A stretch of DNA of 36,528 nucleotides from sequence record SRR33789315_102; one strand, written 5' to 3'. Each line of letters begins with the position of its first letter. Within the stretch, counting starts at the first letter, position 1. This document shows positions 1-36,528 of this stretch, in pieces. Made by a program: the position numbers and the translations under genes. Below the pieces are notes generated by a model. That model was not told where the DNA came from. It was given only the letters and a program-made list of their open reading frames with translations, and did no database searches.

Positions 1-30
1 AGCTCAGTGTGACACAAGCTCAGTGTGACA
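1..30. repeat. Tandem direct repeat AGCTCAGTGTGACA x2 (1-14, 17-30), REP-like element fragment cut by the window edge
   Basis: Two identical 14-mers with a 16-bp period just past the argC stop. Resembles flavobacterial intergenic REP-like repeats (recalled, not searched). Confidence 0.6.
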
Positions 31-34
31 GTGC

Positions 35-1012
35 TTAAAAATAACTTGCTTTCAGGTTTAATCCTTCGGTTTGCGGAAGGCCAAAAATCAAATTCATATT
101 TTCTACTGCCTGACCCGATGCACCTTTCAATAAATTATCGATGGTACTGGAAATCAATAGTTTGTTATTCAATTTTTCTAAATGAATCAGGCATTTATTG
201 GTACTTACCACCTGTTTCATATGGATGGGTGTTTCTGAAATAAAGGTAAACGGAGCCTCTGCATAGTAAGCGTTGTAAAGTTCCTTGACTTCTGCTAAAT
301 CTCCCTCAAATTTGGTGTACGCTGTCGCGAAAATTCCTCTGGAAAAATTTCCCCTATTCGGTAAAAAATGAATTTCTTTATCAAAACCCCGTTGCAACTG
401 CCCTACTGTTTGGTTGATTTCGCCCATATGTTGATGCGAAAAAGGCTTGTAATAGGAAAAATTGTTGTCGCGCCAGGTAAAGTGTGTAGTTGCTGAAAGT
501 GAAGTTCCCGCACCCGTGGCACCTGTTACTGCATTGACGTGGACGTCATCTTTGATCAATCCTGCGTTTGCCAGTGGCAATAAAGCCAATTGTATAGAAG
601 TGGCAAAACAACCCGGATTTGCAATGGAACCCGCTTCTTTTATAGCACTTTTATTCAATTCGGTTAGACCGTAGATAAACTCACGTCCTTGAAATTCAGC
701 ATCAGGTTTTAATCTAAAGTCGTTGCTTAAATCGATAATAATTGTACTTTCTGTGAAAGGTGTCTTTTCTAAAAAAGCCATTGAATTTCCGTGACCTAAA
801 CAAAGAAAGACCACATCTACTGAAGTATTTACCGTATCTGCAAAAACAATATCTGTACTGCCCAACAAATCCTGATGTACTTTATATAAAGGATTTCCGG
901 CATTTGAGGTGCTGTACACAAAATCTAATTCCACCTGCGGATGGTTCAATAAGATTCGAATGAGTTCACCTGCCGTGTACCCTGCGCCTCCTATGATTCC
1001 TGCTTTAATCAT
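35..1012 (-). CDS. argC: N-acetyl-gamma-glutamyl-phosphate reductase
   Basis: GGAGYTAGEL Rossmann motif, catalytic ANPGCF, GATGAG and DNLLKGASGQAVEN motifs. Start overlaps the argG stop (TAATG). Confidence 0.97.
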   Translation of the reverse strand: MIKAGIIGGAGYTAGELIRILLNHPQVELDFVYSTSNAGNPLYKVHQDLLGSTDIVFADTVNTSVDVVFLCLGHGNSMAFLEKTPFTESTIIIDLSNDFRLKPDAEFQGREFIYGLTELNKSAIKEAGSIANPGCFATSIQLALLPLANAGLIKDDVHVNAVTGATGAGTSLSATTHFTWRDNNFSYYKPFSHQHMGEINQTVGQLQRGFDKEIHFLPNRGNFSRGIFATAYTKFEGDLAEVKELYNAYYAEAPFTFISETPIHMKQVVSTNKCLIHLEKLNNKLLISSTIDNLLKGASGQAVENMNLIFGLPQTEGLNLKASYF

Positions 1013-2196
1013 TAATTAGGATTTACGTGGTTGTAGATTTTATTCTGATTGCCCATTAATTTGATAAAGCCTTTGGCATCATCTGCCGTCCAACCTTTAT
1101 GCATTTCGCCGTAGGCACCAAAAGAGGCATTCATCAAATCGTGATCAGATTTAATGCCTTCCAGTGTAAATCGATATGGATTTAGCGTTACATACACATC
1201 GCCTGAAACTTGCTCTTGGCTATTCTCAAAAAAGGCTTCCATATTACGCATAACTGGATCCAGGTACAAGCCCTCGTGCAAATGCATGCCGTACCAGTTA
1301 GACAGGTAATCTTTATGTTGTTGCTGCCATTTGGTAAGCGTATGCTTTTCTAAAAGATGATGTGCTTTAATAATGATAATCGGTGCTGCAGCTTCAAAAC
1401 CCACACGACCTTTAATCCCAATAATGGTATCGCCCACGTGAATATCACGACCAATACCATACGGAGCTGCTAGTTTTTGTAGGTTTTCGATATTTTCTAC
1501 CGGAGTCCCTTTTTTGCCATTCACAGCCGTTAAATTTCCTTTAGTAAATGAAAGTGTAACTTGCTCACTACCCGCTTTTTCAACCTGAGATGGAAATGCA
1601 GATTCTGGTAAACCTTGATGCGAAGTAAGAGTTTCGCTTCCGCCTACACTCGTACCCCAAAGTCCACGGTTGATGGAATATTTGGCTTTTTCCCAAGCCA
1701 TTTCCACACCTTCGCTTTTAAGATATTCTATTTCTTCCTGACGAGACAATTTTTTATCGCGTATAGGGGTAATAATTTCAATTTCAGGAGCTAAGGTTTG
1801 AAAGATCATATCAAAACGCACTTGATCATTACCTGCACCCGTACTGCCGTGTGCAACATATTGTGCCCCGATAGACTTAGCATAATTGATAATCTCAACG
1901 GCCTGAATAATACGCTCTGCACTTACCGAAAGTGGATAAGTGTTGTTTTTTAGCACATTACCATAGATAAGATACTTAACTACCTTATCGTAAAAAGTCT
2001 CAACAGCGTTAATATTTTTATAGGTTTTAGCCCCTATTTTTAAAGCTTTAGATTCTATCTCATCAATTTCAGCCTGACTGAAACCACCCGTGTTTATGCT
2101 TACCGCATGAACTTCGTATCCTTCCTCTTTTGATAGGTATTTTGCACAATATGAGGTATCGAGTCCGCCACTATAGGCTAATACTAGTTTTTTCAT
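1012..2196 (-). CDS. argG: Argininosuccinate synthase
   Basis: LAYSGGLDTS, AHGSTGAGNDQVRF and GIKGRVGFE motifs. Confidence 0.97.
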   Translation of the reverse strand: MKKLVLAYSGGLDTSYCAKYLSKEEGYEVHAVSINTGGFSQAEIDEIESKALKIGAKTYKNINAVETFYDKVVKYLIYGNVLKNNTYPLSVSAERIIQAVEIINYAKSIGAQYVAHGSTGAGNDQVRFDMIFQTLAPEIEIITPIRDKKLSRQEEIEYLKSEGVEMAWEKAKYSINRGLWGTSVGGSETLTSHQGLPESAFPSQVEKAGSEQVTLSFTKGNLTAVNGKKGTPVENIENLQKLAAPYGIGRDIHVGDTIIGIKGRVGFEAAAPIIIIKAHHLLEKHTLTKWQQQHKDYLSNWYGMHLHEGLYLDPVMRNMEAFFENSQEQVSGDVYVTLNPYRFTLEGIKSDHDLMNASFGAYGEMHKGWTADDAKGFIKLMGNQNKIYNHVNPN

Positions 2197-2822
2197 TTTT
2201 TTTCTTTCTTTAGAAACAACGTTTCTTTTATGCTTTTTAATCTGGTAAATGCTTTGCCATTTACTTTTTCTTGAGGCTCTTTAACCACCTTTTTTTCTTC
2301 TTTTGCAGGATCATATAACATTCCTGTACACAAGCACATTTTTTGTTCTGTACGCTGTAAAACGTCATAATTCCTACAGGTTTGACAACCTTTCCAGAAA
2401 CTAGGATCATCTGTAAGTTCTGAGAACGTGACCGGCTTATAACCTAAATCAGAATTAATTTTCATTACCGCAAGACCTGTAGTAATCCCGAATATTTTAG
2501 CATCAGGATATTTATCTCGTGAATGTTTAAAAATGGCTTCTTTTATGCTTCTAGCCAGTCCTCTTCCTCTAAAATCAGGATGAACAATAAGACCCGAGTT
2601 GGCAACATATTTACCATGTCCCCAAGCTTCTATATAGCAAAAGCCAGCAAACTTACCATCTTCTATAGCGATGATGGCGTTACCGTTTTCCATTTTAGTG
2701 ATAACATACTCCGGAGTACGACGAGCGATACCCGTACCGCGTACTTTGGCAGATTCTTCTATAGTATCACAAATAATTTGCGCAAATCCCGAATGAGATT
2801 TATTTGCAATTACAATATCCAT
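2193..2822 (-). CDS. GNAT N-acetyltransferase, probable ArgA-like N-acetylglutamate synthase of Bacteroidota
   Basis: Acetyl-CoA motif VHPDFRGRGLA and FWKGCQTC...CLC cysteine motif. First gene of the arg cluster, ATGA overlap with argG. Confidence 0.8.
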   Translation of the reverse strand: MDIVIANKSHSGFAQIICDTIEESAKVRGTGIARRTPEYVITKMENGNAIIAIEDGKFAGFCYIEAWGHGKYVANSGLIVHPDFRGRGLARSIKEAIFKHSRDKYPDAKIFGITTGLAVMKINSDLGYKPVTFSELTDDPSFWKGCQTCRNYDVLQRTEQKMCLCTGMLYDPAKEEKKVVKEPQEKVNGKAFTRLKSIKETLFLKKEKK

Positions 2823-2863
2823 TTATATGTAACTGAGATTAAAAAATAAGTATATGATTGCTG

Positions 2864-2891
2864 AAAAAGGAACCGGACTCACCTAGGCTCC
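2864..2891 (-). terminator. Intrinsic terminator of the arg attenuator
   Basis: Minus strand GGAGCC-TAGGTGAGTCC-GGTTCC-TTTTT, between the leader ORF stop and the GNAT start. Confidence 0.7.
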
Positions 2892-2909
2892 ATAAAGAAG
2901 TTGCACCCA

Positions 2910-3014
2910 CTAGGGGCGACGGAAACGGCGTGCGGGACGAGATAATTGCATAGTAGAACACCCAACTAAATTTATTGGATCAAATGTGCTTATATGTATC
3001 GTTACCGTTTTCAT
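2910..3014 (-). CDS. Arg-rich leader peptide MKTVTIHISTFDPINLVGCSTMQLSRPARRFRRP* (34 aa)
   Basis: Translated by hand. All 5 Arg lie in the last 9 codons (CGT/CGC). Followed by a terminator and then the arg biosynthesis genes. Confidence 0.8.
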   Translation of the reverse strand: MKTVTIHISTFDPINLVGCSTMQLSRPARRFRRP

Positions 3015-3024
3015 TATGAAGCAT

Positions 3025-3054
3025 TAAAATTACAACCTTCTCTAGAGTTGACAA
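3025..3054 (-). promoter_or_regulatory. Bacteroidota-type promoter for the arg leader
   Basis: TTG-N19-TAATTTTA on the minus strand; 1 mismatch to the TAnnTTTG -7 box. Confidence 0.55.
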
Positions 3055-3177
3055 TACTTTTTATCTAAAAATCGTATTTTAATTCTATTTTTTATTAATT
3101 ATTCAAAGAATTCTACTTTTTGACATTACACCTAAAGTTTATGCAGTAATTAGCTTTAAAAATCATTTTATTTTCAA

Positions 3178-3217
3178 TAAAAAAGCCCTTGCTCACTTTA
3201 GTGAACTTGGGCTTTTT
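3178..3217. terminator. Hairpin terminator downstream of gapN
   Basis: AAAAAGCCC...TCACT-TT-AGTGA...GGGCTTTTT, with A/T tails on both sides. Confidence 0.75.
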
Positions 3218-3239
3218 ATGTCAAATTCAAAATATTACA

Positions 3240-4838
3240 TTAAAGAATATAATCTGTACTGATAAAATTGGATTTTTTAGTATCTAATAATTCGTTTAAT
3301 ATAGCATTATTGTAGTCGTTATCTTTTGAAGCTACAAAGGTTCTAATCGAAAATGCACGTAATGCATCATGAACACTCAATGTACCCGTGGCTGAATCTT
3401 TACGACCTGTAAATGGGAAAACATCTGGTCCGCGCTGGCAAGAACTATTCAAGTTTACACGGCAAACTAAGTTTACTAAGGTATCTATTAAGGGTGCAAG
3501 TGTTTTTGTGTCCTTTCCAAAGAGACTTACTTGTTGCCCATAACTTGACTCTGCCATATCATCTAGCGGCTCATCTATGGTTTTAAAAGGAACAATAGGA
3601 ACTACTGGTCCAAATTGTTCTTCTTGATACACACGCATTTCTTTGGTTACCGGAAATAAAACGGCAGGGAAAATAAAGTTTTCTGAACGCTCTCCTCCTT
3701 TTTCATTGATTATTTCTGCACCTTTTTTGATAGCATCATCAATCAATTCTTGAATATATTCTGGTTTACCCGGTTCTGGCAAAGGCGTTAATTTTACACC
3801 CTCTTCCCAAGGAAGTCCAAATTTAAGTTCATCTACAGCCTCAGCATATTTTCTATTGAAACTTTCGGCTATGTTTTCATGAACATATAATACTTTTAAT
3901 GCAGTACACCTTTGACCGTTATAGGATAAGGTTCCTGCAATGCACTCCGATACGGCAAGATCAAGATCTGCATCAGCTAAAATGATGGCTGGGTTTTTTG
4001 CTTCTAAACCTAAAACCAAACGCAACCTATTTTGTTTAGGATGCAAATTTTGTAAAGCATTAGCCGAAGAGCTATTGCCAATAAGAGCCAAAACATCCAC
4101 TTTTCCCGTTTTCATAATAGGTGAAGCTACTACACGACCACGACCAAAAATAATGTTTACTACACCTGCCGGAAAGCTTTCTTGAAACGCTGCTAACAAA
4201 GGTGCAATAAGCAAAACTCCAAATTTGGCTGGTTTAAATATAGCAGTGTTTCCCATAATGATTGCAGGAATCAAAAGGGTAAATGTCTCATTAAGTGGGT
4301 AATTATAGGGGCCTAAACATAGTACAACTCCAAGTGGCCCACGTCTGATATGTGCGTGAATACCGCCTTCTTTATGGAACTTAGCACTATCACGATCCAT
4401 ATCTTTATAATCTTCAATGGTATCGTTTATATAATCTACTGTACGATCAAATTCTTTCTGTGAATCAGCATAGTTTTTACCAATTTCCCACATCAAAAGA
4501 TTTACAACCTGTTCTCTTTTTGTTTTCATCTTTTGGACAAAAACTTCCATACACTTTATACGATCTACCACTTTCTTAGTAGGCCATAATCCTTGACCAC
4601 GATCATACGCTTTATGAGCAGCATCTAAAGCTTCCAGTGCTTCTTTTTCTCCTAAATCTGGAACAGAACCTAAAAAGGTAGGTCCTACTTTATCGTCTTT
4701 TTTTGTTTGTATTGTAGAATAAACGTCGGCCACTTCTCCTTCCCAATATACCAACTTACCGTTTACTAAATAAGTCTTCTGATTTAAGGGTTTAACATGG
4801 AATTTTTTAGGAATTTCTGGAATAATTACCTCATTCAT
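3240..4838 (-). CDS. gapN: NADP-dependent non-phosphorylating glyceraldehyde-3-phosphate dehydrogenase (ALDH family)
   Basis: [17 protein letters not shown], catalytic GQRCTA and EEQFGPV motifs. Confidence 0.85.
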
Positions 4839-4882
4839 ATTCTGTAGTTTAGGCTTAGTTCTATTTGAAAAGTCTTCTAAAA

Positions 4883-6148
4883 TTAGATTAAAAATTCAAA
4901 CAAATTGGGTTTATCGTTTAAATAGACGCTATAAAAATTACGTTGTTTCATTCTTGAAAGTAATGGCTCAAAGTCTTCTTTACTTTTTATTTCGATACCT
5001 ACAACCGCTGGACCTTCTTCTCTACTCGTCTTCTTTTTATATTCAAAAAAGGTTATGTCATCACTAGGTCCTAATACATCATTTAAGAATTCTCTTAAAA
5101 CGCCTGCACGTTGTGGAAAACGTATAATAAAATAATGCTTCAATCCTTGATGGAGCAAAGCTCTTTCTTTGATTTCGGCCATGCGTGTGATATCATTATT
5201 GCTACCACTTACGATGCACACCACATTCTTTCCTTTAATTTCTTCAGAATATTGATCTAATACAGCTAATGTAAGTGCACCAGCAGGCTCAACCACAATG
5301 GCATCTTTATTATATAAATCTAGAATAACCTGACATATTCTACCTTCTGATACTGTTACCATATCGTGAAGATATTCTGAACAAATTGCAAAGTTTCGGT
5401 CACCCACACGCTGAACAGCGGCACCATCAACGAACTTTTCAATGTTTTTAAGTGTCGTGTTCTCGTGGTTCATTATGGATGTTTTCATAGATGGCGCACC
5501 TTCAGGCTCAACTCCTATGACTTTAGTATGAGGAGACAAAACTTTAAAAACCGAACTTATACCAGCAGCCAATCCTCCACCACCAACAGGTATGAAGATG
5601 TAATCTATAGGGATATCTGTTTGTTCTAAAATTTCTAAGCCTACAGTTGCCTGACCCTCGATTATCTTTTCGTCATCAAAAGGATGCACAAAAGCTTTTC
5701 CCAATTGGTCACATTCTGCCTTTGCTGCAACATAAGCATCGTCAAACGTATCGCCCGTAAGTACTATATCTACATACTCCTGACCAAACATTTCAACTTG
5801 CTCAATTTTTTGTTGCGGTGTAGGTGACGGCATAAAAATCGTCCCGTGTATTTTTAATTTTGCACAAGCAAATGCTACTCCTTGTGCATGATTTCCTGCA
5901 CTGGCACAAACTATACCTTGTTTTCTATCTCGCGCGTCAAGCGAACTAATCTTGTTATAGGCTCCACGTATTTTATAAGATCTAACTTGTTGTAAGTCTT
6001 CTCTTTTTAATAATATATTAGATTCAAATTTTCTTGAATAGGTTAAACTAGCAAGCAAAGGAGTTACCGCAGCAATCCCTTTTAGGGTTTCGGTTGCCTT
6101 TCTAACATCCTTTAGATCTGGAAAATATGTGGTTTTAGTATCACTCAT
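4883..6148 (-). CDS. ilvA: Threonine ammonia-lyase (biosynthetic, short form)
   Basis: SYKIRGA PLP lysine, [13 protein letters not shown] and a C-terminal regulatory domain. Confidence 0.95.
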
Positions 6149-6187
6149 AAGCTTGCCGTGAATTTTGCCATTCTGTTAAATCATTAA

Positions 6188-7687
6188 TTAAGCCATTATG
6201 GCTTCTTTCTTATCAGAAGTCTTAACGTCTTTCATAGCAGTCATTGATTCTCTCAACCAAGCTCCTACTTCTTCAACAGGGTGATTTCTTATTTCATCAT
6301 TCACAAAAATCAATTCTTTATTATCAACACCATTATTGGTTGCAAATGCTTTTCCAATAACATCTGTTTCAATATTTTTCATAAAATCTGTAAGTAAAGG
6401 CTTACAAGCGTGATCAAACAAATAACAACCATATTCAGCAGTATCTGAAATGATTCTGTTCATTTCAAATAATTTCTTACGGGCGATAGTGTTTGCTATT
6501 AAAGGGGTTTCATGAAGCGACTCATAATAAGCAGATTCCTCTATTATACCTGCTTCTGTCATTGTTTCAAAAGCCAATTCGACTCCAGCTTTTACAAAAG
6601 CGATCATCAATACACCGTGATCAAAATACTCTTGCTCAGAAATTTCCATTGTACCAGCATCTGTCTTTTCAAAAGCTGTTTCTCCTGTGGCTTCTCTCCA
6701 AGTTAGCAGATTTACATCATCATTTGCCCAATCTTCCATCATCGTTTTTGAGAAATGACCAGAGATAATATCATCCATATGTTTATGGAAAAGCGGTCTC
6801 ATAATTCCTTTTAACTCTTCAGCTAGTTCAAAAGCTTTGATTTTTGAAGGATTATTCAAACGATCCATCATATTGGTAATACCACCGTGCTTCAAAGCTT
6901 CGGTAATAGTTTCCCAACCGTATTGAATCAATTTTGCAGCATATGAGGCTTCAATTCCTTTTTCGATCATCTTATCAAAACACAAGATAGAACCCGTTTG
7001 TAAAACACCACAAAGAATGGTTTGCTCACCCATCAAGTCACTTTTTACTTCAGCAACAAATGAAGACTCAAGTACACCTGCACGATCACCACCAGTAGCC
7101 ACTGCATAAGCTTTTGCTTGCGCAAGACCTTCTCCTTTAGGATCATTTTCTGGATGCACAGCAATAAGTGTTGGTACTCCAAAACCTCTTTTATATTCTT
7201 CTCGAACTTCTGAACCAGGACATTTTGGCGCCACCATAATTACCGTTAAATCCTTACGGATTTGCATTCCTTCTTCAACGATATTAAAACCATGGCTATA
7301 AGCTAATGTAGCTCCTTGCTTCATTAAAGGCATTATCGTTTTTACAACTGAGGTGTGTTGCTTATCTGGGGTAAGATTACATACTAAATCTGCATCAGGA
7401 ATCAACTCATCATAAGTACCTACTGTAAAGCCATTTTCTGAAGCATTAAGAAAAGAAGTCCTTTTATCTTTAATTGCTCCTGCACGTAAAGCATAGGAAA
7501 TATTCAACCCAGAATCACGCATGTTAAGCCCTTGGTTAAGGCCTTGTGCTCCACAACCTACAATCACTACTTTTTTTCCTGCTAAGGCTTGAATACCGTC
7601 TTGAAACTCATCTGCCTCCATAAATCTACATTTCCCAAGTTGAGAAAGTTGGTCTCTTAACGATAAGGTATTAAAATAATTACTCAT
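6188..7687 (-). CDS. ilvC: Ketol-acid reductoisomerase, long class II form
   Basis: [16 protein letters not shown] and [12 protein letters not shown] motifs; 499 aa. Confidence 0.97.
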
Positions 7688-7744
7688 TGTATTTTAGTTA
7701 ATCTATTAGTTTAAATAATTTTTATAAAATTCTTTTATGCAGTA

Positions 7745-8287
7745 CTATGACTGAATAATTTCGTTATCAAATTCTTTTAAAATTTTTGAAATTCTCATTT
7801 GGTCTTTTGTCACTGCAATACGTCCAGAACGCACAAATTGCATAATTCCGAAAGCGCTAAGTTCTCTATATAGCATCTCTATTTCATTTCTGCGACCCGC
7901 TTTTTCTAATACAAAAAACTTCTTATTTACAGTTACTATTCTAGCATTACTGTCTTTAATGATATTTTGAATTTTACGCTCCTCAAATAGCAAACTTGAC
8001 TTTATCTTAAACAAACAAGTTTCTAAGAAAATGGTTTCTTCATCAGTGTGATAAAACGCCTTAATCACTTCTACTTGCTTCTCTAATTGACCAATTATTT
8101 TTTTGATCTGTTCTTCGGTCATATTTACTACAATCGTAAATCTGGATACCCCTTCAATTTCTGACATGGAAGTATTAAGACTCTCAATATTGATATGTCT
8201 ACGCTGAAATATAGCCGAAATACGGTTTAACAGCCCTACATGATTTTCGGTATAAATAGAAACTGTAAATGTTTTTATCTTGCTCAT
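7745..8287 (-). CDS. ilvN: Acetolactate synthase small (regulatory) subunit
   Basis: ACT domain ENHVGLLNRISAIFQRRHINIESL; adjacent to the large subunit. Confidence 0.93.
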   Translation of the reverse strand: MSKIKTFTVSIYTENHVGLLNRISAIFQRRHINIESLNTSMSEIEGVSRFTIVVNMTEEQIKKIIGQLEKQVEVIKAFYHTDEETIFLETCLFKIKSSLLFEERKIQNIIKDSNARIVTVNKKFFVLEKAGRRNEIEMLYRELSAFGIMQFVRSGRIAVTKDQMRISKILKEFDNEIIQS

Positions 8288-8288
8288 C

Positions 8289-10025
8289 TTATTCTAGTCT
8301 TATATCTGAAACAGAAGCTCCCGAAGGAACCATAGGAAATACATTATCTTCTTTTTCTACCATTACCTCAAGAAAATAAGCATTTGGCGAATCCATCATT
8401 TCCTTTATAGCTCCGGCTAATTCTTCTCTTTTTGTAACCTTTTTAGCATCAATATAATATCCTTGTGCAATAGCTACAAAATTAGGGTTTATCATCTCTG
8501 TGGAAGCATATCTTTTATCAAAGAATAATTGCTGCCACTGGCGTACCATACCTAAAAACTCATTATTAAGCACTACGATCTTTACTGGAACTTTAGACTG
8601 AAAAATAGTACCTAATTCTTGAATTGTCATTTGATAACCACCATCTCCTATAATAGCAACAACTTCACGTTCTGGAGCTCCCATTTTTGCTCCAATAGCT
8701 GCAGGAAGCGCAAATCCCATTGTTCCTAAACCACCAGAGGTAATATTGCTCTTCGTCTTATTAAACTTTGCATAGCGGCAAGCTATCATTTGATGCTGAC
8801 CCACATCTGAAACTATAATTGCATCTCCGCCAGACTCTTTATTTATCCCTTCAAGAACTTCTCCCATAGTAAGGCCTTCTTTTGTAGGATAAATATCTTC
8901 TTTTATAATTTTTTCAAACTCTATAGCATACATGTCTTTAAACTTAGTATGCCAAGCCGTATGTGTTTTCTCCTTTAAAAGGGGCAAAAGTGCAGCTAGG
9001 CTTTCTTTGCTATTTCCTAGTACTGCAACATCTGCTTTTACATTTTTATTAATTTCTGAAGGATCTATTTCAAAATGAATAACCTTGGCTTGTTTTGCAT
9101 AAGCATCCAGCGAACCCGTTACTCGATCATCAAAACGCATCCCGATCGCAATCAAAAGATCACATTCATTTGTTAATACATTAGGCGCATAATTACCATG
9201 CATCCCCACCATACCCACATTAAGCGGATGATCTGTTGGTATTGCCGAAACGCCTAAAATTGTCCATGCCGCAGGGATTCCAGATTTCTCTACTACCGCT
9301 TTAAATTCTTCTTCTGCTTTTCCTAAAATAACACCTTGCCCCCAAACAATCATAGGCTTTTTTGCCTTATTGATTAGTTTTGCAGCCTCTTCAACCTGTT
9401 CTTGTTTTAATTTAGGAACAGGTTTATAGCTTCGTATTGCTGTGCATTTTTTATAGATGAAATCTAGCTCTTCATTTTGAGCATCTTTGGTAATATCAAT
9501 CAAAACTGGTCCAGGACGACCACTTCTAGCTATATAAAAAGCTTTAGCCATGATTTCAGGAATCTCAGCTGCTTTTGTTATTTGATAATTCCATTTTGTT
9601 ACTGGTGTAGATATCCCAATAATATCTGTTTCCTGAAAAGCATCACTTCCTAATAAATGAGATGCCACCTGCCCGGTTATACAAACCATAGGGGTAGAAT
9701 CTATTTGCGCATCTGCAATTCCTGTAACCAGGTTTGTTGCCCCAGGCCCTGATGTCGCAATAGCGACGCCTACTTTTCCAGTGGCTCTTGCATAGCCTTG
9801 TGCAGCGTGTGTTGCGCCTTGCTCATGACGTGTAAGTACGTGATGTAATTTATCTTGATATTTATATAGTTCGTCATATACTGGCATGATTGCTCCGCCA
9901 GGATATCCATATATAGTTTCTATACCTTCAGCCAGAAGACATTTTATGATAGCTTCTTTGCCTTTAAGTCGCTGCATCACCACCGCCTTATCTTCAGCCT
10001 TAAACTTTACTATTGGTAATTCCAT
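8289..10025 (-). CDS. ilvB: Acetolactate synthase large subunit
   Basis: GYPGGAI, RHEQGA, TSGPGATN and the ThDP motif GDGGYQM...NN. Confidence 0.96.
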   Translation of the reverse strand: MELPIVKFKAEDKAVVMQRLKGKEAIIKCLLAEGIETIYGYPGGAIMPVYDELYKYQDKLHHVLTRHEQGATHAAQGYARATGKVGVAIATSGPGATNLVTGIADAQIDSTPMVCITGQVASHLLGSDAFQETDIIGISTPVTKWNYQITKAAEIPEIMAKAFYIARSGRPGPVLIDITKDAQNEELDFIYKKCTAIRSYKPVPKLKQEQVEEAAKLINKAKKPMIVWGQGVILGKAEEEFKAVVEKSGIPAAWTILGVSAIPTDHPLNVGMVGMHGNYAPNVLTNECDLLIAIGMRFDDRVTGSLDAYAKQAKVIHFEIDPSEINKNVKADVAVLGNSKESLAALLPLLKEKTHTAWHTKFKDMYAIEFEKIIKEDIYPTKEGLTMGEVLEGINKESGGDAIIVSDVGQHQMIACRYAKFNKTKSNITSGGLGTMGFALPAAIGAKMGAPEREVVAIIGDGGYQMTIQELGTIFQSKVPVKIVVLNNEFLGMVRQWQQLFFDKRYASTEMINPNFVAIAQGYYIDAKKVTKREELAGAIKEMMDSPNAYFLEVMVEKEDNVFPMVPSGASVSDIRLE

Positions 10026-10037
10026 AATCCTTTAAGA

Positions 10038-11714
10038 TTAAAATTCATCCGTTACACAACCTTCTGAGGCTGAAGAAACGGTTTTTACATATTTATAGAG
10101 AATGCCTTTATCAAACTTTAATTCAGGCTGTTTCCAATTCTTTTTTCTTGCGCTTAATTCTTCTTCACTTACTGCCACATCTATGGTATTGCTTTCTGCA
10201 TCAATAGTGATTAAATCACCATCTTCTACTAAGCCTATCACACCACCTGTTTGTGCTTCTGGTGTTATATGTCCTACCACAAAACCATGCGTACCACCAG
10301 AGAACCTTCCGTCTGTAATTAAAGCGACCTCTTTACCTAATCCAGCACCCATTATGGCTGCTGTAGGTTTAAGCATTTCGGGCATTCCTGGCCCACCTTT
10401 AGGTCCTTCATAACGTATAACGACTACATCTCCTTTTTCAACTTTCCCCGTGCGAATACCATTATTGGCTTCAAACTCACCATTAAAAACTTTGGCTTTG
10501 CCTGAAAATTTAAGTCCTTCTTTTCCTGTTATTTTTGCTACACTACCTTCTGTAGCTAGGTTTCCGTAAAGAATCCTGATATGTCCTGTTGCTTTTATTG
10601 GGTTTTCTGTGGTATGAATCACCTCTTGTCCCGCTATTAAATCTGGCACATCGGCAAGATTTTCTGCCAAGGTTTTACCAGAAACGGTAAGACAATCACC
10701 GTGTAACATTCCTTTCTCGAGCATGTATTTTAAAACAGCTGGCACACCTCCCACATTATGAAGATCTTCCATAAGATACTTACCACTTGGCTTTAAGTCT
10801 GCCAAAAAGGGTGTCGTGTCACTTATACGTTGAAAATCTGCTAGTGTGAAACTAATATTTGCTGCTTTGGCTATAGCTAAAAAGTGCAATACCGCATTGG
10901 TAGAACCTCCTAACACCGTAACCAATCGTATGGCGTTTTCTAAAGACTTAGGTGTAACAATATCTGACGGTTTTATGTCTTTCTCCACCAAATGTTTTAA
11001 AGCTGCTCCTAAGCGCTTACACTCTTCTTCTTTATTAGAACTTACAGCTGGGTTTGAAGAGTTATATGGCAATGCCATTCCTAAAGCTTCTATTGCCGAA
11101 GCCATTGTATTTGCTGTATACATACCGCCACAAGCACCAGCACCAGGACAAGCTTTATTTATAACACTTTTAAATTCTGCTTCATCTATTTTTCCTGAAA
11201 CTTTAGATCCCCAAGCTTCAAAAGCTGAAACTACATCTAGTTTTTTACCATTATGACATCCGGGAGCAATTGTACCTCCATATACTAATATGGATGGACG
11301 ATTTAAGCGCAACATAGCCATTAATGCTCCTGGCATGTTTTTATCGCATCCCACCACTGTAACTAGCCCATCATAAGACATGGCTTGCACAACAGTTTCC
11401 ATAGAATCTGCTATAATATCTCTAGAAGGTAACGAATATCGCATACCCTGTGTTCCCATCGAGATACCATCACTGACTCCTATGGTATGAAAAATCAATC
11501 CGACTAATCCTGACTGATCTACTCCTTCTTTGACCAAGGTCGCCAGATCATTTAAATGCATATTGCAAGGATTACCTTGATAACCTGTACTTGCAATACC
11601 TATAAAGGGTTTTTTAAAATCTTCATCTGTTAATCCTATCGCGTGTAACATAGCCTGTGCAGCTGGTTGTGTAGGATCCTGCGTAACTGCTTTACTGTAT
11701 TTGTTTAATTCCAT
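10038..11714 (-). CDS. ilvD: Dihydroxy-acid dehydratase
   Basis: [25 protein letters not shown] and TDGRFSG motifs. Confidence 0.97.
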
Positions 11715-11921
11715 AACTAAAGTCTAGTTCGAAAGTACTATAAGGTTTTATTAAAAAATATTTAAAACTATAAGTGCTTCAACTTCAAATTGGTTTATTT
11801 TTATTATAAATATTTATTATTCAGCTATTTAACTTAATTATTTTACTATATTCAGTTAATAATAAGTTCATTAAATACTTGAGTATTTTAAAATTGAATT
11901 CTTAAAATACCGATTAATTCC

Positions 11922-11950
11922 AAAAAAAAACCTTCCGCTATTGCGGAAGG
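11922..11950 (-). terminator. Intrinsic terminator of the ilv attenuator
   Basis: Perfect 8-bp stem CCTTCCGC-AATA-GCGGAAGG followed by 9 T on the minus strand. Confidence 0.9.
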
Positions 11951-11985
11951 CCTTTTATATATTTACAGCAACTCTACCCGCATTA

Positions 11986-12045
11986 TTAATTTAATTTGCC
12001 AATGCGAATGACACCAAGTAGGTTTATTGCTTCTGTTTTTATCAT
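11986..12045 (-). CDS. ilv leader peptide MIKTEAINLLGVIRIGKLN* (19 aa)
   Basis: Translated by hand; 8 of 19 residues are I/L/V. Overlaps segment 1 of alternative hairpins and lies upstream of the terminator and ilvD. Confidence 0.75.
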   Translation of the reverse strand: MIKTEAINLLGVIRIGKLN

Positions 12046-12049
12046 ACAT

Positions 12050-12080
12050 CAAATGTACTTCAAATATTAAATTCAAGCAA
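12050..12080 (-). promoter_or_regulatory. Bacteroidota-type promoter for the ilv leader
   Basis: Exact -7 box TACATTTG (12057-12050) with TTG 20 nt upstream. Confidence 0.7.
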
Positions 12081-12097
12081 TTACTTAATCGATAATT

Positions 12098-12745
12098 TTA
12101 AGAATCAATCAACTTGTTTTTAAATGCATACAATACCAAGCCTATTCTGTTTTTAACTTCTAGTTTTTTAAATAGATTATCCCGGTAGTTATCTATTGTC
12201 TTTGGACTTAGACACATCACATCTGCAATTTCTTTATAGGTCTTCTCAGAACACGCCAGTTCTAAAAACTCTAGCTCTCTCGAAGAAAAGTTATCTACTA
12301 TTCTTTCTACATTTCTGTTATTAACACTGTCTAATAATGCCTGGGTTACCTGATCTGAATAGTAATGACCTTTTTTAACAAGCTCTTTTAATGCCTGCTC
12401 TAACATATCTGGGTGAATGTCTTTAAGCAAATAGCCTCTGCTGCCTAATCGCAACATTTTGATTATCGTTTCTTCATCATCATCCATAGAGAGGGCTAAC
12501 ACTTTAATATCTGGCTTTTCCTTAACAAGCCACTCCATCGTCTCAAAACCATTGCGTACCGGCATATTAATATCTAAAAGAAGTATATCCGGATTTACAT
12601 TAAAATTATCTAGTTTATTAATAAGGTCTACTCCATTTTTTGCAATAAAAACCACATTGAAGTTATCAAAACTACTTATCAATCTTTGCAAAGACTCTGC
12701 AAAAAGCACGTGATCATCAACAATACCTACTTTATAAACACTCAT
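12098..12745 (-). CDS. NarL/LuxR-family response regulator
   Basis: REC domain (VDDH, LLDINMP, GYLLK) plus LuxR HTH (SSRELEFLEL...YKEIADVMCLSPKTIDNYR). Confidence 0.93.
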   Translation of the reverse strand: MSVYKVGIVDDHVLFAESLQRLISSFDNFNVVFIAKNGVDLINKLDNFNVNPDILLLDINMPVRNGFETMEWLVKEKPDIKVLALSMDDDEETIIKMLRLGSRGYLLKDIHPDMLEQALKELVKKGHYYSDQVTQALLDSVNNRNVERIVDNFSSRELEFLELACSEKTYKEIADVMCLSPKTIDNYRDNLFKKLEVKNRIGLVLYAFKNKLIDS

Positions 12746-12811
12746 AATTAACTAATTTTGAGATAGATACTTACTAATATCTTTTAAATTTAAGGATTAA
12801 AACTCCATAAA

Positions 12812-13657
12812 TTACATTTCTCTATATTCTTTTATCTTTCTTTTAGGGTATTTAATTTTTAATGTTGTACCCACATTGGGTTGAGAATCAAGTTTAAAAG
12901 AAGCTCCTATAAGTTTTGCTCTACTCTCCATATTAATTAAACCAGAATTTTTACTTATAGTTTCCATATCAAACCCTACTCCATCATCCTTAATACTTAT
13001 TTCCAGGCTCTTTTCTTTATAATTTAAAGACATGGTTAAACTTTCTCCCTTTGCGTGTTTAATCACATTACTAAAGAATTCTTGTATAATTCTAAACAAT
13101 ACTAAGCTGTCGTAATTAGACAAAGACCATGGTTTACCTTTACATTCATAATCTACATCAAGGTATTTTAGTCGCTCAAATCGTTTTAGTTCGTTCTCTA
13201 TAGCATCAACAAGACCCAATTTACTAATCACCTCAATATTAAGTCCTTTTGAAAGTGCTCTAACTTCTTGTAATGATTTACTTACAAGTTCTTTTATCTC
13301 TACTACAGAATCATCCTCCTGTTTTCTGCACAAAATATTAAGCTCTAGATTTGCTACCGAAAGTAGTTGCCCAACATTATCATGTAATTCCCAACTCACA
13401 TTTTTTAAAGCATTTTCCTGTATTTCTAATTGTGATTTGGTCACCTCTTCTAAGTATCGCTTCTCTGCTAAATTACGCTCTCTTATAAACTTAATTTTAC
13501 GTCTTTGAAATATGGTAAAGAGTACAATTACAATAAGCATAAAAGTAAAAAGCACAATAGATGATGCAATAACCAGATGTCTTACCTCATCATTACTTGC
13601 GAAATTATCCTTCTGATCACTATAAATTAAGTAAAAGATGACAGATGTTCTAATCAA
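12812..13657 (-). CDS. Histidine kinase (HisKA_3 + HATPase) with one N-terminal TM helix and no sensor domain
   Basis: WELHDNVGQ H-box, EFFSNVIKHA N-box, DDGVGF and GLINM G-boxes. Start position uncertain. Confidence 0.9.
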   Translation of the reverse strand: MIRTSVIFYLIYSDQKDNFASNDEVRHLVIASSIVLFTFMLIVIVLFTIFQRRKIKFIRERNLAEKRYLEEVTKSQLEIQENALKNVSWELHDNVGQLLSVANLELNILCRKQEDDSVVEIKELVSKSLQEVRALSKGLNIEVISKLGLVDAIENELKRFERLKYLDVDYECKGKPWSLSNYDSLVLFRIIQEFFSNVIKHAKGESLTMSLNYKEKSLEISIKDDGVGFDMETISKNSGLINMESRAKLIGASFKLDSQPNVGTTLKIKYPKRKIKEYREM

Positions 13658-14318
13658 AATTAGTATTTGGTTTAACAGGATGCTCTACTCTATCAGGCTC
13701 TACCACTATAAAGGCTAATGCTATGCAACTATATTGTATTACATTTAAAATAAACAATACTGTTGTCCATAAGTTAGGATCATTTTTCTCAAAAAAACCT
13801 TGAAATAATTCAAAGGGAAGATACACAACACAAAACAATAATGTGCCAAAAGCTACCCAAAAGTAAGGTGATTTAGAGACATTCAATACTACCTCTTCTG
13901 TATTAAGCATTTCACTTAAATATAAACCTATACTTATAGTAAGGAAAATTGTACCTAACACATAGGTATAACTCAAGAAATTTGAGGTGAAATCAAGAAA
14001 TAAAGCATTACCAAGCCAAAAAATAACGAAAATAAAAAGTAACGCAAGCATTATCCTTCTTAATAATTTAGATTTAATTAACTCAGAATACCACCAAATA
14101 AAAAATCCGAAATAGACTAAATAAAAAATATTATACGGTATATAATTAGGTATTTTAAACCAAGGGTAGGATATACCTGCAAAAAAATCATTTAAAGCAA
14201 CATACCACAACAACAAAAGAACATATTTTAGCTTTTCATGTTTAAATTTTCGATAATTTAATGTACCTATTACCGCCGCAACAAGTTCTAAGTATTGCGA
14301 ATACCCGCTTAATTCCAT
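13650..14318 (-). CDS. Polytopic membrane protein (about 7 hydrophobic helices), candidate receptor
   Basis: Repeated hydrophobic segments; stop overlaps the kinase ORF start. Confidence 0.8.
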   Translation of the reverse strand: MELSGYSQYLELVAAVIGTLNYRKFKHEKLKYVLLLLWYVALNDFFAGISYPWFKIPNYIPYNIFYLVYFGFFIWWYSELIKSKLLRRIMLALLFIFVIFWLGNALFLDFTSNFLSYTYVLGTIFLTISIGLYLSEMLNTEEVVLNVSKSPYFWVAFGTLLFCVVYLPFELFQGFFEKNDPNLWTTVLFILNVIQYSCIALAFIVVEPDRVEHPVKPNTNFD

Positions 14319-14329
14319 TAATAGTTTTA

Positions 14330-14743
14330 TTAATTTTCATATGACTTAGTTGGTGGATTACCAGCATGTCCCTTATTAAAAGCACTAGCGCCAGGAATAT
14401 CATCACTCGCTGTAGTCTTAGTTGATAAAGTTTTTTCAGGAGCAGATAATTTATTACCCGTAGGAGCCATAAATAATGTTGTTCCTGTATTTGAAGAATC
14501 ACTAGGATAGGTTCCTAAATATATACGAATGCCATCTAGTGTATAACCATTTTTTTGAGCCTCCTGTTCTGCATAAGCTAAAAACTGCTTAATATCTGCT
14601 AAACGCCACCATACAGATCTATTCTCTGTAGAATCTAAAGATTTACCAATAGCAGTAGTACGTACTCGTGTATATTCTACATCTAACATTTTTGCATCTT
14701 CGGGAGAAATTGTTCCTGCTGGAGCGCTTACTTGATCTGCCAT
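14330..14743 (-). CDS. Hypothetical 137-aa soluble protein leading the signalling module
   Basis: Clean ORF 11 bp upstream of the membrane protein. Motifs RSVWW, GIRIYLGTYP, TLFMAPT and C-terminal NKGHAGNPP. Confidence 0.8.
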   Translation of the reverse strand: MADQVSAPAGTISPEDAKMLDVEYTRVRTTAIGKSLDSTENRSVWWRLADIKQFLAYAEQEAQKNGYTLDGIRIYLGTYPSDSSNTGTTLFMAPTGNKLSAPEKTLSTKTTASDDIPGASAFNKGHAGNPPTKSYEN

Positions 14744-14915
14744 GATTTTATATTTTAAAAGTTATAATTCCTGAGATAAGTGTAGTTCTTTAATATCGTA
14801 TACATTCTTTTAAAAATTGATTTTATAAACTAATTATACGGCATGTATAAACTCCTACTGAATATAAATTTTTATCTAAAGTAATGGAATAGTTTAAGAG
14901 TCTCTAATTTCAATC

Positions 14916-14959
14916 AAAAAAAGGGGGAAAATCCCTTTTTTTTAAGGTGAAAAACTCTA
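14916..14959. promoter_or_regulatory. Inverted repeat (possible pxpC terminator) and/or tandem regulator boxes
   Basis: AAAAAAAGGG-GGAAAAT-CCCTTTTTTTT hairpin. Related 16-mers at 14922-14937 and 14944-14959. Confidence 0.5.
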
Positions 14960-14982
14960 GAAAAGCACTAGTTCTTGCAACC

Positions 14983-15837
14983 TCAATCAATTTTAATATC
15001 AAAAACAACTTTCGATCCTGCGGGTTTCTGAGACAATGCACAAATGCCCATTTCAGTAAGTTGTAGAATCCTAGGATATCCTCCTGTAACCTGACAATCC
15101 CGCATCAAAACGATTACATTCCCTAATGGTGTAAGTTGCACCGTTCCAGGCAATACAGGAGCCGTAACCAAACCTTTAAAGTTATTATCTATCAAATTTT
15201 CAAACTGAAATGCCATTCGATTACTACTGCTAATAACCGTAAGCGCGGTTTGCAACAAATTCTGTTTGTGATTATGAGAGAGTAACTCAAATTCTGGACC
15301 CGGACAAACATCAATAGCCGTATTAAATATTTCGCTTTCGCGAAAATTCACCCGAGCATAATCTATTGTATTTGTATTTCCTTCATAAACCGGAAGCAAA
15401 TCACCTTTAGACAATTTACTTGCCTTTGTAATCCCTTTATACATACTTCTACTCCCCAATACCAGTTCTGTTTGAAAACCTCCAGCAATAGCTAAATATG
15501 CACAAAGCCCTTTAACCAGCTTTTTAAATGTCAATTTATCACCCGTAGCTACAGTATAGGTCTTGTTCATTTTTAACTCAAGGTCATTTAAGTAAAACAG
15601 AAAATGGGCACCCGTAATGGCAATTGTAGTTTTTCCTGTAAATTCTAGAATTGGACCTTGCATTATAATTTCAAGAACCGCATCGTTTTTATCATTATTG
15701 AGTAATAAATTAGCTCTTTGAGCTGAAATCGAATCCATAGCTCCGCTAATAGGAACTCCAAATTTGGCATATCCATATCTACCCAAATCCTGAACAGTAG
15801 TAAAAAACCCAGGATGAATCACTTTAACCGAATTCAT
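14983..15837 (-). CDS. pxpC: 5-oxoprolinase subunit C (carboxyltransferase A/B family)
   Basis: TTVQDLGRYG, GVPISGAMD and DCQVTGGYPRI motifs. Confidence 0.9.
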   Translation of the reverse strand: MNSVKVIHPGFFTTVQDLGRYGYAKFGVPISGAMDSISAQRANLLLNNDKNDAVLEIIMQGPILEFTGKTTIAITGAHFLFYLNDLELKMNKTYTVATGDKLTFKKLVKGLCAYLAIAGGFQTELVLGSRSMYKGITKASKLSKGDLLPVYEGNTNTIDYARVNFRESEIFNTAIDVCPGPEFELLSHNHKQNLLQTALTVISSSNRMAFQFENLIDNNFKGLVTAPVLPGTVQLTPLGNVIVLMRDCQVTGGYPRILQLTEMGICALSQKPAGSKVVFDIKID

Positions 15838-16559
15838 ATCTTTTCTGGAATCAAATGATAATTTCCTAACTGGGATTGAGTCAAAATATTTTGATGTTCT
15901 TCTTCATCTATTTCATAAAACTGAATCTTATCTCCAGCACTAAAAAGCGAGGGTTTTTCTAGCCGAATATTAAAAAGATTAATGGGACAATTTCCTATAA
16001 TTTGCCACCCTCCTGGGCTTTCATCAGGGTAAATTCCGGTTTGATTTTCAGCTATCCCTACTGCTCCTTTTTGAACACTTGCACGAGGCGTGTTTCTACG
16101 TGGAGTTGCTATGCTATTTTCTAATCCGCCTAAGTAAAGAAAGCCCGGTAAAAAACCTATAAAATAAAGTAGATAATCTGGCTTTGTATGATGCTCAATT
16201 ATTTCTTCTTTGGATAATCCGGTTGAGATACTAACAGCATCCATGTCTATTCCAAAAAAACTATAGCATACTGGTAAGCGCCATAGAGAACGGGAAAACT
16301 GATTTGGTAAATCAACATTAAAATCATTAGCCTCTAATAGCTTAAAATCACTATAAACATTATCTATACTTAAAGTGTAAACAACACATAATGAATTATA
16401 TGTGTTTATAACCTCAACAGATGATTTAACTAATAATTGTTCTACTCTTTGTTTAGCATTAAGTAAAAACAAAAGCGATTTTTCTTCAATATCCAACTCC
16501 CACTGAAGTAGAATACCACGATCTCCTAATCTGGTTATATGGGGTTTTAAAGATTCTAT
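15834..16559 (-). CDS. pxpB: 5-oxoprolinase subunit B; start probably upstream of the ORF-track TTG at 16496, at ATA 16559
   Basis: IGFLPGFLYL, TPR and GIYPDESPGGWQIIG motifs. The open upstream frame encodes the typical ITRLGDRGILLQW N-terminus. Confidence 0.85.
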   Translation of the reverse strand: MESLKPHITRLGDRGILLQWELDIEEKSLLFLLNAKQRVEQLLVKSSVEVINTYNSLCVVYTLSIDNVYSDFKLLEANDFNVDLPNQFSRSLWRLPVCYSFFGIDMDAVSISTGLSKEEIIEHHTKPDYLLYFIGFLPGFLYLGGLENSIATPRRNTPRASVQKGAVGIAENQTGIYPDESPGGWQIIGNCPINLFNIRLEKPSLFSAGDKIQFYEIDEEEHQNILTQSQLGNYHLIPEKI

Positions 16560-16560
16560 A

Positions 16561-17292
16561 TTAGCTTATTTTTATTCCGTGTAAAGGAAGGTTTATCTGT
16601 AAATATTTAATAATTTCAACTGCATTTGGCGTGTCTCCATGAACGCATATCGTATCTACTTTTATCTCTTTTTCACCACCAGAAATCACATTGACTTTTT
16701 CTTCTAAAACCATATTTTTTACTTGATCTAGGATCTCAAGAGTATCTGTTATTAATGCATTTTTTTGATCTCTTGAAACCAAATTTAAGTCTTCCTGATA
16801 GCTACGATCTGCAAACCCTTCAAAAGCTAATTTAACACCTTTAGATGGTAAGGATTTTATAACCGAATTTACTGGAATATATAGATGCAAATCGCTATAA
16901 TATTCTTGCATCAATCCGAGTAACATTCTAGCATAATTCACATCTTGATTGCAACTATGATACAACGCGCCATGCGCTTTTATATGATTGACTTCAACAT
17001 TGTTTAGCTTACATATAGCTACTACCCTATCTATTTGCTCTTTGATATTTGCACTTAATTCGTCGATAGGCATAGCTACATATTTCCTACCAAAATGCTC
17101 TCGATCTGGAAAAGAAGGATGCGCTCCTATTTTCACTCGATTTTGCTTTGCTAACAATACTGCTTCGGTTATACTGTCAATAGATCCTGTATGACCACCA
17201 CAGGCAATACTACACGAACTTATATAAGGCATGAGTTCTTTTTCATTACCTATGCCTTCACCTACATCACAATTAAGATCTATTTTAATCAT
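16561..17292 (-). CDS. pxpA: 5-oxoprolinase subunit A (LamB/YcsF family)
   Basis: IDLNCDVGEG, IACGGH, GAHPSFPD, HIKAHGALY and CVHGD motifs. Confidence 0.93.
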   Translation of the reverse strand: MIKIDLNCDVGEGIGNEKELMPYISSCSIACGGHTGSIDSITEAVLLAKQNRVKIGAHPSFPDREHFGRKYVAMPIDELSANIKEQIDRVVAICKLNNVEVNHIKAHGALYHSCNQDVNYARMLLGLMQEYYSDLHLYIPVNSVIKSLPSKGVKLAFEGFADRSYQEDLNLVSRDQKNALITDTLEILDQVKNMVLEEKVNVISGGEKEIKVDTICVHGDTPNAVEIIKYLQINLPLHGIKIS

Positions 17293-17316
17293 AAAATAAA
17301 AAGTTTAGAAATAGAA

Positions 17317-18648
17317 TCAGCCAGCTTTACTTAACCTAGCAGTTTTAGGTACCAAAAACAATAGAACCACTCCTATTGCAAAAAATATAATGAAAAACAG
17401 TATTGCATACCGAATGCTTCCTGTGAGTTGTGCCACATAGCCATAACTAAGCATCCCAATCACAATACCTATTTTTTCTGAAACATCATAAAAACTAAAA
17501 TAAGATGCCGTATCCGGCTCGCCTTCTGGTATTAATTTAGAATAAGTAGAGCGTGATAGAGACTGAATACCTCCCATAACCAATCCTACAAAAGCAGCAG
17601 TAACATAAAACTGAACAGGTGAATTAATGGTATAGGCATAGATACAGATTACAATCCATACACAATTTATAAAAATCAAGGTAGGAATATTACCAAAGCG
17701 CGCAGATCCCTTTGATGTCAAATAAGCGCCTAAAATTGCCACGAGCTGTATTAAAAGTATACTTACAATTAATCCCGTTGTACTATCTGTATCTCCCCAA
17801 TCTAATTCTTCTATACCAAAATAGGTAGCAACTAGCATAATGGTTTGCACAGCCATACTATACACAAAGAAGGCCATTAGATAGCGTTTTAAAGGCTTAT
17901 CATGTTTTAGCTTTCCCCAGATCTTCTTAAGTTCTTTAAACCCATTAAACATTACATGTTTGCTGAATTTTTCTTTCTTATTTCCTTTAGGTAAATAATA
18001 ATAGGTATACTGACTAAAGCCAATCCACCAAATACCCGTTAATACAAAAGATAATCTAGTAGGTAGCCCTTCATCTTTAAATCCAAATTTATCATACATC
18101 AATATCATCGCTAGACAGAGAATAAGCAGTAAAACGCTTCCTATATAGCCTAAGGAGTACCCTTTTGCACTAATCTTATCTTGTTGGTTTGGATATGCTA
18201 TATCGGGTAGATAAGAATTGTAAAATACTAAACTGCCCCAAAAACCTATAAGAGCTAAAAAATAACAAAGAAGACCAAACCATAGGTTTTCCATACTAAA
18301 CCAAAACAGTCCAATACAACTAACGGCACCCAGATAACAAAAGAATTTCATAAATATCTTTTTATTGCCTACATAATCTGCAATACCAGACAATAGCGGA
18401 CTAAGAAACGATACTATAAGAAAAGCAAATGCCGTAACATAACTTATCAACGTATCGTTATTAAAATCAATTCCTAGAAAATTTACTGTATCGTCTATGA
18501 TTTTACCATCTTTTTTGACCAAAGTAATGGCGCCGTAAAAAATGGGGAATATTGCAGATGTGACTACTAAGCTATACACTGAATTTGCCCAGTCATAAAA
18601 TGCCCATGCATGTAATAATTTTTTACTTCCTTTTTCTAATGCTCTCAT
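17317..18648 (-). CDS. MFS transporter (UMF1/Atg22-like)
   Basis: WAFYDWANS N-terminal motif and about 12 hydrophobic segments. Confidence 0.88.
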   Translation of the reverse strand: MRALEKGSKKLLHAWAFYDWANSVYSLVVTSAIFPIFYGAITLVKKDGKIIDDTVNFLGIDFNNDTLISYVTAFAFLIVSFLSPLLSGIADYVGNKKIFMKFFCYLGAVSCIGLFWFSMENLWFGLLCYFLALIGFWGSLVFYNSYLPDIAYPNQQDKISAKGYSLGYIGSVLLLILCLAMILMYDKFGFKDEGLPTRLSFVLTGIWWIGFSQYTYYYLPKGNKKEKFSKHVMFNGFKELKKIWGKLKHDKPLKRYLMAFFVYSMAVQTIMLVATYFGIEELDWGDTDSTTGLIVSILLIQLVAILGAYLTSKGSARFGNIPTLIFINCVWIVICIYAYTINSPVQFYVTAAFVGLVMGGIQSLSRSTYSKLIPEGEPDTASYFSFYDVSEKIGIVIGMLSYGYVAQLTGSIRYAILFFIIFFAIGVVLLFLVPKTARLSKAG

Positions 18649-18673
18649 TGCTCTTGGTTAAAACCACTAAAAT

Positions 18674-18701
18674 AAAAAAGCCGTTCATGAGAACGGCTTT
18701 T
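18674..18701 (-). terminator. Intrinsic terminator after the M48 peptidase
   Basis: AAAAGCCGTTC-TCAT-GAACGGCTTTTTT on the minus strand. Confidence 0.85.
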
Positions 18702-18718
18702 AAAATTTAATTTTTTGA

Positions 18719-19534
18719 TTATTTAAAACTTGTAACTCCAAATTTCTTAGCTTCTGCAACAGCTTGAGGAGCAATTTCTTTAAGACGAGCTATACGCGTA
18801 TCTGCCGAAGGGTGTGTACTTAAAAATTCTGGAGGACTATCGCCACTCGCTTGCGCTTTCATACGTTCCCATAGGTTTGGCGCTTCATAAGGGTCATAAC
18901 CAGCAATTGCAGCAATAATAGTCCCTATAGCATCTGCTTCACTTTCATGTTTACGGCTAAAAGGAAGAATCCCTAAAACATTACTTCCTACCCCATAATA
19001 TTGGTTGAAAATTTGCCCTGCTTTAGAGTCTCCTAAAGCAAGTGCACCAGCCACACCTGCATATTGCTGAACCTGTGCAGCACTCATACGCTGTGCTCCG
19101 TGATTAGCTAATGCATGGGCTAATTCATGTCCCATAACCATGGCAAGACCTGTTTCATCTTGGGTTATAGGTAGAATTCCAGTGTAAACAACAATTTTTC
19201 CACCTGGCATACAAAATGCATTAACTGCTTCGTCTTTTACTAAGTTATATTCCCAACGATAATCTGCTAGGTAACCAGGATAACCTAAAGCAGTCATATA
19301 ACGTTCTGAGGCTATTGCTATTTTCTCACCAACACGTTTTACCATTAAGGCTTCAGCTGTGTTTTCTATCACATTATTTTCTGCAAGAAATTCATCATAT
19401 TGTTGAAACGCCATAGGAAACAACTCTTCATTACTTACAAAATTTAGTGTTTGTTTGCCTGTAAAAGGACTTACCTTACAACTTAAAACTAAAATGGCTG
19501 TAAGAGTTATAATTAATATATTTTTAGATTTCAT
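18719..19534 (-). CDS. M48 family zinc metallopeptidase lipoprotein
   Basis: Lipobox VLSC, NAFCMPGG, HELAH, ESEAD and FLSTHP motifs. Confidence 0.92.
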   Translation of the reverse strand: MKSKNILIITLTAILVLSCKVSPFTGKQTLNFVSNEELFPMAFQQYDEFLAENNVIENTAEALMVKRVGEKIAIASERYMTALGYPGYLADYRWEYNLVKDEAVNAFCMPGGKIVVYTGILPITQDETGLAMVMGHELAHALANHGAQRMSAAQVQQYAGVAGALALGDSKAGQIFNQYYGVGSNVLGILPFSRKHESEADAIGTIIAAIAGYDPYEAPNLWERMKAQASGDSPPEFLSTHPSADTRIARLKEIAPQAVAEAKKFGVTSFK

Positions 19535-19583
19535 CAATTTTGTGTTTTAAAATTACCTGCGAAATATAATAAAACTGCTTTAA

Positions 19584-21983
19584 CTATCCTAAAATATGGA
19601 TATCGGTAAAATTTTTGGGTACTCTAAAAATCTGCTGACTAGCATCATCTTCAAAAACCTTTAAATCAAACTCTTCATTATCAATCTCAACATTTTCGAC
19701 TTTAAAAGGTAATCCGATTAATTTTATTTTAATGGTTTCATACTCTGTTTCATAAGTACCACTCTTGTACTGATGTAAAATTAGCTGATTTTCTCTTCCA
19801 TCTAATTTAAAATTACGTAAACTATATCTACCTTTTTTATGATCGTAACCATCTCCAGAATCTTCATAAACTTTGCTGTTTTCGACTCCTTTAGTATAAT
19901 AAACTTCTAGTGTAAGTTCTTCTATCTTTTTCTCACCAACGTATTGTTGTACGGGGTATCTGGGAATAATAGCTCCTGCTTTAATAAAAATAGGAATCTC
20001 ATCAATATCTGCATCTACCCAAAGTTCTTTTCCTCCTTCTACTACGGTATGATTCCAATAATTATACCACTTGCCTCTTGACAAATACATTCTACGCCCT
20101 TTTGAATTAGGGTCTAAAATGGGACAAACCAAAATTTGATCACCAAAAATAAATTCATCAGTTCTATAGTGTGTTTGTGGATCATTTTGATCATAATACA
20201 CTAAAGGTTTTAACATAGGAATTCCCTCTGTAGCATAATCATAAAACATAGTATAGAGATACGGCAATAAGGTATACCTGATTTCTATAAACTTACGAGT
20301 TATATTAGTGACATTATCATCAAAGGACCAAGGCTCTTGATCCCCATGATGACCAGAAGAATGTACACGACAAAAAGGATGAAAAACTCCTAACTGTATC
20401 CAACGTGTAAACAGTTCTCCTGTGGGTTGTTCTGCAAACCCACCAATATCTGATCCTGTAAAAGACATTCCAGATACACACATACGTTGTACCTGTATGT
20501 TAGCGAGCCATAAATGCTCCCAGGTTGCTACGTTATCGCCAGTCCATGAGGAGGTATAGCGCTGTGCCCCACTGTAGGCAGAGCGTGTTATAACAAATGG
20601 TCGTTTAGGATAAATAAACTTCTTTACCCCTTCATAAGTAGCTCTGGCCATTTGTGTACCATATACATTGTGGGCTTTTCTATGACTTGAGGGATGTCCA
20701 TCAAAGTCATGACGTACATCATTAGGAAATGTTTTTCCAGGTACTTCCATCACAGCGGGCTCGTTCATATCATTCCACACGCCTTTTACGCCAATATCTG
20801 ATATAAGCTCTTTAAAAAGATCTGTCCACCACTCTCTCACTTCTGGGTTTGTAAAGTCAGGAAAAACACATTCTCCCGGCCAAACTTTTCCTATCATATG
20901 CGGACCATCTGCCCGTTTGCAGTACACATCTTTTTCTAGACCATCATTATATACCCAATAATCTGGATCTATTTTAATCCCTGGATCAATAATTACTACA
21001 GTCTTAAAACCTTCTTCAGCTAATTCTTTTACCATTTTCTTGGGATCAGGAAAATATTCCTTACTCCAAGTAAAACAGCGAAATCCTTCCATATAATCTA
21101 TATCCAGATATATTGCATCACAAGGTATTTTTAACTCCCTAAAAGTTGAGGTGATTTCTCTAACCTTAGCTTCTGGATAATAGCTCCACTTACATTGCTG
21201 AAAACCAAGTGTCCAGAGTGGTGGTAAATCAGGTTTCCCAGTGATTTCAGTATAATTTCTTACTACATCACTCATGTCTGGGCCATAAATGAAGTAATAG
21301 TTCATCTCACCACCCATAGCCCAAAAGCTTGTCACATCTAATCTTTCATGACAAAAATCAAAATAGGATCTAAAAGTATTATCAAAGAAAACACCGTATG
21401 CTCTTTTTTTATTAAGTCCTATATAAAAAGGAACCGTTTTATAAATAGGATCTTGGCCATGTCCAAATGCATAAGAGTCTGTTGCCCAATTTTGTAAACG
21501 TTTACCTCTTAAATTAAAATGAACAGGCTTATCTCCTAAACCATAAAAACTCTCTCCATGTTGAGCACGTTTACTCATTTTTACGACGCTGCCACCGTCT
21601 TCAAAATTTTCTTCATAATGAAAACCTATTTCGTCCTCATTAATAAGGTTACCTTCTATATCATATATTTTCTTTTGAAGACTGCTTTTTTCAATCTTAA
21701 TAACCAACTTGGAAGTGGTTACTGTATGGTAATCTTTCTCTTCAGAAATCTCAAGAACGTTATACCCTAATCTGCTTTCGCTATCTATAGCATAAGAAAA
21801 ATCTTCCTGAAAAGTACCTCGGGTTCCATATCTAAACCTAATTATACTATCTCGTAGTACAGTAAGTTGTAAAAGCACACCATTATTTGTTGTAAAATAT
21901 AAAGTGTCCACTTCTTTAGACACGCTAATAATATTTGAAGGAAATTGATTCCCTTTATTGACGAGTTCTGTATTTATAATCAT
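19584..21983 (-). CDS. GH31 alpha-glucosidase; start likely ATG 21983 (MIINTELV)
   Basis: LDIDYM, WNDMNEP nucleophile, WTGDN and SDIGGF motifs. Confidence 0.93.
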   Translation of the reverse strand: MIINTELVNKGNQFPSNIISVSKEVDTLYFTTNNGVLLQLTVLRDSIIRFRYGTRGTFQEDFSYAIDSESRLGYNVLEISEEKDYHTVTTSKLVIKIEKSSLQKKIYDIEGNLINEDEIGFHYEENFEDGGSVVKMSKRAQHGESFYGLGDKPVHFNLRGKRLQNWATDSYAFGHGQDPIYKTVPFYIGLNKKRAYGVFFDNTFRSYFDFCHERLDVTSFWAMGGEMNYYFIYGPDMSDVVRNYTEITGKPDLPPLWTLGFQQCKWSYYPEAKVREITSTFRELKIPCDAIYLDIDYMEGFRCFTWSKEYFPDPKKMVKELAEEGFKTVVIIDPGIKIDPDYWVYNDGLEKDVYCKRADGPHMIGKVWPGECVFPDFTNPEVREWWTDLFKELISDIGVKGVWNDMNEPAVMEVPGKTFPNDVRHDFDGHPSSHRKAHNVYGTQMARATYEGVKKFIYPKRPFVITRSAYSGAQRYTSSWTGDNVATWEHLWLANIQVQRMCVSGMSFTGSDIGGFAEQPTGELFTRWIQLGVFHPFCRVHSSGHHGDQEPWSFDDNVTNITRKFIEIRYTLLPYLYTMFYDYATEGIPMLKPLVYYDQNDPQTHYRTDEFIFGDQILVCPILDPNSKGRRMYLSRGKWYNYWNHTVVEGGKELWVDADIDEIPIFIKAGAIIPRYPVQQYVGEKKIEELTLEVYYTKGVENSKVYEDSGDGYDHKKGRYSLRNFKLDGRENQLILHQYKSGTYETEYETIKIKLIGLPFKVENVEIDNEEFDLKVFEDDASQQIFRVPKNFTDIHILG

Positions 21984-22092
21984 AAGCGAATGAAATGGGA
22001 TTAAAATTGCTTTTTGATAAAAGCGCAATTTATTTTAAAAATATATAATGCAGATCATTCTATCGTTACCCAAAAACTATGCATAATTGATT

Positions 22093-22668
22093 TTATTTAA
22101 TTCTAACGGTATTTGCTTCTTTGAGGTGCTCTTGTGTTTTTGTAATGATTTTAATGATATTAAATTCTATTTGAGACTTAGGCAAATACATTTTGTCTAC
22201 AACAAGTTTAAGTACATAATTTGCATCTACATGACACTGCTCATAATCTTCTTTTATGATTTTATCATCAATCATAAATACAGTATCACCTATCAAATCA
22301 CCAATGTACTGATTTTGTAACTCGATTAATGAAACTAAATTAAGTTTTTGTGGTGATTTTGAAGAAATTTGAATTATCCCATCATAGATTTTAGCGGCTA
22401 TAAGTGTGTCTTTTTTAATCACATTAACGTTATCGATACTATCTGGATTAAGACCTGCTAAGGCATAGCTAGACACCAGCTTTCCATCAAGATAAAAAGC
22501 CATTTTTTGTTCTTTATCAAGCTCACTTTGATAAGCAAGCTCGATGGGTAGCTCTTTTGCTACTTTAACTGGCTTACCTATTTTAACGCTGCCTTTTTCT
22601 GGTAAAGAATCCTGTGCAAAAACTGTAGATCCTGTTAGAAATATGAATATGATTAATAAAAATTTCAT
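22093..22668 (-). CDS. Secreted hypothetical protein with a TonB-plug-like segment
   Basis: Signal peptide ending VFAQ; FYLDGKLV...LNPDSIDNVNVIK resembles plug-domain motifs. Confidence 0.7.
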   Translation of the reverse strand: MKFLLIIFIFLTGSTVFAQDSLPEKGSVKIGKPVKVAKELPIELAYQSELDKEQKMAFYLDGKLVSSYALAGLNPDSIDNVNVIKKDTLIAAKIYDGIIQISSKSPQKLNLVSLIELQNQYIGDLIGDTVFMIDDKIIKEDYEQCHVDANYVLKLVVDKMYLPKSQIEFNIIKIITKTQEHLKEANTVRIK

Positions 22669-22694
22669 TGTAATAAAATAATACAGCTCAAGTA

Positions 22695-24620
22695 TTATTG
22701 AGCTTTTGTTGAAAAAATAACCGTTGCGAGTGGTGGTATATCAATAACAATTGAGTGTTGCCTACTATTCCAGCTATAAGACTCTACATCAACACTTTCT
22801 ATGATATAATCATCGCTTCCGCCATAAATCTGGGCGTTAGAATTATATATTTGATATGCTGGACTTCCTGCTTTAAAAACATTTTCAGGCATACCCACTC
22901 TATATCCCACACGAGGAACGGGTGTAAAATTATGAATTACCACTAGAGTTTCTTTCGCTTTAAAGCCTGTTCTCATAAAAGAAAGAACAGAATTCTCGCT
23001 ATCATTCCATTCTATCCATTGAAAGCCATCACTGCTAAATTGTTTTTCATGTAAAGCCGGCTGTGATTTATATAATGTATTGAGTTCTTTAATTGTTTCA
23101 CTCACCCCTTTATGATAATCATAATCCAATAAATGCCAGTCTAAACTTTTCTGAAAATTCCATTCACTACTTTGACCAAATTCGCCTCCTTGGAAAATTA
23201 ATTTACTTCCTGGATGCGTAAACATATAACTGAACAATAATCTTAAATTGGCAAAACGTTGCCATTCATCACCAGGCATTTTATCTAAAAGGGATTTTTT
23301 ACCATAAACAACTTCATCGTGAGAAAGCGGAAGCATAAAGTTTTCGGTAAAAGCATAGGTCATACCAAAAGTAATATCGTTTTGGTGATGCTTTCTGTAA
23401 ATAGGTTCCTTTTTAAAGTATTCTAGGGTATCATGCATCCACCCCATCATCCATTTCATACCAAAGCCTAAACCTCCCATAAAGGTAGGTTTTGTTACCA
23501 TGGGGAAACTTGTAGACTCTTCTGCTATGGTTTGTACATCAGGAAAGTAAGCATAAACGGCTTCATTAAACTCTTTAAGAAAAGAGGCTGCTTCTAGATA
23601 TTCATTTCCTCCATATATATTAGGTTCCCACTCGTGGTCTTCTCTTGAATAATCAAGATACAGCATAGAAGCAACGGCATCTACCCGCAAACCGTCTATA
23701 TGGTATTTTTCTAACCAAAAGAGCGCATTACTAATTAGAAAAGCACGCACTTCATTACGGCTATAATTAAATATTAAAGATTTCCAATCTGGATGATAGC
23801 CTTTACGCCTATCTGGATGTTCATAGAGATGTGACCCATCAAAAAGGCCTAAACCGTTAGCATCTTCCGGAAAATGAGAAGGTACCCAATCTAGTATAAC
23901 TCCAATTCCTGCTTGGTGCATTTTATCTATAAGGAGCATTAATTCTTCTGGATATCCAAATCTGGCAGTTGGCGCAAAATAACCTGTTATTTGATAACCC
24001 CAACTAGGATCATAAGGATATGCCATTATGGGCATAAATTCTACATGGGTAAAATTCATTTCCTTAACATATACAACCAATTCATCTGCTAATTCTGTAT
24101 AACTTAGGCTTCTTCCTTCCTCTTCGTTCTTCTTCCAAGATCCTAAGTGTACTTCATAAACTGAAAAAGGAGCTTCAAGTGAGTTCTTTTTAGCTCGATT
24201 TTTCATCCAACTAGTATCTTTCCACTTATAATCAAGCGCGTAAACTTCTGATGCTGTTTGTGGAGGATGTTCTCCTCGCAACGCATAAGGATCTGCCTTT
24301 TCTGTAATTATATTGCTATAGGATTCTATTTTATACTTGTAGCATGAACCAGCTTTTATATCTGGTATAAAACCTTCCCATATACCACTACTATCCCAAC
24401 GTACATTAAGCTGATGCGCTTCATTCTCCCAATTATTAAAATCTCCTATAACCGAAACCATTTTTGCAGTAGGTGCCCATACCGCAAAATAAGTTCCTTT
24501 AACACCTTCTACTGTAATAATATGTGAACCAAATTTTTCATAAAGACGGAAATGTTTTCCAGACTTAAATAATGCGATATCAAATTGTGTGAAGAGGCTG
24601 TGCGCCTTAACTCTACTCAT
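22695..24620 (-). CDS. glgB: 1,4-alpha-glucan branching enzyme (GH13)
   Basis: YEVHLGSW, SWGYQ, LDWVPSHF, GLRVDAVASM, IAEES and LSHDEVV motifs. Confidence 0.97.
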   Translation of the reverse strand: MSRVKAHSLFTQFDIALFKSGKHFRLYEKFGSHIITVEGVKGTYFAVWAPTAKMVSVIGDFNNWENEAHQLNVRWDSSGIWEGFIPDIKAGSCYKYKIESYSNIITEKADPYALRGEHPPQTASEVYALDYKWKDTSWMKNRAKKNSLEAPFSVYEVHLGSWKKNEEEGRSLSYTELADELVVYVKEMNFTHVEFMPIMAYPYDPSWGYQITGYFAPTARFGYPEELMLLIDKMHQAGIGVILDWVPSHFPEDANGLGLFDGSHLYEHPDRRKGYHPDWKSLIFNYSRNEVRAFLISNALFWLEKYHIDGLRVDAVASMLYLDYSREDHEWEPNIYGGNEYLEAASFLKEFNEAVYAYFPDVQTIAEESTSFPMVTKPTFMGGLGFGMKWMMGWMHDTLEYFKKEPIYRKHHQNDITFGMTYAFTENFMLPLSHDEVVYGKKSLLDKMPGDEWQRFANLRLLFSYMFTHPGSKLIFQGGEFGQSSEWNFQKSLDWHLLDYDYHKGVSETIKELNTLYKSQPALHEKQFSSDGFQWIEWNDSENSVLSFMRTGFKAKETLVVIHNFTPVPRVGYRVGMPENVFKAGSPAYQIYNSNAQIYGGSDDYIIESVDVESYSWNSRQHSIVIDIPPLATVIFSTKAQ

Positions 24621-24729
24621 TAGTTTCTTGATTAAGTAAATTAGAAATTCCTTTTAATGGAGCATTTGCCCATCTAGGTGGAATTAATGTTGTAACCTAA
24701 TTCATATCCTGCTTTTCAATTACACAATA
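24613..24729 (-). pseudogene. Frameshifted C-terminal remnant of a maltokinase/TreS-associated kinase
   Basis: Three frames stitch to YCVIEK / AGYELGYNINS / PRWANAPLKGISNLLNQETNE*, matching the recalled LEKAxYELxYELNxRPxWxxIPLxG tail. Stop overlaps the glgB start. Confidence 0.7.
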
Positions 24730-25100
24730 TTACAATAGAAATATGCTGTCGTAATCTTTAAATGCATTTTTTGTCATATTAAAATAGTCTTTCCTTTCAC
24801 AAAAACCCAAACGTGCAACTGTCTCATTCATCACTATTTGTATAAAGTTGTTCTTAAAATACCGTTGTGATTTAAAGTTTAAAATTATATACGTTCTTGT
24901 TTAAAAAAATCAAAATTTAAGTTATTTGCAAGTATATTATCTGAATATGCTAATTTAATTAAATATTACCCCAGAATATGATTTTTTTACAATTTATAAT
25001 ATTTCCTTAACAAAAGAAAAATATACTTTCTGTTAAAAAAGCGTTATACTATTTTACGCTAGTAAGCTGTAACGTAATTTTAAATAAAAAGAATTTCTTT

Positions 25101-25580
25101 ATGAAAAAACTATGTTTTGCTTTGCTCACAATTGTTTTACTTTCTTGTGATGGCAATGCTCAAAAAAAGAATAATCAAAGTTTCGCTATTTCTAAAACAG
25201 ATACAGAATGGAAAGCCATACTTCCTTCCGAAGCTTATTATGTATTAAGAGAACAAGGCACAGAACGTCCTTTTTCTAGTCCGTTATTAAATCTCAAAGA
25301 AAAAGGCACTTATGTATGTGCCGCTTGCCAAAATCCACTATTTAAAAGTGAATACAAATTTAAAAGCGGTACGGGTTGGCCTTCTTTTGATCGCGAGATA
25401 AAAGGCAATGTAGCTTATGAAAAGGGTAATAAACTAAATTATGGTTCTGAAGAACACTGCGCAAATTGCGGTGGGCATTTGGGACATGTATTTAATGATG
25501 GACCAAAAGAAACTACTGGACTGCGTCATTGTATTAATGGAGACGCACTTAATTTTATCCCTGAAGATCAAGAAAAATAA
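25101..25580 (+). CDS. msrB: Peptide-methionine (R)-S-oxide reductase, lipoprotein form
   Basis: Lipobox LLSC, GTERPF, CAAC, GWPSF, CANCGGHLGHVF and RHCING motifs. Confidence 0.93.
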   Translation: MKKLCFALLTIVLLSCDGNAQKKNNQSFAISKTDTEWKAILPSEAYYVLREQGTERPFSSPLLNLKEKGTYVCAACQNPLFKSEYKFKSGTGWPSFDREIKGNVAYEKGNKLNYGSEEHCANCGGHLGHVFNDGPKETTGLRHCINGDALNFIPEDQEK

Positions 25581-25582
25581 TT

Positions 25583-25975
25583 ATGGAAAAATATCCTGTT
25601 GAAAAAACCGAAGTCGAGTGGAAAGAACTTCTCGATCCTGAGAATTATTATGTACTACGCCAAAAAGGCACAGAACGTCCGCATACCGGAAAATACAATT
25701 TACATTTTGAAGACGGAACCTATACTTGTGGTGCCTGCCACGTTCCCTTATTTGAAAGCAACAGCAAATTTGATGCTCATTGCGGATGGCCCAGTTTTGA
25801 TGAAGCACTAGAAGGAGCTATTGAATATGTTCCAGATACTACTTTAGGCATGAAAAGAACAGAAATTTTATGCGCAAACTGCGGAAGTCACTTAGGTCAC
25901 GTTTTTGATGATGGCCCAACAGCAACTGGTCAACGCTATTGCGTAAATTCGTTAAGTATCGATTTTGAAAAATAA
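25583..25975 (+). CDS. msrB: Peptide-methionine (R)-S-oxide reductase, cytoplasmic form
   Basis: GTERPH, CGAC, CGWPSF, CANCGSHLGHVF and RYCVNS motifs; no signal peptide. Confidence 0.95.
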   Translation: MEKYPVEKTEVEWKELLDPENYYVLRQKGTERPHTGKYNLHFEDGTYTCGACHVPLFESNSKFDAHCGWPSFDEALEGAIEYVPDTTLGMKRTEILCANCGSHLGHVFDDGPTATGQRYCVNSLSIDFEK

Positions 25976-26044
25976 TATCGAAAACGATTTTTTTGGAACG
26001 GTAGTTGATTTATGAATTTCATCAAACTCAAAAAGCACAGTATT

Positions 26045-26539
26045 ATGAAAAAATTTTTAGCCCTTTTAGGAATAGTTGCATTAGCATTTACTTCTTGTGA
26101 AGGACCAGAAGGTCCAGAAGGAGATTACATCGTTGGTACAACCTATGAAGTGAGTAATGTAAACTTCTCTCCTTCACAAAGTTTTTACAGGTTTATCTTA
26201 CCTGAAAATATTTATGACAGTGATGCCATTCTAGTTTATAGATTAGAAGCCGTAACAGAAGGTCTTGACGTATGGGAACCTTTGCCTACAGCTACCATTT
26301 TTTATGATGATGGCGGGTATTTACAATATAGATTTAACTATACTTATGGTGATGTAGATCTTATTATGGAAAGTGATGATATCTCCCTTGCTACCTCAGA
26401 ATATACTAACAATCAAGTTTTTAGAATCATTGTAGTTCCTTCAGATTTTGGAGCCACTTTCACAGGTGATATTTCAAATATTCAAGAAGTATTAGCAGCA
26501 CTTCACGTTTCTAAAAACGATATCTATAAATTAGATTAG
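26045..26539 (+). CDS. Lipoprotein with a short collagen-like repeat; start likely ATG 26045
   Basis: MKKFLALL...FTSC lipobox followed by EGPEGPEGD. Confidence 0.8.
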   Translation: MKKFLALLGIVALAFTSCEGPEGPEGDYIVGTTYEVSNVNFSPSQSFYRFILPENIYDSDAILVYRLEAVTEGLDVWEPLPTATIFYDDGGYLQYRFNYTYGDVDLIMESDDISLATSEYTNNQVFRIIVVPSDFGATFTGDISNIQEVLAALHVSKNDIYKLD

Positions 26540-26564
26540 AAAATAAACTTTAACATAAAGTGCA

Positions 26565-26610
26565 AGCCCTATAGGTTTCTGGTGAATAGAAATCTATAGG
26601 GTTTCTTTAT
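26565..26610 (+). terminator. Long hairpin terminator or REP-like palindrome
   Basis: AGCCCTATAGGTTTCT-GGTGAAT-AGAAATCTATAGGGTT followed by a T-rich tract. Confidence 0.7.
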
Positions 26611-26746
26611 TTATGAAGATTAGCAACATTCAAATGAACTGGTTATTATAGAGAATCTAGTTTGCTAAAGCTCATTTACCACTTATCTTCTTTTTACATT
26701 CCTTATATATATCGTAAATTCGTGCTCTAATTTTGACAAGAATACA

Positions 26747-28123
26747 ATGAGTAAATACGATGTTATTGTTCTAGGAAGTGGACCCGGTGGATATGTTACA
26801 GCCATCCGTGCATCACAATTGGGATTAAAAACCGCTGTAATCGAGAAAGAAAGCCTAGGTGGCGTATGCCTTAACTGGGGCTGTATTCCTACTAAAGCCT
26901 TATTAAAAAGTGCACAAGTTTTTGATTATCTAAATCATGCTGAAGATTACGGTCTTTCGGTTTCTGGTGCTGATAAAGATTTTGGGGCCGTTATCAAACG
27001 TAGCCGTGGTGTTGCAGATGGTATGAGTAAAGGGGTTCAATTTCTAATGAAGAAGAATAAAATCGATGTTATTACTGGTTATGGTAAAGTTAAGCCAGGC
27101 AAGAAAGTAGAAGTTGATGGTACAGAATATAGTGCAGATCACATCATAATTGCTACTGGTGCACGCTCTCGCGAACTTCCCAGCCTTAAACAAGACGGAA
27201 AAAAAGTAATAGGATATCGGGAAGCCATGAGCCTAGACAAACAACCCGAATCTATGATTATAGTGGGTTCTGGAGCAATAGGTGTTGAGTTTGGTAGCTT
27301 TTACCACTCCATGGGTACAAAAGTGACTATCGTAGAATTTTTACCTAATCTAGTTCCTGTAGAAGATGAGGAAGTTTCAAAACAATTTGAACGCATCTTT
27401 AAAAAACGCGGTATTAATGTAATGACTAGTTCTTCTGTAGAGTCTGTAGATACCTCTGGAGATAAAGTTATTGCTACGGTAAAAACTAAAAAAGGCGAAG
27501 AAAAACTAGAAGCAGATGTTGTTCTTTCTGCCGTAGGTATTAAAACCAATATTGAAAACATAGGCCTAGAAGATGTAGGTATTATTACAGATCGTGACAA
27601 GATAATTGTAAACGACTGGTACCAAACCAATATGCCTGGTTATTATGCTATAGGTGATGTTACACCTGGCCCTGCATTAGCACATGTTGCTTCTGCTGAA
27701 GGTATTTTGTGTGTTGAAAAAATTGCCGGAATGCATGTTGAAAAACTAGACTATTCTAATATACCTGGTTGCACCTACTCTACTCCTGAGGTAGCCTCTG
27801 TTGGTATGACCGAAAAACAGGCTAAAGAAGCTGGTTACGAAATTAAAGTTGGGAAATTCCCATTCTCTGCCTCTGGTAAAGCAAGTGCTTCTGGAAACAA
27901 AGATGGTTTTGTAAAAGTAATTTTTGATGCTAAATATGGAGAGTGGCTAGGTTGCCATATGATAGGTGCCGGTGTTACAGATATGATTGCAGAAGCAGTT
28001 TTGGGTCGTAAACTAGAAACTACTGGGCACGAAGTGCTTAAAACCATTCATCCGCATCCTACGATGAGTGAAGCCGTAATGGAAGCTACAGCAGACGCCT
28101 ATGGGGAAGTGATTCATTTGTAG
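26747..28123 (+). CDS. lpdA: Dihydrolipoamide dehydrogenase
   Basis: GSGPGG, GGVCLNWGCIPTK redox disulfide and HPHPTMSE motifs. Confidence 0.97.
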   Translation: MSKYDVIVLGSGPGGYVTAIRASQLGLKTAVIEKESLGGVCLNWGCIPTKALLKSAQVFDYLNHAEDYGLSVSGADKDFGAVIKRSRGVADGMSKGVQFLMKKNKIDVITGYGKVKPGKKVEVDGTEYSADHIIIATGARSRELPSLKQDGKKVIGYREAMSLDKQPESMIIVGSGAIGVEFGSFYHSMGTKVTIVEFLPNLVPVEDEEVSKQFERIFKKRGINVMTSSSVESVDTSGDKVIATVKTKKGEEKLEADVVLSAVGIKTNIENIGLEDVGIITDRDKIIVNDWYQTNMPGYYAIGDVTPGPALAHVASAEGILCVEKIAGMHVEKLDYSNIPGCTYSTPEVASVGMTEKQAKEAGYEIKVGKFPFSASGKASASGNKDGFVKVIFDAKYGEWLGCHMIGAGVTDMIAEAVLGRKLETTGHEVLKTIHPHPTMSEAVMEATADAYGEVIHL

Positions 28124-28165
28124 AAACACCTATTTGCCTAAAGGGCAGGTTAGCTTATAATAAAG

Positions 28166-28210
28166 AAGAATACCCAGAACATCCATTTGTGATTTTCTGG
28201 GTGTTCTTAT
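28166..28210. terminator. Inverted repeat between convergent lpdA and the accessory genes
   Basis: AAGAATACCCAGAA-N15-TTCTGGGTGTTCTT. Confidence 0.65.
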
Positions 28211-28355
28211 TAAGAGCTATCTTTATTAATTATGTTTAAATTTTTAATCCCATTCTGAAGGAGAGAACAAAACTAGCCAAAATGTGCAAACTTTCAGATT
28301 GTTGTCCACAGCTCTTCAAAATTAGTTAGTGAAAGTTTAATTTAGAATGAATTAA

Positions 28356-29252
28356 CTATTTCAAAAAATCCTCCTCTTGGTAAGCTGGATGAGGATATTT
28401 ATAAAATCCTTCACCGGTAGCAACGCCTAACTTTCCTTGGTCTATAAATTTTTCTTTTAATAATTGTATCACTTTTATTTTTAAAGGTTCTTGGGTTTTA
28501 TCTGCAGCCATCTTATTGATATTGTAGGCGGTTGTAATACCCACAACATCCAAAATACCAAAAGGACCAACAGGAGCACCTGTAGCTTTCATCCAGGTTT
28601 TATCAATGGTAGGAATATCTGCCACATCATTTGCCCAAAGTCCTAAACCTGCACTCAATAAGGGAACGAGCAAGGAGTTAAGAATATAACCTGGTTGTTC
28701 TTTATGCAGCGGTAAGGCCAACATGCCTATAGCTTTTGCAAATTTCACAACTTCATTAAAAACAGCTTCAGAAGTTCCCTGGTGTCCCATAATTTCGGCA
28801 GTGTTGTGTTTCCAAATTTCATTGGCAAAATGTAAGGCAACAAATTTCTCGGGACGTCCAGTAAAAGTAGCAAATTGACTGGGTAATAAGGTAGAAGAAT
28901 TCGTGGCAAAAATGGTTTTTTCTGGAGCAACTTTAGCTAGTTTCTCGTAGAACCCTATTTTAATCTTGGGATTTTCAGGAACCGCTTCAATAAGTAAATC
29001 TGCATCTTTAACTGCTTCTGCTAAATTAGAATTGTAGGATAGACGACTTTTAGTAGCATCTAATTGCTCTTGCGTTGCATTCAAATCTGCTTTAAATACT
29101 TTGCTCATCAACTTGAATTTTGACTTTGCTTTTTCTAAAACTTCATCATTAATGTCATAAACAGTTACGTTAAATCCGTGGAATGCAGATTGAAAAGCGA
29201 TTTGATAGCCCAATACGCCACTTCCTGCAATGGTTATATTTTTTAAGTTCAT
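28356..29252 (-). CDS. 3-hydroxyacyl-CoA dehydrogenase family protein
   Basis: GSGVLG, IEAVPE, ATNSST, LHFAN and GPFGILDVVG motifs. Confidence 0.9.
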   Translation of the reverse strand: MNLKNITIAGSGVLGYQIAFQSAFHGFNVTVYDINDEVLEKAKSKFKLMSKVFKADLNATQEQLDATKSRLSYNSNLAEAVKDADLLIEAVPENPKIKIGFYEKLAKVAPEKTIFATNSSTLLPSQFATFTGRPEKFVALHFANEIWKHNTAEIMGHQGTSEAVFNEVVKFAKAIGMLALPLHKEQPGYILNSLLVPLLSAGLGLWANDVADIPTIDKTWMKATGAPVGPFGILDVVGITTAYNINKMAADKTQEPLKIKVIQLLKEKFIDQGKLGVATGEGFYKYPHPAYQEEDFLK

Positions 29253-29297
29253 GGTTATGTTTTTATAATAAAATTATATTTTGAAAGAATTACTTCT

Positions 29298-29741
29298 TTA
29301 ATTTAAAGCAGATTCATATTTGGTTATATCTGCTCGTAGCCCATCTGGAATTTCTATTGATTTTCCTTGTGTTATATCAATTAATACTTGGACACTTTTT
29401 CCCTTAGCATGAATAATTTCGCTTCCGTCTTTTCCAGTACTCGTTATTACATATTCAATTTCAAAACTTTTAGAGCCTAAAGAAGAAGTTCGTAACTTAA
29501 TACAAGGTTTTACAGCTGTTAACTTTATTTCTTTATAATAGTCACATTCTATATGTGCAATAACAAACATGTTTTTTGTCCAATCCCATTGTTTACTAAC
29601 TGCTGGCATATATAGCCCGCGACCAATTTGAAAATATTCAAAATAATATACATTATTTACATGACCCAATGGGTCTAAATCATTCCAGCGAATAGCTAAT
29701 GGTAAAGCGTATTTAAAATTTTCAAGATTGAGATTTTGCAT
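29298..29741 (-). CDS. Acyl-CoA thioesterase (hot-dog fold, 4HBT/YbgC-like)
   Basis: RWNDLDPLGHVNNVYY motif. Confidence 0.9.
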   Translation of the reverse strand: MQNLNLENFKYALPLAIRWNDLDPLGHVNNVYYFEYFQIGRGLYMPAVSKQWDWTKNMFVIAHIECDYYKEIKLTAVKPCIKLRTSSLGSKSFEIEYVITSTGKDGSEIIHAKGKSVQVLIDITQGKSIEIPDGLRADITKYESALN

Positions 29742-29769
29742 ATTATTTTTTATGTGTGGAATTGCTACA

Positions 29770-30033
29770 TTAGACTGGACACCAAGTTGAGCGAATCTTT
29801 TTAAGGTTTAACTCTTTTGTTAAGTTTGATGATAAGGTATTGGGCATTCCAGTATCAAAGAGAAAGTTGTATTCTTTATCATTAATTGTGGCTTTTATTA
29901 TAGGAAGCCCGTAATCAAAATTAAATGGAATCTCTTTAAGATATTGGTTTAAAGTTATTTCGGGTACTTTTGTGGTTGAAGTATACCCAGATACTATAAA
30001 AATTAATGCTAAATAAGTAAATAGCTTATTCAT
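29770..30033 (-). pseudogene. Truncated retropepsin-like aspartyl protease
   Basis: IPF...IIKATINDKEYNFLFDTG as in 35550..36485, but stops after 87 aa. Expected lipobox position reads SGY. Confidence 0.75.
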
Positions 30034-30104
30034 ATGTTCTTTGTATTTGTTTAAATAATTTCAAATAGTCCTTTTCCTATTTTAGGCAATCATTAGTACT
30101 ATAT

Positions 30105-30734
30105 TTAATCAATTTCCATATGGTAAACGGCCTCAAGAAATTTTTTAGAAGCTTCTTTTTCTTTTTTATCTATTTTCAACTCTTTAAATACTCCAGCTAC
30201 TTTAATCATTTTCTCTGGCAGCTTTTGATCTCCTTTAGAATGAGCAATCAAAAAGTTTTTATCAGACTCTTGATCTCTTAATTCATAGACATCATATAAG
30301 TCAATTAATGGAAACATGGAAAATGTGGTTACATTTCCCGTAATAATAGGTATCATTATAAACCCTAAAAAATCAGTTTTAGATTCAATCAATTTTGGAA
30401 TTCCGGTTATGATGGCATTTGCACCTATTATTCCCTTAGCTTGAGCCTCAGATGGTAATAACTCGACTGGTTTGTACTTTAAATAAATCTTCTGTAGATT
30501 TTCTTCTAGTTTTGAGATAACAGCATTTCTATTTTCTTCATCTAATTTTGAAATAGACAACTCAAAAAATAAAATCATTTGTTGTTTATCATAAAATACA
30601 CCTCCCACTTTTCCTAATTCAGATTTAGAGATTATTCCGTCATCTGCTTTAGTCAAAATGTTATAAAATCTTCCTCCGTTATCTAGATTAGAAATGGCGT
30701 CAATACTAGTTTTGTAGGGTTCTATTTTTTTCAT
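30105..30734 (-). CDS. Hypothetical protein
   Basis: 209-aa ORF with one central hydrophobic stretch; no recognised motif. Confidence 0.7.
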   Translation of the reverse strand: MKKIEPYKTSIDAISNLDNGGRFYNILTKADDGIISKSELGKVGGVFYDKQQMILFFELSISKLDEENRNAVISKLEENLQKIYLKYKPVELLPSEAQAKGIIGANAIITGIPKLIESKTDFLGFIMIPIITGNVTTFSMFPLIDLYDVYELRDQESDKNFLIAHSKGDQKLPEKMIKVAGVFKELKIDKKEKEASKKFLEAVYHMEID

Positions 30735-30779
30735 CGGTTTTTGCTTGATCTTATTTTGGTTCTTATTATTTTGTTCTAG

Positions 30780-31613
30780 CTAGTTATTTTTGACGGTATG
30801 ATTTCTTTTCAAATTTTCACTTTTATAACCTTCAACAAATTGAAAAGGAATTGATTTTAAACCGTTATTGTTATTTACTGGAACCGAGCCATTAAAGTGT
30901 AAATGTTCAATATTTGTTTGTCCTGTTTTGCCTGACAGTGCTATAGGTTGCCCGCTTTCAACTTTGTTTCCAATTTTCACAAGACTACCATTTTGTACTA
31001 AATGAAGATATTGTGTAAATATTCCAGAATATGGATCATAAATTGTTATGTAATTTCCATAGGCTTTCCATTTATCTCCTTCACCTCCCAATTCATACCT
31101 ATCACTAACTCCAAAAACAAAACCATTTGTTGCCGAACAGATTGTATCCTTAATTTTAAGGTTGAAATCTATTGCATATCTAGAATAATCTGTATTATGA
31201 GTAGGTTTTGAGTTATTCCCTTGAATTATGCTATACTCTTTATTCTTGGCAAATGGAAGGTTCATTTTTAGCATTATAATGCTTTTTGAAGTATCTCCTA
31301 ATAGCGATGAAAACGAAATACTATAGTCCTCCTTTTTAACATCTGAGAATACTAATAACGTATCTGTTTTAGCTTTTAACAACACCGGATTGATCGTATT
31401 AAATCTGGTTTGCAATTCGATATTTGAAATTTTTATAAAAACTCGTAGCGTACTTTCTAAAGGATTCTTTAGTTCAATTTTTAATACATTATTTTCAAAA
31501 GTATGAGATGCTTGATAAGAATATTGTGAATATCTTTCGGCTGGTAGTTTAGTAGATTGACATCCTACAAGAAAAATGGAAATAAGAATTAATATATTGA
31601 TTGTTTTCAACAT
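30780..31613 (-). CDS. M23 family metallopeptidase lipoprotein
   Basis: Lipobox LVGC, H...YAIDF, YGNY, YLHL and HLHF motifs. Confidence 0.88.
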   Translation of the reverse strand: MLKTINILILISIFLVGCQSTKLPAERYSQYSYQASHTFENNVLKIELKNPLESTLRVFIKISNIELQTRFNTINPVLLKAKTDTLLVFSDVKKEDYSISFSSLLGDTSKSIIMLKMNLPFAKNKEYSIIQGNNSKPTHNTDYSRYAIDFNLKIKDTICSATNGFVFGVSDRYELGGEGDKWKAYGNYITIYDPYSGIFTQYLHLVQNGSLVKIGNKVESGQPIALSGKTGQTNIEHLHFNGSVPVNNNNGLKSIPFQFVEGYKSENLKRNHTVKNN

Positions 31614-31621
31614 TCTGGTCT

Positions 31622-31822
31622 AATGGGCTACAATACTCCTTTACAAATAGTTAATAATCAACTTGTTTATAGGTATTGGTCTTAGGAAAACTTCGTGATT
31701 TTAGCATCTAATATAACAAATAAAAACCAAAAAATACCTATAAACCGATCAGAAGAAATTCGTGAGTTTATAGAGTCTTGGCTTATAAGTTGACTCAAAC
31801 TAGGAATAAATAATCTACGCAG
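31622..31822 (-). repeat. Degenerate inter-gene spacer element, copy C
   Basis: Core TTTGGTTTTTATTTGTTATATTAG; ends TTGTAGCCCATT just before the M23 start. Confidence 0.5.
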
Positions 31823-32740
31823 TTATTTTATTTCAATTATTCGCTCTTCAATATTAGTTGTTTCTTCTGCACTTATTTCCTTAGTCTCAATACTATATAA
31901 TACCCAACCACTTTCTCCATGAATTCTTGACGCTGTATTTGTCTCATTTGTCAATGAAGGAAACTCATTTCTTGGTGGTAATAGGTCTCCAAATGTGCCC
32001 GATTTTTCTAAATAACGGTAAGTTTCATCAGTCAATTGCTCTGAATTTATAACTTGAGTTGATCTTAATATTGAATTTCCCTCAATATCATTTATTTCGT
32101 CTAGACCAAAACGGACATCTGTTTCAAAAGATTGCCCTCCATAATTGTTTACCGTTTCTAATTTTCCCTCTAACTCCTCACCTAGTTTATATTTTACTCC
32201 ATGAAATTGATAAAATTGCATAACATCTTTAATTGCATTTGCCTCAATAGATTCCTTTGTTGAATAAGCACTCATAGTAGTAGCAATTATTTTTTCAACA
32301 TTAGGAATATCCTTAAACTCATCCTTAAGAACGGCTGTAACTTTTGTTAGATAATCTTTAACTTCTTCCCAATTTACAACTTCTATAAATACACCATATT
32401 CATCTGTTTTTATTTTAACAGCAATATCATTCGCAATTGAGGTTAGTTTTCTAACCAATTCATTTTTTGTGTCTATGGAGTAATTTTTATAAAACCATTC
32501 AATAGTATAGCTATTTTCTGTTGAGTCGATTATCTTAATATCAACCTCATATTTAACTAATTCTCTTGAAATAGTGTCGTTGCTTTTTATCTTATATTTT
32601 TCGTAGGAAACATCATATGATTGAGTTTCTTGTTGTGACCAATATCCAATTACTTGAACGGTTGAATCTTTTACACTTATTTGTCCAAAAAAGGTTGATG
32701 AAATAAGGAATATTGTTCCAAATATGAATAGTTTATTCAA
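31823..32740 (-). CDS. Secreted hypothetical protein; start likely TTG 32740
   Basis: Signal-like NKLFIFGTIFLISSTFFGQ. The upstream ATG at 32764 lies in the spacer end CCGTTATGTGCA. Confidence 0.75.
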   Translation of the reverse strand: MNKLFIFGTIFLISSTFFGQISVKDSTVQVIGYWSQQETQSYDVSYEKYKIKSNDTISRELVKYEVDIKIIDSTENSYTIEWFYKNYSIDTKNELVRKLTSIANDIAVKIKTDEYGVFIEVVNWEEVKDYLTKVTAVLKDEFKDIPNVEKIIATTMSAYSTKESIEANAIKDVMQFYQFHGVKYKLGEELEGKLETVNNYGGQSFETDVRFGLDEINDIEGNSILRSTQVINSEQLTDETYRYLEKSGTFGDLLPPRNEFPSLTNETNTASRIHGESGWVLYSIETKEISAEETTNIEERIIEIK

Positions 32741-33087
32741 ATTGATTTTTGTTTTTGTGCACATAACGGTATTAAGTATGTAAAGATGTGGTTTTACTAC
32801 TTAAATAGAAGATTTAATCTTTTATTCTTTTCTTTATTCCTTTGTTATCGCTATATATTTTAGATAATCCATTCAAAGTATAAATTATTCCAAGTACTGT
32901 AAGACCATACTTTAAAGGAATATATTTTCTAATCTACTTGTGCCAGAGATAAAATAGTAGTAGTCATTTATTGGGTTTTGTTACAATTACATACATATCA
33001 TATTAATAGTTTACGTTTCCTAACATTCTAAGTTATGTTTATTTTTTTCAAAATGGGTTATTATTTATACGGCGATATAATTAGTTA

Positions 33088-33543
33088 TTATTCTTTTGTG
33101 TACTCGTAATTATCTCCGTCACAAGTTCCACCTAAGGTATTTTGCAATTTGTTATCAGTAGTAAGGATTAGTAATTGCTTATTTGTTTCCATAATACCAC
33201 AGTTAAAAAATATAGCATCAGAAGAAGAATAGGATAGTTCTAAAAACTTTTGAATACTGCCATCTTCATTACCATAAGTTTGAATTTTCATCTGTAATTA
33301 TAAAATTTCCATTAAGAGTAGCAACTGTATTATTTTCTATTGATATCCGTTCAAAAGTGCCATTTTCATTATCTTATACTAATGAGTTTCACTTGGATTA
33401 GGAGACATTGTATCACCAACCGAAGTATTTATTATTTTGGTCAAATTCCATTTTCCAAATACTGAGTTTTCTTTAATTTCATCATCATTATTACAACTAA
33501 ACAGCAATAAAAATAAGAGTGAAATTGTTGCTATTTTTTTAAT
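33088..33543 (-). pseudogene. Disrupted lipoprotein gene (lipocalin-like GKW motif)
   Basis: (ATT)KKIATISLLFLLLFSCNNDDEIKENSVFGKWNL..., then an in-frame TAG and two frameshifts leading into the 33088..33291 ORF. Confidence 0.75.
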
Positions 33544-33609
33544 TACTTAGAAATTAATTGTTTGCAATCTATAGATGCATTTGCTTTAAAAAGGTTGATT
33601 GAAATAGAT

Positions 33610-33758
33610 TAGTGTTTGTCTAAGATTGGTGGCATTGTTTCAATTTAGCTAATAAAAACCGAAACTTCCACTGGCAGGTAGGTAGAATCTCAAAGTTATC
33701 TGGATTCTGAAAAAGGACAGAAAGAAGCAATGGCATATAGTACATGTTGTTAACTGGC
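33610..33758 (-). repeat. Degenerate inter-gene spacer element, copy B
   Basis: Begins GCCAGTTAACAACATGTA directly after a TAA; core TTCGGTTTTTATTAGCTAAATTG. Confidence 0.55.
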
Positions 33759-33913
33759 TTATTTCTTTTCTTTCCCCCAATTTTTCAATTCTATATTAAG
33801 TTGTTCATTCACCTTTGGGCAAGAATGAAGTCCCAACTACACTTTTCTATTTTCTTTATATGCTTTAAGAAAATTCTGGCAAAATCACCTATAGTTATTA
33901 AAACCTCATTTTT

Positions 33914-35215
33914 TTAATCGGTTTTATTGACATAAATTTTTCCATCTTTCATTATAAATGCAACGTTTTCTATTGTAGAGATAAAATCATTAATTACATC
34001 TCCTTTTACAGCTATGATGTCCGCATTTGCTTGAGGATGTATATAGCCTATTTCACTCTCTTTATTTAATTGGGCTGCCGAAATATATGTGCTAGACTGT
34101 AGTATATTTAATGGCTTCATTCCTGCTTCAAAATAATATCTAAACATATCTATTGATGATTTTCCTCGGGATACCTTTATATCGGTATAATTATCAGAGC
34201 CAGCTACGATAGTGACTCCTTTAGCAATTGCCCTTTTTAACCTATCTTTCATTCTCTTAAGATAACTATCAACCCAATCTAACTCATTATCTTTATAACC
34301 AGCGAGTTTAGCATAGGTATTCATGTAAAATTTACTATTTTCTGTGGGCACTAAATAAATTTGCTTTTCAGCCATTTTAATTAAAGTACTATCTGCTAGA
34401 TTAAAACCATGTTCAATTCCATCAACACCAGCTTCAATTGCATTCCAGGCGGACTGGTTTGTAACACAATGAGCTGTTACCTTCAAATTGTATGAGCGTG
34501 CTGTTTTAACAATAGATTTTATTTCATCTAGTGTTAAATAAGTTTTATTTGGAATATTATCAGCGCAAATTTTAATTAAGTCTACATTTTGATTGATATG
34601 TTCACGGACAGCATTTTTTGCATCTTCTGGACTTGTTATGATTCGATATTCTAAATCTATTATATTCTGATGTTCAGGAAGTACACCATAAACTTGCCCA
34701 CCATTTGCGGCTAAAATAGGACCAGAAGCAAAAATACGTGGACCTTCAATCGTTCCTTCGTTAATAGCATCTCGAAGGGCTACGTCAAGGTATAAACCAG
34801 AGTTTCCAAGATCCTTGATACTTGTTATTCCTTGGTCTAAATAACTTTTGGCTCTTTTAGCACCCCGAAGCACTCTCAATGCATCACTTTCCATTGTTAA
34901 AGATTGAATACTGTGTTCTGCAAAATCTTCGTTGGCATCTTGGGAAAAAAATATATGTGTGTGAGCATCTATGAATCCAGGAAGAATAGTATACTCGGTT
35001 AAATCTATAAATTTATTATTTTTAGGAAGAGATTTAAATTCATCAATAGAGATGATTTTTGTTCCTTGTATTTGTATAAGCTTGTTTTTAAGTAGCTTAT
35101 TATTTTTGCTATCGTATAAATAACCAGCTTTGATATATGTGCTCTCTTGTTGTCCTAGTAATTGCGATGGTGAATAAATAGCAAGTATCATTAAAAAAAT
35201 AAGTGTTTTGTACAT
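33914..35215 (-). CDS. Secreted metal-dependent amidohydrolase (Xaa-Pro dipeptidase-like); start likely ATG 35215
   Basis: LPGFIDAHTH, DLIK, VTAH, IEHG, AGSD and ADIIAV motifs; signal peptide. Confidence 0.9.
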   Translation of the reverse strand: MYKTLIFLMILAIYSPSQLLGQQESTYIKAGYLYDSKNNKLLKNKLIQIQGTKIISIDEFKSLPKNNKFIDLTEYTILPGFIDAHTHIFFSQDANEDFAEHSIQSLTMESDALRVLRGAKRAKSYLDQGITSIKDLGNSGLYLDVALRDAINEGTIEGPRIFASGPILAANGGQVYGVLPEHQNIIDLEYRIITSPEDAKNAVREHINQNVDLIKICADNIPNKTYLTLDEIKSIVKTARSYNLKVTAHCVTNQSAWNAIEAGVDGIEHGFNLADSTLIKMAEKQIYLVPTENSKFYMNTYAKLAGYKDNELDWVDSYLKRMKDRLKRAIAKGVTIVAGSDNYTDIKVSRGKSSIDMFRYYFEAGMKPLNILQSSTYISAAQLNKESEIGYIHPQANADIIAVKGDVINDFISTIENVAFIMKDGKIYVNKTD

Positions 35216-35285
35216 GCCTATATTTTTTATTTGGTACAGAAATAAGTTAATCATGTATGGTCACTATTTTGTTTTTGAGCTGACT

Positions 35286-35396
35286 TCAATATAGGATTTT
35301 ACTGGCTCTTATTTTTGTGTGCTCGTGAATCGTCTTTTTAGAATCAACGCAACTCGATAACACTAAAATTATTAATATAACAATAATTCTTTTCAT
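35286..35396 (-). pseudogene. 36-aa lipoprotein N-terminal fragment (or very small lipoprotein)
   Basis: MKRIIVILIILVLSSCVDSKKTIHEHTKIRASKILY*; clear lipobox LSSC; translated by hand. Confidence 0.6.
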
Positions 35397-35549
35397 GCTT
35401 TCCGCTTGTTGCAATTTACTAGCACAATGTGTCAGTGCGTTATTTACGACAAAGGTAGCAAAAAGAAACTAGCCGCAGAATCTCGAAGGTTTAAGGTTCG
35501 TAAATAAGCTTGCACTAGCAATTAATTTTATAGGTTGTGCGTAGGCTTT
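35397..35549 (-). repeat. Inter-gene spacer element, copy A
   Basis: Begins AAAGCCTACGCACAACC directly after the protease stop. Core CTAGTTTCTTTTTGCTACCTTTG contains an exact TAnnTTTG box. Confidence 0.55.
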
Positions 35550-36485
35550 TTATTTCAAGTTAGTGTTTTCTATCAACTTTATTTTTTTACTATCCCAATT
35601 TAGAATAACACGATAATTTCTAAAAAAATCTGAACCAAACCTCTTACTCAAATATTGCTCTGAATATACTTTTTCGTTTTTTAGAGTAGAGTTTCCGAAT
35701 TCGATATCATTAATTGTTCCTTTATAAGATTCTCTTGTTACATCTTGACTTCCATAAATTCCAACAGTAGCATGAGTTGTCGATTTTGTGAAATCTGAAA
35801 TTTGACTATCTTCTATTTGCTTTTCAAATTCGGTAAATGGAATGACTATGCCTCCATTATAGCCAAAATCTACAGTAAAATTCCAAACTTTTTTTTCATT
35901 TATTTTACAAGCAATAGCAGGTACTCCTGCAACACCAATAAATAACTTATTCTCAATTATTTCTTCGGGTAAGTTTAATTTTGATTCGTTATCAGTTATG
36001 GTAATTTGTTTTTTGCCAAAATCAATATCCCAAATAGCGTGTTGCATTAAATTTGAACCTATAAATCCATCAATATTTAAAGAAGACCACATTGGTATAG
36101 AATTAAAGTCATTTATTAAGGCTACTGTATCAACAAAATCTAATGTTCCAATTTTAATTGTTTCTATTCTTGTATATTCATTAGATAGTTTTTTATTAAA
36201 AACATCAGAAGCTTTTATTGAATCAATAACTTTCAAATTTAAAGCTGCTGCAAGTTTTTTTGATACAAGACTGGGTGTTCCTGTGTCTAAAATAAAATTA
36301 TAATCCTTATTTTTTATTTTTGCTTGTACAATTATATATCCATTTTTTATCTCGAAAGGTAAAGTTACTTTAAAGTTTTCTTCAGCAGTTTTTCCTTCTT
36401 TAAGATACGTTACAGCCTTATTAACTGAACAGCTATTTATTAAAATAAATATTATCAAATAAATAAATGTTTTGGCTATTTTCAT
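35550..36485 (-). CDS. Retropepsin-like aspartyl protease lipoprotein, two-domain
   Basis: Lipobox INSC, FILDTG, DGFIG and second-lobe VDFG motifs. Confidence 0.85.
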   Translation of the reverse strand: MKIAKTFIYLIIFILINSCSVNKAVTYLKEGKTAEENFKVTLPFEIKNGYIIVQAKIKNKDYNFILDTGTPSLVSKKLAAALNLKVIDSIKASDVFNKKLSNEYTRIETIKIGTLDFVDTVALINDFNSIPMWSSLNIDGFIGSNLMQHAIWDIDFGKKQITITDNESKLNLPEEIIENKLFIGVAGVPAIACKINEKKVWNFTVDFGYNGGIVIPFTEFEKQIEDSQISDFTKSTTHATVGIYGSQDVTRESYKGTINDIEFGNSTLKNEKVYSEQYLSKRFGSDFFRNYRVILNWDSKKIKLIENTNLK

Positions 36486-36505
36486 TTTTTTGAATTTTAA
36501 TAAAT

Positions 36506-36528
36506 AATCCTCGAGGCAGAGCCGTCGA
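36506..36528. repeat. GC-rich REP-like palindrome truncated by the window end
   Basis: CCTCGAGGCAGAGCCGTCGA; TCGA-GGC arms pair with GCC-(G)-TCGA. Confidence 0.5.

Follow-up and report, generated by a model that had tools for sequence, protein, structure and literature searches.

ArgR/AhrC, the DNA-binding repressor of arg genes, acts at operators and switches these genes off when arginine is plentiful. The arginine leader described here lies on the minus strand of a 36,528 nt stretch of DNA (record SRR33789315_102; this whole stretch is called the window) ahead of genes for a GNAT acetyltransferase, argG and argC, and it shares with ArgR/AhrC both the pathway and the expected off-when-plentiful logic. 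The difference is that ArgR/AhrC is a DNA-binding protein, whose gene is present neither in the window nor beside the leader in relatives: an ArgR domain is found in none of the 27 ORFs of at least 100 aa between 2193 and 36485 and in none of 79 immediate upstream neighbours in relatives, so that the remark in the initial annotation that no argR is adjacent holds. Like the trp, his, leu, thr, ilv and phe attenuators, the locus has a short ORF carrying the codons of its own pathway and then hairpins before the first gene, whereas it departs from them in using arginine, in the length of the ORF, in holding the regulatory codons and the stop codon inside a hairpin, and in having no conserved antiterminator. 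The window itself also contains an ilv leader, in which ATG follows TACATTTG after 4 nt and opens a 19-aa peptide rich in I, L and V, with a canonical terminator behind it. The two leaders share a promoter box closely followed by ATG, but the ilv leader ends in a plain G+C stem with T9 while the last hairpin of the arginine leader has an invariant apex and usually no U-tract.

TnaC and the fungal arginine attenuator peptide are reportedly arrest peptides that sense free amino acids, and the work on SpeFL is said to concern ornithine. The arginine leader is comparable to TnaC and the arginine attenuator peptide in an ORF of the 24-34-codon class, in proline or fixed end residues and in a ribosome that would be held near the stop codon, but an RNA stem accounts for its fixed C-terminal codons, which can be replaced when the opposite arm compensates, and the rest of its peptide is not conserved.

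Arginine codons in leader peptides have been described for other genes. The orf34 leader of speF in Salmonella and E. coli has about 34 codons with consecutive Arg codons, and ribosome pausing at low arginine alters the downstream mRNA fold and the fate of the transcript, with output via Rho and RNase G and not an intrinsic terminator, as reported (PMC6386406). As a leader ORF of about 34 codons with Arg codons it is like the present one and shows that an output without a U-tract is possible, although what it controls is ornithine decarboxylase and not arginine synthesis (PMC6386406). Its two Arg codons are one of several inputs, and it has no sequence or structural likeness to the flavobacterial leader. 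The rbfL leader peptide of Staphylococcus aureus is likewise a small upstream ORF whose Arg codons sense arginine limitation by ribosome pausing; there, however, the codons are the rare AGA/AGG, pausing makes the ribosome-binding site of a biofilm regulator inaccessible, and the control is translational, repressive under starvation and not exerted on arg genes (PMC13009471). An arginine leader of arg genes was found neither in the literature searched, motif-discovery papers included, nor in Rfam, and the accessible part of the F. psychrophilum transcriptome supplement lists leader peptides for ilvE and hisG and none for arg. Across the whole window Rfam 15 (T-box, known amino-acid leaders and Flavo-1 included) gives no match at gathering score, and between 2700 and 3250 it gives only chance-level matches at E up to 10.

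The features of the window on which the argument draws are as follows.

12045-11922, minus strand: ilv leader, with box-ATG layout, peptide and terminator
3212-3179: canonical terminator of the aldehyde dehydrogenase gene, upstream of the arginine leader
3025..3054, minus strand: promoter-like site, TTG at 3054-3052, a 19-nt spacer and TAATTTTA at 3032-3025, read from the sequence
2910..3014, minus strand: leader ORF of 34 codons plus TAG, ATG at 3014 and TAG at 2912-2910, encoding MKTVTIHISTFDPINLVGCSTMQLSRPARRFRRP
2960..2980, minus strand: P1, a hairpin inside the leader ORF in the minimum free energy fold, AUCCAAU / GUUGGGU, 7 pairs with a 7-nt loop
2916..2939, minus strand: Arg-codon run R-P-A-R-R-F-R-R, read from the sequence
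2904..2918, minus strand: P2, hairpin of CGCCC (2918-2914) with GGGUG (2908-2904), -6.1 kcal/mol
2892..2903, minus strand: A/U-rich spacer between P2 and P3, CAACUUCUUUAU, conserved in length and variable in sequence
2869..2891, minus strand: P3, outer stem GGAGCC/GGUUCC, bulge UA, inner GG:CC and loop UGAGU, -9.7 kcal/mol
2864-2868, minus strand: T5 directly after P3, which makes P3 terminator-like in the window
2823..2863, minus strand: G-poor, A/U-rich stretch up to the GNAT start codon, including a T6 run at 2847-2842
2193-2822, minus strand: GNAT acetyltransferase gene (NCBIfam and Pfam)
1012-2196, minus strand: argG (NCBIfam and Pfam)
35-1012, minus strand: argC (NCBIfam and Pfam)

The order GNAT-argG-argC directly downstream of the leader is as first annotated, and the arg operon probably extends past the window edge; an NCBIfam scan assigns the six ORFs from 35 to 7687 to arg, ilv and aldehyde dehydrogenase genes. 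Because the upstream aldehyde dehydrogenase gene has a canonical terminator of its own, the leader should have its own promoter. The promoter-like TTG-N19 element with its downstream box had been noticed initially and is indeed present; it fits, with one mismatch, the Bacteroidetes consensus TTG / TAnnTTTG. The box stops 10 nt short of the leader ATG, and the leader ORF would therefore start a few nucleotides from the transcript 5' end. A box with at most one mismatch ends 3-14 nt upstream of an in-frame ATG, GTG or TTG in 68 of 78 sequences, a count made without a shuffle control, while a search for the full two-element promoter is too strict and finds it in 14 of 78 only. The matches of a sigma-70 promoter scan, which addresses the wrong promoter type for this phylum, are as many as expected from shuffles.

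Folded on its own, the window is no better than chance (z = +0.62 over 198 nt and +0.90 over 106 nt against shuffles), so that a single-sequence fold is unusable as evidence, and it is the comparison across relatives, not the window alone, that points to an element far beyond chance. The comparison set consists of the best 80 of 596 confirmed GNAT relatives, which are Flavobacteriaceae of some 30 named genera. The architecture recurs upstream of the GNAT gene in 79 of the 80 loci, 78 of them strongly and one weakly: a covariance model of the Arg-codon run, P2 and P3 matches the window and 78 loci at 52-80 bits, locus L038 at 28.9 bits and locus L011 not at all. L038 has lost the P3 apex and kept the stem, P2 and the Arg-rich frame, whereas L011 has lost both P2 and P3 and kept the frame, which is therefore the most persistent part. 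The leader travels with the GNAT gene while the upstream neighbour varies. The covariance model finds no second copy of the element above chance-level matches in the window or the loci, and a scan for tRNA genes, meant for a test of pairing with tRNA-Arg, yielded none in the window and none in 60 of the 80 loci.

The 34-aa ORF of the initial annotation is present on the minus strand and ends RPARRFRRP, with five Arg codons, all CGT or CGC, among its last nine (CGT 2939-2937, CGC 2930-2928, CGT 2927-2925, CGT 2921-2919 and CGC 2918-2916); an in-frame internal ATG at 2951-2949 would give a 13-aa form. An Arg-rich open frame lies upstream of the GNAT gene in the window and in all 80 loci and ends about 72-110 nt before the GNAT start (87 nt in the window). 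In 67 of 67 loci this frame is open for at least 27 codons, against medians of 15 and 16 for the other two frames, and the proposed conservation of an Arg-codon uORF of the arg operon across Flavobacteriaceae is thus borne out. The length of the ORF is conserved (27-46 codons with modes at 27 and 31), the peptide only over its last 3-10 residues, and the N-terminal two thirds differ from group to group. Of the 780 residues in the last ten positions of 78 sequences, 289 are Arg. Counted back from the stop, codon -1 encodes Pro in 63 and Thr in 4 of 67 aligned relatives, codon -2 is CGC in all 67, and codons -3 and -4 encode Arg in 61 and 42 respectively, with a further Pro 3-6 residues upstream in many.

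The variation within this frame follows the codons. Codon -3 varies synonymously (CGT 42, CGC 18), T/C variation at codons -3 and -4 is restricted to third positions, the insertions in the leaders of L066 and L067 are 3 nt long, and the strongest column correlations outside helices are between adjacent columns inside codons. Over the last 14 codons the Arg codons comprise 170 CGC, 125 CGT, 12 AGG, 7 CGA and 5 AGA, which leaves 24 of 319 to AGA, AGG or CGA; CGC accounts for 53% of leader Arg codons versus about 9% in the neighbouring genes, where AGA and CGT are the commonest. This CGY bias, together with the terminal Arg-Pro, is partly imposed by the P2 stem. Translation would start at ATG in 50 of 78 sequences and at TTG or GTG in 27 (none in one), and the stop codon is TAA in 58, TAG in 20 and TGA in none; the frame continues past P2 and ends with other residues in 11 of 78.

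Two of the hairpins, P1 and P2, do not appear in the initial annotation. Relatives have a hairpin at the position of P1 too, with a sequence unrelated to it: across 67 sequences the mean z is -1.24, with 55% of them below -1, and 51 of the 77 predicted hairpin loops are centred at 24-35 of a 48-nt segment, which lends moderate support to P1 as a feature shared among relatives. The last Arg codon supplies the 5' arm of P2 together with two Pro-codon bases, and the loop of P2 contains the stop codon, as it does in 67 of 78 sequences. Of its alignment cells 94.2% are paired; one C-G pair becomes A-U in 5 rows and a G-U becomes G-C in 6, and the change from Pro to Thr at the terminal codon (4/67) is accompanied by a compensating change on the other arm. 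With the A/U-rich spacer that follows, P2 passes a simple terminator rule in more sequences than P3. As a real terminator we rejected it: the rule applies in many sequences, yet termination upon ribosome lag would be in the wrong direction for a biosynthetic operon.

P3 combines a variable stem with a nearly constant tip. Its outer arms, GGAGCC (2891-2886) with GGTTCC (2874-2869), correspond in relatives to at least five contiguous pairs in 78 of 79 sequences with 30 distinct arm pairs, and five of the six outer pairs have changed on both sides. The 11-nt apical part at 2885-2875, UAGGUGAGUCC, is by comparison nearly invariant and comprises the bulge, two G-C pairs holding an AGG triplet and a UGNGU loop. 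The motif AGGTGNGTCC occurs at the P3 position in 77 of 80 loci, with two further matches elsewhere in the loci; in the window there is one exact match, and the three obtained when one mismatch is allowed are what chance would give. The distance from the leader stop codon to the P3 anchor is constant at 25-29 nt in 67 of 78 sequences. Taken together, P2 and P3 have 90.9% of cells paired compared with 84.6% in shuffles, of which 0 of 500 reach 90.9%, and 54 cells changed on both sides compared with 19.9, counts of covariation that are inflated by an alignment fitted to the covariance model and by the relatedness of the sequences. RNAalifold on MAFFT alignments recovered P2 and the inner P3 pairs but not the outer P3 stem, which bulges of differing length put out of register; the covariance-model alignment solved this. 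The alignment upstream of the GNAT gene across Flavobacteriaceae, which had been suggested as a check, accordingly yields both a conserved Arg-rich uORF and covarying hairpins P2 and P3.

The hairpin GGAGCC/GGTTCC with its T5 was found at 2891-2864 on the minus strand as initially described, and with this T-tract and its stability the P3 of the window is terminator-like. Its assignment as an intrinsic terminator is nevertheless doubtful for the family. The T-tract is not conserved, with at least four T in the next 8 nt in 18 of 79 sequences and at most two in 35 of 79, the simple terminator rule holds for P3 in 6 of 79, and the invariant, leader-specific apical module is more than a plain terminator would need. 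The invariant apex suggests that a factor, be it protein, RNA or ligand, may also read the hairpin, and since the U-tract is missing in many relatives, termination there may depend on such a factor. Between P3 and the GNAT start the mean composition of 79 sequences is A 0.41, C 0.17, G 0.05 and T 0.37, and a T-run of at least five is present in 53 of 79, starting 15-29 nt after P3 in 49 of the 53. A Rho loading site was considered for this G-poor stretch (C/G about 3.3) and set aside, as a Bacteroidetes translation start region has the same look and the composition is non-discriminating.

The reading that we prefer, with a probability of about 0.6, is that the leader of this arg biosynthetic operon is a ribosome-read sensor of arginyl-tRNA supply, and its most likely role is to tune the operon to the arginine supply without the usual repressor protein. 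The conserved Arg-rich frame and the covarying hairpins support a translated Arg-codon leader that would sense the charging of Arg-tRNA. We infer the translation of the leader, the direction of the response and the output step as follows. Transcription would start a few nucleotides before a leader ORF of 27-46 codons (34 in the window), which presents three to five CGY Arg codons within its last nine or ten; the final Arg codon and the Pro codon would form the 5' arm of P2 with the stop codon in the loop, and P3 would follow as a second hairpin 12-14 A/U-rich bases after P2. When Arg-tRNA is plentiful the ribosome would reach the stop codon and depart, P2 and P3 would fold, and most transcripts would be ended or inactivated at or just past P3, which in the window could act together with T5 as an intrinsic terminator. 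When Arg-tRNA is scarce the ribosome would stall on the CGY run and occupy the leader, P2 would stay melted, and more polymerases or transcripts would get to GNAT, argG and argC. With the ribosome footprint masked in 67 sequences, the mean predicted pairing of P3 is 0.53 for a ribosome at codon -8, 0.60 at -4, 0.63 at -3 and 0.69 at the stop codon, a modest family-wide shift with ribosome position. A ribosome at the stop codon would melt P2 like a stalled one, and the two states would therefore differ only in duration. The gene context, the leader's preference for CGC and the ilv leader as a precedent in the same stretch also speak for this reading, as does the lack of an ArgR gene in the regions scanned. 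Points that weigh against it are the chance-level fold of the window, the missing conserved antiterminator, the P3 of the window that forms at every ribosome placement, the U-tract lacking after P3 in most relatives, and the start codons other than ATG.

An unlikely alternative is that the operon is mainly regulated by something that binds the P3 apex in trans, whether a protein, a small RNA or arginine as ligand, the Arg-rich frame being secondary or a by-product of the G+C-rich P2 region. A near-invariant apical 11 nt within a stem of 30 arm combinations is the pattern of a recognition site, the motif is leader-specific, being absent from the ilv leader and, the further matches noted above aside, from the rest of the window and loci, and most relatives lack the U-tract. 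The coding signals of the frame are, however, hard to explain without translation, and the frame is kept both in L038, which is without the apex, and in L011, which is without P2 and P3. The conserved part is also very small for a selective aptamer, Rfam offers no match to it even at E up to 10, and a partner is not found nearby: a search from -260 to +500 nt for a complement of the invariant P3 loop, with G-U allowed, returned only T-rich promoter DNA and conserved GNAT coding sequence. A possible likeness of the loop to a purine run of Shine-Dalgarno type, judged by the 16S 3' tail, was also considered and set aside.

Distinctly unlikely, in our estimate, is direct sensing by the nascent chain, in which the RR(R)P peptide would, at high arginine, arrest the ribosome on the stop codon and turn the operon off, the parked ribosome setting the downstream fold or the access of a factor. 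A terminal Pro slows release, and the ORF, long for a leader peptide, is conserved in length, its C-terminus is nearly fixed at Arg -2 and Pro -1, the stop is always TAA or TAG, and the distance from stop to P3 is constant, all of which speaks for such a mechanism. Yet the last two codons are held by P2, and the replacement of Pro by Thr with a compensating change in the 3' arm points to a constraint on the RNA and not on the peptide, which weakens the TnaC-like alternative raised in the initial annotation, the terminal Pro itself being part of P2. The unconserved N-terminal two thirds and the 11 of 78 frames that end beyond P2 with other residues argue in the same direction, NCBIfam and Pfam show no leader-peptide or arrest-peptide family match for six leader peptides at E up to 10 (chance-level matches for one peptide), and the simplest account of a codon run for the operon's own product is the sensing of tRNA charging. 

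A two-input device, in which the CGY run would read tRNA-Arg charging and the P3 apex would separately recognise free arginine or an arginine-specific factor, is a reading to which we likewise give little chance; we know of no two-input device of this type described yet in bacteria. Classical attenuation as first drawn, with P3 as terminator and a CCUAG:CUAGG plus CUUC:GGAG antiterminator freed by a stall at the early Arg codons, is very improbable, for although both pairs of complementary segments are present in the window as stated, T5 follows the window P3 and a 5-nt complement (G-U allowed) exists in 23 of 79 sequences, the fold is weak (-5.6 kcal/mol versus -15.8 for the P2 and P3 that it would displace), window P3 stays at a pairing probability of 0.93-0.97 at every ribosome placement, a stalled one included, the pairing is missing in 56 of 79, the loop sequence CUAG is confined to the window and its four nearest relatives, and a mutual-information scan finds only P2 and P3 and no conserved, covarying antiterminator.

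Arginine is the standard example of an amino-acid pathway that a repressor protein controls in the place of attenuation. An Arg-codon leader peptide sensing the charging of Arg-tRNA in some thirty genera of marine Flavobacteriaceae would fill this gap in attenuation, with an element that has no entry in Rfam or the curated protein family libraries, and it would provide a case open to testing in a phylum that differs from the model organisms in its signals for translation and transcription. A stop codon placed in the loop of a hairpin, the missing conserved antiterminator and a terminal hairpin whose apex is invariant and which often lacks a U-tract suggest an output step other than the textbook switch between terminator and antiterminator, and elucidating this step could uncover a new mode by which stalled ribosomes govern the fate of transcripts. 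Should the two-input reading be true, flavobacteria would use RNA-level control of arginine synthesis instead of ArgR, and P3 might be the first arginine-responsive RNA element known from nature. The covariance model could in turn be used to annotate the element in flavobacterial genomes.

The initial annotation of this region had described a promoter-like site, a 34-codon open reading frame, a hairpin followed by five T and the gene order GNAT-argG-argC; all of these were found as described, although two further hairpins, P1 and P2, had been overlooked. The minus strand carries every gene close to the arg leader, whose hairpins are named P1, P2 and P3 from 5′ to 3′, and P2 takes in the end of the leader ORF, from its final Arg codon through Pro to the stop.

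Features of the arg leader and its surroundings
3240-4838, minus: aldehyde dehydrogenase gene, 3′ end facing the leader
Stem 3212-3185 and T-run 3184-3179, minus: canonical terminator of the aldehyde dehydrogenase gene
TTG 3054-3052, 19 nt, TAATTTTA 3032-3025, minus: promoter-like site
ATG 3014 to TAG 2912-2910, minus: leader ORF, 34 codons, peptide MKTVTIHISTFDPINLVGCSTMQLSRPARRFRRP
2980-2960, minus: P1 hairpin, inside the leader ORF, predicted by folding
2918-2914 / 2908-2904, minus: P2 hairpin, CGCCC/GGGUG, stop codon in the loop, predicted by folding
2891-2869, minus: P3 hairpin, GGAGCC/GGUUCC
2868-2864, minus: T5 directly after P3
Between T5 and the GNAT gene, minus: A/U-rich stretch of 41 bases
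2193-2822, minus: GNAT acetyltransferase gene
1012-2196, minus: argG
35-1012, minus: argC

By itself the window proves little about the arg leader, and it folds no more stably than shuffled sequences (z = +0.62 and +0.90). The window also contains an ilv operon whose leader is similarly laid out (box, 4 nt, ATG). This ilv leader (11922-12045, minus strand) is classical, with the box TACATTTG, an ATG at 12045, a 19-residue peptide rich in Ile, Leu and Val (MIKTEAINLLGVIRIGKLN) and a textbook terminator (GGCCTTCCGC / GCGGAAGG plus T9, 11952-11922); ilvD (10038-11714) begins about 200 nt further on and is followed by genes for acetolactate synthase subunits, ilvC and ilvA. Elsewhere the window holds a tandem pair of adjoining SelR (methionine sulfoxide reductase B) genes (25101-25975) and a 5-oxoprolinase-like trio of a LamB/YcsF gene and two carboxyltransferase-subunit genes (14983-17292), adjoined by an Atg22-like MFS transporter gene (17317-18648).

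The GNAT protein is strongly conserved in Flavobacteriaceae. With an alignment of 14 GNAT relatives as query, 596 loci were confirmed in the genome collection and the best 80 (70-86% identity; unnamed bins besides about 30 named genera) were examined; as the closest relatives only, these speak for this family, not for the wider range of the element. In 77 of the 80 loci the decamer AGGTGNGTCC lies 59-113 nt upstream of the GNAT start, the usual distance being 60-71 nt. Of the other three, L015 differs from it by one base, L038 has a simpler hairpin and L011 has neither. A covariance model derived from 79 sequences matches the window and 78 loci at 52-80 bits, scores L038 at 28.9 bits (E = 1.6e-5) and finds no match in L011; no convincing second copy of the element was detected in the window or the 544 kb searched. 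The gene immediately upstream of the leader varies (aldehyde dehydrogenase, threonine dehydratase, an unassigned protein of about 450 aa, an opposite-strand chorismate-binding enzyme and others), and the leader element travels with the arg genes. ArgR is the immediate upstream neighbour in none of 79 cases, in keeping with the initial observation that no argR is adjacent. The aldehyde dehydrogenase of the window (about 530 aa, with its own terminator) is the leader's neighbour in about 27 loci, where it often separates ilvA from the arg leader, all on one strand; NCBIfam assigns it no substrate, with the best matches far below the cut-offs. The protein of about 450 aa encoded upstream of the leader in Maribacter-group loci (L005, L009, L018 and others, approximately 1400-2800) has no Pfam match at E <= 1e-10 (29 loci).

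An Arg-rich open frame ending shortly before the GNAT gene is present in the window and in all 80 loci; such a conserved upstream ORF is what the initial annotation proposed to look for across Flavobacteriaceae. Its stop codon lies within the P2 loop in 67 of 78 sequences, the stops in the 78 being TAA (58) and TAG (20), with no TGA.

Leader codons counted back from the stop, in the 67 sequences with the stop in the P2 loop
Codon -1: Pro 63, Thr 4
Codon -2: CGC in 67 of 67
Codon -3: Arg 61 (CGT 42, CGC 18, CGA 1)
Codon -4: Arg in 42

A looser second Arg cluster occupies codons -8 to -5, and over the last ten leader positions 289 of 780 residues are Arg. Read upstream from the stop, the Arg frame meets no other stop for at least 27 codons in any of the 67 sequences (median 43), compared with medians of 15 and 16 codons for the other two frames, which reach 25 codons in only 27% and 31%. 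Codons -3 and -4 vary at the third base only, AGG, AGA or CGA account for 24 of 319 leader Arg codons, length changes in the alignment are 3-nt insertions (L066, L067) and the strongest correlations outside helices join neighbouring bases within one codon. Together these properties speak for a translated frame rather than a purely structural G+C-rich patch. The first in-frame start is ATG in 50 of the 78 sequences, TTG in 16 and GTG in 11, and is absent from one. A box within one mismatch of the Bacteroidetes -7 consensus ends 3-14 nt before an in-frame start in 68 of 78, a raw count, and T-rich DNA readily matches such a box; starts placed by this box give leader ORFs of mostly 27 or 31 codons. 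Leader Arg codons are 53% CGC and 39% CGT, whereas neighbouring genes use mainly CGT and AGA, with CGC at about 9%; the P2 stem forces part of this bias. Around the beginning of the leader ORF (seen in L026, L057, L037 and L015, approximately 2805-2825), the putative TTG/GTG start of the Winogradskyella-like group sits within a short inverted repeat, TTGAA-caa-TTCAA, of which Gelidibacter has a shifted version; the repeat may fold into a small hairpin that covers the start codon, or it may bind a protein.

In the model-fitted alignment 94% of the P2 cells are paired. Five rows have A-U in place of C-G at its fourth pair, a switch that accompanies the replacement of Pro by Thr, and in 6 rows its G-U pair becomes G-C. 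For the P3 outer stem, computed for each sequence without an alignment, an uninterrupted run of at least 5 pairs forms in 78 of 79 sequences, and 30 different arm combinations occur; in the fitted alignment both sides change at five of six pairs. Covariation is seen in both P2 and P3. The whole structure exceeds 500 of 500 shuffles both in cells paired and in covariation score; sequence relatedness and the fitted alignment inflate these figures. P1 keeps its place as a hairpin although its sequence is unrelated from one relative to another, and has moderate support (mean z = -1.24). In Maribacter-group loci (L009, L036, L050, L056, L060 and others; approximately 2825-2900) the first leader codons, including the AUG, can pair with a segment just before the F-T-P codons, enclosing P1; the paired segments differ by locus (for example AAGAACGAA/UUCGUUCUU versus AACAAAAG/CUUUUGUU), which points to a long closing helix able to conceal the start codon after full transcription of the leader.

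In the window, P3 (-9.7 kcal/mol) with its T5 makes a fair intrinsic terminator, as first proposed, but in the relatives P3 usually appears not to be one: it passes a simple terminator rule in 6 of 79 sequences, and P2 with a U-rich spacer passes more often. The 8 nt after the P3 stem include at least 4 T in 18 of 79 sequences and at most 2 T in 35, and the Maribacter-like group has GCAAAA in this stretch. The proposed CCUAG:CUAGG antiterminator is not supported: its energy is -5.6 kcal/mol versus -15.8 for P2 plus P3, a 5-nt counterpart exists in 23 of 79 sequences even with G-U allowed, and the pairing depends on a CUAG loop that, apart from the window, only the four nearest relatives share. 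A mutual-information scan found no pairing beyond P2 and P3. When a ribosome footprint was masked at successive codons in the 67 sequences and pairing probabilities were recomputed, mean P3 probability was 0.53, 0.60, 0.63 and 0.69 with the A site at -8, -4, -3 and the stop, a shift in the direction a classical attenuator needs, but small; in the window P3 did not shift (0.93-0.97). The stretch from P3 to GNAT is G-poor (5% G, 17% C), which would suit Rho and equally a Bacteroidetes translation start. A run of at least 5 T lies in this spacer in 53 of 79 sequences (2842-2847 in the window), starting 15-29 nt after P3 in 49 of the 53, ending 15-29 nt before the GNAT ATG in 44 and often preceded by an A-rich stretch; it may belong to the translation start region, act as a second promoter or contribute to the output.

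We consider it somewhat probable (about 0.6) that the arg leader senses the supply of Arg-tRNA through the translating ribosome. When arginine is plentiful, the ribosome would complete the leader ORF and depart, P2 and P3 would fold, and transcripts would be ended or inactivated at or past P3; with arginine scarce, a ribosome stalled on the CGY run would hold P2 open and more transcripts would get to the arg genes. The sequence features and their conservation are observed; that the ORF is translated, which way the response runs and how the output is produced are inferred, and the output is the weak point of the model. Where a U-tract is present, as in the window, transcripts may end by intrinsic termination, and elsewhere the output may be factor-dependent termination or RNA decay, as in the Salmonella speF leader, for which PMC6386406 describes pausing at two Arg codons that alters RNase G sensitivity and leader translation that counteracts Rho.

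The sensor model leaves unexplained the almost unchanging P3 apex (a bulge of one or two bases with A at its end, two G-C pairs and the loop UGNGU), which, being invariant and leader-specific, hints at a second reader of the RNA; no partner for it was found nearby. That a factor or ligand binding P3 is the main input seems unlikely, as this would leave the coding signals of the Arg frame unaccounted for, and the frame persists without the P3 apex in L038 and without both hairpins in L011. Slightly less probable still is a nascent-chain sensor of free arginine, to which the conserved ORF length, fixed C-terminus and constant distance to P3 would be congenial, since P2 accounts for the fixed terminal codons, which change with compensation, conservation does not extend to the remainder of the peptide, and NCBIfam and Pfam gave no match to an arrest-peptide family.

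Arg-codon sensing by a leader ORF is itself known, from Salmonella speF (PMC6386406) and S. aureus rbfL (PMC13009471), but neither of these leaders acts on genes for arginine synthesis. The arg leader matches no Rfam model, six of its peptides gave no leader-peptide match in NCBIfam or Pfam, and full-text searches of the openly accessible literature turned up no leader peptide of this kind in front of arg genes. Nor did searching by term through the main texts of Brewer 2021, Weinberg 2017 and Narunsky 2024 yield one, and the spreadsheet supplement of an F. psychrophilum transcriptome gives leader peptides for ilvE and hisG and none for arg; an earlier description may nevertheless exist. The arg leader would work like the amino-acid leader attenuators, but of their defining features no conserved antiterminator was found in it and the intrinsic terminator is present only in part, and it is therefore best regarded as a variant rather than a plain member of that class.

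Follow-up and report, generated by a model that had tools for sequence, protein, structure and literature searches.

How does a histidine kinase that carries no sensory domain of its own receive a signal? The input routes of such sensor-less kinases are known for few systems, nearly all of them in Firmicutes and enterobacteria. The question is raised here by four co-oriented, tightly spaced minus-strand genes at positions 12098-14743 of the window, by which we mean the whole 36,528-nt stretch of DNA that was analyzed. An initial annotation of this locus proposed that its small lead protein (g1), multi-transmembrane (TM) protein (g2), kinase, and regulator form an autoinduction circuit resembling agr and com. 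The reading that we favor, with a probability of roughly 0.55, is that g2, with assistance from g1, provides the input to the sensor-less kinase within a multi-protein membrane sensor.

The open reading frame (ORF) listing and the sequence itself bear out the gene layout that had been described:

14330..14743, minus strand: g1, small protein of 137 aa, ATG start; unnamed family with an alpha/beta core, a linker, and a conserved tail
13650..14318, minus strand: g2, seven-TM protein of 222 aa, ATG start; unnamed family
12812..13657, minus strand: sensor-less histidine kinase of 281 aa, TTG start; stub, one TM helix, HisKA_3, HATPase_c
12098..12745, minus strand: NarL/LuxR-type response regulator of 215 aa, ATG start; REC and GerE domains

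Read from the sequence, an 11-bp gap separates g1 from g2, the g2 and kinase genes overlap by 8 bp (TTGATTAG), and 66 bp lie between the kinase and the regulator. Second copies of g1 or g2 are absent elsewhere in the window.

Three of the four genes form a conserved cassette

The initial annotation had named conservation of the four-gene linkage beforehand as one test of its proposal. Through g1 homology we recovered 30 loci, using a narrow g1 pattern from a 6-sequence alignment, so that the sample represents one g1 subfamily. In 28 of them, spread over 11 named genera, g1 is followed by one to four g2 copies and then by the kinase; the exceptions are a locus disrupted by an insertion sequence (L014) and another cut by a contig end (L022). 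The linkage of g1, g2, and the kinase is beyond chance, and this part of the expectation stood. It did not extend to the regulator, which adjoins the cassette in the window and at only 1 of the 28 loci (L017, 69% identity). The conserved unit is thus three genes, not four. This cassette is present in many marine Flavobacteriaceae, a group that contributes heavily to the breakdown of algal polysaccharides, so its regulon could be of ecological importance to them.

Both flanks of the cassette vary among the 15 loci scanned (121 proteins). Upstream genes encode pxpC-like, ComM-like, Lrp/AsnC, CAAX protease, or Na+/H+ antiporter proteins, and downstream genes encode a pseudouridine synthase, DUF1579, an aldehyde dehydrogenase, an acyltransferase, or an ATP-grasp protein, which indicates that the cassette is kept and not its neighborhood. 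The contact between g2 and the kinase gene is also a recurrent feature: the two overlap in 24 of 29 pairs, counted on maximal ORFs, and nearly abut in the others, with the same −8-bp spacing in the window, L003, L007, L008, and L011. Recurrence of the overlap in other genera, together with the finding that all 45 g2 homologues (approximately 220 to 260 aa) are stand-alone proteins, led us to reject the idea that a frameshift has split one gene into g2 and the kinase. A search for g2-kinase fusions among 1652 longer candidates, which counts as weak evidence, found none.

The kinases of two tandem cassettes at L002 share 82% identity and differ chiefly in the stub and the TM segment, while their partners are far less alike (34% identity for the g2 pair and 38% for the g1 pair). 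Such patterns bear on the possibility that g1 and g2 are envelope proteins merely co-transcribed with the kinase, for instance as its first target, and that they form no sensing complex. Activation does not always need the auxiliary proteins that an operon encodes, as the available text of PMC5083920 describes for SaePQ, and it is gene linkage from which a g1/g2/kinase complex would be deduced. However, co-transcription alone would leave the kinase without any input, and it would be hard to square with a linkage that persists in 28 of 30 loci while the flanks change, with the g2-kinase gene overlap, or with twin kinases that differ mainly in the stub and TM segment beside strongly different g1 and g2 proteins. 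We regard it as quite unlikely.

In trees with long branches and weak support, the window g1 lies nearest L003 and Formosa, and the window g2 and kinase lie nearest L017; given those branches and that support, we do not claim separate histories for g1 and the g2/kinase pair.

The kinase looks active but blind

The kinase had been described as having one TM helix and no input domain, and Pfam agrees, finding HisKA_3 (aa 88-140, 2.9e-07, 31.4 bits against a cut-off of 24) and HATPase_c (aa 183-273, 3.2e-10) and no further domain. The sole hydrophobic segment, at approximately aa 28-50, begins after a stub of some 27 aa, and a single such segment is likewise present in all 29 aligned homologues. 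The TTG at 13657 is the sole ATG, GTG, or TTG start upstream of this segment. H92 does not vary across 30 sequences, nor do the N, G1, and G2 boxes, and conservation is as high in the TM (0.70) and juxtamembrane (0.82) parts as in the catalytic ones (0.71-0.75). Judged by these residues and by the missing input domain, the kinase looks active but blind. With one TM helix and no input domain, it cannot perceive a stimulus by itself.

The regulator carries Response_reg (5.7e-23) and GerE (6.3e-14) domains, and its top NCBIfam matches, MctR and NarL, both fall under their equivalog cut-offs. By Pfam, the window thus encodes both the HisKA_3 kinase and the NarL/LuxR-type regulator of a two-component pair. 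Intramembrane-sensing histidine kinases, a class attributed to Mascher, reportedly lack an extracytoplasmic sensing domain and have an N-terminal part with two TM helices and a short loop between them on the outside. The cassette kinase shares the first of these traits, and linkage suggests that it relies on accessory proteins, but it departs from the second in having one hydrophobic segment, in the window as in the 29 homologues.

g2 is a seven-helix protein and the candidate input

Hydropathy gives seven peaks for g2, and its AlphaFold2 model is a bundle of seven long helices (pLDDT 90.7, pTM 0.87), for which the charge pattern predicts an outer N-terminus and an inner C-terminus. All 49 matches listed by Foldseek were G protein-coupled receptors (GPCRs), although they were weak (best E of 0.079, query-normalized TM scores of 0.33-0.52) and none reached E<=0.001. 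This likeness is below significance, and a generic seven-helix bundle may account for it; a g2 profile searched against PDB sequences (best E of 0.32) found no sequence similarity to GPCRs. The window protein matched nothing in Pfam or NCBIfam at E<=1, and 45 family members gave 1 marginal Pfam match and no 5TMR_LYT, 7TMR, transporter, or enzyme family. Leeuwenhoekiella is among the genera with g2 homologues.

Within the predicted membrane helices, E11, A14/A15/G18, Y133, P168, N192, and Y196 are invariant or nearly so, and an invariant His, Cys, Ser, or Asp is absent from the alignment of 45 homologues. Copy number varies, with one g2 in 24 of 29 cassettes, two in 3, three in 1, and four in 1, and on the g2 tree the paralogues have orthologues in other genera. 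Amplification and cross-genus orthology are as expected if g2 sets input specificity. The earlier suggestion that g2 and the kinase make up a split sensor fits a partner that is constantly upstream and often overlapping, although linkage is what speaks for contact between the two.

Alternatively, the kinase could monitor how g2 is operating as a transporter or membrane enzyme, with g1 as a substrate-binding or helper protein. BceAB-BceS and DctA-DcuS are precedents for flux sensing or co-sensing, the polar intramembrane residues E11, N192, Y196, and Y133 would suit a transport or catalytic site, and an anchored or lipoprotein g1 would be placed like a tethered binding protein. Co-sensing transport proteins are a known input for sensor-poor kinases, and UhpC is transporter-like in the available text of PMC7607045. 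On the other hand, g2 is small for a transporter (222 aa, seven helices) with no repeat symmetry noted, its weak structural neighbors are receptors and not carriers, neither the Pfam searches (1 marginal match in 45) nor PDB sequences at E<0.3 tied it to a transporter or enzyme, and the g1 fold matches no binding-protein fold. We consider a transporter or enzyme unlikely, and a sensory input module remains our preferred role for g2.

g1 has a predicted compact fold and a conserved tail

In the window g1, a Ser/Thr/Lys-rich linker (~99-113) joins the core (aa ~12-98) to a conserved C-terminal tail, NKGHAGNPPTKSYEN. This tail and the strings RSVWW, GIRIYLGTYP, and TLFMAPT, all singled out previously, are present in the translation. 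Structure prediction gave a compact, confident alpha/beta domain with a fold of about 95 aa (pLDDT 87.8). In the same model the linker (aa 101-110) drops to a pLDDT of 61 and the tail (aa 111-120) rises to 92, with the tail predicted to pack on the core through beta-bridges at 114-115, 122, and 126-127. Conservation follows this division, with a score of 0.62 for the tail versus 0.40 for the linker over 32 cassette copies from 11 named genera. The tail motif, DIPG...N.G..GNPP..Y, is retained at the extreme C-terminus in 32/32 of these copies, and it is also found internally in two-domain relatives (P0011 and P0013).

At E<=1e-3 the g1 family comprises 478 representatives. The window protein had no match in Pfam or NCBIfam at E<=1, Pfam gave a single marginal match for 108 family members, the g1 profile reached a best E of 0.082 against PDB sequences, and Foldseek found nothing at E<=0.001 for the model in the PDB and BFVD. 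In these Pfam, PDB profile, and Foldseek searches, the core showed no likeness to enzymes, binding proteins, or anti-kinases. Assignment of g1 or g2 to a known family was rejected on these absent matches and marginal PDB scores; literature searches likewise found nothing on either family, and the two first genes are, as had been stated, of uncharacterized function.

An N-terminal anchor or signal is present in 25 of the 32 cassette-linked g1 proteins, including a lipobox at L017, and absent in the other 7, among them the window copy. The latter has no N-terminal hydrophobic segment, consistent with the earlier report that it lacks a signal peptide, and an in-frame stop lies 7 codons upstream of its start. 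We sought a TM-like coding remnant in three frames upstream of g1 and found it absent in the window and in six other anchorless loci, on which ground a lost or hidden anchor of the window protein was rejected. The g1 tree requires two or more changes to account for the anchorless state, which recurs in 7/32 copies and so is not a one-off defect. About a quarter of 150 g1 representatives begin right at the domain, in crude classes that include fragments. Among the anchored homologues, a few have a flank after the TM segment that is more positive than the N-terminus, so the orientation of the anchor is not certain.

These observations raise the possibility that g1, where it lacks an anchor as in the window, is a cytoplasmic modulator of the kinase or of the cytoplasmic loops of g2, similar to small anti-kinase proteins. 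The missing export signal and upstream remnant, the repeated anchorless state, and the representatives that start at the domain would all suit such a role, as would the absence of cysteine from the window sequence, which makes it independent of periplasmic disulfide formation. Nevertheless, most relatives are anchored or carry a lipobox, including L017, the closest in g2 and kinase, and one domain in two compartments would be unusual; nor was likeness to known anti-kinases found. A cytoplasmic role is, in our judgment, decidedly unlikely. The favored accessory role at the outer face meets its own difficulty here, since a g1 with neither signal nor anchor could not fill it in the window genome unless exported another way.

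Autoinduction, the original proposal, would make g1 a precursor with a released C-terminal tail, a signal, or a signal-making enzyme, whose product is sensed by g2, which then activates the kinase. Like agr and com, the locus groups a kinase and its regulator with a small protein and a polytopic membrane protein; g1 heads the unit, tightly linked to a receptor-like seven-TM protein and the kinase. In all 32 copies a low-complexity linker (pLDDT 61 in the window model) lies between core and tail, where a protease could cut, and the window g1 resembles AgrD in lacking a Sec signal. The agr system, however, uses a short precursor with a mature peptide that varies among strains or species, a dedicated processing peptidase or exporter, and a LytTR regulator, whereas g1 is a folded protein of 137 aa whose tail is conserved over 11 named genera, is predicted to pack on the core, and also occurs internally in P0011 and P0013. 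With 25 of 32 copies anchored or lipoprotein-like, g1 would mostly not be diffusible. A constant peptidase, protease, or ABC exporter neighbor was not found in 15 loci (121 proteins), a CAAX-type protease lying upstream in only 3 of these. Moreover, none of the invariant g2 residues is a His, Cys, Ser, or Asp suggestive of an AgrB-like peptidase, the g1 core has no enzyme-like match, the kinase itself lacks a polytopic sensor, and the regulator is LuxR-type. On this evidence the autoinduction proposal is not supported, and we regard it as highly improbable.

The cassette resembles helper-dependent two-component systems

In place of peptide quorum sensing, the cassette looks like helper-protein-dependent two-component signaling built from unrelated parts. 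The four-gene sae system of S. aureus, in which SaeS and SaeR are of the HisKA/OmpR type, has the gene order helpers-regulator-kinase, whereas the cassette, in a different phylum, runs helpers-kinase-(regulator). The available text of PMC5083920 describes the lipoprotein SaeP and the membrane protein SaeQ as forming a ternary complex with the intramembrane-sensing kinase SaeS and changing its activity; as in the cassette, a small lipoprotein and a polytopic protein precede a kinase without an extracytoplasmic sensor, although SaeQ has 4 TM helices versus 7 in g2 and SaeS has two versus one in the cassette kinase. This likeness is one of architecture; g1 is a lipoprotein at L017 and anchored in most loci, and no Pfam or NCBIfam match relates g1 and g2 to SaeP and SaeQ.

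LiaFSR (VraTSR) of Firmicutes shares with the cassette the classes of its HisKA_3 kinase and NarL/LuxR regulator; LiaS itself combines a HAMP domain with two TM helices. In the available text of PMC3543457, LiaF, a membrane protein encoded just upstream, controls LiaS, a kinase without a sensing domain; enterococci also have LiaX, a small surface protein by which the stimulus is sensed and LiaFSR modulated (PMC6936494, as far as its available text goes). Unlike this system, g2 has no LiaF-type domain, g1 shows no tie to LiaX in family matching, and the kinase is not a LiaS equivalog (third-best NCBIfam match, 4.8e-20, 72.1 bits versus a cut-off of 450). In E. coli UhpABC, according to the available text of PMC7607045, the separate polytopic protein UhpC senses the signal and activates the HisKA_3-type UhpB, which acts on a NarL-family regulator, an input arrangement like that of the cassette. 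There, however, the sensor is an MFS protein with 12 TM helices and the kinase UhpB has 8 (PMC7607045), as opposed to a 7-TM g2 with no MFS match and a 1-TM kinase. Nor is the kinase a UhpB equivalog (second-best match, 2.7e-27, 95.7 bits versus 408), and Uhp has no g1-like third protein. Seven-TM modules fused to bacterial histidine kinases, such as LytS-type BtsS and 7TMR-DISM, serve as ligand-binding inputs in the available text of PMC10653868; they share one polypeptide with the kinase, whereas g2 is encoded separately in all 45 homologues.

Proposed mechanism

In the sensor complex that we favor, g2 would be the membrane-embedded input, translated from the overlapping upstream gene. It may bind or sense the stimulus within the membrane or at the outer face, and it would control the kinase by helix-helix contact with the conserved TM and juxtamembrane segment. 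A third, accessory component, g1, would modulate the g2-kinase complex, in most relatives probably as a lipoprotein or from an anchor that holds it on the outer side of the inner membrane. The kinase would then set the phosphorylation state of the NarL/LuxR-type regulator, whose gene adjoins the cassette in the window genome and presumably lies elsewhere in most other genomes. We infer each g1/g2/kinase contact from gene linkage, and the stimulus-perceiving partner and the regulatory sign are likewise inferred. Our guess, held with low confidence, is that the stimulus could be a membrane or envelope-associated cue.

A more specific mechanism, and a very unlikely one, would make g2 a ligand-gated seven-TM receptor acting on a separate kinase through helix contact, and g1 its tethered co-ligand. 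The g1 tail, normally tucked on the core, would be bared by an envelope cue (stretch, surface-ligand binding, or proteolysis) and plug an outer g2 pocket lined by E11, P168, N192, and Y196, resembling the buried tethered agonists of adhesion-type receptors, and tandem g2 paralogues would tune one kinase to several cues. If true, such a mechanism would give bacteria a counterpart to receptor-plus-transducer signaling.

On present evidence the cassette opens no new category of signaling. It provides a Bacteroidota example made from two families that have neither a name nor a solved structure and on which our literature searches found nothing: a compact seven-TM protein with up to four paralogues for one kinase, and a small, confidently modeled domain unmatched in the PDB. 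Given twin cassettes, anchored and anchorless g1 proteins, and one to four g2 copies, partner specificity is directly testable.

Flanking elements

Two elements flank the unit:

14744..14982, minus strand: non-coding region of 239 bp, likely promoter of the unit, containing TTACTTTAG at 14876-14884
11931..11950, minus strand: likely terminator read from the sequence, a G+C-rich hairpin followed by nine T on the minus strand

The likely terminator lies about 150 bp past the regulator stop, and the hairpin scan lists its stem on the plus strand. An Rfam search detected no RNA families in the window, and a sigma-70 promoter scan returned 20 sites versus 17.8 expected, with no enrichment. The nonamer TTACTTTAG has a possible likeness to the Bacteroidota −7 element, TAnnTTTG, and it recurs in identical or near-identical form 30-45 nt upstream of g1 in L007, L017, L018, L020, L021, and L030.

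Gene layout in the window

Four co-oriented, closely spaced genes had been described at 12098..14743 of the window, and the open reading frames (ORFs) and spacings that we read there agree with that description. One strand carries, in head-to-tail order, the ORFs for the lead protein (g1), the membrane protein (g2), the kinase, and the regulator:

14743..14330, minus strand: g1 ORF, 137 aa
14318..13650, minus strand: g2 ORF, 222 aa
13657..12812, minus strand: kinase ORF, 281 aa, TTG start
12745..12098, minus strand: regulator ORF, 215 aa
11931-11950: G+C-rich hairpin, then nine T on the minus strand, beyond the regulator

A 239-bp noncoding region lies 5' of g1; g1 and g2 are 11 bp apart, the g2 and kinase ORFs overlap by 8 bp (TTGATTAG), and 66 bp separate the kinase from the regulator. 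The TTG at 13657 is the sole ATG, GTG, or TTG start 5' of the kinase hydrophobic segment. Other features of the initial annotation also held. The kinase, which it described as having one transmembrane (TM) helix and essentially no input domain, carries a single hydrophobic segment (aa ~28-50) behind a short stub, followed by the Pfam domains HisKA_3 and HATPase_c. The lead protein, said to lack a signal peptide, has no N-terminal hydrophobic stretch and is preceded by an in-frame stop 7 codons upstream. Neither g1 nor g2, for which no function had been recognized, matched Pfam (E<=1) or NCBIfam. The regulator combines Response_reg and GerE domains, and the kinase scored far under the cut-offs of the NCBIfam equivalogs LiaS, UhpB, and MctS.

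A three-gene cassette recurs across genomes

We scanned GTDB species genomes with a 6-sequence g1 alignment and the pattern [LNK][GN]Y[TK][LM][DT]G[IM]R[IV], which occurred at 254 places, 30 of which encode a g1 relative (loci L001-L030). The named loci represent 11 genera, ten of them Flavobacteriaceae and the eleventh that of L021, "Algicola sp."; the rest are MAGs. In this sample, which was drawn via g1 and covers one g1 subfamily, read in the direction from g1 to g2 and the kinase, tblastn and HMM searches found g1, then one to four g2 genes, then a kinase (39-55% identical to that of the window) in 28 of the 30 loci. The exceptions are L022, whose contig ends after g1, and L014, which holds a decayed cassette (L014:5335-8836) with a DDE transposase gene between N-terminal (93 aa) and C-terminal (104 aa) g1 fragments, followed by a shortened g2 (155 aa) and no kinase. 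The 28 loci contain 29 cassettes, since L002 has two in tandem, and g2 is present once in 24 of these, twice in three, three times in one, and four times in one. Two g1 genes occur in L008 and L012.

We also surveyed the flanks with Pfam (121 neighbor proteins, 15 of the 30 loci). Upstream genes include pxpC-like, ComM/Mg-chelatase-like, Lrp/AsnC, CAAX-type protease, and Na+/H+ antiporter genes, and downstream genes include those for an RluA-type pseudouridine synthase, DUF1579, an aldehyde dehydrogenase, an acyltransferase, and ATP-grasp proteins. Given that the flanks vary in this way, the cassette stands out as a conserved unit. Only L017 has a gene for a receiver-domain protein within 8 kb of the cassette, and this protein is 69% identical to the window regulator; within the same distance in the other loci, the next best match had an E of 0.041. 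Thus, of the linkage and co-occurrence of all four genes put forward in the initial annotation, g1, g2, and the kinase do occur together by profile in 28 of the 30 loci, but the adjacent regulator is confined to the window's own small clade, with L017. The conserved unit is three genes, and the observation stands, on firmer ground than the window by itself could have provided.

A predicted fold and a conserved tail in g1

A word-based search with g1 returned one homologue, the family representative P0002 (41% identity), among 8 candidates. Of the 1.84 billion cluster representatives searched with a profile of g1 and P0002, 478 matched at E<=1e-3; 175 of these reached <=1e-10 and 21 reached <=1e-30. 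The typical protein in this family, at 160-180 aa, starts with a TM anchor or a lipoprotein-type signal and continues into a core of ~95 aa (DNRSxWxSL...Y..YA..EA...GY..G.R.Y.G.Y....T.F..PTG), which a Ser/Gly-rich linker joins to a conserved tail (D-I-P-G-x3-L-N-x-G-x2-G-x-P-P-x3-Y-P-Q). Pfam gave no consistent match over 108 members, only seven families hit by one member each (E 0.004-0.009).

In the predicted g1 model (pLDDT 87.8, pTM 0.77), long helices span 14-36 and 48-64, and 67-78 and 88-98 form a long beta-hairpin. The linker (aa 101-110) is uncertain, at pLDDT 61, and the start of the tail (aa 111-120) has a pLDDT of 92, with beta-bridges at 114-115, 122, and 126-127. From this per-residue confidence and these bridges we infer that the tail may pack on the core. 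Searching the PDB and BFVD with this model in Foldseek produced no match; the best E values were 0.58 (TM by query <=0.28) and 0.14, respectively. Across 32 cassette-linked copies, conservation is 0.75-0.81 in the two strands, 0.62 in the tail, and 0.40 in the linker, whose length is 10-22 aa, mostly 16-22. Seven family representatives of 226-356 aa (P0011, P0013, P0030, P0046, P0125, P0143, and P0152) have two matched stretches each. In the two inspected closely, P0011 and P0013, these are tandem g1 domains with a tail motif after each, and therefore the motif needs no free C-terminus. Another representative, the 116-aa P0111, joins the kinase N-terminal stub motif (MVQTGERLASTA...) to a g1 core; it represents either gene fusion or recombination, or an artefact of assembly.

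Anchored and anchorless g1

An N-terminal anchor or signal is present in 25 of the 32 cassette g1 proteins, including a clear lipobox (LLSAC) in L017, and would place the domain outside the cytoplasm. More broadly, a crude regular-expression sort of 150 listed representatives gave 39 lipobox-like, 57 anchor-like, and 54 other N-termini, the last class containing fragments and some misfiled rows. The orientation of the anchor is not beyond doubt, because some of the anchored homologues carry more positive charge just after the TM segment than at the N-terminus.

The anchorless proteins (the window g1, the first copies in L002 and L012, and those of L003, L004, L006, and L016) start directly at the domain, and no coding remnant of an anchor is found upstream of any of them. 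It is conceivable that g1 in these anchorless cases acts as a cytoplasmic modulator, although the anchors and signals of the other 25 proteins point to the opposite side of the membrane. On the g1 tree, the presence or absence of an anchor requires a minimum of two changes. Anchorless g1 could be accommodated in three ways: function on both sides, an unknown export route, or a different action.

A nonamer, TTACTTTAG, occurs at window 14876-14884, and the same sequence or near variants recur 5' of g1 in many loci. It lies ~130 nt from the g1 ATG in the window versus 30-45 nt where noted elsewhere (mostly anchored g1 loci), the extra distance being about the length of the absent anchor-coding part. 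Since anchorless L002 has the near variant CTACTTTAA ~30 nt 5' of g1, this correspondence is no general rule.

g2 is predicted to form a receptor-like seven-helix bundle

A word-based search with g2 found seven homologues among 438 candidates, all ~220 aa long and 46-57% identical, three of them named Leeuwenhoekiella by their sources. The protein has seven hydrophobic peaks, and its Lys/Arg-rich loops fall between TM1 and TM2 (3.7 per sequence) and between TM3 and TM4 (4.0), which predicts an outside N-terminus and an inside C-terminus. Across 45 sequences, P168, N192, and Y196 are invariant and E11, A14, A15, G18, Y133, and F153 near-invariant, and all of these residues sit in helices. The AlphaFold2 model (pLDDT 90.7, pTM 0.87) shows seven long helices. 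No PDB entry matched it at E<=0.001 in Foldseek; the 49 matches listed are weak (E from 0.079, probability 0.54-0.99, TM by query 0.33-0.52), and all are eukaryotic G-protein-coupled receptors. We read the predicted g2 structure as a receptor-like seven-helix bundle rather than a member of the G-protein-coupled receptor family.

In the g2 tree, the window, L017, and Leeuwenhoekiella form a deep branch (support 100), and the window and L017 are also sisters in the kinase tree (support 100). The g2 paralogues of multi-copy cassettes have orthologues in other genera (for example, copies 1 and 2 of L010/L011; copy 4 of L024 with copy 2 of L027), so the duplications are old and have been retained.

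Input specificity appears to lie in the membrane parts and g1

All 30 kinase sequences compared keep the H-box histidine (H92) and the N, G1, and G2 boxes unchanged. Conservation is 0.70 in the TM helix and 0.82 in the juxtamembrane region, compared with 0.71-0.75 in the DHp and catalytic domains, and is lower in the N-terminal stub (0.32-0.45). Given this conservation, the TM helix is probably more than an anchor.

The two complete tandem cassettes of Formosa algae (L002:7983-12421), one with an anchorless and one with an anchored g1, offer a comparison within one genome. Their kinases are 82% identical, with 15/28 identities in the first aligned residues (stub and TM) versus 196/228 in the remainder, while the twin g2 proteins are 34% and the twin g1 proteins 38% identical. 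Judging from this divergence, input specificity appears to sit in g1, g2, and the membrane part of the kinase.

Helper-dependent sensing as the most likely mechanism

A kinase without an input domain needs a partner, and g2 is ever present, its gene often overlapping that of the kinase. Because g2 is membrane-embedded and receptor-like in shape, has conserved intramembrane polar residues, and has been amplified and diversified, it is a good candidate for this partner. We suggest that g2 would perceive a stimulus and control the kinase through helix-helix contact, that g1 would modulate this control, and that the phosphorylation state would pass from the kinase to the NarL/LuxR regulator, which is adjacent in the window. 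The contact, the direction of control, and the stimulus are all putative elements of this scheme.

The initial annotation instead proposed an autoinduction-like circuit, with the peptide quorum systems agr and com as the established parallel. Like those systems, the locus combines a small protein, a multi-TM protein, a kinase, and a regulator, but it departs from them in several ways: g1 is folded and its conserved tail is probably docked, peptidase or exporter genes are not constant among the neighbors in the 15 loci surveyed, the kinase lacks a polytopic sensor, and the regulator is LuxR-type. Helper-dependent sensing, not autoinduction, is the most likely mechanism.

The cassette is built from two uncharacterized families, g1 and g2, and the helper-dependent architecture itself has precedents. 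In SaePQRS, the lipoprotein SaeP (146 aa) and SaeQ, which has 4 TM helices, assemble with the intramembrane-sensing kinase SaeS into a ternary complex (PMC5083920). In LiaFSR, the LiaS/LiaR pair has LiaF as its accessory membrane protein (PMC3543457), and the enterococcal surface protein LiaX is a sentinel (PMC6936494). In UhpABC, UhpC does the sensing and activates the kinase UhpB (PMC7607045), and BtsS exemplifies kinases with a fused 7TM region (PMC10653868). SaePQRS, LiaFSR, UhpABC, and BtsS are architectural precedents, and none is a homologue. A narrow open-access literature search found nothing on accessories of intramembrane-sensing kinases in Bacteroidetes or on HisKA_3 kinases in Flavobacteriaceae. 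That the cassette is absent from print is weakly supported, because the searches were narrow and neither family has a name that could be queried.

Neighboring genes

Directly upstream of the cassette, the window carries pxpA/pxpB/pxpC-type genes (14983-17292, minus strand; LamB_YcsF, CT_C_D, CT_A_B). Pfam confirmed the CT_C_D/CT_A_B pair in the window, L001, and L007, and a pxp-like pattern of ORF sizes lies upstream in L005, L012, L013, L015, L018, L021, L023, and L030. The original description of the Bacillus homologues, KipI and KipA, was of a kinase inhibitor and its antagonist. Since other loci carry other upstream genes, the adjacency is probably lineage synteny.

In L020, L024, and L027, Lrp/AsnC and CAAX/Rce1-like intramembrane protease genes (Pfam) sit just 5' of g1 on the same strand, and L028 and L029, of the same clade, have this arrangement by ORF pattern. 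An intramembrane protease beside an anchored g1 could bear on processing, although the protease is missing at other loci. In L017, the window's closest relative, the cassette has just upstream of it a gene with a Pvc16_N domain, a type found as part of contractile injection-system-like clusters (L017:7101-7697, minus strand). The g1, g2, and kinase of L021, titled "Algicola sp." (NCBI lineage: Pseudoalteromonadaceae), group with Psychroserpens (Flavobacteriaceae), nearest L018, and this placement is probably a name clash rather than a transfer. Elsewhere in the window (25101-25975, plus strand) are two adjoining SelR (MsrB-type methionine sulfoxide reductase) genes, encoding 159 and 130 aa.

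What the first reader, a model, noticed from the sequence alone, without database searches (positions are those of the whole stretch)
29742..36500. Decaying integron-like cassette array with attC-like repeated spacers
Seen: all ORFs are co-oriented, functionally unrelated, mostly secreted or lipoproteins, and interspersed with gene fragments. Spacers share a minus-strand core: CTAGTTTCTTTTTGCTACCTTTG (about 35450-35472), TTCGGTTTTTATTAGCTAAATTG (33641-33663) and TTTGGTTTTTATTTGTTATATTAG (31708-31731). Spacer starts directly follow stop codons: GCCTACGCACAAC (35546-35534), GCCAGTTAACAACATGTA (from 33758) and, more degenerate, AACTAATTATATCGCCGTATA (from 33086). Spacer ends lie just before start codons: CCGTTATGTGCA (32769-32758) and TTGTAGCCCATT (31633-31622). 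Established: integron attC sites run from RYYYAAC after a gene to GTTRRRY before the next. Inference: a Bacteroidota cassette-capture system analogous to integrons, a group where canonical integrons are rarely reported, here eroded. No recombinase lies in the window, and the copies are too degenerate for me to confirm an attC hairpin.
Basis: partly seen in the sequence, partly recalled or inferred. Interest (0 to 1): 0.75.

Follow-up and report, generated by a model that had tools for sequence, protein, structure and literature searches.

The report
Fossil integron-like gene cassette array
This stretch is a worn-out piece of a gene-capture array: single genes separated by copies of a 147-base hairpin site. 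Working versions of the array sit next to a recombinase in most sampled Flavobacteriaceae genomes, and I found no description of it in print.

Summary
A covariance model built from intact copies in other genomes finds exactly three hits in the 36.5-kb window (E 1.9e-6, 6.6e-5, 2.5e-4; next best 0.44). All three are on the gene strand, in spacers of the flagged region.

The element is about 147 nt and attC-like. It has an AAC box after the upstream gene, a covarying stem that pairs better on the bottom strand, and a GTT box before the next gene. It occurs in 116 of 151 sampled Flavobacteriaceae genomes.

In intact arrays each cassette is one ORF flanked by a 10-bp inverted repeat, GTT+7 and 7+AAC. 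This repeat is perfect in 32 of 86 neighbouring element pairs and in 0 of 102 single elements.

A XerA/IntI-like tyrosine recombinase lies directly upstream and co-oriented in 16 of 30 recombinase loci. A palindromic attI-like site was found in 15 of 15 arrays examined.

The window's copies score 32-43 bits against 100-171 for intact ones. They lack key boxes, keep no cassette-end repeats, and sit among at least one truncated gene. This is an eroded array. No recombinase lies in the window.

The system looks like a new variant of the integron kind.

The parts
35550..36485 (-). Cassette gene: 311-aa retropepsin-like aspartyl protease with a lipoprotein-type N-terminus
   Evidence: PF13650 E 1.6e-12. 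Homologues of 68-79% identity in 13 metagenome loci; 3 of them have the element next to the gene (L120 on both sides, L127, L128).
35412..35552 (-). Element copy 1 (degenerate attC-like site). Starts on the stop codon of the protease gene.
   Evidence: Model R1: 42.7 bits, E 1.9e-6, full model length. The AAC box is present, the 3' stem half is deleted, and the GTT box is altered. No hairpin as ssDNA: z +0.43 and +0.09.
35286..35414 (-). 42-aa ORF with a lipoprotein signal; possibly a remnant of another cassette
   Evidence: ORF list; no Pfam family. In L005 the amidohydrolase starts 21 nt after an element with no such ORF between them.
33914..35254 (-). Amidohydrolase gene (446 aa), a cassette gene shared across genera
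   Evidence: PF01979 E 3.4e-35. 73-84% aa and 72-83% nt identity in 23 genomes. Nucleotide homology stops at the ORF ends (33912-35232) and no neighbours are shared. An element lies within 300 nt in 6 of 23 loci.
33762..33913 (-). 152-nt unassigned stretch between the amidohydrolase stop and element copy 2, ending in TAA
   Evidence: Sequence reading. In L003, L006 and L019 the element starts about 20 nt after the stop. Suggests a deletion or fusion of cassettes (inference).
33602..33761 (-). Element copy 2 (degenerate)
   Evidence: R1: 32.5 bits, E 2.5e-4. AAC box present; 43-nt insertion where the central hairpin should be; GTT box deleted.
33088..33530 (-). Probable broken lipoprotein gene (ORF pieces 33379-33507 and 33088-33291)
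   Evidence: ORF reading only. No family and no homologue in the held loci.
32758..33087 (-). Spacer without a model hit. Its last ~25 nt resemble the element's 3' stem half, spacer and GTT box.
   Evidence: No R1 hit up to E 10. The resemblance is by eye against alignment A2.
31823..32764 (-). Cassette gene: 313-aa protein of unknown function with a signal-like N-terminus
   Evidence: No Pfam or NCBIfam family. A distant homologue (26% over 234 aa) lies beside the amidohydrolase in L009, with an element between them.
31664..31827 (-). Element copy 3 (degenerate). Overlaps the stop codon of the 313-aa ORF.
   Evidence: R1: 35.3 bits, E 6.6e-5. 50-nt insertion in place of the central hairpin; both stem halves shortened.
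30780..31613 (-). M23 peptidase lipoprotein gene
   Evidence: PF01551 E 8.4e-13. No element between it and the next two ORFs.
30105..30734 (-). 209-aa ORF of unknown function
   Evidence: No family.
29770..30033 (-). Truncated aspartyl protease gene (87 aa). Marks the downstream edge of the array remnant.
   Evidence: 46% identity over 48 aa to residues 42-89 of the 311-aa protease. PF13650 partial, profile positions 1-38 of 90.

Best explanation
Window 29770 to at least 36528 (minus strand) is a decayed stretch of a recombinase-associated gene cassette array of a type common in Flavobacteriaceae.

In working arrays each unit is one ORF followed by a roughly 147-nt element. The element starts with an AAC box just after the stop codon. 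It folds, best on the bottom strand, into a long imperfect hairpin: an R-box stem, an unpaired spacer, a 16-bp stem and a small covarying tip hairpin. It ends with a GTT box just before the next gene.

A XerA/IntI-like tyrosine recombinase encoded directly upstream most likely cuts at the GTT box. It would exchange cassettes between these elements and a palindromic attI-like site beside its own gene, as integron integrases do with attC and attI.

Shown here: the repeat family, its structure and strand bias, the cassette-end inverted repeats, the linkage to the recombinase and attI-like site, and the presence of the window's genes as cassettes in unrelated contexts elsewhere.

Inferred: catalysis by that recombinase, use of single-stranded DNA, circular intermediates, and how cassettes are expressed.

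In this window the three recognisable elements have lost stem halves, the GTT box or the tip hairpin. Cassette-end repeats are gone, one gene is truncated and others look broken. The array is probably no longer recombinable.
For: Window:
- Three R1 hits (E 1.9e-6 to 2.5e-4) are the only ones below E 0.44. All are on the gene strand and in spacers, and two start on stop codons.
- G+C is 0.28-0.31 in 6 of 7 kb-bins from 29001 to 36000, against 0.30-0.40 elsewhere.

Element:
- 41 core-motif hits against 0 for the reversed control in one 3.6-Mb genome.
- 116 of 151 family genomes have a hit at E<=1e-6.
- 88.8% of stem cells are paired, 0 of 500 shuffles reach the observed covariation score, and the tip hairpin has 5 of 7 pairs with compensatory changes.
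- In 20 stem pairs x 44 copies: 664 Watson-Crick, 144 A/C (G.T on the bottom strand), 25 G/T, 45 other, 2 with a gap.
- Bottom-strand ssDNA folds have z -2.1, -3.6 and -3.4, against -1.3, -2.0 and -2.6 for the top strand.

Cassettes:
- 73 inter-element units of 418-2457 bp, with a median 0.97 of each covered by one ORF.
- The 7 nt after GTT of element i complement the 7 nt before AAC of element i+1 perfectly in 32 of 86 pairs and at >=6/7 in 51 of 86. Within one element the figures are 0 of 102 and 3 of 102; for random pairs 0.5% and 2.4%.

Recombinase:
- Arrays of 13 and 9 elements start right after it in L087 and L088.
- 16 of 30 recombinase loci have an element within 1.5 kb, always downstream and co-oriented. 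4 of the other 14 are cut by a contig end there.
- The first cassette's GTT boundary was found in 15 of 15 arrays (9 exact, 6 with one mismatch), behind a palindrome whose sequence differs between genomes.

Mobility:
- The amidohydrolase is 72-83% nt identical in 23 genomes with no shared neighbours, while core GlgB reaches at most 73% aa identity in 401 family genomes.
Against: - No recombinase is in the window, and nothing beyond 36528 could be read.
- Window copies score only 32-43 bits, and the model's E-values are rough.
- No cassette-end inverted repeat survives in the window, so cassette status here rests on homology to elements and genes elsewhere.
- M23, the 209-aa ORF and the truncated protease have no element between them.
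- The largest array examined (G001 C7, about 70-146 kb) has no recombinase at its upstream end, and in L086 the recombinase is divergent rather than co-oriented.
- 52 of the 86 neighbour pairs come from one genome.
- Recombination itself was never observed.
- Some low-scoring elements in live arrays still have perfect end repeats (L087 11934-12145, 35 bits), so a low score alone does not prove decay.
Confidence: 0.8

Rival explanations
1. The element family is real but is not a recombination site. It would be a regulatory or terminator RNA, or a small mobile repeat (REP/MITE-like) that settles between genes. The window would then hold ordinary genes with worn copies of it.
For: The tip hairpin followed by a T-rich run looks like an intrinsic terminator; 4 of 13 elements in L087 are flagged as such. 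Elements occur at many places in a genome. Some arrays have no adjacent recombinase.
Against: A self-contained mobile repeat should carry its own inverted ends, yet the ends of a single element match perfectly in 0 of 102 cases. The ends that match flank the gene instead, in 32 of 86 neighbour pairs. Terminator-like sites are not enriched: 6 found against 4.3 +/- 2.0 in shuffles. The stem pairs better on the non-transcribed strand. The linkage to the recombinase and the attI-like site is tight. No Rfam family matches.
Confidence: 0.08
2. The window's array is not decayed. Its elements would be a divergent but working subtype of this organism, scoring low only because the model was built mostly from one Lacinutrix genome.
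For: The model's effective sequence number is 2.65. The amidohydrolase-linked elements of L003, L006 and L019 also score only 38-43 bits. A 35-bit element in L087 still has perfect end repeats. The organism is distant from all sampled genomes: GlgB at most 73%.
Against: The three copies differ from each other as much as from the model. Each lacks a different essential part: the 3' stem half, the GTT box, or the tip hairpin. Copy 1 shows no hairpin on either strand. No cassette-end repeats exist. One truncated gene and other likely broken genes lie between them.
Confidence: 0.09
3. Chance resemblance of AT-rich intergenic DNA; an ordinary variable chromosome region.
For: Pairwise spacer similarity is near the shuffle expectation for 5 of 6 pairs. 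The repeat finder lists many equally good short matches in coding DNA. Gene order is poorly conserved in this family in general.
Against: The three profile hits are full-length, co-oriented, intergenic and anchored at stop codons. There are no comparable hits in the other 30 kb or on the other strand. Parts of the spacers match other genera at 88-96% over 22-34 nt.
Confidence: 0.03

Closest known systems
Integrons, especially sedentary chromosomal integrons with near-identical attC repeats (Vibrio-type; features recalled, plus IntegronFinder 2.0 preprint 10.1101/2022.02.28.482270, passages read)
   Same: - Tyrosine recombinase beside an array of co-oriented, mostly single-ORF cassettes.
- Each cassette ends in an imperfect hairpin site bounded by AAC and GTT boxes.
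- Cassette ends form inverted repeats across the GTT.
- Folding favours the bottom strand.
- A distinct site sits next to the recombinase gene.
- Many cassettes have unknown or defence-type function.
   Different: - The recombinases score 179-212 bits on the IntI model (cut-off 265) and align in two pieces that skip model positions 181-242. I recall, from no call, that the IntI-specific insertion lies there. They score as well or better on the XerA model.
- The recombinase is usually co-oriented with the array (16 of 16).
- The R boxes fit RYYYAAC/GTTRRRY only in AAC/GTT.
- The site is long and highly conserved in sequence across genera.
- The attI-like site is a perfect palindrome.
- IntegronFinder surveys reported only In0 plus one Salinibacter integron in Bacteroidetes.
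rAID-1, recombinase-associated acquired interbacterial defence clusters of Bacteroidales (Ross et al., bioRxiv 10.1101/471110; passages read)
   Same: - A 5' XerD-family tyrosine recombinase followed by co-directional low-GC genes.
- Repetitive intergenic sequences that the authors call reminiscent of integrons.
- Found in Bacteroidota.
   Different: - rAID-1 is defined in Bacteroidales by at least 44% identity to a B. fragilis recombinase and is filled with orphan immunity genes.
- Here the host family is Flavobacteriaceae and the cassettes are diverse: enzymes, peptidases, restriction-type genes, many unknown.
- The element gave hits in only 17 of 151 genomes of a phylum-wide sample.
- Homology of the recombinases or repeats to rAID-1 was not tested, and the paper's motif figures and supplements were not seen.
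CALIN (clusters of attC sites lacking an integrase), as defined for IntegronFinder
   Same: The window, and the 75-kb array of G001 contig 7, are element arrays with no recombinase adjacent.
   Different: CALINs are defined by hits to the canonical attC covariance model, which could not be run here.

Membership tests
Integron (canonical) | IntI-type integrase with the IntI-specific additional domain | tested here: not met
   Tested on recombinases of related arrays, not in the window. TIGR02249 gives 179-212 bits against a cut-off of 265, in two stretches that skip model positions 181-242. The window has no recombinase.
Integron (canonical) | attC sites: R''-L'' ... L'-R' imperfect hairpin with conserved AAC and GTT, recombining on the bottom strand | tested here: inconclusive
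   The architecture is met in intact copies: AAC and GTT are near-invariant, there are two stems separated by an unpaired spacer, and pairing favours the bottom strand. The RYYYAAC/GTTRRRY consensus is met only at AAC/GTT. The window copies have broken stems.
Integron (canonical) | Detection by the IntegronFinder attC covariance model | not testable with these tools
   The model is not held here. Published surveys report no cassette arrays in Flavobacteriaceae. Two Flavobacteriaceae genome papers report no integrons.
Integron (canonical) | Cassettes bounded by recombination at G/TT, giving inverted repeats between a cassette's 5' end and its own attC R'' box | tested here: met
   In related arrays 32 of 86 pairs are perfect and 51 of 86 reach >=6/7, against 0 and 3 of 102 within a single element. 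In the window none remain.
Integron (canonical) | attI site adjacent to the integrase gene | tested here: inconclusive
   A GTT boundary behind a palindrome was found in 15 of 15 arrays, 27-65 nt after the stop codon in the two loci measured. It is analogous in position; its function is untested.
rAID-1 (Bacteroidales) | 5' XerD-like recombinase at least 44% identical to the B. fragilis reference | not tested
   The reference protein was not fetched. The criteria were read.
rAID-1 (Bacteroidales) | Two or more co-directional downstream genes of low G+C with repetitive intergenic sequences | tested here: met
   Met in related arrays. In the window the genes and repeats are present but no recombinase is seen.
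rAID-1 (Bacteroidales) | Cassettes are orphan immunity genes | tested here: inconclusive
   Among 59 cassette ORFs, Pfam shows no recognised immunity family and about half have no family at all. Immunity-specific profiles were not searched. The window's genes are peptidases, an amidohydrolase and unknowns.

The most novel reading that the evidence does not exclude
Flavobacteriaceae carry a family-wide, so far undescribed integron-like system that standard integron detection does not report. Its parts are:
- a XerA/IntI-like recombinase without the IntI-specific insertion;
- a palindromic attI-like site at the end of the recombinase gene;
- arrays of up to tens of kilobases of single-gene cassettes, each ending in a conserved 147-nt bottom-strand hairpin site.

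Cassettes such as the window's amidohydrolase would be exchanged between genera through it. The window holds a fossil of one such array.
Probability: 0.55. Interest if true: 0.9.

Novelty: new variant of a known kind. Interest (0 to 1): 0.8.

Why it matters
Integrons are the textbook gene-capture device. They are thought to be nearly absent from Bacteroidota; published surveys list only In0 elements and one Salinibacter integron.

If this reading holds, abundant marine bacteria that degrade algal polysaccharides have their own widespread cassette system. It was found in 116 of 151 sampled species genomes. Its recombinase lacks the domain thought to define integron integrases.

That would bear on three things:
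- how attC-type single-strand recombination evolved, and whether it arose more than once;
- a large pool of mobile genes of unknown and defence-type function, which becomes searchable with a simple model;
- why assemblies of these genomes break into many small contigs that end in the repeat.

For this window itself, the practical result is an annotation: three degenerate recombination sites, one truncated gene and other likely gene remnants in an inactive array.

Tried and rejected
- Own genome and earlier findings: not available.
- Finding a close relative for synteny:
  - The 3-hydroxyacyl-CoA dehydrogenase next to the region is itself patchy: 14 of 401 genomes, at most 78% identity, no shared neighbours in 6 loci.
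  - GlgB reaches at most 73% identity in 401 genomes.
  - A metagenome scan with the protease found at most 79% identity.
  - The DNA beyond 36528 therefore stayed out of reach.
- Direct spacer-against-spacer statistics: near chance. This would have refuted the finding had I stopped there.
- Rfam: no family in the window or in intact arrays.
- Early idea that the core is a Bacteroidetes promoter -7 box (consensus recalled): dropped once the core proved to be part of a 147-nt conserved element. No promoter test was run.
- Inner stem between the 5' AT-rich part and the core: 83% paired but no covariation (helix 3). It was superseded by the 16-bp stem seen in the folds.
- Terminator reading of the tip hairpin: 4 of 13 flagged, with no overall enrichment.
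- Cassette-end repeats in the window: none within one mismatch outside coding DNA.
- Thioesterase 29298-29741 as a cassette: unrelated to the thioesterase cassette of G001, and no element beside it.
- Looking for excision in reads: no run holds the intact array of L087 (best share 0.12, contigs only).
- Literature: eight searches found no paper linking integron-like arrays or attC sites to Flavobacteriaceae. The library lacks most subscription journals, so this is not proof of absence.
Full report
**What is in the window**

The window is ordinary Flavobacteriaceae chromosome. It carries arginine and branched-chain amino-acid genes, a two-component system, pxpABC-type genes, GH31, glgB, msrB and lpd. 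No tRNA or Rfam family is present.

From 29770 to the window end all ORFs lie on the minus strand:
- a 311-aa retropepsin-like aspartyl protease (35550-36485);
- a 42-aa lipoprotein-like ORF;
- a 446-aa amidohydrolase (33914-35254);
- two ORF pieces that look like one broken lipoprotein gene (about 33530-33088);
- a 313-aa unknown;
- an M23 peptidase;
- a 209-aa unknown;
- an 87-aa truncated paralogue of the protease.

G+C is 0.28-0.31 in six of the seven 1-kb bins from 29001 to 36000, against 0.30-0.40 elsewhere. Co-orientation alone means little, because the 21 ORFs of 120 aa or more from 35 to 24620 are also all on the minus strand.

**Checking the observation**

Compared with each other, the spacers are barely above chance. 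Of six pairs, only S2-S4 has a 23-mer (19/23) that was reached by just 1 of 200 dinucleotide shuffles. S1 is not significant against any other spacer. On that test alone the finding would have failed.

A blastn search of the spacers against loci fetched for another purpose changed the picture. The S2 and S4 cores match intergenic DNA of other genera at 88-96% over 22-34 nt, and the 5' part of S1 matches a Xanthomarina locus at 91% over 32 nt.

**The element**

The core belongs to a conserved intergenic repeat of about 147 nt.
- One Lacinutrix genome (G001, 3.6 Mb) has 41 matches to the 24-nt core at up to 3 mismatches, against 0 for the reversed control. Most lie on one strand of contig 7 between 70 and 145 kb, or on small contigs that begin or end in the repeat.
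- Alignments of 43 and 44 copies (A1, A2) show a near-invariant AAC shortly after the upstream stop codon. A GTT lies shortly before the next start codon, and conservation stops right after it.
- The small central hairpin has compensatory changes in 5 of 7 pairs.
- For the structure I specified, 88.8% of cells pair, and 0 of 500 shuffles reach the observed covariation score.
- ssDNA folds revealed a longer stem. After the R-box pairing and an unpaired spacer come 16 bp that pair the region after AAC with the region before GTT.
- Over 20 stem pairs in 44 copies there are 664 Watson-Crick cells, 144 A/C cells, 25 G/T cells, 45 others and 2 with a gap. A/C cells become G.T wobbles on the bottom strand. 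One pair covaries through three states: TA 12, CG 12, AT 8.
- Accordingly the bottom strand folds better (z -2.1, -3.6, -3.4) than the top strand (z -1.3, -2.0, -2.6).
- No Rfam family matches intact arrays.

**The window's copies**

A covariance model (R1; 147 positions, 17 pairs) was built without any window sequence. Run over the whole window with filters off, it gave 12 hits up to E 10. Three stand apart:
- 35552-35412: 42.7 bits, E 1.9e-6;
- 31827-31664: 35.3 bits, E 6.6e-5;
- 33761-33602: 32.5 bits, E 2.5e-4.

The next best hit has E 0.44. All three span the full model, lie on the gene strand and sit in spacers. Copies 1 and 3 begin on stop codons.

Intact copies elsewhere score 100-171 bits. 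Each window copy is damaged in a different way:
- copy 1 lacks the 3' stem half and has an altered GTT;
- copy 2 has a 43-nt insertion in place of the tip hairpin and no GTT;
- copy 3 has a 50-nt insertion and shortened stems.

Copy 1 shows no hairpin on either strand (z +0.43 and +0.09). The spacer at 33087-32765 has no hit. Only its last bases resemble the GTT end, by eye.

**Are these cassettes?**

Between neighbouring elements in related arrays lie 73 units of 418-2457 bp. A single ORF covers a median 0.97 of each.

The decisive test compared two short stretches: the 7 nt after GTT of one element, and the 7 nt before AAC of the next.
- They are perfect reverse complements in 32 of 86 neighbour pairs, and match at >=6 of 7 in 51 of 86.
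- Within one element the figures are 0 of 102 and 3 of 102.
- For random pairs they are 0.5% and 2.4%.

One of the 86 pairs is the window's copies 1 and 3, which are not true neighbours. 52 of the 86 come from G001.

So each gene, not each repeat, is flanked by a 10-bp inverted repeat that runs through the GTT and AAC boxes. That is the footprint expected if gene plus element moves as a unit by recombination at GTT, as in integron cassettes. It is the opposite of what a self-contained mobile repeat would leave.

**Recombinase and attI-like site**

The IntI family model gave sub-threshold hits to tyrosine recombinases of 305-408 aa in five genomes.
- Beside two of them in Gaetbulibacter, arrays of 13 and 9 elements begin right after the gene and run in the same direction.
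- In a Zunongwangia MAG the gene is divergent from a 5-element array.
- The proteins score 203-227 bits on the XerA/integron-integrase model (cut-off 220) and 179-212 on IntI (cut-off 265). They align in two stretches that skip model positions 181-242. I recall, from no call, that the IntI-specific insertion lies in that part of the model.
- The best solved relatives are XerA, then an XerC-like protein, then IntI4.

This recombinase family is found at E<=1e-70 in 48 of 151 family genomes. Of the 30 best loci, each with 1.5 kb of flank, 16 contain an element, in every case downstream and co-oriented. Four of the other 14 end at a contig edge just after the gene.

I then examined 15 arrays: 13 of those 16 plus L087 and L088. 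L089, L111 and L117 were left out because their first element lies at the locus edge or is partial. In all 15, the first cassette's predicted 5' boundary lies between the recombinase stop and the first element. That boundary is GTT plus the complement of the first element's 7-nt box. It matched exactly in 9 and with one mismatch in 6. It is preceded by a perfect palindrome whose sequence differs between genomes, followed by a short conserved spacer.

**Do the window's genes move?**
- The amidohydrolase is 73-84% aa and 72-83% nt identical in 23 genomes of many genera (record titles). Nucleotide similarity ends at the ORF borders and no neighbour is shared. By contrast, core GlgB is at most 73% identical to any of 401 family genomes.
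- An element lies within 300 nt of the amidohydrolase in 6 of the 23 loci, on both sides in L005 and L019.
- Protease homologues have adjacent elements in 3 of 13 metagenome loci.
- A distant homologue of the 313-aa ORF sits beside the amidohydrolase in L009, with an element between them.

In the window itself no cassette-end inverted repeat remains. 152 unassigned bases separate the amidohydrolase from copy 2, and M23, the 209-aa ORF and the truncated protease follow one another without elements.

**Distribution and content**

R1 finds the element at E<=1e-6 in 116 of 151 evenly sampled Flavobacteriaceae genomes and in 17 of 151 genomes sampled across the phylum. Only 20 candidates were scored per genome, so per-genome counts are lower bounds, and taxon labels were not given.

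Of 59 cassette ORFs, about half have no Pfam family. The rest include a DpnII/MboI-type nuclease, a GmrSD-HNH protein, an AbiEii-like ATPase, a RelA/SpoT domain, MutS domain V, six DUF6090 proteins, S41 peptidases, a thioesterase and a glyoxalase.

**How it most likely works**

Shown: the parts and their arrangement.

Inferred: the recombinase pairs the folded bottom strand of an element with the attI-like site, or with another element, and exchanges strands at GTT. This inserts or excises circular gene-plus-element units. Cassettes would be read from upstream transcription, since the recombinase is co-oriented.

Whether the tip hairpin also terminates transcription is open. Four of 13 were flagged, with no enrichment overall.

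The window's stretch has lost the features needed for this and is best read as a fossil. The main rivals are a non-recombinational repeat and a divergent but live array. I rate each below 0.1.

**Comparison with known systems**

The logic is that of an integron, but two defining features of membership are not met or not testable. The recombinase fails the IntI model, and the canonical attC model could not be run.

Published surveys found only In0 and one Salinibacter integron in Bacteroidetes (passages read). Two Flavobacteriaceae genome papers report no integrons with IntegronFinder (passages).

The nearest described relative in layout is rAID-1 of Bacteroidales: a 5' XerD-like recombinase, co-directional low-GC genes, and integron-like intergenic repeats (passages). 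Its content (immunity genes) and host order differ. Homology to it was not tested, and its supplements and figures were not seen.

Eight literature searches found no description of such arrays in Flavobacteriaceae. The library is incomplete, so prior description cannot be excluded.

**Verdict**

The system is a new variant of a known kind, and interest is high because of what the window's relics point to, not because of the relics themselves.

Noticed in passing
window 33914-35254; loci L001-L023: The amidohydrolase is far better conserved across genera (72-83% nt, 73-84% aa) than core GlgB (at most 73% aa). It includes copies in records titled Phaeodactylibacter and Putridiphycobacter. This fits recent horizontal spread of a single gene.
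   Followed up: partly
G001 contig 7, about 70-146 kb (L005, L069-L071, L059), plus small contigs L060, L072-L084: One Lacinutrix genome carries an array about 75 kb long with no recombinase at its upstream end, where an LptD-like gene sits. An RHS-repeat fragment lies among its first cassettes. Many small contigs start or end inside the repeat, so the repeat probably breaks short-read assemblies.
   Followed up: partly
L085 18654-19781 (G001 contig 7 end); L064 1138-2364: A second subtype of the recombinase (375-408 aa, different N-terminal region) exists. In G001 it sits about 220 nt from a contig end. 37-42%-identical relatives in G013 and G124 have elements downstream on the same contig and strand.
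   Followed up: partly
L086 2748-3728: A DNA cytosine-5 methyltransferase-like ORF lies directly beside the divergent recombinase in the Zunongwangia MAG. I judged this from its N-terminal motif by eye, with no family search.
   Followed up: no
L088, L019, L070, L005 cassettes: DUF6090 proteins recur as cassettes: 6 of 59 ORFs scanned, plus one in L005. Three successive L088 cassettes have identical end boxes, which suggests tandem duplication within arrays.
   Followed up: no
window 33762-33913 and L023 11300-11480: The unassigned stretch after the amidohydrolase stop shows patchy similarity to the equally long stretch after the Gaetbulibacter amidohydrolase. The meaning is unknown.
   Followed up: no
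window 25101-25975: Two adjacent MsrB (SelR) genes lie on the plus strand. The first has an N-terminal extension.
   Followed up: no
window 28356-29252: The 3-hydroxyacyl-CoA dehydrogenase flanking the array is itself patchy: 14 of 401 family genomes at E<=1e-80, and 3 of 10 in the genus of G132. It has no conserved neighbours.
   Followed up: partly
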